Part shown: positions 1-64,000 of the stretch, piece after piece
How the letters are laid out: every line of letters starts with the position of its first letter
Position numbering within the stretch: the stretch's first letter is position 1
Assembly (NCBI RefSeq): GCF_000143415.4
Contig: NW_003314318.1
Coordinates: 1,227,690 to 1,291,689, forward strand
Reading direction: 5' to 3'
DNA length: 64,000 bases
DNA from: Selaginella moellendorffii
Taxonomy: Eukaryota > Plantae > Lycopodiophyta
Position numbers and translations under genes: made by a program
Notes under the pieces: generated by a model
What the model was told of the DNA's origin: nothing
What the model saw: only the letters and a program-made list of their open reading frames with translations
Databases searched by the model: none

Positions 1-11035: not shown

Positions 11036-14000
11036 TCACTTCTCTTCGTAGCGAACTTGGACTATGTACTGCAACTTCACCTGGAAACAAACCACATTGT
11101 CTTGCTTGAAAACCAGGGAAAAAGGATAGATTACCTGCTTTGGATCATAGACAACATACTCGTTGTAGTCGAGTGTGCAATCGTCACGACCAGATGACTT
11201 CAAGGCACCGCAAGGAACCGTGATGTTGTTTTTCCATTTGAAGTACTCTGATGAATCCGGAAGCTTCTTTCCCAGGGCCTTGATCGCAACCTTCTCGCGC
11301 TCGTACTTGGCAACGTCCTGCGAAGGGATAGAATTAAAATGAGAAGGGTGCTTGAGAGTCTTTACTAACCTCTTCTGGTTTTGGAAGCTCGAGCACATTA
11401 TCGCCCAGGCCAACGACGGCCAGCATCAAAAATCCTTCTGGTCGGTCCACTCCAGTGAAGGCGTAGCTAGCTGCTTTGCACGACGCGTCGGTGCAGTAGA
11501 GACCCTTGCCAAACTGAGAAGCAAATGAAACGTTATGGCAGTCGCACAAAATTGGACAATTCCAATACCATGTAGCCAGGAACAGGAGCGTTGTAGATTG
11601 CCGGCTGCATTCCCTGAGCCAAAGTGCTGATAAGATTGCAAGTCCTTGTTCCTAGAAATACCTCCGTCAGTACGTACGAAAGCAGGGAAAAAAAACCTCT
11701 TTCACGTACCGCACCAAAGAAGCACTTTGTTTTTCAGCTTGTCGACTTCTTCGAACGAAGGTCCCGCACTGCTTTCAACCATGAATAACTCCTCCATGAC
11801 AATGCTGACAGACTGAGAAAGTAACAAAAAAACGTTTAGTTACGCGCTGTGCTAACGGAAGAGACAACTTACCACATCGTCATACTTAACTGGCTCGTAA
11901 GTTTTCTCCAGGTATTTCTGAACCATCTTATAATCGTCACTTTCTTTGTCCACGCAAGTCATGGTGCTGTTAAGCTTAGCGTAGCGATCGGATAAAGGAT
12001 CGTCCAATGTGTCACCAGTCATATCACCTATGATATGTGATGCCACTGATATCGCTTTCAGAGATTCCAGTACGCTTGCACCCTGGGAAACAATATTAGA
12101 CATCATCAATCTTCGATTTGCAGAAGTACCAGTTCGGTGAGGTGAGCAATATCACTGATGACGGTCGGGTGAGTTGAAGGAACCAGCGAAAACCACTTGT
12201 TACTGAAGTCCAGGCACATTTGTTCGTGTTTCTTGCTGTCAGATTCCTTCCGCAAGAAGTCTGCAAACTCCAAGAGGCACTCCTCGCCTGCCAGTCCAAT
12301 TTGTTAAATCATAACCTTCTGTTAACACGAGCTTACATCGCTTGAAGTGAAACTCCGAGAGACTTCCTAGAGGTAGCTCCGGCGAGTTGATTCCCATCTC
12401 AAACATTGCATGCCTGTTCATAACACCGAAAGTTAACAAACTGCGAGAAGCATTAAACCCGTAACAAACCTGTAGACGGCTTGACTGAATAGGCACTTGC
12501 AAAATCGGGCAACTTTTGGATCGAGTTTGCAATGCACAGCAACAACACCAAGCTGCTGGTCTTGCAGTCCTCCTGCCCTCGCGTCGCACACATCATCCTA
12601 GAAGAATTGCATGATTTACGACAAAATGTTCTCGACATACCATGTCCACAGGATAGAACTTTGAACGCTTCTTTGTGAACTTCTTCTCTCGTTCCCATGC
12701 TTCAAACTCGTTTCCAGTTATCTCTTTGAACAATGCAGCAAAATTATGGATAGCTTTGTTGACATCAGTCTGCTCGTCCATCCTTTCGTTCACAGGCACG
12801 CCAGTCGCAAGTCGACCTCTCTTGTGGTAAAAATAGAGAGTGCCATCCGGCACTTGAACAAGCTGCTGGGCGGCACAACTGAAAGAAAGCACACACCATA
12901 CATTATCCCAAAACCCGCTTAAATGCACTTACTGATTGAGGCCACTTGTCTGATCGCAGATAGAGAATGCGCAATTGTAGACAATCCCTTCGTGTTCAAA
13001 CACACGCCCTCCTTCTTTGTCGAGCTCGCTGTCCTTGTGAACATACTTCTTGCCCGCCAGTTTTATCTGCAAAAAGCGTACAACAGGCTTGTGAATGTAA
13101 ACCACGGCAACCAGAGATTTACTTCATCAGTTAAGTAGGTGCTACTGTCCACGTTTTGATCTGCAGCCACACCTTGGTCCACCTGTTGTTTCTTCGCAGC
13201 GCGTTTGTCGCCCTCAGCTTGAGCGCCGAAGAGGTAAGGCGCAAAATCTAAGACTTCGTTCTTTGATAAACAATCCTGAAGCCAGGATTCCTTGACGACA
13301 GGAATGTTTTTGGACCTGGAGGCTCAGACCGGAAAGTCAGATTGAAAGTAGAGCGATAGCAAAACCTGGCGTCGCCTATCTTCGCGTAGACACCGCTTGA
13401 CAAGTCGCTCTCAGCTACTACCAAGCAAGTTATGCCTATACATTGAATGAAGTGAGAAAGAAGTCTACTTGTTGCCCAAAAAGTCACCTTCTTTCAGAGC
13501 GTGCGCAACCTTGCCACCGTGTTTTTCGAAGTCCCCTCGCAACTTGTACTGATATAAGAAAACGTTAAGGCCCCTTGAACGAAAAGAAATGACAAAACCT
13601 GCGGACGTTTAGTCCGGCCAGCGAGTAAAATATGCATTCCAGAAAACGGTTTTCCGGGAGCAGGCTTTGCCGAATCTTCCGTATGCCGCACAGGCCTCTT
13701 TTCGGTATCGTGTTCTTGCTCCCACTGTACAAGGTTTAGCACTTGAAACCCAAGACGTTTAAACTTCAGCGAACCTTGGTTATGTAGTCATTCTTCAGCT
13801 GTTTTGGAATCTTGAGCGGCTCTTTCTTGCGTGGAACATTCTTTGTAGAAAAGCCACATTTGGACCACTCGGAAATGTAGCCAGTGCAAGTGTACTCGTG
13901 AACTGCGAACTTCAGCGCACCACCGCAGCTTGGGCAAGGCTCCAGCGGCCCGTACATCATTTGATCAGCACTAAAATGCAATTTATAAAAGAAAAGTTAA

Positions 14001-14280
14001 GAAAGAAAAACCACAAGAAGGAAAGCCATTCGTCATACCAATGCTCGTAAACGGAGATGGAAGAATCCATCTCCTGGGCGTTCTCGGAAAGGATCGCCCT
14101 CGCCTCCTCCTCGGACACATTGCTCTTGAGCTTCTCCACAAACTCGTGGAAGTTCTTGACGTCTTGCTCCCGGCTCTTGGCGTCGCCACCACCGCCAGTC
14201 TTTTGCTTCTTGAGCTGCTTCTCGTCATCCATGGCCTGCTTGCCCCGCACCTCGGCGGATCTCGTCCCCACCCTGCTCAT
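11036..14280 (-). CDS. PARP3: Poly(ADP-ribose) polymerase 3-like (PADR1 Zn finger, BRCT, WGR, regulatory and catalytic domains)
   Basis: DQMMYGPLEPCPSCGG...CTGYISEWSKC, LDDPLSDRYAKL, KVLLWCG (Cys in place of the catalytic His, a PARP3 signature), FGKGLYCTD, LDYNEYVVYDPKQ. Confidence 0.9.
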
Positions 14281-14359
14281 TTTCTCTGCCTCCCTGGAAA
14301 AATTGTGTCAGCTAAAGCTCGAGTAAGGGAAATAATCCGGGGTTTGGCGCTGCTATGTG

Positions 14360-14407
14360 TGCATGGTGTCTACACTCGGCTCGGCGTCACGTGTCCCGTG
14401 GACGTGG
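14360..14407. promoter_or_regulatory. RY motif plus two ABRE/G-box elements upstream of PARP3
   Basis: TGCATG at 14360-14365, CACGTGTC at 14388-14395 and GACGTGG at 14401-14407, all within 130 bp of the ATG. Confidence 0.5.
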
Positions 14408-14684
14408 GCCAGTCCATCTTCGTCAGCTGGCAAACCCCGTTTAAACGCTCCGGCTTTACGCAGCACATATTAAGTAGTGCGTAGTAATGCATATACGTAT
14501 CCCTGGAAAATCGAGCAGATTGTAAGAATCGAAACAAAGCTATACAACCTACTACGCTCACGCTGGAACATCGTTGTAGTAAAATACAGTCGAGCTTGGA
14601 AAGAAGAGCACTGTTTACTCGTAAAGCTATTGTGTATTACGTCAAATTCGTTAACAGAAGAAAGTAAGAAACTAAAGAATGACC

Positions 14685-17357
14685 TCATTTATCCCAGACG
14701 ACTGCGTCTATTTCATCCCGCGCGCTTTTATAGAGGTCGAGCCTCTTGCCGCAAGCCGAGCGACGTTCCATGAGCCCCGGATCCTCGTCCAGCATCTGTG
14801 CCAGCTGCTTCCCCTGCGGAGTTTGTACAGGAAATTTGTATGAGATAAACAAGTTTCGAGGCTGAAGGTTTCCTATCTACCTCTCGCTTGCCGATCTGTG
14901 CGTAAAAGTTGTGGAGCAGCGAGCGCTTGGCTTCGCGAACTTGACAGTGAACAACGGCTTTGGGAACAGCGTTCTTGAGCATTTCGCAGACCATGTGAAC
15001 GTATTGCAGTACGTTGGATCCTGAAAACGCAAGCGATGAGCATTTGTTATGTTTTCAGCTTGGTTACGAACCTATTCGGCGCAAATGAGCTTCCCCATAA
15101 CGGTCGGCTGTTGTATTGTTCGGATGTCCTTTCTCGACTTCCTGGGGGAGTTTACGGAAGTACTCCACAGTCAGATAGCCGGCCTCCATATCCACTAGCG
15201 ACTGACAAAATTTCCTACTGTCTTCACGAAACCTCTCTAAAGCCTCCACTGCTGCAGCAGACAACTCCGCTTGAAAAGTTGGAAAGCGCTTAAGTTCCTG
15301 AAGGCGTAAACTTGTGAGCACATATAAAATTAACATCATAGCATTTTACCTGGGTCTCGTTTATAGCTTTCCTCACAAGCTCTTTCAGTATAAAATGCAC
15401 CTGAAAAACAATGCACAAAATGCTCTCAACTTATAACTATAACAAATAAAAACTTACAGCATCTACAGCCGCCTCTGCTGGTCCTCTCAAATAACCAAGC
15501 GAACCTTCAATAAGTCGCCGATACGCTTGCTCTGGAGCAATCAAATGAGGCTGATAGCCATCAGCCTCTGCGATAACTTTCCGAACGTTTTGAATGGAAA
15601 GATGTCTGTCAAACGGCAGTTTCTTCACAGCTGCAGGTAGTTGGTGATCAAACACGTTATAGATTCGATCTCCTCCAGGACGTCTGACGCGATAATCAAA
15701 TGTAAAGCCAACTAAAAGCATTCCCATAAAAAACTTACCCTCCATCTAAATACGCCTTGAAAACATGGTCAAACGCCCTGCAAAGCTCTAACACGGTATA
15801 CAGTTGCCCCTAAAAATGCAAGTACTTCAGCTCCAGATATAATGAAGCGAGCTAGTCCTTTATCTTACCCCTGCGTCCGATGCAATAGGTCTCCCAAGTC
15901 GGTCAAGTTCTGCTTCTAGTTCGGTGATGGTTTTGTTTATAAGGGATTGAATACTCGGAATACGTGCCTTTATCACTGCTTCCAAATGCTGCAAAAGAGA
16001 TTTTTCAGAGCGGCCACAAAATGTTTCACAATCACCTTCGAAAGAACTCTTCCAAGATATTCAGAGCCCATGCGGCTTGCCAAATGCCTGTAATCTGGAC
16101 TTGAAGAGAAATACTCACGTTCCCTTCGTCTGGCGACGATCATGTCGACACTTTTATTTATGTCTGCTTGTGATCGATTGACAACACCGATCCAGGGACG
16201 TTGCAATCGATAGGAATGACCCTCCAACACCTGTAGAAAATCAGAGTCAATCTAAACTGAAGAATTTAGTAAACATAAAGATACTTGCATCAATAGCATT
16301 GGTTCCCTTATCCATCAGATCCAACTTTGTGAGAACTCCAAACGTTCGGTCACCTAACGCAATGTTCTAATCCATTAGAACATTGCCATGAAAATAATAT
16401 ATCTCACCCGTCGGATCGACTTCGCGTGCAAGTTTCATTGCGTCTGATGTTGCTATATCTTGATTGGCAGGAGAGATGGCCAGAATGATCGTATTTTCCT
16501 GAAGTTACAAGATGTTAAGCACTGCAAAGGTTGAATAATAACCAGAAACCAACCTTTTCAACATAAGACCTGACCATGTTTTCAATATCACCGACAATGC
16601 TTTCAGGCTGCCCGTCTGCAAAGCAAAAGGAAAAAGAAAAAAGCTAAAACATTCGTCATGAAAATTCTTACCAACAGCAATTTTCGTTAAGCCCGGAAGG
16701 TCTATCATAGTCAAATTCACGACTGCCACAAAACACAAGAAGTTAAACTCGTCGTGGAAACAATCAACCATGAAACAAACCATTTCGAGAGTAAATGCTC
16801 AGATGAATAGGAACCGGCGAGATTTGTTTGCTACGTCCAGTGATCCGATCGGTTTCGTCTTGAATCTCCTTTCTCACCAGTGCTAAGACAAATAGAAAGC
16901 GTAAGAGCTAAGTCCGCCAGAAGTAGGAGTTACCAAAGTTTCTTACCGAAGTCCGTGAATTTCTTCTTAGGTAGATGCAAAAACTCCGCGTAGTCAGGCC
17001 CATCCTCTGTCCTATGCAACTGTAGCACTAGCGGCCTCCTGGTCACAATTCCTTCAAACAAAATGCTGCTATCACCGGCGCCAAGAAAAAGACCAAAGAA
17101 TCTTACCAGACCCTCTGGGCAAGAAATCGCGCCCAACAATGCTCTCCAACACCGATGATTTCCCGGAGCTCTGGAACAATCCCGGAATAAACTTTCATTC
17201 TCCACTAAAGAAAATGCGAGACACTCACCTGGCCTCCCACCACAACCACGGACGGCAAAGATTCCCAGAGCGTCGGCAGCGCGTTGTTCCCCCCATAATC
17301 CCCCAGCACCGTGCAAGCTCGCTGGATCCGATTGATAAGCCCGATCAAGCTCTCCAT
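14685..17357 (-). CDS. DRP1: Dynamin-related protein 1 (phragmoplastin family)
   Basis: [72 protein letters not shown], and GED ending [12 protein letters not shown]. One GC-AG intron at 16231-16288. Confidence 0.95.
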
Positions 17358-17713
17358 CCCTGAGAAAGAAGAAATCCCTCCCACGAATGCGAGACGCCGG
17401 AGATAGATCCCTAGCCTAGATCAGATCTGAGAGCGCGGGATCGAAATCTGCATTGCCGCCCAGCTCCAACGCTCTCTCCGCGTCGTGCCTAGTAAAATAA
17501 AACCCTTATTTTCTCCCATCGCCATATACGCCTGGTTTAAAGAGGAGATGACCGGTTGGAAGAATCTCCCAGTCTCTTTTTAAGAACGTTGCTGTGTCTA
17601 TTCCAAGCACAACCAAAGTGGGCGAGGAATCCACATCAAAGAAGAAGCACGAAAAAAAAAAACTCTTCCATCCAGAAACTGTGATTTCTTCTTTTTTTGC
17701 TAGAACTTCTTTG

Positions 17714-19037
17714 CTAGAACCGAGCTTTGCGCTTTCTTCCAGTGTATTTGGTGTCTCTGGGAACTTCATGCCCGGCTTTTCGGCGTTGTTCTTTCTTGCG
17801 GAGAATCCAATCGCGTCCTTTTTTGTTCTTCTTCTCGAGCTTGCTTCTCTTTGCGGGTCTTTCCCTCCCGGAGAATTTCACCTGAGTGTCACAGAAACTT
17901 GAAGTTTAGTGTCTAAGGTATTTTCGCGTACCGTTCTTGCATCTTCTTCTTCATCATCCTCGTCAATCTCGTTGTCTTCACTTTCGCTTCCTCCGTCCTC
18001 GCCCTTGGGTTTTGGAAGTACGCTGGGAGGCCCAGATACCAGACAGAGAAAATACTTCTTCGCGCGAGAGCTGGAGGCATGGAACGTTAAGTTTCTCAAA
18101 GTTGAAAGGAAACTTATAGAGCTTACCTGTGAGGATAATCCACCACAAGACCGCCCGAGAAGCCACAGCGCATAGCTGCGGATGTGATCAACTCAAGCTG
18201 CACAGTGTTCTCGGGATAGATCTGGAGCACTGCTCTGGCACCTCTCGCTAGACAATGGAAGAGCGCCGTAAAGAAACATCTAAAACAACGCGAATTACTT
18301 GAAAGTTTGAAACACGAAACGCTTACTTCAGCCTCTTCCGCGGATCATTGCACGACTTATCGGCGTTGCACAGCCACTGCTCACCTAGCGAAGATCAGGT
18401 CCAACATGGAATAAAAGAGAAAGAAAGAAGGAAAAAGAGAGAGAGGACTCTACCTGGACAGCAGAAATGCTGATCGCTCCATCAAACACTCCTGGCCGTA
18501 GTCCTAATCCCTGCAAGCATTCGCAAAGTCAAGAAGAATCGTAAGAAATGAGAGTACCTGTCCTATGTCTCCTAGAAGTAAATCACCGTCCGCTTCCCGT
18601 TCTAGAGCAACTTCTGGAAGAAAAAAAGTGAAAAGAATGTCAAAACCAAGAAATCCTTCTTCTTTGTCCTAGATCACCTAGCATCGATTGTGAAATGTCC
18701 ATTCCTATCCAGTGATGACCTTTCTCGCTCAAACTTTCTCCACTCAAGCCCGATCCACAACCTGCTCGAAGAAGAGAATCAATACGAAGAAAACAATGCA
18801 AGGAGAGAAAATACCAATGTCAAGAAGAAGCTTTGGTTTGTCATCAGGCAAAGCGAGAAGCTCCATAGCCCTCTCTGTCAGCTTTGCCTTCACAAAATTC
18901 ACGAATAGCTTAAGTGTATGCTCCCAATACCACGCATTTACCTGGATATGGATGATCCGAGACGACGTCGTGTATTTTCGCGACTCGGATTCATTGTAGA
19001 AGAGCTCCGGAGGCGCCTGGCGCTCTGGCCGCGCCAT
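17714..19037 (-). CDS. BUD23: 18S rRNA (guanine-N7) methyltransferase BUD23/WBSCR22/RID2
   Basis: [15 protein letters not shown]...[37 protein letters not shown]-terminal [13 protein letters not shown]...[12 protein letters not shown]. Confidence 0.94.
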
Positions 19038-19085
19038 AAACCCTAATTCTTAGTGTCCACAAACCAAGAACCCTAAAATATCAGG
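19038..19085. promoter_or_regulatory. 48-bp head-to-head spacer with telo-box motifs
   Basis: AAACCCTAA at 19038-19046 and AACCCTAA at 19069-19076, between two divergent ATGs. Confidence 0.55.
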
Positions 19086-19690
19086 ATGAAGATGGGGCTA
19101 CTCCAATTGCCGTCTTCTTTCTCGTATCTTCTCTATAATCCACACCATCGCTCCTCCGCACGATCACCAGCATTTCCATCTGGCATTACTTGCTCGGCAG
19201 CGCGAGTGGAGCGAGCGGCGGCCTCGAGAAGGAGAAGATTGGTAGAAATTGGCGCAGTCTCGGACGAGAAATTCCGGACGATTGCCGCGGCGGCGGTGGC
19301 CCTCCCGATTGGAATGGCAGCGATGGCGGTCTTTGGAGCGTTTCTACTCCAGCGCCAAATCAGGATGGAAGCATTGCGGGACGTAAGTATCAACTAGGAG
19401 AAGAAATCGTGCTGACAAGAGTTTCTTTCTTCCAGGGAGAAGAATTTATTAAGCTGGTCGAGGGTGGAATGGACGAAGAGACTGCCAAGAACACAATTCT
19501 CAGTAGAATCGAGATCATAGGACCGGACCTCAGGAGCGAGTTTAGACGCAAACGTCCGCAAATTCAAGACAAGATCGAGCAGGAGCAGCAGCAGGACGAG
19601 CAAGAGCAAGAACAGGAGCAACAAACCGAGGAGCCCGAGCTGGACACGAAGATTCAAACGCCAGTGACGATGATGCGAGAAGAAAACTAA
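19086..19690 (+). CDS. Small protein of unknown function: putative plastid transit peptide, one TM helix, acidic Q/E-rich tail
   Basis: Exon 19086-19382, phase-0 GT-AG intron 19383-19435 and exon 19436-19690 join in frame (..EALRD|GEEFIKL..). Confidence 0.7.
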
Positions 19691-19716
19691 AATCTGAATG
19701 GACTGATTGATCCATC

Positions 19717-21241
19717 TTAGTTGGCGGATTGGAGGATCCTCTCTGCGACCAGCATGTCGTCTGGTGTAGTTACCTGTAAAACTATCACATTTACTGAAAG
19801 AACCACAAAGAGAAGAAAGGAGTGACTTACTTTCAAGTTGGAGTAAGAGCCCTCTGTGATGAACACTGGACGCTTCAAAAACTCCACAATGGAAACATCA
19901 TCTGTGACCTCCAATCCATCCCTGCATCAAAACCAAGTTCTTTTCACGGCCAACAAAAGAACTGTACGCTCTTGCTCACCTCTCAACAAGTCCGAATCCC
20001 TGACGAAGTAGTGATGGTTCTATAGCCTGCAAGTTAAAGCTAGTAAGTGAGGGAATGTTTCATCGAGTTTTACCTGAGGTGTTTGCATTTCCCACAAGTT
20101 CTGTCTGTTCAATGTCTTTTTGACGAAGTGATCGCTTCCTGCCTGTGGTCAAATTTACTATCAATCCAGAACGAGTATGATCTGCGTACCTCTTTGATAG
20201 TGGCTTTAACACGTACTCCAAGAACGGCAGCTCCATGCACCCAGGCATCTCTCAAAACCTGAAAACCACGCGAACAGTTTGAGTGTTTGAAAGACGAGTA
20301 AGCAACGCATACACCCTCTGTATGTCATGCCCAAGGACAAGAGGTCGCGCAGAATCATGGATACAAGCTAGCTTCGAGTCATCACTGATAGCCTGAAACA
20401 ACCGAGACAACACTAGTTCGATCAGACATGATAAGACCCAAGCAAATTTCACCTGGAGCCCGCTGAAAACAGAATCTTGTCTCTCCCTGCCAGGTAGAGC
20501 AAATTTTACGACTATCTTGATGTTTTTGCTAGCTTCTGAGAAGTAAACGTCTTGAAAAAATGATCAAACTGGCATAATGTTTGTTACCTTCAAACAGATG
20601 CTTGAATGATGGGTCACAAACCACCACAACCTCCTTAACTTCAGGCATGTTAGCAAATGTATAAAAACTGTGGCAAACGCGCTAGCATCAACAAAACGAA
20701 GACCAAGTTATTCCGCACTAACCTGTATAGCGCAATAGGCTGTCCTAGAAGAGGCAAATATTGTTTTGGCATATCAGCCTGCAAGAATAACAATCGCGAT
20801 TAGAAACTCACACAAAAGGGTAGAAAGAGTCAGACTATACCCCCATCCGCTTCCCTACGCCACCAGCAAGTAAGATCACAGATACCGAGTGCTCCGGAAC
20901 CACCTTAAGAATTTGCAAGGAATCAAACAAATCAGCTTCTAAAGGGCTGGAAATCAAGAAACCAACCTCAGAGTCTTCCTTCACCAAGCTGGATGCACAT
21001 AGAGCTGCTGCATTGGCCTTTACTAGCAATCTTGGAACTGCAAGGAAGACAAGAATACTGGGGGTTGATCCAAAACTTATGTTCCATGAGAACCTGAGCG
21101 TGTCAGCAACACACTTTGCTTCCGAGAACAAGCACCAGCAGCACCACAAGGAGCAGCAGAGGAGAATTCACTCTGATATTGAAGCTTGGATTGCCCACCG
21201 CTCGAAAGGGGTACTATGATTCCGGGAGCCACAGCCGCCAT
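19717..21241 (-). CDS. ispD: 2-C-methyl-D-erythritol 4-phosphate cytidylyltransferase (MEP pathway, plastid)
   Basis: Transit peptide MAAVAPG..., [58 protein letters not shown]. Confidence 0.94.
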
Positions 21242-21270
21242 AGCCAGAGCAGTGATGAAAACCCGATTGG

Positions 21271-22330
21271 TCAAAGTTGAGGTTGAGGGTTTGCCCACAA
21301 ACTGTAGTATAAGAACAACTTCCAGAAAAATGTCGGGGCTGCAGATGCTGCTACTAAGACCATACTTATGTTCGCGCTAGTGTTCAAAACAACTAACAAT
21401 CAAACGTAGTCATTTCATCAACAGCCAACAAGAAGTTTTCGTCTTCCATTTCTTACCTTGCAGAGCGACTCCATTGGAGATCAGTACCAACACCTCAATC
21501 ACCAACGCGATATGCGGGGAGAAGTCCCATATCTGCACGAAGCAAGGAACACATAATCGACATACTCGTCGTGCAAATGCAAAGGAAGGATACCATACCA
21601 TCATCGCAAAAATGAAAAGCTTGAAGTAGCTTGAAGAAGTGATTGCGGTAAGGATGTCCATTAAACTCGTCGAGCTGGAACGTTTCTTTGTGAAGAATCT
21701 GTGCATGATCCAGATGCCTGTGATATAGCTACTGAAAGTCACTGCTGCTTTGGCCAACATCTATATCATCGTCACGGAATGTAAAGCACAACTTCTAGAT
21801 CAAATTGCTAGATCACCTTAGCCGATCGATACGAGATGGCAGCGGCCCTCTCAGTGCTAAAATAGTCGTAGAGACATGCTTCCAAAACAACAAGTAGAAG
21901 AACTGCCATCACTACGACCTGCTTTCAAACGACAAAATCAGCTCCCCTCGAGAGAATCGAAAGAGCGAAACACTTACTTTCGAACTTAGAGCGTTGCTGT
22001 TGAAGAACAAGTGCCGGTAAGCCTCTGGCTTGTGCAAGACAATATCAACGAAAACAATCTGGAAAACACGATCCATCATCAAACGCAGAAAGTAGAAGAT
22101 CATCGATCGGAATGACAAGCTTACAATCGGCTCGCACTCCACATATTCATCAGCGACGCATCCACATTTTGGCTGAAAAACAAAACAGAGACAAGATAAA
22201 GAACACGAAGCGATCGAGAACGATTTCCCGCAGATCATCAAGAACTTACGCATTTCCGGAGGCGCAGATTGCCCGGCGAGTACTGCACAAAGGTGCCGAT
22301 CACGGGCGATCCACAGTGCACGCAGCGCAT
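21271..22330 (-). CDS. ARV1: ARV1-family sterol/lipid homeostasis membrane protein
   Basis: Arv1 homology domain MRCVHCG...YSPGNLRLRKC|PKCGCVADEYVECE..IVFVDIVLHKPEAYRHLFFN; TM segments; last exon VALQVVLN...WANPQPQL* with the stop at 21271-21273. Confidence 0.88.
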
Positions 22331-22485
22331 CCTCGCGGAGAATCAAAACCCTAGACCCCGCGGCACAAGAGCACAAAATATTTATTTCCATTGCATTTGC
22401 AGAGACTCGGGGTAAGAGAAAGAATTGCTATTAACACGAGTAGATAGTAAAACTAGCTGCCAAGAAGCTCGGTAAATTCTCCCCG

Positions 22486-22911
22486 CTAGTAGCCACACAA
22501 GCCATAGTCGCAGCGCTTGTTCTTACACACGCGGCCACATTTGCCGCAGTTGCGACTGTCGCGAAGGAGATTGACGCAGCGACCTCTGCAACAGGAATAT
22601 CCCCAGGGGCATCTATTCCAGCAGCTCCCACAGTAGTTTCTATTGGTGAGAATATCCACGCACTGCCTGTTGCAACACGTAGGCCCGGCGGGATTGTACC
22701 TCCCATCCAAGCAAATCGCGGGCTTCCTATCGCAAGTCGCCGGACGTCTTCCACCCCAGAACCACTCGTCCTTGCTTGGACGGGACCATTCCTCCTCTTT
22801 GCTAGGTGGCGGAGATGGAGACGTGGTGGTGCTGGCGAGAGAGGACGAGATCAAGGACGAGAGGAGGAGAATCGCGAGGAATCCCATCAGCCTTTGCCTC
22901 GATCCCGCCAT
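22486..22911 (-). CDS. STIG1-like (stigma-specific/GRIM REAPER family) secreted cysteine-rich peptide
   Basis: Signal peptide plus the STIG1 Cys pattern CC..QCVDILTNRNYCGSCWNRCPWGYSCCRGRCVNLLRDSRNCGKCGRVC. TATA box at about 23028-23034. Confidence 0.9.
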   Translation of the reverse strand: MAGSRQRLMGFLAILLLSSLISSSLASTTTSPSPPPSKEEEWSRPSKDEWFWGGRRPATCDRKPAICLDGRYNPAGPTCCNRQCVDILTNRNYCGSCWNRCPWGYSCCRGRCVNLLRDSRNCGKCGRVCKNKRCDYGLCGY

Positions 22912-22926
22912 TGTTTCTTCCGGATT

Positions 22927-22990
22927 GATAGATCCTGCGAGAAAATCGATAGATCCTGCCAGAGAATTGGTAGATCCTGCGAGGAAACGA
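22927..22990. repeat. Three imperfect 21-bp tandem repeats in the STIG1-like 5' leader
   Basis: TAGATCCTGC core repeated three times at 21-bp spacing. Confidence 0.8.
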
Positions 22991-23504
22991 GAAAGCCTTT
23001 GCTGTTTCGATGCATTGCGTGTGGAGTTTATATACACCACACCCGCGGAGACGTCTGGTTTCCGGGGCCACAAAACATGGCATACTTGTAACGAACGATC
23101 ATGCACGGCGTGCGAGGCCACGATCGCCTTGACAATTTGCAAGGAGACCCCCTGGAAATGATCAAACGGAAAGGTCAAAGGGGTCGCATATTGGAAATCG
23201 TGTCCGTGCTATCACAGCTCGCTTGTCCAAATTGGAACCATGGAAAACAATGTTTCCTCTCATCACAGTACAACATCTCAGTACTTACAACTTTTAGAAT
23301 GCTCATGTTCTCCATATAATCAAAACATCTCTACATTTTGCAGCTAGCCAAGTTGCTAGATACTAGCAAAAATGCCCTTACAATGCTCAGAAGACATGGT
23401 TTTTAAAAACTAGCATCTCAGCATGAGAAAACATGGTTGTTCTAAACTTTCCATCGATCTAAAATCTTCTCGAGCTGAGAGAAGAATTGGGAGCGATCAA
23501 CCAA

Positions 23505-24523
23505 TCACACCATCCCACATCCACTGGAATGCCTCCACTGGAGATAGAGCAATCCCGCACGGTAGTGAGTGTACGCCCCGGCCACCACCAACACGTGGAA
23601 AAGCTGGTGGCTATGGCCGGCGATATCAAACCTCCCGGGCTTCCACCTCTCAGGAACCCTAGTCACGTACACGAGCGCGCCCATGCCGTAGAACAGCCCC
23701 ATAAAAAGCTCATAGACGGTGGTCAACACTATGACCGGCTGGTTGCCATGCAGGAAAATCTTGTGGACCACCGGCGCCACGCCCGACACGCCCATGGCCA
23801 CAAACAGCGCCGCCCTAACGGGGCGATAGGCGGCCGTCTGGAACACCGGGAGCAGCGATACCAGTATGGCGAGAACGCCCAAAAGCGTTATCACCGCCAG
23901 GTAGAGGTTTCTCCACAGCGGCGAGCACATGAACGAGTAGTAGACCGGCGGATAGAAGGAGGTGGAGATGAGCGATGCGATCCCTGCGTAGTCGAGGCGG
24001 AGGAGCAAATACGAGGCCCTCTCCGAGTGGCAGCCCAGGAGATGGGCGACGCTGCTGGAGAAGAGGCAAAACATGGCACCGCCCAGGAATGTGTAGATCG
24101 GCCAGCGCGCGGTCGGTGCGTGGAGGAGCTCGGCCACCAGGGTGGGGATTTCCACCGTCAGGATCACGTTGATGGTGAGGAAGACGAAGAGGAGGAATCC
24201 CACGCAGTGCCTGGAGCAAGGAAAGGGTGCCGTCAGTCCCAAGGGCCGAAAGATCATGGAATCGAGCGATGGAAAAAGGGGGAAAGGGATCGCGATACTT
24301 ACGTCCAGAAGTTGAGTGTCTCGTTGTGGATGGAGAACATGCTGAGGATCGTCTGCTTGAGCGGCCAATTCACCCTGTAGTGCTTGAGGATGTACTCGTT
24401 GTCGCGGAGATAATCGGGGAGCGCGTGGTAGTCCACCAGACTGTAGGCCTTCTGGAGCAATCGCCGCGCCTTGGATGGGCTCCCGGGGCATTCATCGCGA
24501 TCACTGGCAGCCATTGGGGACAT
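23505..24523 (-). CDS. Heptahelical transmembrane protein (PAQR/ADIPOR-like, hemolysin III family)
   Basis: LPDYLRDNEYI, SIHNETLNFWT|H, SSVAHLLGCHS, LDYAGIA, PERWKPGRFDIAGHSHQLFHVLVVAGAYTHY. One intron at about 24212-24302. Confidence 0.94.
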
Positions 24524-24693
24524 CGTCCCTTCCAAACCCTATACTGCCAAGGGAACCGCTTTCCCCTCTTTAAAACGCGAAGTCCCCTTTAGGCATATGC
24601 CAGGAATGTGCACGGGGATATGCGTCCTTTAATGGTTTATATGCCTTTTGATTCGAACTAAACTATAAAAAGGGTGTAAGGGTTTGTAGAGCA

Positions 24694-25149
24694 ATGGCGT
24701 GCGTTCTCGTGAATGGGCTCCCCGAATGGGAAGTTGACAAGGTGATCGACTCGAGGATCAATGCCTGCAACAAGCGCGAGTATAGGGTGCTTTGGAGGGA
24801 TTGGCCAGCGGAAACGGCGTCCTGGGAGGTGGCCGAGAATTTGGAGAACGCGCCGTTGAAGGTCAAGGAGTACTGGGCGAGCGCGCCATTCAGGTACAGG
24901 CGAGGCAAGATTTTTTATGTTGATCCCGAGTCTTTGGCAACTCCAGCGATAGTGCCAAGGGAGGTAGAGGTGGAACGAGCTGTGAGGGAGATTGTGGAGA
25001 GTCCTGTGGCAGAAGGGATGAAGAACCGAGCCCAGGAACTCCAAGCCGCTGCGACTTCTCCACGCAAGAGAAGAAGGCTAGTCCCTTTGGCGCAGAAGCA
25101 GGCAATGGCTTCGTCCTCAAGCTCGAGCCTTAGGAACAAAACGTTCTAA
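24694..25149 (+). CDS. Stand-alone chromodomain protein (151 aa, intronless)
   Basis: EWEVDKVIDSR...EYRVLWRDWPAETASWEVAENLENAP is a chromodomain; basic SPRKRRR motif; TATAAAA about 30 bp upstream. Confidence 0.72.
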   Translation: MACVLVNGLPEWEVDKVIDSRINACNKREYRVLWRDWPAETASWEVAENLENAPLKVKEYWASAPFRYRRGKIFYVDPESLATPAIVPREVEVERAVREIVESPVAEGMKNRAQELQAAATSPRKRRRLVPLAQKQAMASSSSSSLRNKTF

Positions 25150-26136
25150 ATTCCAGGAACGTTTTAAATTTCAAGAACAAAATGTTGTAAGCGTAGCTTA
25201 TTTTGGATTAGAGCTACACAAAAAATCAGGTTCAATTCCCGCAAGCAGACACTCACTTAGAACTATATTAGAATTTTTTTAGGAATTATTAATTTTAAAC
25301 ATAATATGATTACCTATCTTTAATATTGAAAGCAAAAAAGAACTAATGTATTATGGGGTAGAACTTAAAAAATATAGCAATAGTTAAGTAATTTATTAAT
25401 TTTCTAGAGATACAATTTATAGAAGGCTGCTTTTGTTGATATAAAAACATTTATTAATCTGAGTGTCAATTTTTCATCTGGTTATTTATTGTGAAAAATA
25501 TAATTTTATTTTTAATAAATTAACTGCAAAAGTGTGAGTCAATTGCTAGGTCCTTAAGATGCTCAGAAAATATATTTACCATCCCATCCATTTACTGTTC
25601 ACAAAAAGGGATGTTCAAGAAAGAACACATTTCAAATAAAAAGAATAAAAATGCATTTTAGTGAACCAGTCATGAAATGGAAAGTGGCAATGTGCTCAAA
25701 ACACAATAAAACCACCTAAAAGGAGTACAAGGTAATCTTTTTTGTGCTAAGCTTTTACAAAATTGAAACCTCTTCCTCACTAGTACTTCTTTGGAGTAGT
25801 CACTTAATATTTTGTCATCATGATCATCAGCAGCACATGCTCTAAATTCTATGGCACTTCCTAGAATGTGGTATTAGTTGGAGGAAAAGCTTTCAATCAT
25901 ATCAAGCCGCACACAGATAAGAATGCCAAAGTTCATCACTTTGGCACACAATGTCTTTGTTCTAGCTTGAGCTCTAAAAAAAGGGGCATTTCTAGAAAGT
26001 ACCACGTTTTCACATCAAAAGCATTAAAAGTAAGTGCATTTTAGTGAGTATGGGAAGTGTGAAGGGTGCTCCACATACAATCAACTTGGTATAAATATTG
26101 AAGCCAATTGACAAGAGATTTAGAGCAAACATACAC

Positions 26137-26360
26137 TGGACTCCACCAGAAATGAGAAGTAGCAAATGTCATTGTTTATTGGTTCTAGTTGCTAATGAAT
26201 AATAGCAATATCTAATGTGCTAAGTTGACGATTGCAAGGCAGACTTGAGCAATACAAATGACTATCACAAGCACCATATAGTTTGCAAGATGCATTTTAA
26301 GGCCCCAAATGGTCACATGTCATGAAACTTGCCAATTTTGCAACTGAAGCCTTTCAGATT
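26137..26360 (+). pseudogene. Decayed copy of the SBP-domain exon of the SPL gene (source about 32095-32390)
   Basis: AAGTTGACGATTGCAAGGCAGACTTGAGCAAT...GACTATCACA..GATGCATT aligns with 32200-32280. Intron-end GCCTTTCAGATT is also shared. Many C>T/G>A changes create stops. Confidence 0.8.
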
Positions 26361-26899
26361 TAGGATTTTTATTTTAAATTAAAAACTAATAAAGTTGAAA
26401 TTGAAAAATGATATGAAAACAAAAAAAATAATATTTTTCCATTTGACAATTCTTCTCTCCACTGATTAGGGCAAAAACTTTGACACCCTTCTAGCCCTTT
26501 TTGAGCCATTTTACCTTGTAAAAATGGGTGTTTTTTCAAAATGCCCTTTAAATACTAAGTAGAAATTATCAAAAGAAATTTTATGAGAAGGTAGCTCTTG
26601 TTCTTCAAGAGCAATAGAACAAAATATTCTTTTTCTGTCATAATGAACAATAAATATTTTAAATTAAATGAGTGGGTGTTAATAATATTTCTCTCAATCG
26701 ACTGGAATTTAGATTGCATGCCATAGTTGTCTTGTTTAAGGTATAATTTTACAAAGAAGAAATAGAAGGACAACAAGAGTTATCATTTAATTCTAGAAGG
26801 TATGCATATTATATATTCAATTTTTTTTCTTTCCATGCATTTAACTTCTAATATAGGAAACACAAAGGGAAGAAGATCATAAATCAAAGAAGCAACAAC

Positions 26900-29013
26900 C
26901 ACTTAGAAAATTCTCAACTAATTGAAATTTTTATTATCCTTAGGCTTTTACTAAAATTGATGAAAAAGGTATAATAGATTTAAACTTTTTCTTTTCTCAA
27001 TTCTTTTATATAAGGGTACATAATGGGTTTAAGAATTTTTTATGCTTAGTGTATCTAAGCTAGGAAAACAAATGTCTTTATTGGAGTAGGATTTGCTATT
27101 ATTCATTTGAATGTTTGAAAGATCATGATAATTCTAGTGATCATGTAGCTATAAAGAAGGATAAAGATTACAAATGAAGACTTGAAAATGACAAACAAAG
27201 GAGTTTGATCACTATCACATCAAAGCTTTAGGTTTTAAGTTCTTGCAATCAAAGATGTTGTTAAAGAGGAATTTTTTTAGAGCTGCAAAGAAATCTTTTT
27301 TTTAGCTTGATAAACTGTCATATAGACTAATTACCACATGAACTAGCCCAAGAGTACAAATAATCAATTTGAACGACACCTAATTCTTTATATAAGTTAT
27401 CTCAGAGACAAAGAAAAAGGTGTTCCAATCACAAAGTTTATTCAATTGTTACCTCTTGAAGATAGTATAACTAAATTAGTCTACAATGACATAATTCAAG
27501 TAGTAGAGAGCTTAAATTTGGACTTGAACAAACTTGTCACTTTGACAATAGACGAATGTAACACTATACAAAGGTCTATTATAAGAGTTGTTTAGCATTT
27601 CAGAAACAATATTCCAGGATTAATTAGTGTGTATTGCATAATACATAAAGAAACATTAGTAACAAAGGATGGATTGAAATTGAATGAAGACTCTACCCCA
27701 AATAAAGTATATTCTTAGCTAAAAAAGAGTGTAAATCACCATCAACATTTCAAGAAGTTATTTGAAAGCTATAATCATAAGTCATTAAGTTTATTATAAA
27801 TTCATAAGGTGCAAAAGTTATCACAAGGGTAAATTATCAAATAGTTTGTAGAAGTTATGCTAGTGATTCTTCAGCTTTGGTAATCTAAATTACCTGAGTG
27901 GTATGACACCTTGAGAATCTTTCAAATATACTTGTAACCCTTTTTTAATTATAATTATTTTTTATAATTGTTTTATATATTTATTATAGGTATAGTTTCT
28001 TACTCATTTCCTAGCTAATGTGTTTACAAAGTTGAATAAATTCAATCTAATGTTCTAACATGAGAGGACATTATTGGTGATCAACAGTTTTTTAGATTTA
28101 ACAATCTAAAATTTTTTAAATGGGTATTTGGCAAATTGTTGGATAGATTGAACATTATTATTTGATTCTCTATCTACTGGTAAATCTGGAAAGCTAGAGT
28201 ACCAAGTAAATAGATATATTATTTCTTATGTTTTAAGTTATAAAGAGATCCCTTGTAAGGCTGGAGTTTTGGATTTTAATATAATATTAGATATATGAAG
28301 AGGATCACTTAAAGGTTGCAAAAGTATTGCAAAGTAGTACATTTAGGAAGTGGTTAATAGTCTTAATTGACATTTTGAAAATTTCTCATTCTTCAATAGT
28401 TTGAAGATTTTTCATCCTTGTTCAATTTAAAATGATTTAATAGCGAGGAGAAAATAAATTTAACTTCAACTAGAATAACTTTTCTAGACATATACTTCAC
28501 CAAAGCTTCTCATTTTTATAACTATGCTAAACATCATTCAAAGTTTTTTCTTTAGCTGATTTTAGTATTTTAGTAAAATCATCTAGCTCTTGCATAACTT
28601 TCATATTAATGATAATTTGGTTATAGTTGATCTTATTAGTAAAAAATAAAATTGTTTAAATTTAGTGTTAACTTTTGTATTCTCAAATCTTATGAGGCTA
28701 TAGCAAGTTTGAATAACAATTCTAATTAATGCTATTCCATGTGAGAGAAAATAAGTAAGTGAATTTATTTTGGAAATATTAAAGGTGTTGATGATGATAT
28801 TCATAAATACTCCAAATCAAGATAATATAGATTGATGTAAAACATTCCAGATTTAGAATGCAAAGAAAGAAAGAAAAACACTTATATAATTAACCTTTCA
28901 ATATATTTTTTGGCCAAAAACTCAAATCGAATGGCCTAAAAAAAGATTTAGCCTCTTTCAAATGTAATAGATTAGAAAACTACCATACCTTTCAAATTTA
29001 TGCCTTGCCACTG
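26900..29013 (+). mobile_element. Highly decayed hAT-superfamily transposase remnant
   Basis: PGLISVYCIIHKETLVTKD (CxxH motif) at about 27614 and a dimerisation-like ...ITILINAIPCER at about 28710. Many stops; very AT-rich. Possible terminus GCCACTG at 29007-29013. Confidence 0.6.
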
Positions 29014-30034
29014 ATATTTGATCTCTCTCCCTCATATTGCATTTCTGTTTTGCTTGTGCATCCAAGATTTTTGTATCAAAAATCAATTCAATGAATTGAC
29101 CTGCTCTAATTCCTTCTCTCTTCATTCCAAGGTGGCGAACTTGGTAAGCAGCTAGTTTTGCAGCAACCTCAGCATCACCATAATTAGAGTATCATCACAA
29201 TCGGGCAGATCTCGTCAAAAGGAGCTTGTGGATCTTTGCGTGGTCAGTTTCAACTTCTCGTGACTTCCCTGCTGTAAACTCAGGCTCCCTGGATGCAATC
29301 TTGTCTGAGTTGAAGCAAGACTCTTCCAGCAAGAAATTAAAGGAAAATATCTCAATCAATCGTACATCTTGTGAAAGGCTACCAGAAAGTACCGCATTTC
29401 CTCACAATCGAAGGTCCTTGCCACGGCAAGATTCCAGGTAGAGATGTGGAGAATCAGTAGAGACACCATTCCTGGTCTTTGAGCGGCGAAAACGGCAGCA
29501 ATTTGCTCTTCTAAGAGCTGACGCTTTGTTCGTGGATTTGACAGGGGAGGTATGGAGTGCGTTTTGGTGAATGGGGTTACAGAGTGGGAGGGAGAAAGGC
29601 TGCTTGACGCACGGATTAACGCTGCAAAACAGAACTCTTGGAAAAACTGGCCAGCCGAATGTGCTTCCTACGTATAGCTCGAGTAGCAGACAGCAAAAGT
29701 GAATGTGACAACTAGCTCGAGCGACAGCGCTTTCGCTCTTCTTTTTTCTTCTTTTTTTCTCATTCTCACTCCCACCACGTCGTTGCAGGTAGCGATAATC
29801 TAGTGTCTAAAACCAAATGTAATGTCTTACTCGGCTAAGCAACCAACATGATCTAGAGAAAAAGATTCGTGCTGAGACTTCGGAGAAAAAGCTTAGAGCA
29901 ACATGCTCCGGAACTAGAGAAAAAGCTTCAGACTCGTTCTCAGCAGCTGGAGGAAAGGACCATACTTCCTAGCTACCAGTAAACCACTAGAAAATCTCTA
30001 CCTCAAAAAATTTACAAACCTATCGAGCTCAACT

Positions 30035-31202
30035 TTAGAAGCCGCCACGCATGTGTGCTCCAAGATCTCCAAACTGCTCGTCTGCCTCGTCGCTTCCAAA
30101 GTTGAGCTTGACCGCATCGAGCTTGCTGCGGAGGATCTCAATGGCATTCAGGAACATTTGAGCAGCCTTGATCGCTCCGGTGGATTCCACTGTGAAGATG
30201 AAGCTGTCCTCCTTGCCATAGATCTCCACAAGGCCAGGCTTTCCCATGGCTTCCGCTTTCTTGATCACTTCGTCATCATAAGTGTATGCCTCTGGGTCGA
30301 CCACTTCCACCTATGGAACAAAGCTTTGAGCTTTAGTTTCTTATCAAACTCTAAGCTCGACTGGCTGACCTGCTGTGTCTCTGGATTGATCTCAAAGACT
30401 TTGGTTGGGCTGCTATCGACCCATTCTCTTTTCTCCTCCAGGCTCAGCGTCTCCATGAGATTCTCATTGATGTGGATGTCAGGCTCATACTGAAACGTCA
30501 CGGTTGCCGCTGGCGACCATTTGGCATGATCTTTGGCAATGCCTTTCCTGGCAATGGCACGAAGCTTGAGCTCCTGTCCTTTCCGGAGTTTTACAATGAG
30601 AATGCCCCTGAGGTGCAAAGCAGCAAAGTCAGTGAAAAAGCATGAAAAGGAAAGAGAATCGCAACCAACTTTTTCTGGTTGAAGTTTTCGATGTCCGGGT
30701 CGTGTCCAATCGAGTCCACTGGCACAACTTGTGAATCCGAGCTTTGAAGATCATGGCTGGTAACATCCAGCGTTTCCTCGGATGTGCATTTCACGGACAG
30801 CGTGAACTCGATCGAGCAGTAGTCACACCTGCAAATAAAATAAAATGGTTAGAGCCATGTGTGATGCTAGCAAAAAAAAAGGAAGAGAAAGACTTAGTTA
30901 CATTCTTATTACCTTCCATCGCCGTCGCATTCGTCGCAGTCCCGCGAGTAGCGCATCTCCATGGCCTTGTCGCTGGTGAGAGGAATCAAACCTAGACGAT
31001 GCGCGATGAACTCGTCATTGAGGACCGACGAGTTCGCCTCAATCTCCACCAGGTCGATCGCCAGGGTCGGAACCTCGGCAATGATCACACGGCGCAGCGC
31101 ATTAGCAATGCTGGCGTCGGTATCGCGCAGCTCGAACTTGAGGAAATCATCCTTGAGGTCGCGAATCCGGACGGTGGGGAAGCGCTGATACGAAGCCTCC
31201 AT
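30035..31202 (-). CDS. NRPB3: RNA polymerase II/IV/V subunit 3
   Basis: [84 protein letters not shown]. Confidence 0.97.
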
Positions 31203-31679
31203 CAGCGCCCGGAGGAACCCTAAAAAATGGTCTCCAGGGTTTTAGGTTAGAACGTTTTTTTTTTCTTTTACCGTGCAGTACCAACGAGGCCCACCAATAG
31301 CGTGTTAGTCCGCTTTGTTGCTGCTACCTCTGGCAGACTTGACAGCCTCTCTCGTACCACCATGGCTGTTTCGCGCTAGGTTTAGGTCTCTCCATTCCTC
31401 CACTTGCTTTGCTGGATCGACGAGCGGCGGAGCGCGGCGCCAAGCGCTACAGCCAGATCTCGCGGCCAACAGGTAGTGTTCTTGACAGATTCCACCGGCG
31501 CGGCGGCCGGGATCGAGAATGCACTGCCATAGCCCGCGGATTCTCCCGTAATTTTGCCGCGGCGAGCTCCCGCTAGGCTTGGAGTTGGGGTTTCTTCCGT
31601 CCTTGTCGGTCGTCGGTGGGGGATCGATGAGCTTGGGGGCGAGAATTTGAGCTTGGATTGAGGCGAATTGGGCGTGGCC

Positions 31680-34600
31680 ATGGAGAGCGAGCCCGGCGTG
31701 ACTTTGGGGACGAGCTACTACCAGCACCAGTTCTTTCCAGGGGGGGATCTTAGCCTCTCGCCCGACCCGGGCGAGGTGAAATGGGGGCGCTATGTGGAGA
31801 CTCGGGGGCCTGAGAGGAATGACTGGGATGTCAAGGCCTGGAATTGGGACAGCCTGCTCTTCCTGGCACAGCCCTCGTCGGCGGACAAAGCTGGTTCCAA
31901 CACGCAACTTGACCACCACCACCATGCTGCTACTCCTGCCACTGGGCTCAGCTTAAAGCGCGATCAGGAATGGCTGGCCTCGTCGCCAATGAATGCGACC
32001 AAGACAATCGTATTGGATGCATCATCCACTGACGAGGACGATGCCGAGTGCCTGACGCTCAAGTTGGGTGGTCGTACGTACTCGTCTACGGACGAGTCCG
32101 CTAGGAATGGGAAACGGCAGAGGTCGACGTCTCCTGGTTCTAGCTGCCAGCAGCCACAGCAGCAACAGCAACAATCGCAGCAGCAGCAGTATCCAATGTG
32201 TCAAGTTGACGATTGCAAGGCGGACTTGAGCAATGCGAAGGACTATCACAGGCGTCATAAAGTCTGCGAGATGCATTCCAAGGCCGCGAAGGCTCTCGTG
32301 TCACGAAACATGCAGCGGTTCTGCCAGCAATGTAGCCGGTAAACTTGTTTCTATTGATGGATTTTCGGATTGAAAGTGTTGCCTTTCAGATTCCATCCAC
32401 TTCAGGAGTTTGATGAAGGGAAAAGGAGCTGTCGACGGAGACTTGCCGGGCACAACAGGCGGAGGAGGAAGACACAACCTGATACCGCGGCAGCTCAAGC
32501 TTTCCTGCTGTCAGAAGACGATGTAGCTGGCAAAAGTGCCGGGCTGCTGAAGCTGCTGCAAGTTCTATCACAACTACAAGGTACACAAGATTTTGATGGG
32601 AATCTTGATGTTAATCTGTTAGTTGCCTGCAGCAGCTAGCGCTCTTGAAAAAGCAAACGCTGTCCAGGAGCGTGATCTGGCCCTCGAGTATCTCAGAAGA
32701 GCCGTGTCCGTGTCAACTGCCCTGGGGGACTGTAGCAAGGAAGGCAATGGCTTCGGCCAAAAGCCTGAAGTGAAGTCACCGTACGATGCTCAAGTTCTCT
32801 CGGCCCTACCGGGCGTACCTTTGCTGGATGCGTTCTCCGTCTTGCTCCAGAACAACTTGAAAGCTCAGGCAAAGGAAATACCAGCGCCAGTGGTGTCTCA
32901 ACCTCTGCAAAACGGAACCGACTACTTGCCAAGAGGAAGTCATGCTCCGCCACCACCATCAAGGCCGGCACATTCCGTAATTGAGGTCGATGGTCCGTCA
33001 GGACATAAACCTTTTCCTTTCCAATCGCCCGTGGCTGCTGCTGTCAATAAGGCTGCTGTTGCTCCCGACTCGAGAGACGCAGTCAGGCCATCACTGCTTG
33101 GACTTCTGGGAGCACGCGATAGACCTCCCAGTCCTGCCGTACCTCCAACATCGTTTATTCAGGCTGGACATTCTCAACAGTCAAGTGAATCCCAATCGGG
33201 CTCCGAGCAATCGCCTGATAGTTCCTACGCTGATTGGCAGGTAACGAAGAGTTTATTTCTTGGAAGGATTTTAACGCGACTTCTTACAGGAGCGAACGGG
33301 AAGGATATCTTTTAAGCTGTTTGACAGGAATCCTGGTGATTTTCCGCAGCTCTTACGAGCACAGGTAAGGAGACAGGCTATTGATTCTAATCCAGTTTTC
33401 GCTTTGGCTAGATTCTTGAATGGCTCTCACATGTTCCCTCCGACATGGAAAGCTACATTCGACCTGGCTGCGTTGTACTGGCTATCTTTTTATCTATGCC
33501 AAATTCTGCATGGCAAAAGGTGTGCTGTCTTTGTTTTTTGGATCTTATTTCTATTGTCATTTTGTGCTCAACTCAGCTCTGCAATGACCTACTTGGGAAT
33601 CTTAAGCGGCTAATTGATTCGTCTCCTACCGACTTTTGGAACAAAGGCCGGATACTTGTGCAAGTTTGCGATCAATCTGCATATGTAGTCGATGGTATGC
33701 GTTCTGCTTTTGTGTCTTCTTAACCTGTTCTTTATATTTTACGTAGGGAAGGTGCAAGCTGTCAGCCTAAAATCAAGAGATTTTCCCGAAATTTTGGCTG
33801 TTAGACCTCTTGCAGCTGTAAGAAACGAGGAAACAAGATTTTTGGTGCACGGTGTTGACCTCGCTGGTGCAGATACGAGGTAAAAGATCATACGTCTTTT
33901 GGGATGTTAACAGAGTATTTTCTGTTGTAGAATTTACTGTGCGTTCCATGATGAATATAATCTTCAATCATGGAGCGAAATTGACGCAAACGAAGAGGAT
34001 GCTGAAGGCAGTTTGTGTTTCACACACACTCCGTGCGAGTCTATCGGCCGGTGCTTCATTGAGGTACAAACGTATGACAAATGGTAATCCATCGTTTGAC
34101 ATGATGGGCTTTCCAGGTGGAGCGCAATGGCGGCAGCAGCTTTGCACCCGTTTTGGTTGCAGACAATGCAATTTGTGACGAAGTGCGAAGCTTGGAAGAG
34201 GATATAGAGATTGCTTCGTCAAGAGCAGCGGCCATGGCAGACAGTTGTGCGTTCCCAGAGGAGTACTCTGTGGCTTTCGTTGATCTGGTGGAGCTGGCTG
34301 TAGAACACGAGACGTCCAGGTTCTTGCATGAACTGGGATGGGTGTTCCAGAAGCAACACTGGCAGTTGATGAAGAAACAAGATCATTGCGATCTCCGCAG
34401 CTCAACGATGAAGCGGCTGCTGATGTTCGCGGTGGAGCGCGAGTGGTGTGCAGTGGTGAAGGCACTCCTGGACACGCTCTACAGCTTCAAGAGCACCGGG
34501 AAGGTGGAGGACGTTGCGGACGTATTAGAAAGTGTCAACCTTCTCCACAGGGCAACAAGCCGGAACAGCATCACTATGGTAGAGTTCCTCTTGACGTATC

Positions 34601-35250
34601 AAAGCCCGGTGGCTAAGAGAAAAGAGAGCTACGTATTCTCGGCCGCTACGGCTGGGCCTGCGGGACTGACGGCTTTGCACGTCGCAGCGTGCATGATAGG
34701 AGCGGATCGAGTCGTTTCCGCCTTGACGAGTGACGCTTCACAGGTAACTTGGTCTTCTTTTTCTTTCCATGACTTTGTGTTTTTCGTTCCTTAGGTTGGC
34801 TTGCAAGCTTGGAACTCCGCTCGAGACATTAACGGCCAGTCTCCATTCGACTGTGCACTGTCTCACGGGAACTTCACGTACATTCAGCTGGTATGGAGCA
34901 AGATCGCGGCGTCCAGAGGCAAGTCTATTCCATCTCAAGCCACTAACTGGATCCAAAACGCGTTGAGCATCGAGCTGCCGCCATGGCCGTCGTCGTCGAC
35001 TCAAACTCCAGGAGGATCCAAGATGCTGCTTCCAGCTTCTTGCGGGAGCGAATGCGTAGCAGCAGCTGGGCAGCATCCTGTCCGGCAAAACTTTGCGGGC
35101 ATTCGGGGTCCCATGTACAGGCCCTTCATCCTGTCCATGGTGGCGATAGCGGCGGTGTGCGTGTGCGTGTGCCTGCTGCTCAAGAGCCCCGTGGAAGTGC
35201 GCTTCATCTCGCCTTTCACATGGGAGTCCGTCCAGTTTGGCCCCAAATAA
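31680..35250 (+). CDS. SPL: Long SQUAMOSA promoter-binding-like transcription factor (SPL1/12/14/16 type)
   Basis: [10 protein letters not shown] motif, polyQ, SBP domain [53 protein letters not shown], ankyrin-like [13 protein letters not shown]-terminal [18 protein letters not shown]. Confidence 0.95.
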
Positions 35251-35837
35251 TAATGTGGTTGTTTGTAATATAAACATCTAAATCCAATCTAAAATAAATC
35301 AACAGTTTAGCCTATACAATTTACCCAACCGGGCAGTTTGAGATATATAGGTTTGTTGTAAGAAGCATGGGATTCACCTCATTCACTCTTGTCCTTAGTA
35401 CCATCTATAGTATAAATATAAATTAAAGTCCCATTTGTATTGTATCTGGAAGTAAGAGGCATGACTGTGGTGTTCTGAAGTTTAATTCAATAGGATGCAA
35501 CAAAATTCACAGTGAGCCATTTTATACTTGTTGTAGACCATTTAAGTTGATAAGTAGTGTATGAAGCAATGTAGATAGATTATAAAATTCAGCAGATTAT
35601 CAACACAAAAAGCTATTATTTGCTAAGAGCTCTTTAAAAAGGACCTGGATGCCAACTAGATGCTACTAAACTAATTGTGCTAATTTAATTGTAGCTATAA
35701 CTTCTAGATGATAATGAATTTTAGCTAAAACTTTAAAGAAACATCTAAATGAGTAAATTGAATATTGAAAAAATGTTTAACCCAACTATAGTGTCATAAT
35801 AATCAGACTTGAGATCTCTTTAAAACCAAATGTAAAA

Positions 35838-38330
35838 TTTTGAATTTAGACTTCCCATGAAAATCATGTAGCCAAAGATTAGATATGCTTAACCTCAAAT
35901 ATTTTAATATACTTAATGAATTGGAAAAAGAGTGCACTTTTATTCATATGTCTTTTTCCTTTATATTTAAACCCCAATAGGAAATTAAGTTTTGTTTTTC
36001 AAGTTGGTCGCTTACAATTTAATATCTTAGCTAGTAGGTGAAAAATGTGTAAAGGAGTCTTCTAAAAGACACCATGAATGTTTGGTACTAAAACCATTGG
36101 CAAAAATATTACTATTGATGCTAAAGAAGAAAAAGATTCCTGAAAATGACAAGTTAATAGACAAGAGAATACATCTCCTCTAAAAGAAAGTTGGCTGAAA
36201 GAAAGACTTTTCCACCTCACCATATGCCAATTTAGATGCTAAAAATCTTCCTCAAACCTGATATAAAAGTCTTTGCTAAGAATTGAAAACAAGGTTGGCC
36301 TAGTAAACATGAACTCCTTGACATCAAACATTTATAGAATTTCAATTGTAACTTGTGATTGGTTGACCTTCACTAAGTTTTGAAAAATTGAGTCAACATA
36401 GGAGGAGTATTCCAAAAACCTTGTCCAGTCAGATTGTTGATGATTGCCATGATACTTAGCTTCAACTGAGACCTAAAACCTTAAAAAATGGATTTTCTAG
36501 TATTGTGATTTGAAGAGTTCTTAGAAAAAGGATTATTGAAAAAGGTGGTAAACATAAATGTGGTAAGAGGGGAATGGGATGGGATACATTAAGATGGAAA
36601 TTTTTTGTGAAAGATGATTGGAGTGGAAAAATGGTCTCAGAGTAAAAAATGGTGGCACGTTAGGGTGGCATTGATATGTTAAAGATGATCATTTCGATGG
36701 TAAATCTAAAGCAAATAAGAGGTTGTCAATAGTCATTATACTTCTTTGCCTCAACTCTTAACTGGATTATAAGAAAAGATTAAATTGCATCTCTCACATA
36801 AAAACAAGTAAAAGATAGTCAAAAGTTCTAGAATTAATTAAATCTAGGATTCATGCAACCAAAAAGCCTGATCTAATAATCGTTGGAATTAAAAAAAAAA
36901 AAAAGATCTAAAAAATACAAGATCAAAGATTAAAGAGGAAATACTTAACTTGAAATTACCATGGATCTTTTGATTTGTACTATACTCCATATAATGCCTC
37001 ACATGAAAAGTGAGATATTCTACCATGGTTGGATCAATTGTAAGGGATTTTGCAACCTTGTTGCACATTCAAGATTCCATCGGAAACACATTGGAAAATG
37101 TGTATTTCAATAATTAATCTGCTCTAGACATATGGAATAATCTCTGAATATATCCAGGAATATACATAGACTCACCAAGTGAAGTGTAGGCTGGACATAT
37201 GTTGACAATATGCTCTACATACTACTTAGAGGCACATTTCTTGTGGTAGAGGGGGTATCAGCTCTTGGTTGTTCTATAACTTGTGATGGTGTTAGCATAG
37301 ATTTCAGTCTTTGGTTTTAGTTTTGTACCACCTCTGAAGTGTGTTATGACCAAAACTTGGGTTGCTAGACCAATTCTATCATCAATACAAGATATGTAGT
37401 TGGCTATTTCTAGAGACTCCTCAAAGGTTCTAGCAATCGACCAAATAATAGTTTTTCTCCCACCATCCATTCATCCACTCACATTCTCAAGCAACAGATT
37501 CTCTCTTTCTCTCCTCTCTTCCACTTGAACTTTGAGTTGATTTTGGGATATAAAAGTATTTACCATTATACAAATTCTGAGGCTGGGATCTAGGTTTAAG
37601 ACTCTCTTCCTTAGCATACTTATTTTCTTTAACTCTTTTATCTCTTTTGTTCTTCATTTTCTTGGTTCTAAATTTTGATTTAACCCTACAATTTTCCCCT
37701 TATTAGTTTTTTCAGCATGTTTTAAAACTTTATACTTCATTCTTATATCTCTTTCCATTTTCCATTTCTCTCTATCATCTCAATTTTCATCATCCATTAT
37801 TTATATGCAAGATCTAGCCATTCTTTTCGAACTTGTACGCCATGGGTTCAAGCTGCACCAAAGGGTAGGTGATCTTTCAATGGTTGTTTGTTGGAGGGGC
37901 TGGGTATTTTTTGAGCTTAGCTCACAAGCTGAGCTCAAGATAATAGATGTCACTATAGTTCACTAGATGTTCAAATGATTGGTTTGGGATAAACTAACAG
38001 TTCCATTCAAAATTTAAGACATATCTTCAATCCAAGAAGAAATTAAATAATATAAATCCAATAAGAAACTAAATATCATAAGTCAAAGAAGAAATTGTAT
38101 AATACCACTATAAAATTTGAGTAGGAAAAGAGAACTAAATTTAATCTTCCTCATAATCCACATCCAAATAAAGAGGAATTTGTAAGCTCTTGAATTTAGA
38201 CTTCCTAGCTTAATACTATTAAACCTATGGACACTTAACCCTAACTATCCCAAAACCCTCAATTGATTGGAGAAAAGGGTGCACTTTTGTTCATAAGCTT
38301 TTTCCCTTTGTATTTGAACCACCCCATAGA
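35838..38330. repeat. Diverged direct repeats about 2.35 kb apart; possible ends of an old non-autonomous element
   Basis: TTGAATTTAGACTTCC and GTGCACTTTT..TCATA..CTTTTTCC.TT.TATTT.AACC occur at about 35840-35980 and again at 38190-38330. Confidence 0.4.
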
Positions 38331-38555
38331 TCATCTCTTATGTCGTTTTCTTTGATTACTTACAAAGTTTTTATAACATAATACTCTCTCACTGTGGGCT
38401 CTTGTTGTATATGAGTGCAATTGCTTCTACATAGCATGGCAAGTTATAGCGCATATCATCAATCCACTTAATATACACACATGTTTTACCTTTATTGTAA
38501 AGGCACTTTTGGATAGATGCCTTAAAACAAGGAGGAGATTCATATTGAATAAGTG

Positions 38556-39541
38556 TGTTGCAAATATGACTATAAGTATTGAAAGTTATCTGTCAGTTAG
38601 TCTTTTCAGATATTTTTTCCTTATTGCCACGACGGTAGGAGGTTGGTATTGTTAGACCCTTTATTAGTCCCTTTTGTTCAAGTGTTAGTAAACTTGACTT
38701 AACACCTCTACTTAACCAGACAAGCATAAAGAAGGAATTCCTAAGTGTCTATTTAGCCAAACATATTTGGCCTAACTTATTAGTTCTCTTTTGCTTTGTC
38801 CTACACTAGCTTGATAAAAACCTTTAGGATGTTGAGATTGGTCTTTCAATATTTGCTAGATGATAGCTTATTATGTTTGCTAAACACCCTTGCTATCATA
38901 CCCTTTATGTTATTTCTGTTTAGTCCTAATTATTATTTATGAAAAGTGTCCAGATTTGCTAATTTGGCATATCTAAGGAATGTAAAGGTTTTCTTGAACA
39001 CAATATATGGGGGGTTCCAAATATATAATAGGGATAGTGGGTAGGCTAGGCATAGCCAACCAATTTGAGGCATAGTCTAGCTTTTGTTTGCGTGTCTATC
39101 CTTGTTTTGCGTCTGGCTTGGTCTAATCCTAAATTCCATACTATACTAGCTGGTGGAATACCTATATCTTTGCGTAGGCCACTAGTATGTTGAAATAACG
39201 CTAGACTTTATTTGGCTCCATTTTACATACTAATCCTAGCATTCGGATATTAGATGCTTTAAGACTATTCTTACATCACTTCATATTCCTATTCCTTTGC
39301 TCTTCAGGTTAAACGCTCAAGCGTCACTTCATGCTCTGGTTCTTTCACTCCTTGGCTGCAAGTTTGGGAGTTTGGCTTCATACTTTCATTTAGTGGTCCA
39401 AGGCCCTAAAATTTGGACACATGGCATGTGGCATGTGGCATGTGGCATATGACATATGGCACATAGTGGTTTAGGTTCCGCTTTGTGGTTATCCTATGAT
39501 AAATCACCATAGGATAAAAGGTGAAAACCATATGTGCTACA
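38556..39541 (+). mobile_element. Older, degenerate solo LTR of the same family as 55231-56384
   Basis: Colinear from TGTTGCAAATATGAC to ...TGTGCTACA, with deletions and many transitions. No clean TSD. Confidence 0.75.
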
Positions 39542-41649
39542 AATGTCCTATTGAGCAGATCGAAGAGAAATAAATTAAGAATCCAATTGAAAACCCTTTG
39601 CCCCATCTTATCTTATTGTAGTTGCTCTTGGCCTGGATCCAATTATTGCTGCTTATCCAGTCCTAACTACATAAAATGTACGAGGGCAACTTTATAGTGA
39701 GGGTGTCCAAGAGAGTAAAAACTTAATTTCCAATGAACTTGTTTATTGTAATTCAAATGTAGAAGTTGGAGAAACCAACCAACACTCTATATACTAATAT
39801 ATAAATGCATTCTTTCCATCCTTCCCCATTGTTATAAAGGATGAACTCCAAGAGCTGTCTTTGTCAACTTCACATAAATAGATATGAAAAAAGAAACATG
39901 CATTATCAAATATTTTTCAGTTTTCAAGTTTGCCCTCTTTTGCCAATAGGAAGTGTTGGCAATGTCTAATGGGGCTTTTCATATTTATCATCTTAAAAAC
40001 CATAGAGGTTCAGTTTCAACATGCTCGAAGCCGGAAAAGAGCATATGGGGCGGGTGGTGACGAAGGGGAGATCCCTGGAACTAAAGTTTGGTTCTGTGTA
40101 GATCAGATCAAGGAACTAGATTTCAGTTTTGTGCAGCCCAAATCCATGCCACTCACTCCACAAACACATGCTCCCTATCCATAGCGGTGGTGAACTTTGC
40201 GCCTTATCCATGGTCCCTAGATCTCTCCCATATGATTGCATCTACCAATATGAAGGACTTGAGTTGATCGTGAGATCAATGGAGGTACATTGCCCTTGCT
40301 TGATCTCTATCTGTATGGTGCCTACAGTTTCCCAAAGATATAAAAAGCCCCTAGAAATGTACTGTCCTAGATCCCACAGTGCAGTGAATTGAGGAGGAAT
40401 GTGCAATCTTCGGTAATGGTGATGCTATTGCTTCCTGGAAGCCCTCTCCTCGCTGCTGTGTGACTAATCCCCTCAAGTGTTGGCAATATGGAAATAGTTA
40501 TTGGGGACTACTTTTAGCTTTGCAATGATGTAAGTTAGAAGTCTTTTATATTCCATAGATGGATGCAAGTTAGGAATTAGGTTCTTCACCATTACCTTTA
40601 ACATTGACTTTATATTCTTAAACTTATTTGATAGGTTGCCACCTCTATAACACACTCCATTTTAGTGTAAGCAATTAAATTTTTCATTTTACTTTAGTCA
40701 CTTAACCACACTTCTGACCACTTAGAGAAGTCTCATTCACAACCTCCATAAGTCTTATTCCGGACTTGAGGACTTATTAACCCCAAGAATAGCATCCATA
40801 CCACTCAACCATTGCATTTGGTCCAAATGCTCCATGTGTCTGATCTCATGACTGACACCCAAAGGTACCACTGACAAATTAGCCTATTACACTAAGGCCA
40901 TGCCTATTCACTTTTGTCAAAGACCAAGCCATCCGTCCATGAGTGATCATCCTAAATCCACTTCTTAGCATCCTCAAGATGCCCGTAGACATGGGGAACA
41001 ACCTTCCCCAATGTCCCTTTTTTTGGTCCCCACCAAATCCCTTTCCATCCACGGCCGTGTTCATTAATATTGCCATTGGGTCAAGGCCTACAAGCCTAAC
41101 CACTATGCCCCACTAGCCTCTGGGACTTCCTTGACACATGACTGCATCTTTGGTCCCCACACAAGAGGACTACTCCTCCTCCTTTCCTTAGTCTGGGACT
41201 CTAGAACAACATTTTGAAACACCACGGCCTAAGTGAGCCTTGTGGGTACTCTCCCCACCATCCGTCTTTGGGTGCCCTAGCTAGATGGATGGCTGTAGTG
41301 AGGTTTTGATGAGCCACGCTAGATATCCAAGTAGGTAGTGCCACCCATACTTGGATTGGGAGCATTAACCATTTGATCTCTTAGGGGAGCTAGAGCCGGC
41401 TCTTGAACACTTCACCAAGCTACCCTACTTGTCTATCTATATTCACTCTAACCTTAGACTTCCTAGTGGTTATATCATCGCCCAATACATGGGTATAACC
41501 TTCTTGCACCACCTTGGCATTTCCTAGCCAAACTAGTTCCACTGGAGTCCAATCCCCACACTCTCCCTACTATACTTTTGGAACCCTCTACACCCCCCCC
41601 CCGAAGGACGATCGCTTTGGGCTTTCACCCAACAGTCTGTATTAGTATT

Positions 41650-41790
41650 TGGACTCGGACTCAGACTTGGATTTGGACTTGGACTCAAACTCAGTCTCGA
41701 ACTCAAACTCAGTCTTAGTCTCGAACTAGGACTCGATCTCAGTCTTGGTCTCAAACTAGAACTCGGTCTCGGTCTCGGTCTCGGTCTCGA

Positions 41791-41824
<34 letters not shown>

Positions 41825-42130
41825 AGTCTTGGTCTCGTCTTGGATTCCATCTTAAATCCATCTCGAACTCCATCTCAGGTCCATCTTAGATTTATCTCGG
41901 ACTCCATCTTGGATCCCTCTCGGACTTCATCTCGGTCCATCTTGGACTCCATCTTGGATTTCATCTCGAACTCTTTCTCGAGTCCATCTCGGACTCCATC
42001 TTAGGTCCACCTTGGGTCCATCTCAGACTTCATCTTGGGTCCACCTCGGGTCCATCTCGGACTCCATCTTGGACTCCATCTCAAGTGCATCTCAGTCCAT
42101 CTCGGACTCCATCTCAAGTCCATTTTGGAC
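41650..42130. repeat. Compound minisatellite: 6-mer CTCGGT-like array followed by 12-mer CCATCT(C/T)GGACT array, inside a repetitive element
   Basis: Directly visible arrays. The left flank (41580-41630) matches the reverse complement of LTR segment 55785-55850. Confidence 0.85.
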
Positions 42131-45100
42131 TTCTCCATGTATTATCTGTTGGTCCTCTAGTGTCCCTTTTCTAGAGACTAGTGTGGCTAAATCCAAAAGG
42201 ATTACTTTTCTTTATTTCTCATATCTTAAATTAATTACTTCTTTGTTTTCATTGTAGGTTTTAGTATGGAACTTATTCTTTACCATTACTCTTGCCATCA
42301 TAGCATTACATGAGTTGATGAGTGTGCAAATTTAGCAATGCCGGGATATAATAGCTTGATAGACATCATCCCAAATATCATTAATAAGGACCTTCACTAA
42401 AGTCCTTGGCTATCAACACTATTTACTAAAGGCCATGCAAATCCTCCTACAATTGTTTTATCCTTCTAAGGGATTGTGCTTGATGTTATAGAGGGTTTTG
42501 ATTCAATAGTATTAGCAATTAAAGAGATTGGCTATGCGGTTTTGCATTGGAGAAGGAGAGTGCATTTCAAGGTGTTCTTAGGACAATTCACAATAGGTGA
42601 TAATAAAAATAATTAATGTTAGAAAATTTCACTTATCAAACCTAGATGATACTTGAGGTAGAGATCTAGCTCAAAAGGTGATAATGGCATTTTCCCCCAC
42701 AACTCCAAACACCATGGATAAACTCTCACTCTTGTACAATGGGACAATGGAACTCTAGTTTATACATGCCAAGCTTCTTCTTACCAGTTAAGAGCTTGAG
42801 AAAAACACTTGTTATGTACTCCAAAGCACCTAAGCAATTATTTAAATACCTATAAAGGAGTTATGATTAAATTAAAAAGTTAAAACCTTACAATATACAT
42901 ATACACCATATGGTGTGAGAAAAATAGTTAACTTTGTTGGTTCTTAATGCTTAAGTTGCCATTAGAAAGTCATTCATCCCCAATCTCTTGAAGGGAAGCT
43001 TGAATGTATTCCAAAAGTGCATACATTGGTAAAGAATTACATATCTTGTGCTTAAAGTAACTCCTCAACAGCTGCAATACTCTATGCAATATAAAACTTC
43101 TCCTTCATCACATTCTCAAGTTTGTTCTCGAGCTTTTTATCATTATTATGATATCAAGTGTTGAGGAGCTCACATCTAGATTTCCTCAAGAGAGAGCATG
43201 TCAACATATAGAAGATGTTTGATATCATAGACTAGGGTATGTGCTAGAAATGCAAATTGGTTAAGCCTATAATATAGTTAGTGAGGTCAAAAGCAACTAG
43301 TAAGGAATTCTTATATATTAATTTTGTAACATGCCAAGTTGAGCCTCATAGCTTGGTTTCAATCCTTTGATTTTACATGTCATTAGAACACAAATATGTT
43401 GTTCATTGTTGTCTTGAAACTTTTCTTGGATACATCTCCAAAACACTAGTCACTAGTGGTTTCCATCCATAATGCAAAACATCCAACCTATAAAGGCTTG
43501 TGTTTTCTTGTGGCATGCCATCAAAGTATTGAACTCCTTAGATTTCCTTTGTTATATTTGATCCCAAGTCTGCTTGATCTCTCAAATAACCATGTCTATG
43601 CAATTGGTTCCAAGAAATCATACCATAATAAATTATCTAGTGGTCTGTCTAAATTTACCTTGTGAAAAAGGTATAAATAGCCATGTTGAAGTCATAGGCC
43701 AAGTGCACCCAAAGATAGCAAAGTGGAATCTAAAGATCCAAGCCATTTTACCTAACACCTTATTGATAGTTCATTCTTAAACTTGGACAATAGTCTTATG
43801 TATTCACTCATTCAAGATTATATTAGCCTTTAGCATATGTCATTTCTACTACCTTTAGCACTTATGGCATGTCTATCATTTCCTCCATCAAGACCTACCT
43901 CCTCATCCTCTTTGTTACCTATAGCACTAGATGCCTCATCACTAGCTCTTTTATGCTACAAACAAATTCTTCATTTCCACACTCACCAGAACCAATGCTA
44001 GCAAATGGATCTTCAATGCTAATATGAACATTTGGCTTTTGGGTGCCTACACTTGGATCAAGATTAAGCATTGCCTAGATATAGATACCACTACTCCCAC
44101 CATGGTTGTCCTCCGAAGCAACTCCTTGAACTTGTGAAATCTCTCTAGGGAATTTAGCATAACGATGTAATTATTTTTCTAGAGAATGGTCTATTAAGGT
44201 TGATTGGCATGCTTCTTCTATTGTGGCATGATATATGTATCTACATGAAAAAGAGAAGAACTCTTGACTAAATATTTAAAAAATGTTGAAGAATGAAAAA
44301 AACATTAAAGAAGCCAAAAATAAAAGATTGGTTTACCCACGAATCAATCTTTCCAGCACCAGTAACAATATAAGAGAAAAAAGAGAGAAGAAAATGAAAA
44401 AAAAGAGTAGAAAGTAATATGTTGGAAAGATCAGTTTGCTGCCAAACCAGTGATGCACTGGAAAAATTGGTTCGCTGCCAAACCAATCTTTTTAGCACCA
44501 AACAAAAAATAAAAACAAAAAAAATACCAAAAAGTGATGTGCTGGAAAGATTAGTTCACTACTTGACCAATCTTTCTAGCATTAAGTAATTGCAAGACAT
44601 GAGTTATTGGCTCAAGATTGAAAAAAGGCTCAAGGAAAAAAGGAAAAAAAAAAACTAGTAGAAAGTGATGCACTAGAAAGAATGATTCACCACTGAACCA
44701 CCAAGTAGCCATGAGTTTCTAGCCATAAGCCACAAACAAATGGGGAGATAGAGAAGTAGTAAATGGGGGGATTGAGAAGAAGCTTAGGATATATTTTGAT
44801 TAAGGAGTGCTTTTCTCTATCTAAATGATTACAATCTGTAGTTAGTTTTCACCCTTTACCCTATGGTGATTTATCATAAAAAAAAAACATAGAGTGGAAT
44901 TATAACTCTTGAACATATGGCCAAGGGTAGCAGAAAGATGATTAGGTATCTTGTTCCTTGCCCAGCCTCAGTTTGTTATAGTAATTGTATTTGCCATCTT
45001 AGCTTCCACTTTTACACACCTGATACGATCTATTTTTCTATAGCCAGCTATGTATTTTTTCTCTAAAGAAAAGCCTGTTCAACTCCCATGCATCTTTAAG

Positions 45101-46618
45101 TTTTTCCCTAATTTTTAGTACCTTTTGTTTGGTCTTAGATTTTTCTATCTCATCGAAGCCCATAACCTTCACTAAGCAACATATTTTTTATTTCCTTGTT
45201 AATTCAAGCTATAGCAAATGCATCTCGACTGTATAGTCATCACTTTTGATGAGTGATGACCCCCTTCTCCCCCATTGCTAGGATTTAAAAGAGTTCATGG
45301 AAGAGATTGGGCTTGATTTGAGTGATGATGGATTTCAATATATTCTCCCCATGTTGAGAGGCTCCCCTCATTTGGCAACTCCCTTTGGGAGGATTGCTTG
45401 CTAAGCAGTCCTCCCCTTTGTTCTTTACTTTTTAGTCTCATTTTCTTGGGGTTTTAGGGAATTCTTGAGAGATCTACATTGTAGTGATGGCATTGCTGTT
45501 AGAGAGATTTTAGAAGCAAAGATGAGTGTGTTCAACTGCAAAATTCTAAATGTTATACTTGAATTTTAAATATTTCTTAGGTTTTCTTCTTTTTTAGGCA
45601 AAGAATAGTTATTTTCTCCTCATTATGTCTTAGTTGCCAATTAATTCTGTACTTGAAATGTAAAATGCAACCAAGTTTTCTTCATGGTGTGTGCTAAGGG
45701 CGAATTTCAAAGGGTAAATGGAATTTTTATATTGTTTAATACCTGAAATATTTTTATCGTTAATAATATATACTTAACTTTGAGACTGGCAATTTTTGGT
45801 AGCCAAAACCTGCTAGAGGCAAGTTTGATCAGCTGTTCATGAATATATATTATACAATATAAACAAACAATGATTGCTATAGTACAAAAGTTATTACACC
45901 AACTTCATTCTATTATTATAACACTTTGCTAGAAAACAAAGTGAAACCTAGAATTTTTAACAATTCAAAGGCCTAAATTAAAAAAGAGATGAATAAATTT
46001 ACACTTGTTTCTTCAACACTATTGCTATAGCCTTGAAATTGATATTTACAACTTTTCTCTAATTTGTCACTTGATGTCACTTGAGCTGGTGAAGAAGCTT
46101 GTGCAATTACATGAGCTATTGGAGAATTGCAAGTTTAAGCCTGAGCTAGAAGCAATGAACCTAGAGTTGAAAATATTGCTAGTGCCTTAGCTTCTATTCT
46201 TCTGCTACTTGTTTCACCTTTCAAAGTCTATTATTGATCTCTTAAAAAACTATTGTCTCTAATATGCTTACATCTCAGGAGAAGGCGGGAGAGCTCCTCT
46301 TTGCAAACTACTGCTTGTGTCTCTTGAGTCCAAAGGGATTGCTTTTGGAGCATCCTAGATTTGAGGGACAATAGTTTTTTGGGATATAGTGTGAATGCAA
46401 ATCCAATATCTAGTATCCCTTAACAATGTTTCCAACTCATCATCATTGCCACCACAAAGCATAGTTTAGTTTTTAGTTTTTCATGCAAAATAAGTGATAA
46501 TATTATTAACCTTCTTCTCAATTGTTTAGCACCATCTTGCTCACTTTCACACTTAGAGAATGTATCATTTGCATTAAACATCACATAATCCCTTCCAATT
46601 CGACTAAATCATACTCTA

Positions 46619-46718
46619 NNNNNNNNNNNNNNNNNNNNNNNNNNNNNNNNNNNNNNNNNNNNNNNNNNNNNNNNNNNNNNNNNNNNNNNNNNNNNNNNNN
46701 NNNNNNNNNNNNNNNNNN
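46619..46718. other. Assembly gap (100 N)
   Basis: Run of N. Confidence 1.
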
Positions 46719-47099
46719 AAAAAGAAAGAAAAGGCATCCACAGGTTATTTTTTGGAATAACTGAAGCTGGCTACATTATCATGGACTATTGCCATCTCCT
46801 ACTGTATATATGAGTGTTCTGGTAGATATGGATAAGCTTCTTGGTTCTTGTCAAATCCAACTTAGCATATTTTGTTAGTACCACAGGTAAGAATAAAAAA
46901 TCCAATCAATCAACTCATTTGTTTTGTTTGAGAGTCAAAATGTTTCCATATGTGCTGAAGTTGCACTCTACAAAAAAATTAAAAGGAGCAAAGCTAAAGA
47001 TTTTACATACAAACCTCCAAAGCAAATGTACTTTTGAATTAGTTCAAGGCAGCTTGCCCATGCCATCCAGGGATTGGCAATGTAAGGCCTTTGAACAAA

Positions 47100-48000
47100 T
47101 GCCCAATTAGTTCAATAATTGCATCTTAAAAAAGGCCTTGCCTCTACTCATACATAGGGTATTTCTAACTGAAATCTTCTCTATCTAGATAAAATTGCTA
47201 GACTGCCATCCATAAGTGTTGGTCAATTACTATTGTTTTATAGCATGGATTTAGACACCAATCTGCACCAAAAAGTCACATTTATGGAGGTAATGCTCTT
47301 CTTGATTTTGCTAGTATAGCCAACACAAGTCTCTTTTCTACTTCGGACAAAGAAGGGTGTCTCTTTGTTCTGTCCCTTATATATTTCCAAACTTGCCAAA
47401 TAAATCTTATATTTGGTGTATATCTATTGAAGAATTTGATTGTTTGTACCATTGGCTCCATCAATATCAGAATCTTATCCACCTCCTACCAAAACCTGAT
47501 TGCAACTTGCTCATTCATGTGAAAAAAATCCCAAATTTGTTGAGCTTAACTTCGTGTCTCACTATCCTTTAGTTGCTTCTTCAGCCACTTTTTTTAAGTC
47601 TCCACTAAAGAAAATAACTCTTAAAGGTTCTTGAATATCTTGTAGCCGTTCTAGCATGTAGTATTATAAGCTAAATATGAGAAAACAAAGTTAGTGTTAG
47701 TGAACCTTGACTACATGAGAAAATTACATACCTTGCAAATACAAGTTTGATAAACTCCTTCACTCCCTTCTGTTTGAACAAGTAGAGAAGATACATAGAA
47801 TTTTTAATTATCTAAACAATGGACTTCCCTTTTTCAGTGCAATCCTTTATAAAGTTTAAAGTGGCCCATGATTTGAAAAAAAAGGTTAATGCATGGCATT
47901 GGCAAGATACACTCTAAATTCCCCATTGCACCTCAAGTATCTATCTAGTTAGCCATATATTGGAAACATTATCTATCATGATAACAATAACACCCCATTT
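47100..48000 (-). mobile_element. Decayed hAT-like (DUF659-type) transposase remnant
   Basis: SVSCQCHAL (CxxH-like) at about 47890 and ILILMEPMVQTIKFFNRYTPNIRFIWQVW. Interrupted by stops. Confidence 0.45.
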
Positions 48001-49368
48001 CTACTTATCTCTTTCAAGTTGACAAATTCCCACTTCTGATGTATTTGAAGGACTAAGTGGGCTTCTCTTGCATGTCCCAGTCCTTATGCAATTTTGTATT
48101 TGCTCTAGTGCCTCATTAAGCTTATTGGCAATTTTTTCAGCTAGAAAGAAGCCATAGTATTATATATGGTAGTTAGAATGAAATTTGGATATACCCTTGA
48201 GCATATATTCCTACCTCTAAAAATTGAAATTATATGTAATGGGCATTCATAAGTACATATTTTGTCTTGTAAGGCATCCACAAATAAAAGTATCCACTAT
48301 GAAACTACAATATGAGTGAATGATTAATTGCCTCACATGAAACAATTAATCCATACAATGAAAAGATTAATTTATTCAATACGAAAATGGAAGTGCTAAT
48401 TCCCCTTGGCTCAACAAAGGCTATTAGTTAATGATCAATGAAAACATTAATATCTCTAAAAGGGGGGTGAGTGTAGTACATATGATTATGATACTACTTT
48501 GGAACCTTGTAAGGATAAAATAACCACTAAAGGCTCTCTTATCAATCAATTATAATTGACTTAAGGGGAAAGAGATGTAATGTGTTATAGATAAAAAATT
48601 ATATAAACCATTGTATATACCTAATAAATTTGTGTTTCTAAAGGAATCATAAAAGATTTCATCTTTATATAATGTATCAACAATTATTATATTCCCCATA
48701 TACATATCCTTTACAATTTTCCAGTCGTTAGACATTAGAGATAGTAGATGATGAGTGATTTATTTGTATATTCTCAATTTTCTTCTTGATTTTGTCCATA
48801 TGAAACATATGAAATCAACCTTGCATTTAGAAACATCATCCTGAGTCTCAAGACTCAAACCTTAAGACTTAGGAACAAGAGGAAATGACAATTACCACCA
48901 CATAAAATTAATTCAAGGGGCGAGTTAACATTTAAACTCTATCCCTATCTTTTTTATACTTTAGCCCTCCTTTATTAATGCACATTTACATGCTCAAGAT
49001 GTAGAGTACTCAAGTCATTCCTATCCTTGTTTATGACCTCGACAAAAGCTTTCTTGAGGATTAAAGGACTTGAGTCACTCTTCTCTCTCATTTTTTGTAT
49101 AATTGTGTGTGTCTAATTGAAGTAGAGTGCAACATCAAATCAAGCAAACACAGTAACAAGCATCCACTCCTCTCTTCCTTCTCTCTTTATGAATTTGCTG
49201 GGTTTGTAACTCTGCTCACATTAGTCTATATCTTCTCAATACCACTGCTTGCTCTACCACCAGCATCACTCATTAGCACATACCACACAGACAGAAAAAG
49301 AATGATGAAGAAGATCATAGAAAGTTTCTCATTTTCTTTTTATGGGAAGGGCAATGGCTGTGCTGCAG

Positions 49369-50700
49369 CTATGTTGGTGGAGCATTTGACTTCAAGTCAC
49401 TTGTGGAGAACCTTTTGCAGCAGCTGTCCGAAAGCCAGACCATCATTGTCAATGTCAATGATGTCACGAACAAGTCCAATCCGCTTGTCATGTACGGCCT
49501 GAACATTCTGGATGGGAACGAGATTGAAGTCTGTCAGGTTGAGTTTGGGGATCCATTCTGGAAGGATGAGATGAGATGCGATGCAGGTGAAAAAAATCTC
49601 CATTCTCATGTCAAAGTTTCGAAGAAAGTCTCAAGAGTTTGTCTATAATTCTCTCAAGAGCTTACTCTTAGATTTGTTCTCTCTCAGATTTAACAAGGAA
49701 GAGTCTGTTGTGTGGACCACCACCTTTGGAATTGTTGTCATTGTTTTGCTGGTGGCTCAAATCTTCTACGCGGCTGGCAACTGCATCACCAAAGTCGAGG
49801 AGGGTTATTGCAAGATGGAAGATCTTAAAGTTCGAGCTGAGTCGGCTGATGTTGCGAAGTCTCAGGTACGATTAGATCACCTCTACTGTGGACTCATGAG
49901 ATTTTTCTAACTATGTAGTTCCTGGCTACTGTATCACACGAGATCCGGACTCCCATGAATGGCGCGCTTGGTGTGTAAGACATGGTTGAAAGATTCCTTC
50001 TTGCAATTTTAACTGTTTTTTTCTTCTACACAGGCATGTTGCAAATGCTCATGGAATAAAGCTCGATTCGACACAGAAGGATTACACTCACACGGCCCTC
50101 GAAAGTGGGAAGCAACTTATAAAACATATCAACGAAGTCTTGGACCAGGCCAAGATCGAGTCCGGCAGGATGGAGCTTGAGACTGTCCCTTTCAAGCTGC
50201 ACACGATTCTTGACAATATTCTCACGCTCTTTTCTGCGAAGAACAAGGACAAAGAAATCGAAGTAAGCTTTTGTTTACCACTATTTAGCTTGCTACAAAG
50301 CAAAATGATCTCCAATCTTGTATAAGATCTCTAATCCCGTTTCTTACGTGCTTGCAGCTGGCGGCATACGTTTCTGAGAGAGTCCCTGACGTCCTTGGGC
50401 ATCCCGTTCGGCTCCACCTGATCGTGACCAGCTTGGTTGGAAACTCAATCAAGGTACGTAGATCTTCCAAGCTGTTTCCTTGAACACCATCATGATCCGG
50501 ATCGATATAGCATTTTCCAATGGTCGGTTTCTTTTCTCTCGCAGTTCACTGATAGCGGGCATATCTTTGTCTCCATGCACCTGGAAGAGAACGTGAACGA
50601 TGTCAGCACAATGTGAGGCTTGCTTGAAATAAGTCACGGAGATGCAAGATCACTCGCACAAACTTAACACCGTAGATGCTCGTGTTTCACTACAAGGACT
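49369..50700 (+). pseudogene. Truncated cytokinin receptor (CHASE histidine kinase, AHK/CRE1-like) pseudogene
   Basis: YVGGAFDFKSLVENLLQQL, FGDPF, TM segment, AESADVAKSQ|FLATVSHEIRTPMNG, LDQAKIESGRMELE, LVGNSIK|FTDSGHIFV. Frameshifting duplication at about 49570, stop at about 50057; N-terminus and receiver domain absent. Confidence 0.88.
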
Positions 50701-52720
50701 TGGCCGTTTGCTCCATGCCAGGGGCGGCGACACGTTCAAGCGGATGTTTCAAGTGGCAGTGGCGACACGCTCAAGCGGATGTTTCAAGTGGCAGCGGCGC
50801 CGCCGGAGCTCCACAATCATCTCGACAACGATGACGAAGATCAAGGTACATTTTGATTCATGGTGGAGATCCCGACCTCTACGGGTGCCAGCGACGTGGA
50901 TGATCATCATCGTTCCACTGATGGCAATGGCGATTGCGGGATGTGGGTGGGGAGTTCCAGCAGCAATCGGTGGAGCAAGAAGGAGATACGCAACTTTACC
51001 ATCAGCTGGGCGGTGATGGTGCGTGGCAGGCCACAGGTTTTCAAGAAAGTGGTCGGCAATACTTGCAACCACCCATATTTAGTTACACCACGCGCGGTTC
51101 CTTATATTTATCTGGTGGCGGATTCTGGACTATCCAAACCGCCGGTGAAGCCTGTTGTCGACACGAGTATTCTTCATAGCTTGCAACTACTCGGAGAGGC
51201 TGCCCATTCGTGCTGCTGCTGCTTGAGCGAGACGAATCACGTAGCGGAGGTGGATCTCTACTTTCAGCTGATGGCCAGGGACTGTTTCTTTGCGAGCTGC
51301 GGTGTAGCATCCTTAGCACGGATTGTTGGAGGTATTTCACTCAGGTGCAGGGGTTGCAGTACCTCCAACATTCACTCCTCCACGACTAGTTAGATGAAGA
51401 ATCGATCAATGGCCCTGTTTGTCAGGGTGTGTGTTGGTGGATTACATAACCAAGTTATTTGTATAATAATGGGAGACTAATGTCAAAAGTGATAATTTGT
51501 ATTTTTGCAAATAATTGCTAACGTTATGTAGTTGCACAACCAAGCAAGGACCTTTATTTTTCTAGCATTAAGCAAGTGGAGGCTAGAAGGAGCAAGTCAT
51601 TGATGTATAGGCCAGAGAGAGTTGAAGAAAATGGGCATCCTTGTTTGATTTCTATTATGTTTCCCTGATTTGCAAAATTGGCAAAGATGATTTTATATAA
51701 TGTTAAAATTACTTGAATTATGTTTGGAAGTGCTTCTATTGCCTTTAAGTAGCTATGTTAAAAGTTAAAGTTTACGAAGTAGCAGATCAAATGCTTCCCA
51801 ATCATCCTTTCATGTATAGTATGAAGTATGATGAGATAGTTAGCACAACTATATTGTGGTCAAAAGCAACACCCACACACAATAAACTTCATATGGGAAA
51901 TTCTTATTGAGCTATACTGGCCCTTAGGACAAAAAAACCATATTGGTGGATATTGTCTACACTCTATGTTTCTAATTGCATTGGCATATATATAGAAATC
52001 AACCAACGTGGTTCTAGTTGGGAAATGGTCCTGAGCTTTATATCTTGGGAGAGTGACTTTGTCAATTGTGCTATGAAAATGTGGAGATAGTAAAGCATAC
52101 TACACATACATCCCTTCTATAATTTTCCTTCTAAAGATTCAGAATTCCTTTAAATCATGGCTTCAACACTTTGGAAAGCACTATTCAAAGAAAGAATTAT
52201 TGCATGTTTTATTTAAAAGTCAAACACTCTTCTATATATTGGTTGTTTTTCTATCTACATCATCCATGTCTGTTAGGTGGTTTTATTAGGAGGCATATTC
52301 TACGGAAAATTTTATAAAAAATGATGAATTTAGAATAATAAAACATTATATGTAACCTTTCATAACACACAATCATAAATAACAACATAGATTGGTGTAA
52401 GGTAATGATAGTTAAAAATAAGACATTAATAAATTTAGATTTAAAGTAACAAAAATTAAGTATTAAACACTTGGGGATTCATTGCCCTTGCTCAACAAGA
52501 CCTTCTCCATCGATGCGAAGCCACTTGGCAGAAGAGAGATGACATCCTATAGCATATTTTTTTATTATATTAAATATATTTTAAGAGCATATTAATTTTT
52601 TATAAAATAAATACAACTAAATATCAATATAATTATAAAATAAATAAATGTAAACTGTTGCTATATAAACTAAGTTCATATATTCTAATATTATAATTTT
52701 TTAACATTACAAAGAAGAAT

Positions 52721-53626
52721 ATGATTTATGATGTTATAAGTTTTTTTATTTGTATACTTATACTAATTCTTAGAAGTTTGCAAACTAATATTGAATGGGG
52801 CAAAAGTGATGAACTAACTGAAGGGGATATAAGGAAAATAGTCAGAGATGGATTTTCACATCTAACATATAGATTAAATTATAGTTATCCATATCCTTTA
52901 GAATTTGATGATTTTCATTTAGTTACTACTTCAAAAGGTGTAGTTTGTGTTGCAATAAGACGATTTGGTGGATCTTTACCAATTTGTACAACTGGAAAAA
53001 CATCAAGTAAAACAATTAGAGGATCAGAAATAATAAAGAGAATAGATACACTTGTTGAATCTTATTATGAAGTAATGGCTTTAAAACGTGCTGATGCAGC
53101 TAAAATAACTGCTAAATTTTATGAAATTCAGTATGCTATAATTATTCATAATAAGCCTAAAGCACCTTTTTTAGAGATTAAATTAAACTATAATAAAAAA
53201 CTATCTACATTTCTAAGTGATTGTCATATTTCATTAAGTACACTTGATAATAGTTTTTTGTATCATAATCAAGTTCTTGAAAATGGTAATTATTTAATAT
53301 CTCCAAATAGAAAAAACATTTTAATTATGAAAACTGATTGTAATTTAGTTCTATACTCAGGACTAAATATTATTTGGCAGACCTCAACATTTAGAAAATA
53401 TGCCTATTGTAAACTAATACTTCAAAGAGATGGTAATCTTGTTATATATACAAAATATTTTGAAGTTGTTTGGTCAATTGGAAAATATTGTGATGAACCA
53501 AATTGTTTTATCTTAGTTTATATTACATTATTAGACAATTGTAAATTTGTGTCTTATCTTATGAATAATCCTACTGAAATCTGGTATGAAACAGAGATTA
53601 TAAATGATAAGTTGTGTCTTAACTAA
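52721..53626 (+). CDS. Secreted protein: unknown N-terminal domain plus C-terminal bulb-type (GNA/B-type) mannose-binding lectin domain
   Basis: 301-aa uninterrupted ORF with hydrophobic N-terminus. Lectin motifs LISPN..LIMKTDCNLVLY..IWQT..LILQRDGNLVIY..VVWS. TATATAAA at about 52662. Confidence 0.75.
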   Translation: MIYDVISFFICILILILRSLQTNIEWGKSDELTEGDIRKIVRDGFSHLTYRLNYSYPYPLEFDDFHLVTTSKGVVCVAIRRFGGSLPICTTGKTSSKTIRGSEIIKRIDTLVESYYEVMALKRADAAKITAKFYEIQYAIIIHNKPKAPFLEIKLNYNKKLSTFLSDCHISLSTLDNSFLYHNQVLENGNYLISPNRKNILIMKTDCNLVLYSGLNIIWQTSTFRKYAYCKLILQRDGNLVIYTKYFEVVWSIGKYCDEPNCFILVYITLLDNCKFVSYLMNNPTEIWYETEIINDKLCLN

Positions 53627-54109
53627 ATTACTATTTAATAAATTGTAACCACTATTAATTTATAATTTTTTTGATTTTTAGTGTGTGTGTGTGTGTGTAT
53701 TAGCTTGAAATGAAACTTATTAATTAAAATTTCTAAAGATACATTCAATGAAAAAACTTTAACATTTAGAAACATGCTTATATATTTAAAGCTAATTATA
53801 TATATAAATGTAAAATATTACTTATTGATTATTTACCTTTTAAAAAATAATAACTTCTTAGCTCTTGAGTTGATCACTATTGCTAAGGATTTTGGATGGA
53901 TGAGATCTCTTCCTCAAAACTCATAAGGAGTTTTTTCCACTAGGCATTTCATGAATGTTCCTTATCAAAATTAACATAAAGGTTTTTAAATTTTATTTTT
54001 AAATACTCAAAAAAAAAAGAATAAATATTTATGGTCATGAGTGACCCATATTTACATATTTAAATTACTAATATAAATTTTTAATTTAGAAAGAGGGTTG
54101 GAATAAAAA

Positions 54110-54370
54110 TGTCACAAATATGATTGTGGGTATTGAAAGTTATTTGTTAGCTAGTCTTTTCAGTTATTCTTTTCTTACTACTATGACAGTAGAAGATTGG
54201 TATTATTGATTTTCTTTTCAATTCCTCTTGTTCAAGTGTTAGTAAACTGGGTTTAGCATTTATACTTAATCAAATAAACATAATATAGAAACTCCTATGT
54301 GTTAATTGCTGAATATACTTAACTTGTTTTTAATTCTCTTTTGCTTTGTCTTGCATTGGTTTTTCAAGAA
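54110..54370 (+). mobile_element. 5' fragment of the same LTR family
   Basis: TGTCACAAATATGATTGTGGGTATTGAAAGTTAT... aligns with the LTR start at 55231. Confidence 0.65.
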
Positions 54371-54586
54371 TGTGTAGGAGAGTGAGAGCACTTAGAGAGA
54401 GTTCACATTTTGGTGCACCAAACAAGGAATAAGTGTCTTCTAAGTATGCATGACTTGTAGATATAGAGAGAAAAGAGATCTAGAGAAAAAAGAGGGAGAT
54501 TTCCCTCTTTTCTTATGCTATAGAGGAGATTTCTTGATTATGTCCCGTTTGGAGTTATGTTGCTAGTAGTAGGAAAGGAATTTTAT

Positions 54587-56439
54587 AGTGATTCTAGTTT
54601 CATTCTCTTCCTTAGATCCAGGGCTTTCTTAGAAGTCTAGGCAGACATAAATTGGAGCAAGGAGTGGGGAGATTTGGTCATTTTTTTGTGCTGCAGCTTC
54701 TTGCTCAACATCACCAATTTTAGGAGTCTAGATTTAAATAATCTGTTCAACATTTTTTAATGCTGTAAAGTGGATCTAGAGTGGAAATTCCTAAACTTTC
54801 CTAGGAGTGGTTTCTTAATGGAATCAAGGATCACTTATGCTGCCGAACAGTCAAGTTTCTAAAGGTGAGAGTTTAGGGTTTTTGCCTCTTCCAAACCATA
54901 GCTCTTCTCCACAGTTTTGGATTTTGGATCCAAGTCTTCTAGAGTGATTCTAGTTTCTTTCTCTTCCGGGCTTTCTTATGAGTCTAGGTGCACTTAAATT
55001 GAAGGAGTGGGGAGATCTGGTTATTTTTCTGTGTCACAACTTCTTCCTCAACATCACCAAATTTGGGAGCCTAGATCTCAAAATCTGCCCAACATTTTTG
55101 AATGCCGTAAAGTGGATCTGCAGTGGCACATCCTTAGCTTTCCTAGGATGGTTTTTTGCTTGAATCAGTGATCATTTAGGCTGTCAAATAGTCAAGTTTC
55201 TAAAGGTGAGATTTTAGGTTCTTGCCTCCTTGTCGCGAATGTGACTTCGGGTATCGAAAGTTATCTTTTCGGCTAGTCCTTTCGGATATTCTTTCTTTAC
55301 TGCCATGATGGCAGGAGGTCGGTATTGCTGGGCTCGTTATTAGTCTCTGCCTAAGCTAGTTGAGAAACTGGTCATCATATGTGCACTTAAACCGGAAGGG
55401 CACTAAGGAAGGAAATCCTACGTTGTCATTTAGTCAAGCATACTTGGCACGGTGACGAGAAACTCATGTTGTTGACTTGCACTTGCTAGTGTTGGGAACC
55501 CCTGCGATATTAAGCTTGGTCCCTCAATATCGCTAGATGATAGTTTATCGTGTCTGCCAAACACCCTTGCTATCATGCCCTTTGTGTTAGTCTCATTTCA
55601 GTCCCAAATGTTATTTATGGAAAGTGTCTAGATTTGCTTATTTGGCATATCTACGGAATGTAGAGATCGGCCTGAACACAATGTTGTTCGTCCCGTGTCC
55701 AAATTTGCAATCTAGCGCCATTCCATATTTAGTAAGTTTCAAGCTTGTCCCAAAGACTAACTCCTGATACTAAGGGAGGCTTGGGGTGAAAGCCCAAAGC
55801 GTGTGTTCCTCAAAGGGGGGGGGGGGGGGGGGCGGCTGTGGGGGGTTCCAAATGTATAATAGGGATAGTGGGTAGGTTGGGCATGGCCGATCAACTTGAG
55901 GCTGAGTGTAGCTCCTGCTTGCGTGCTTGTCCTTGTTTTGCATCCGGCTTGGGTCTAAGCCCAAGTTCCATTCCATGCTAGCTGGTGGAGTACTCATGTC
56001 CTTGTGTTAGGCCATCGGTATAGCGGTAGACTTTGTTTGGCTCCATTTTGCGTGCTGGTCCTAGCATTGGGATGCTGATTGCTCCAGGACTGTTCCAAGT
56101 CGTTCCGGACTCCTGTCCCTTCGCTCCTTGGGCTATATGCTTGGGAGTTGCTCTGTGGTTTGGTTCCGTCACTCCTTGGCTTCATGCTTGGGGGTTTTGG
56201 CACCGTTCCTTTATTCAGTGGCCCAAGGCCATGAACCTTAGGTTCTGCACCACTATCCTTTGGACACGTGGTATATGACACGTGGCATGTGTCACATGGC
56301 ATAAAGAGGGTTTAGATTCCGCTTTGTGGTGTTATCCTATAGTAAATCACCATAGGATAAAAGGTCAAAACCACATGCGCTACACTCCTCCAAACCCTAG
56401 CTCTTATCCATGGTTTTGGATTTTGGATCCAAGTCTTCC
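54587..56439. repeat. About 356-bp tandem duplication whose second unit is interrupted by the solo LTR
   Basis: AGTGATTCTAGTTTC at 54587 and 54943. Unit end CCAAACC.TAGCTCTT...GGATTTTGGATCCAAGTCTTC at about 54890-54940 resumes at 56390-56439. Confidence 0.8.
55231..56384 (+). mobile_element. Solo LTR (1154 bp) with 5-bp target-site duplication
   Basis: TG...CA ends; CTCCT at both 55226-55230 and 56385-56389. Orientation taken from the PBS-bearing copy at 62957-63158. Confidence 0.92.
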
Positions 56440-57519
56440 ACTCACTTAGGGTACAAGAGCATGGTCTACAGTTTTAGATGAGGAGTTCTATCACATCCTT
56501 GATTGCTCACATCGAAGACCTCGTTAACCAATTGTTTGTATCCCGGATCTTTTACTGCTTGACAATCCAGTTCTTCTCAGCCATCTCCTTGGAAATTTGG
56601 CAATATTGTGATATTGTATGAATCAATTGCCATAGCTGGATATCAATGATGGGGGAATGGTGCACAGCAGGAGGGACATTATTAGAAGCTTATTGATCAT
56701 GGTGAAGGATACAACAATGCTCCTCCACCAAGCTTGTATAAGTAGGAAGCAAAATCAATGCCTCAACCAAGATGACAATGTGACTTTTGCGAGTGTTTCG
56801 GGTATGAGGAGGACCAATGCTAGTTCAAGAGAGACTACTTAGCATGTTTTGGATAGTCTTAGATATCAGCTCCAACTCCACAATAACAAGCTTTCTAGCA
56901 AAGGCCATTGCCAAATAATAGTTAGTGATGTCAATTTCATTGGCTTCTCCTTCAATCCCAAGAACTTCTTGGATAGACACATTAGTTACAATGATGAGGG
57001 CAATAAGTTTGTCGAGGGACAATGGCCATGGCTTGGAGAGCTCTCCTGTGAGAACCCCGGCTTTTGGATGTTGGAGAAGGCTGGCTGGACTGCAAGAATA
57101 GGGCTAGGATCACATAGTTAGGGTTAGTTCTATCCAATTGAGGCTACCACAATCGTCAATTGTCAAGGAGTTGGCATGGGAAAAATCCCCAACAAGTTTC
57201 AAGATATTGTGGAGTTTGTAGAAGTGGATCATGGCTCTCAACCTCTCTTGGATAGTTAGGTGGATGCAATGACTTCCTTAGATGCTTCCTTTGTTGTGAC
57301 ACATTGGCAAGCTTGTGAAAAGGAAATGCTTGATCACTCAGTCTCAATGTAAACTAAGGTGGTATACATGGCCAGATGGAGGTTGCTAGACATGTAGGAC
57401 ATGCATACTAGTATATTTTATAGTATATATAGAGTATATAGAGTATATTCTAGGGTTTGTGATAGTTGAAGCATAATGGAGTTAGAGCACTTGGAGAGAG
57501 TTTATAAAGAACCTATACA

Positions 57520-57856
57520 TTTTGAGATTAGTCCTTTAATATCACTAAATGATAGCTTACCATATTTGTTAAACACCCTTACTATCATGTCCCATATATG
57601 TTAGTCTTGTTCAGTCCTATTGGCTATTTATGGAAAGTGTCTAAATCTACTGATAAGGCATATCTATAGAATGTAGAAATTGTCCTAAACACAATGGTGT
57701 TGGTTTTACATCTAGATTCAGAATCTAGCATCATTCTATATTTAGTAAATTTTTGTGATTGTCTCAAAGACTAACTCTTGGGATTGGTGAAAACCCAAAG
57801 TGTGCATTCCCCAAGGGGGTGGGGGGGGGTACAAGTGTTTTAAGGGGTTCAAATGT
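57520..57856 (+). mobile_element. Internal fragment of the same LTR family, running into the gap
   Basis: Aligns with 55515-55855 (GATAGCTTA..AAACACCCTT.CTATCAT..GGAAAGTGTCT..GGTGAAA.CCCAAAG). Confidence 0.7.
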
Positions 57857-58765
57857 NNNNNNNNNNNNNNNNNNNNNNNNNNNNNNNNNNNNNNNNNNNN
57901 NNNNNNNNNNNNNNNNNNNNNNNNNNNNNNNNNNNNNNNNNNNNNNNNNNNNNNNNNNNNNNNNNNNNNNNNNNNNNNNNNNNNNNNNNNNNNNNNNNNN
58001 NNNNNNNNNNNNNNNNNNNNNNNNNNNNNNNNNNNNNNNNNNNNNNNNNNNNNNNNNNNNNNNNNNNNNNNNNNNNNNNNNNNNNNNNNNNNNNNNNNNN
58101 NNNNNNNNNNNNNNNNNNNNNNNNNNNNNNNNNNNNNNNNNNNNNNNNNNNNNNNNNNNNNNNNNNNNNNNNNNNNNNNNNNNNNNNNNNNNNNNNNNNN
58201 NNNNNNNNNNNNNNNNNNNNNNNNNNNNNNNNNNNNNNNNNNNNNNNNNNNNNNNNNNNNNNNNNNNNNNNNNNNNNNNNNNNNNNNNNNNNNNNNNNNN
58301 NNNNNNNNNNNNNNNNNNNNNNNNNNNNNNNNNNNNNNNNNNNNNNNNNNNNNNNNNNNNNNNNNNNNNNNNNNNNNNNNNNNNNNNNNNNNNNNNNNNN
58401 NNNNNNNNNNNNNNNNNNNNNNNNNNNNNNNNNNNNNNNNNNNNNNNNNNNNNNNNNNNNNNNNNNNNNNNNNNNNNNNNNNNNNNNNNNNNNNNNNNNN
58501 NNNNNNNNNNNNNNNNNNNNNNNNNNNNNNNNNNNNNNNNNNNNNNNNNNNNNNNNNNNNNNNNNNNNNNNNNNNNNNNNNNNNNNNNNNNNNNNNNNNN
58601 NNNNNNNNNNNNNNNNNNNNNNNNNNNNNNNNNNNNNNNNNNNNNNNNNNNNNNNNNNNNNNNNNNNNNNNNNNNNNNNNNNNNNNNNNNNNNNNNNNNN
58701 NNNNNNNNNNNNNNNNNNNNNNNNNNNNNNNNNNNNNNNNNNNNNNNNNNNNNNNNNNNNNNNNN
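57857..58765. other. Assembly gap (909 N)
   Basis: Run of N. Confidence 1.
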
Positions 58766-59359
58766 CTTGGTTTTAGCAATTCACTGCACAAGTAATAAAG
58801 CATTAGCCAACCATCCACACTAGCCATTCCCCAACTCTCTCCCAATCCTCCTCCATGGGTTAGATTGGACTTAAGGTTTCACTACACTCCCCACATGCAC
58901 AAACAGCTAAGCACACCAAGCCTCTAGATTCTTAACATCTCTTGGTATAACAAGACTTGATCATGGGACCTTTAAATCCCAAGCCTTCAATGCAACATTT
59001 GCTTTGGGACACTAGGGGGAAACATTGTGGCCTAATGATTAGGTATGGGTATCTCTACTCCCCCACTTCCATCCTAAAGGGAAGACCTAAGCCCTTAGGA
59101 GGGGGTGAGGACTAATGAGCCACAAGGTACTCAAGTGGGGCACCACTCCACATGAGCCAAAAGCACTGTAGTTAATTTCTTTTTTGGGAGTGGAAGTTAC
59201 TCTTAAGCACTTCTTTGGGTGGCCCCTCTGGCACCACCTAATCCGTGCTTACTCCCACCCAAGGCCCCTAAACCCCAGTCTCAACCTCAAGTCAGTTTGG
59301 AAGCACCATAGGAGAATTCTTTCAAGACTGGTTCCTGAACCTCACTATCCCTACTCTGT

Positions 59360-59545
59360 CTTGAACTCGATTTTGGACTCGGTCTCAGACCCAATCTCGA
59401 ATCTTGGACTTGGTTTTGATCCCAGTCTCGAACTCAGTCTCGAACTCAGTCTTGGAGTCGATCTTAGACTCGATCTTAGACTCGGTCTCAAACTTGGTCC
59501 CAAACTCAGTCTTAGAGTTGGTCTCGGACTCAATCTCAAATTCAG
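59360..59545. repeat. Degenerate hexamer array related to 41650-41840
   Basis: CTCAGT/CTCGAA/CTCGGT/CTTAGA units. The upstream flank (ATGAGCCAC...CAAGT) resembles about 41310. Confidence 0.7.
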
Positions 59546-59639
59546 TTTCATCCAATGAACTCTTTATCATTTTGGTCATGTTTTCAGGGATCCTTTAGCC
59601 TATGACACCTCAAGGAGTTGGTTCCTTACAACTGCTTTG

Positions 59640-61300
59640 TCCAATTTACATTTGACCATGCTCAAAGTTGAAGGAGCATAGAGCTGCATCTAGCCATGGC
59701 TAGCTAAGGATCACCAATAGCACTTGTGAGGATGCTCCCAAAGCAACATAGTCCACAATCAGAAAGTCAACAGTAGACTTGTAGCCATGAACCAAAATAA
59801 GTACATCACGACAAATCCCCTTTGGAGTTCAACTAAGGTCTTCAACACAACCATTGAGTTCTCCTTGATCTCAAGACCTGCTTGCTGAGCCACTATCAAG
59901 GGGAGGATATTGGTGGCTGAGCCTCCACATCAATGCCCACAATCATCACCACAACAATGAATGCACCTAGATCAAGAGCAACTCTGGCATTGATGATCAA
60001 AATGGGCTAGAGAGGAAGTTGCACCACCAAGAGCACATATTAAAGTCTTAATTTGCTCCCAAAATCCTGGGAATTGGTGATAAAGCGCATTGATGGTTAT
60101 TGTAACTGGTGTTGCCAAGATCTGATCAATGAGAGTGCATGGGCAGCCACTTGTCATCATAGAGGCCCCTCCTAGTGGCATACTGGTCAAGTTTAGAGTA
60201 GATGCTGGATCTCGAGATATAAGCAAGGATGCGTGTGATATTACAAATGCCTTTGGGAAAGGCAATTTGCAAGATGGAGCCAAAGGAGGTGGTGGAGTTG
60301 CTGCTAAGGTAGAGTTTAGCTTCTACACAACTGTTTCATGCTTCTTCTGAGCTCATGTCACAGTTGCTAGAGCAAGCTACTACTCAGCAATAAGTATGAT
60401 GTTCATAAGGCATTTGCTGCAATCAACAAGCCGGGCTACCTTGAGCACTCTCTAGTCAAGTAGTTGCTGGTATCCTATTGATGATGATGCCAATAAGTTG
60501 TTATCCATAAAGGGCTGCTGTTGCACATGTTGAGGGCACTGGGGTCAAAGTTTTGGATGGAGTTTCCAACATCTCGCAGTGTTGTGTGTATCATCTTTGC
60601 ATTCTTCACACCACCAACAATAGTGTCGAGTCTAAGTCTACATCCAAAGTGCTTGCAACTCCTCTACAAGCTTCTTTTGCTGCTAGGTCTGCTGCTGCAT
60701 AAGTGTCTGGTACTCCTTGAGCTCGTTGAGTGCTGACTCAATTGCTATAGGCATCTTGTTCTCGACAACATGTGCTGGCTGGGCAACGGCACACACTTGG
60801 GCCTAGAAGCCTAGCTGGGAGGGGACATCATGGTGCATGAAAGAGCATACCTCAAACATATGGTCAAATGCTGTTTCATAAGTTTTATATTGCCATTTAA
60901 GGACTTTGCATTACACTCCAACCTTGAGTCCTTGGACAAATGCCGACACCATGGGCTTCTCATTTGCTATGAGCCTTTATAGCAAGCATGCATGCCAATG
61001 CTTCTTGAATCGAATAGTGTAGTTTCTGACACTTTCTTGTGGCATTTGTCAGAATGAAAATAGCTCTATATAGAGTTGGTTGTCAGTTTTCTCCACTCTA
61101 AACAGCTTGAGGAACTTGTCAATCATCACAAAAAACAAGGAAGATGCCAATTTAATGCTCTTGCCTTCAAGGATCTTAGGAACAGTTCTTTGAGACAAGG
61201 GATCTTCTGTGATCTAATTGTACCCCAAGTAAGCTTGAAATTAGTCGACATGATTGCAAGCCGAAACACATAATCTAAGATAGAACTCTGGGAGGTCCAT
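59640..61300 (-). mobile_element. Decayed Ty3/gypsy gag-protease remnant
   Basis: Gag-like QESVRNY.IRF and FVQGL; protease-like GSATNILP and VDFLIVD...IL..PWL. Many stops. Confidence 0.5.
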
Positions 61301-62599
61301 TGCCCTATGAAGAAAGTGGATAACTACCACCATCGGTGCAATGTTTTGGTCACTCTCCTCTCTAGAATCTACTATGGATGATGAAGACTTGCTTGTTGAC
61401 AATGCTATCTAGTAGTCAAGCTCACGTCTAAACCTTGAGAACCTTCCTCTGAATCATGTGTAAGGGGAGCTTGTGCAACAACAACACTTAAACAACATGT
61501 ACAGGTGGGCATCAAACTCTTGAGATGCACTATATGCCAGAAAATTCCTCCCACTTATGCAATGAAATAAGGCTTAAAACAAAAACTTAAAACAAAAACC
61601 CTTAAATTGCTCATAAAAAGTTCCAAAAATCATAAAACAAAACTCATTGGAAAGCTAGAAACAAGCATAAGAATCTCATAGAAAAGATAAACCTAAAAAT
61701 CTCATTCAAATATGCTTTAAACCCTCATAAAAACTGGCAAACACATACCCAAATGAAAAACATGAAGATCCCATGGCTACCAGATCCTAAAATCCTATTT
61801 TTGGGCTTGTTAAAAAGCTATATCTAGGATCTATTTAGCTATGTAAAGAAAGATCAACTTACACTACTCAGATTTGTGTGAGAACGCCCCAAACTTCTCT
61901 CGTGCTCTAAATAAAAGAGCATAAGAGAAAAATGTTATAAACTGCTAGATCCCAAAGCAAAACTCACATGCAAGGACTCTAGAGAAAGCCTGTGAGTAAA
62001 TCTATCCGACAAGCCAAAAAAAGATGGAAGATCCATTAAGCATTGAGCTTCTAAAGTGACTACTATGTGCACTATGAAGAAAACTTAATTGCATATTGTG
62101 CTCTGAGCACATAATTGAGAAATTCTTGATGCTAGAATGAAGCTCTTAGCAACATTTACAAACCCATCAACTCAATTTCCCAAATAAATCAACAATCAAA
62201 ATGTGAAGAGGAGAAAACGACTATTCTTGGCCTAAAAAGAAAGAGAACTCAAGAAATCTTTAAAATTTAAAAATGGTGCTTAGAATTTTTGCATTTGGGT
62301 ACACACATCTTTGCTTTTAAAATCTCTTTAGTACTGGTGCCATTACCACAACACAAATCTCTCATGAATTTGCCCTAAAACCCAAGAAAAACCAAAGAAC
62401 AAAGGGGAGGATTGGTTAGAAAGCAATCCTCCCCAGTGGAGTTGCCAAAAGTTGAGAGGGGAGACTTTCAAGCTTTTGTATAAACTCCCTTAATCTAGAG
62501 AATGGGGGAGAAGGGGGTATAACCCCCTCTTGGAATATCCTTCATGCCCCTAGAATATTTTGATAGTGGAATATTCTAGGGAATCTCACTCAAAAACTA

Positions 62600-63710
62600 T
62601 GCATATTATAACACTTGCTAGTAAGTTGAAAAAGTTGGATAAAGCTAAGCGAAAATGGCCTACTCACGAGAAGAAATTATTTGTGGTGGCCAAGGTGCTC
62701 AAGGAGTGGTAACACTACCTTATGAGGCATTTCAAAGTTTACACGGATAATGTCTTAATGAAACACTTCTAGTCACAACTCGACTTAAAAGGAAAACAAA
62801 GTTGGTAGGCCAATGCTTTGGCTAAGTTCAATTGTGAGATTTTGTATAAACCTAGGAAGAGCAACATCGTGGCAGATGTTCTAAGTTGAAAGGCAAGCTT
62901 AAAGTTAACAATGTCTAGCATAACAACAACCTATTGAGATAATGTGTGGACAGCATCTCTGATACCAAATGTAGCGCACGTGGTTTTGACTCTTTATCCT
63001 ATGGTGATTTACCATAGGATAACACCACGAAGCGGAACCTAAACCCTCTTTGTGCCACGTGACAGATGCCACGTGTCACATGCCACGTGTCCAAAGGAAC
63101 CCGAGGTTCAGGGCCTTGGGCCACTGAACGAAAGAACGGTGCCAAACTCCCAAGCATGGATATAAGAACGATGGTCTAGCACAAGAAGTGTTGCTAAGGC
63201 ACCTAGAGGTGTAGGATGCTCACCAAAGAGGTGAGTTGCTGACTGAAGAGAAAACAGATTATGCGGAACGCAATGGACTTATCTATTATAAACAAACGAG
63301 GGTGTATGTTCCATAAGGGGAACTAAGGAAGGTAACTTTAGAAGAGTGTTATGATGGACCTCTTGCAGAACACGGCAAAGTGCCCAAGATGATGGGCTTA
63401 CTCAAAAGGAAGTATCACTAGCCAGTCATGGTTAAGGACATTTAAGATTATGTAAAGACATATCCAACATGTCAGCAAGTCAAAGCTGTGACTAAGGCTA
63501 GTGGGGGCTTGTTACAAAACATCCCGATTCCAAATCATTTGTGGAAATGTCTTACGATAGACTTTATCATAGAATTCCCTCCAAGTGAGAGGTTTGATGC
63601 GATATTCGTGGTGGTGGACCAATTTTCAAAGATGGCACATTGCATACCCACCACAATGAAAGTGCAGAAAGTGTAGCAAAAATTGTTTTTTGAACAAGTG
63701 GTTTAGGTGT
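62600..63710 (+). mobile_element. Decayed Ty3/gypsy pol (RNase H + integrase)
   Basis: WPTHEKKLFVV..EW*HYL..FKVYTDN, ILYKPRKSNIVADVLS, DYVKTYPTCQQVK..GLLQNIPIP..WKCLTIDFI..AIFVVVDQFSKMAHCIP. Multiple stops. Confidence 0.85.
62957..63158 (-). mobile_element. LTR 3' end plus tRNA-iMet primer binding site nested in the gypsy pol
   Basis: The minus strand reads ...GCGCTACA-TT-TGGTATCAGAG. The LTR part matches 56180-56384. Confidence 0.85.
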
Positions 63711-64000
63711 GAGGAAGTGTGGTCTACCTTGGTTGAAACTTCACAATGCCTAGCCTTCAATTCCTCCAGATACTTCTCCTATGACAAGAAAGAGATGTAA
63801 ATATTTAGAAAGAAAAGGATGTAAAAGATGTACAAGCGATGCTCTTCTTCCATTTATTGCTTGCGCTCTCTTTGCAGGGACTCTTCTTAACATCTTTGCC
63901 TTGCTCGAATATGTCCCTCAACTGCACGATCTTGATTTTTCTAGTGGTGCTGTTGTTTTCAAAAATTTATTATCCACACACACACACACACACACATACA

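What the first reader, a model, noticed from the sequence alone, without database searches (positions are those of the whole stretch)
21239..21273. ARV1 stop lies 29 bp before the ispD start on the same strand: candidate dicistronic locus
Seen: ARV1 TGA at 21273-21271 and ispD ATG at 21241, out of frame with each other. I found no alternative in-frame Met before the ispD catalytic domain. There is no room for a 3' UTR, a promoter and a 5' UTR. STIG1 ends only 155 bp upstream of ARV1, giving three tightly packed co-oriented genes. Established: polycistronic nuclear mRNAs occur in green algae but are rare in land plants; ARV1 handles sterol/lipid homeostasis and ispD makes plastid isoprenoid precursors. 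Inference: either a bicistronic mRNA translated by reinitiation or leaky scanning, or overlapping same-strand transcription units with the ispD promoter inside ARV1.
Basis: partly seen in the sequence, partly recalled or inferred. Interest (0 to 1): 0.75.

Follow-up and report, generated by a model that had tools for sequence, protein, structure and literature searches.

The report
Two spikemoss genes 29 bases apart
In the spikemoss Selaginella moellendorffii the sterol-homeostasis gene ARV1 really does end 29 bases before the plastid isoprenoid gene ispD starts, but this most likely reflects two overlapping single-gene messages in a very tightly packed genome, not a two-protein messenger RNA.

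Summary
On the minus strand the ARV1 stop is at 21273-21271 and the only usable ispD ATG is at 21241, 29 nt apart and out of frame. My exon models match the public ones (ARV1 223 aa = XP_024543965.1; IspD 303 aa). The second haplotype of S. moellendorffii has the same 29-nt gap.

The dicistronic reading is not supported by sequence features:
- ARV1 is a long first ORF of 672 nt.
- A spliced two-gene RNA would carry 16 AUGs before the ispD AUG (observed/expected 1.44, against about 0.48 at green-algal bicistrons).
- The junction has no unusual RNA structure, no Rfam match and no UGGGA motif.
- Eleven introns would lie downstream of the ARV1 stop, which should trigger nonsense-mediated decay (NMD).

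The neighbourhood is packed just as tightly where co-transcription is impossible: convergent stops lie 26 nt apart and divergent starts 54 nt apart. ARV1 and two neighbours carry exact telo-box promoter motifs 0-15 nt before their ATGs.

The most likely explanation is two overlapping transcription units, with the ispD start site in the end of ARV1.

The scan has already noted the same layout at several other places in this genome. Interest is low to moderate.

The parts
22486..22911 (-). STIG1-like single-exon ORF (141 aa plus stop)
   Evidence: Pfam Stig1 E=4.2e-22. TATA-like TATAAA at 23032 upstream and AATAAA at 22386-22381, 100 nt after its stop. Not among the public gene calls for this haplotype; an 82-aa call exists in the other haplotype.
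22346..22353 (+). Exact telo-box AAACCCTA (inverted relative to the gene), 15 nt upstream of the ARV1 ATG
   Evidence: The window holds 7 exact matches against 2.07 expected. Telo-boxes concentrate in plant 5' UTRs (PMC3022908).
21271..22330 (-). ARV1 coding region, 7 exons (22330-22250, 22172-22125, 22058-21978, 21918-21817, 21760-21599, 21532-21457, 21392-21271), 223 aa
   Evidence: Translation is identical to P0001/XP_024543965.1. Exons hit Pfam Arv1. The alignment with 10 plant ARV1 proteins supports the last exon.
21271..21273 (-). ARV1 stop codon TGA
21285..21292 (-). Near telo-box AAACCCTC (one mismatch), preceded by TGGGC. It lies in the codons of the ARV1 C-terminal tail, with 43 nt between the motif and the ispD ATG. 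Candidate ispD promoter element; weak evidence.
   Evidence: Read. One-mismatch matches are common (rough chance about 8% per 100 nt), so this is only a lead.
21242..21270 (-). 29-nt spacer between ARV1 stop and ispD ATG. It begins with CCAAT, is pyrimidine-rich, and holds no ATG.
   Evidence: Identical in the second haplotype.
19717..21241 (-). ispD (MEP cytidylyltransferase) coding region, 12 exons, 303 aa. Exon 1 is 21241-21094 and encodes a Ser/Ala-rich presequence; intron 1 is 21093-21038.
   Evidence: model, GT-AG introns of 47-63 nt. Same range and length, with Pfam IspD, in the public call. P-loop aligned to PDB 1W77/2YC3. An 8-nt indel between haplotypes lies in intron 1. 10 nt differences but only 2 aa differences between haplotypes.
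19092..19690 (+). Convergent 181-aa gene of unknown family. Its stop lies 26 nt from the ispD stop.
   Evidence: Public call L001 8641-9239; ORF.
19038..19045 (+). Exact telo-box abutting the ATG (19037) of the Bud23/WBSCR22-like methyltransferase gene, inside a 54-nt divergent spacer
24534..24541 (+). Exact telo-box 10 nt upstream of the ATG (24523) of the HlyIII/adiponectin-receptor-like gene
4804..6467 (+). Decayed inverted copy of STIG1-ARV1-ispD. The 335 bp holding the junction (21074-21408) are deleted from it.
   Evidence: Self-BLAST.

Best explanation
ARV1 and ispD are two separate genes squeezed together in a hyper-compact gene cluster of Selaginella moellendorffii, and their transcription units overlap.

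Shown:
- The two coding regions are 29 nt apart in both haplotypes.
- The ATG at 21241 is the only start that gives a complete, plastid-targeted IspD.
- Both genes are intact and conserved between haplotypes.

Inferred:
- ispD is transcribed from its own start site, which lies in the last about 120 nt of ARV1 (21361-21242, a stretch free of AUGs) or in the spacer itself. Promoter elements would then overlap the last ARV1 codons.
- ARV1 mRNA is cleaved and polyadenylated inside ispD exon 1 or intron 1.
- Each protein is made from its own capped monocistronic mRNA by ordinary scanning.
- Some read-through RNA that carries both ORFs may exist. By analogy with Arabidopsis, it would be degraded by nonsense-mediated decay (NMD) and would not be the source of IspD.
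- The extreme closeness may partly come from a lineage-specific 8-residue lengthening of the ARV1 C-terminus into what was spacer or promoter DNA.
For: (1) The same packing occurs where co-transcription is impossible. The ispD stop and the stop of a convergent gene are 26 nt apart. The ATGs of that gene and the divergent Bud23-like gene are 54 nt apart.

(2) Neighbouring genes show their own promoter marks right at their ATGs. Exact telo-boxes lie 0, 15 and 10 nt before the ATGs of the Bud23-like gene, ARV1 and the HlyIII gene. The window has 7 matches against 2.07 expected, and 1 of 100 shuffles reaches 7. Telo-boxes are concentrated in plant 5' UTRs (PMC3022908). STIG1 has TATAAA upstream and AATAAA downstream. 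The cluster is therefore not one long unit.

(3) Translating ispD from a two-gene RNA looks unworkable:
- ORF1 is 672 nt.
- There are 16 AUGs before the ispD AUG, observed/expected 1.44. Three are in strong context, and the count is above the synonymous-shuffle mean of 12.9.
- Algal bicistrons show AUG depletion (about 0.48) and ORF1 medians of 291-357 nt (PMC11892635).

(4) In Arabidopsis, second ORFs of read-through bicistronic RNAs are rarely translated, and such RNAs are NMD targets (PMC9768141). Here 11 introns would follow the ARV1 stop.

(5) ispD is under purifying selection between haplotypes (10 nt differences, 2 aa differences), so it needs efficient expression.

(6) The last 121 nt before the ispD AUG hold no AUG, which would give a clean leader for an internal start site.

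(7) ARV1 ends 8 residues later than its moss, fern and lycophyte relatives.

(8) The pair is not conserved. Diphasiastrum ARV1 has no called gene within 10 kb. Physcomitrium ARV1 RNA contigs of about 1.3 kb carry ARV1 alone, with UTRs of ordinary length.
Against: The ispD start site and the ARV1 poly(A) site are therefore inferred, not observed.

No exact TATA box or telo-box lies before the ispD ATG. There is only a TATACT at 21311 and a one-mismatch telo-box at 21292-21285, which chance could give.

No AAUAAA-like hexamer from a list of 19 variants lies within 420 nt after the ARV1 stop. This leaves room for long read-through. However, the HlyIII gene also lacks one for about 470 nt, and plant poly(A) signals are loose.

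The 29-nt spacing itself is within the range of algal bicistrons (Auxenochlorella median 40 nt).
Confidence: 0.72

Rival explanations
1. Functional dicistronic mRNA. One capped transcript from the ARV1 promoter carries both ORFs, and IspD is translated from it by leaky scanning or by termination-reinitiation 29 nt after the ARV1 stop.
For: The 29-nt same-strand gap is conserved in both haplotypes. No canonical poly(A) hexamer lies within 420 nt after the ARV1 stop, and no exact TATA or telo-box lies before ispD. Short inter-ORF distances are typical of algal bicistrons.
Against: - 16 AUGs lie before the ispD AUG, not depleted (obs/exp 1.44), and three are in strong context.
- ORF1 is 223 codons, well above algal ORF1 medians, and long for reinitiation (established knowledge of eukaryotic reinitiation).
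- The ARV1 AUG has A at -3.
- The junction RNA is less structured than shuffles (z +0.96), with no Rfam element and no UGGGA motif.
- 11 introns downstream of the ARV1 stop would make the RNA an NMD target. In Arabidopsis, second ORFs of such RNAs are rarely translated.
- The adjacency is absent in Diphasiastrum.
Confidence: 0.07
2. A gene-model artefact. The true ARV1 last exon or the true ispD first exon lies elsewhere, so the 29-nt gap is not real at the mRNA level.
For: ispD exon 1 encodes a presequence that homology cannot check (no Pfam hit). An older public model of this ARV1 locus (P0002 = EFJ15764.1, partial) differs from the current one.
Against: The ARV1 last exon aligns with ARV1 proteins of mosses, ferns, lycophytes and angiosperms through the conserved SNxVAL(K/Q)V...NT block and the last helix. 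My models equal the public ones in range and length. All introns are GT-AG and 47-119 nt long. Haplotype indels of 8 and 10 nt fall in the predicted introns, and none falls in an exon. No other Met precedes the catalytic P-loop.
Confidence: 0.06
3. Regulatory coupling by transcriptional interference. The overlap is used, not merely tolerated. ARV1 transcription through the ispD promoter lowers ispD output, or the reverse, linking sterol handling to plastid isoprenoid supply.
For: This is only the geometry implied by the best explanation. Both genes relate loosely to isoprenoid-derived lipids.
Against: The adjacency is not conserved in Diphasiastrum. Equally tight gaps join unrelated genes throughout this cluster and, by earlier unchecked notes, across this genome. 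Plant sterols derive mainly from the cytosolic mevalonate route, not the MEP route (established knowledge).
Confidence: 0.1

Closest known systems
Tandem overlapping or read-through gene pairs in land plants (for example the 271 read-through loci of Arabidopsis, PMC9768141)
   Same: Same-strand neighbours whose transcripts can run into each other. Each gene is also expressed on its own. The downstream ORF of any joint RNA is rarely translated, and the joint RNA is an NMD target.
   Different: Here the coding regions are only 29 nt apart, so overlap of the two units is obligatory rather than occasional. No RNA data were available to show either the separate or the joint transcripts.
Green-algal bicistronic loci translated by leaky scanning (PMC7896298, PMC11892635)
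   Same: Two unrelated nuclear ORFs on one strand with a very short inter-ORF gap (algal medians 40-260 nt), out of frame with each other.
   Different: Algal ORF1s are short (medians 291-357 nt), depleted of AUGs (obs/exp about 0.48) and have weak start contexts. ARV1 is 672 nt with 16 AUGs (obs/exp 1.44) and A at -3. Algal pairs are conserved across species, but this pair is not found in Diphasiastrum.
CDC26-TTM3 bicistronic transcript of land plants (as summarised in PMC9768141)
   Same: A land-plant case where two proteins are encoded on one nuclear transcript.
   Different: From my own knowledge, not checked here, CDC26 is a very short upstream ORF, which allows scanning past it. ARV1 is a full-length multi-pass membrane protein ORF.
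Telo-box promoters of plant housekeeping genes (PMC3022908)
   Same: AAACCCTA lies in or next to very short 5' leaders of ARV1, the Bud23-like gene and the HlyIII gene in this cluster.
   Different: ispD itself has only a one-mismatch version, and that lies inside ARV1 coding sequence.

Membership tests
Bicistronic nuclear locus of the green-algal (leaky scanning) type | One capped, polyadenylated transcript carries both ORFs (long-read evidence) | not testable with these tools
Protein look-ups found no assembled RNA contig for this locus.
Bicistronic nuclear locus of the green-algal (leaky scanning) type | Short inter-ORF distance | tested here: met
   29 nt, against algal medians of 40-260 nt.
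Bicistronic nuclear locus of the green-algal (leaky scanning) type | Depletion of AUG triplets before ORF 2 (obs/exp about 0.48) | tested here: not met
   16 AUGs in 701 nt, obs/exp 1.44. 98% of synonymous shuffles have as many or fewer.
Bicistronic nuclear locus of the green-algal (leaky scanning) type | Short ORF 1 with a weak start context | tested here: not met
   ORF 1 is 672 nt, against medians of 291-357 nt. The ARV1 ATG has A at -3 and C at +4. No Selaginella-specific start-context model was available, so the context part of this feature is only indicative.
Bicistronic nuclear locus of the green-algal (leaky scanning) type | Conservation of the gene pair across species | tested here: not met
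   Diphasiastrum ARV1 has no called neighbour within 10 kb. Physcomitrium ARV1 RNA contigs hold no IspD. No other Selaginella genome could be searched.
Termination-reinitiation (viral TURBS-like or short-uORF type) | Overlapping or nearly touching stop and start codons, an upstream 18S-complementary UGGGA motif or structure, or a very short ORF 1 | tested here: not met
   The gap is 29 nt and ORF 1 is 223 codons. No UGGGA occurs in the 159 nt before the ispD AUG. The fold is no more stable than shuffles (z +0.96).
Overlapping tandem transcription units in a compact genome | Coding regions too close to hold a 3' UTR, a promoter and a 5' UTR | tested here: met
   29 nt in both haplotypes.
Overlapping tandem transcription units in a compact genome | Comparable packing of neighbours that cannot share a transcript | tested here: met
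   Convergent stops 26 nt apart and divergent ATGs 54 nt apart in the same cluster.
Overlapping tandem transcription units in a compact genome | Independent start site for the downstream gene and a poly(A) site for the upstream gene | not testable with these tools
   No reads were available. Motif evidence for ispD is weak.
ARV1 family (Pfam PF04161) | N-terminal CxxC...CxxC zinc-ribbon-like homology domain and conserved membrane region | tested here: met
   Exons hit PF04161. Invariant C3, C6, C27, C30 and the SSYFK and SN..AL blocks appear in the alignment.
IspD / MEP cytidylyltransferase (Pfam PF01128) | Family domain with the N-terminal G-x-G-x-R-M nucleotide-binding loop | tested here: met
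   PF01128 on the public 303-aa product and on the last two exons. The loop aligns to Arabidopsis IspD structures.

The most novel reading that the evidence does not exclude
A vascular plant expresses an essential plastid enzyme (IspD) from the second cistron of a spliced nuclear mRNA whose first cistron is a full-length, AUG-rich 223-codon membrane protein gene. This would need a long-ORF termination-reinitiation or internal-entry mechanism not described for plant cellular genes.
Probability: 0.06. Interest if true: 0.7.

Novelty: new member of a known kind. Interest (0 to 1): 0.25.

Why it matters
If the ordinary reading holds, the locus is one more clear example of how far gene packing goes in the small Selaginella genome. 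A promoter and a leader must sit inside the neighbour's last coding exon, and a 3' end must sit inside the next gene. That is useful for annotating transcript ends and for studying promoter-in-gene architecture and transcriptional interference in plants.

It would matter much more if long reads showed a translated two-gene message. Functional bicistronic nuclear mRNAs with a long first ORF are not known in land plants.

Tried and rejected
- Exact-product look-up of the STIG1-like ORF found nothing. P0002 also found nothing.
- Protein searches meant to catch assembled RNA fragments found no Logan contigs of this species. These used the genomic ORF around ispD exon 1 and the 116-aa ORF over ARV1 exons 5-6. 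The full-length IspD product could not be reached, because no stop-free reference is long enough for the tool's length window.
Exons were searched by reference, and the public protein id P0001 was used instead. Joined translations were computed only in local scripts, for length comparison and AUG counts.
- The decayed duplicate in the window was checked for the junction, but it has lost exactly that part.
- An ARV1-IspD fusion by read-through or alternative splicing was rejected. The frames differ, and the ispD frame has a stop at about 21379-21377 just inside the last ARV1 exon.
- An Rfam scan and folding of the junction gave nothing.
- Literature searches for Selaginella polycistronic or long-read transcript studies found no paper on this locus.
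- The one-mismatch telo-box and the CCAAT in front of ispD were considered as promoter evidence. They were rated too weak to count.

Full report
**What is there**

On the minus strand of the window, ARV1 runs from the ATG at 22330 to the TGA at 21273-21271. It has seven exons with GT-AG introns. The 223-aa translation is identical to the public protein P0001, XP_024543965.1 'protein arv1 homolog [Selaginella moellendorffii]'.

Twenty-nine bases further on (21270-21242) lies the ATG of ispD at 21241. My 12-exon model (introns 47-63 nt) gives 303 aa. That matches the range and length of the public gene call carrying Pfam IspD (L001 7090-8614).

The window is identical to scaffold GL377622.1 of assembly GCA_000143415.2.

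**Checks on the two gene ends**

The last ARV1 exon is supported by homology. It aligns with ARV1 proteins of moss, ferns, a lycophyte and angiosperms through the conserved SN..AL.V block and the final helix. The Selaginella protein runs 8 residues longer (WANPQPQL) than its moss, fern and lycophyte relatives.

ispD exon 1 encodes a Ser/Ala-rich presequence with no family match, as expected of a transit peptide. The next Met is residue 92, inside the GVGKRM nucleotide-binding loop. That loop aligns to residues 2-18 of the Arabidopsis IspD crystal constructs. The ATG at 21241 is thus the only start that yields a whole enzyme.

The ispD frame is open upstream to about 21377 but holds no ATG. The two frames differ, and the upstream stop in the ispD frame rules out a spliced fusion.

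**Second haplotype**

The allelic scaffold GL377565.1 carries the same order of genes and the same 29-nt gap. The junction is identical. The nearest differences are a synonymous change at 21300 and, in ispD intron 1, a single-base change at 21085 and an 8-nt indel at 21061-21054.

Between haplotypes ispD differs at 10 coding nucleotides but only 2 residues. ARV1 differs at 5 nucleotides and 2 residues. Introns differ more. Both genes are intact and constrained.

**The neighbourhood**

The public calls around the pair show a hyper-compact cluster:
- HlyIII gene to STIG1-like ORF: about 590 nt.
- STIG1-like ORF to ARV1: 155 nt.
- ARV1 to ispD: 29 nt.
- ispD stop to the stop of a convergent 181-aa gene: 26 nt.
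- That gene's ATG to the ATG of the divergent Bud23-like methyltransferase: 54 nt.

The convergent and divergent pairs cannot share an mRNA. Untranslated regions and promoters must therefore overlap neighbouring genes here as a rule.

**Promoter and terminator marks**

The window has 7 exact matches against 2.07 expected, and 1 of 100 shuffles reaches 7. Three of the matches sit 0, 15 and 10 nt before the ATGs of the Bud23-like gene, ARV1 and the HlyIII gene. In Arabidopsis and rice this motif is concentrated in 5' UTRs: 680 per Mb there, against 87 per Mb in 3' UTRs and 75 per Mb in coding sequence (PMC3022908).

STIG1 has TATAAA about 120 nt before its ATG and AATAAA 100 nt after its stop. 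STIG1 and ARV1 therefore each look self-sufficient, and the 'three-gene unit' idea loses support.

For ispD itself the marks are weak:
- TATACT at 21311.
- A one-mismatch telo-box, AAACCCTC, at 21292-21285, preceded by TGGGC. It lies in the codons of the ARV1 C-terminal tail.
- A CCAAT directly after the stop, then a pyrimidine-rich stretch.

Chance could give these.

**Could a two-gene RNA make IspD?**

On a hypothetical spliced ARV1-ispD RNA, the 701 nt before the ispD AUG hold 16 AUGs. That is observed/expected 1.44 and above the mean of 12.9 in synonymous shuffles. Three of the AUGs are in strong context, and the ARV1 AUG has A at -3.

Green-algal bicistrons are translated by leaky scanning. 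They show the opposite features: ORF 1 medians of 291-357 nt, weak ORF 1 contexts, and AUG depletion to about 0.48 (PMC7896298, PMC11892635).

Reinitiation after a 223-codon ORF, with only 29 nt to recharge, is not expected from established knowledge of eukaryotic translation. The junction offers no help:
- No UGGGA motif.
- No Rfam element.
- A fold weaker than shuffles, z +0.96.

In Arabidopsis, 271 loci give read-through bicistronic RNAs. Their second ORFs are rarely translated, and the RNAs are NMD targets (PMC9768141). Here 11 spliced introns would lie downstream of the ARV1 stop.

**Conservation of the pair**

ARV1 of the lycophyte Diphasiastrum has no called gene within 10 kb. Physcomitrium ARV1 sits on RNA contigs of about 1.3 kb with ordinary UTRs and no IspD.

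Inside the window, an old inverted copy of STIG1-ARV1-ispD shows that the gene order predates that duplication. The copy has lost the 335 bp that include the junction.

**What could not be done**

No reads were laid, and no transcript start or end was seen. Attempts to reach assembled RNA contigs through protein look-ups failed.

Exons were searched by reference, and the public id P0001 was used. Joined translations were made only in local scripts.

**Verdict**

The best reading (about 0.72) is two overlapping transcription units. In this reading the ispD start site lies in the AUG-free last 121 nt before its ATG, and the ARV1 3' end lies inside ispD exon 1 or intron 1. Both positions are inferred, not shown.

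A functional dicistron stays possible at about 0.06-0.07. The lack of a recognisable poly(A) hexamer for 420 nt after the ARV1 stop is the one feature that keeps read-through open. However, the HlyIII gene lacks one as well.

Earlier notes of this scan describe the same layout at several other loci of this genome, with the same tentative conclusion. Those notes are unchecked and were used only as leads.

Noticed in passing
window 19038-19045, 22346-22353, 24534-24541: Exact telo-boxes (AAACCCTA, all inverted relative to the genes) lie 0, 15 and 10 nt before the ATGs of the Bud23-like methyltransferase, ARV1 and the HlyIII-family gene. This implies extremely short 5' leaders in this cluster.
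   Followed up: partly
window 19691-19716: The ispD stop (19717) and the stop of a convergent 181-aa gene without Pfam family (19690) are only 26 nt apart. Their 3' UTRs must overlap each other's coding sequence in antisense.
   Followed up: no
window 19037-19092: The divergent ATGs of the Bud23-like gene and the 181-aa gene are 54 nt apart. The spacer holds an exact telo-box and a second TTAGGGTT motif, so it may be a minimal bidirectional promoter.
   Followed up: no
window 22486-22911: An intact 141-aa STIG1-like ORF (Pfam Stig1 E=4e-22) is absent from the public gene calls of this haplotype. In the other haplotype it is called as only 82 aa.
   Followed up: partly
window 4804-6467 versus 20111-22827: The decayed inverted copy of STIG1-ARV1-ispD (70-93% identity) has a 335-bp deletion that removes the ARV1 last exon, the spacer and ispD exon 1. 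It also has a small local inversion (20838-20948 matches 5804-5914 in the opposite sense to its neighbours).
   Followed up: partly
window about 19531 (L002 versus L001): The 181-aa convergent gene differs in length between haplotypes (181 vs 183 aa). The alignment places an indel in its Gln/Glu-rich repeat.
   Followed up: no
P0002 (EFJ15764.1), same scaffold: An older partial public ARV1 model (127 aa) reads into intron 3 and skips exon 4 and part of exon 5. It appears to be a superseded model of the same locus.
   Followed up: partly
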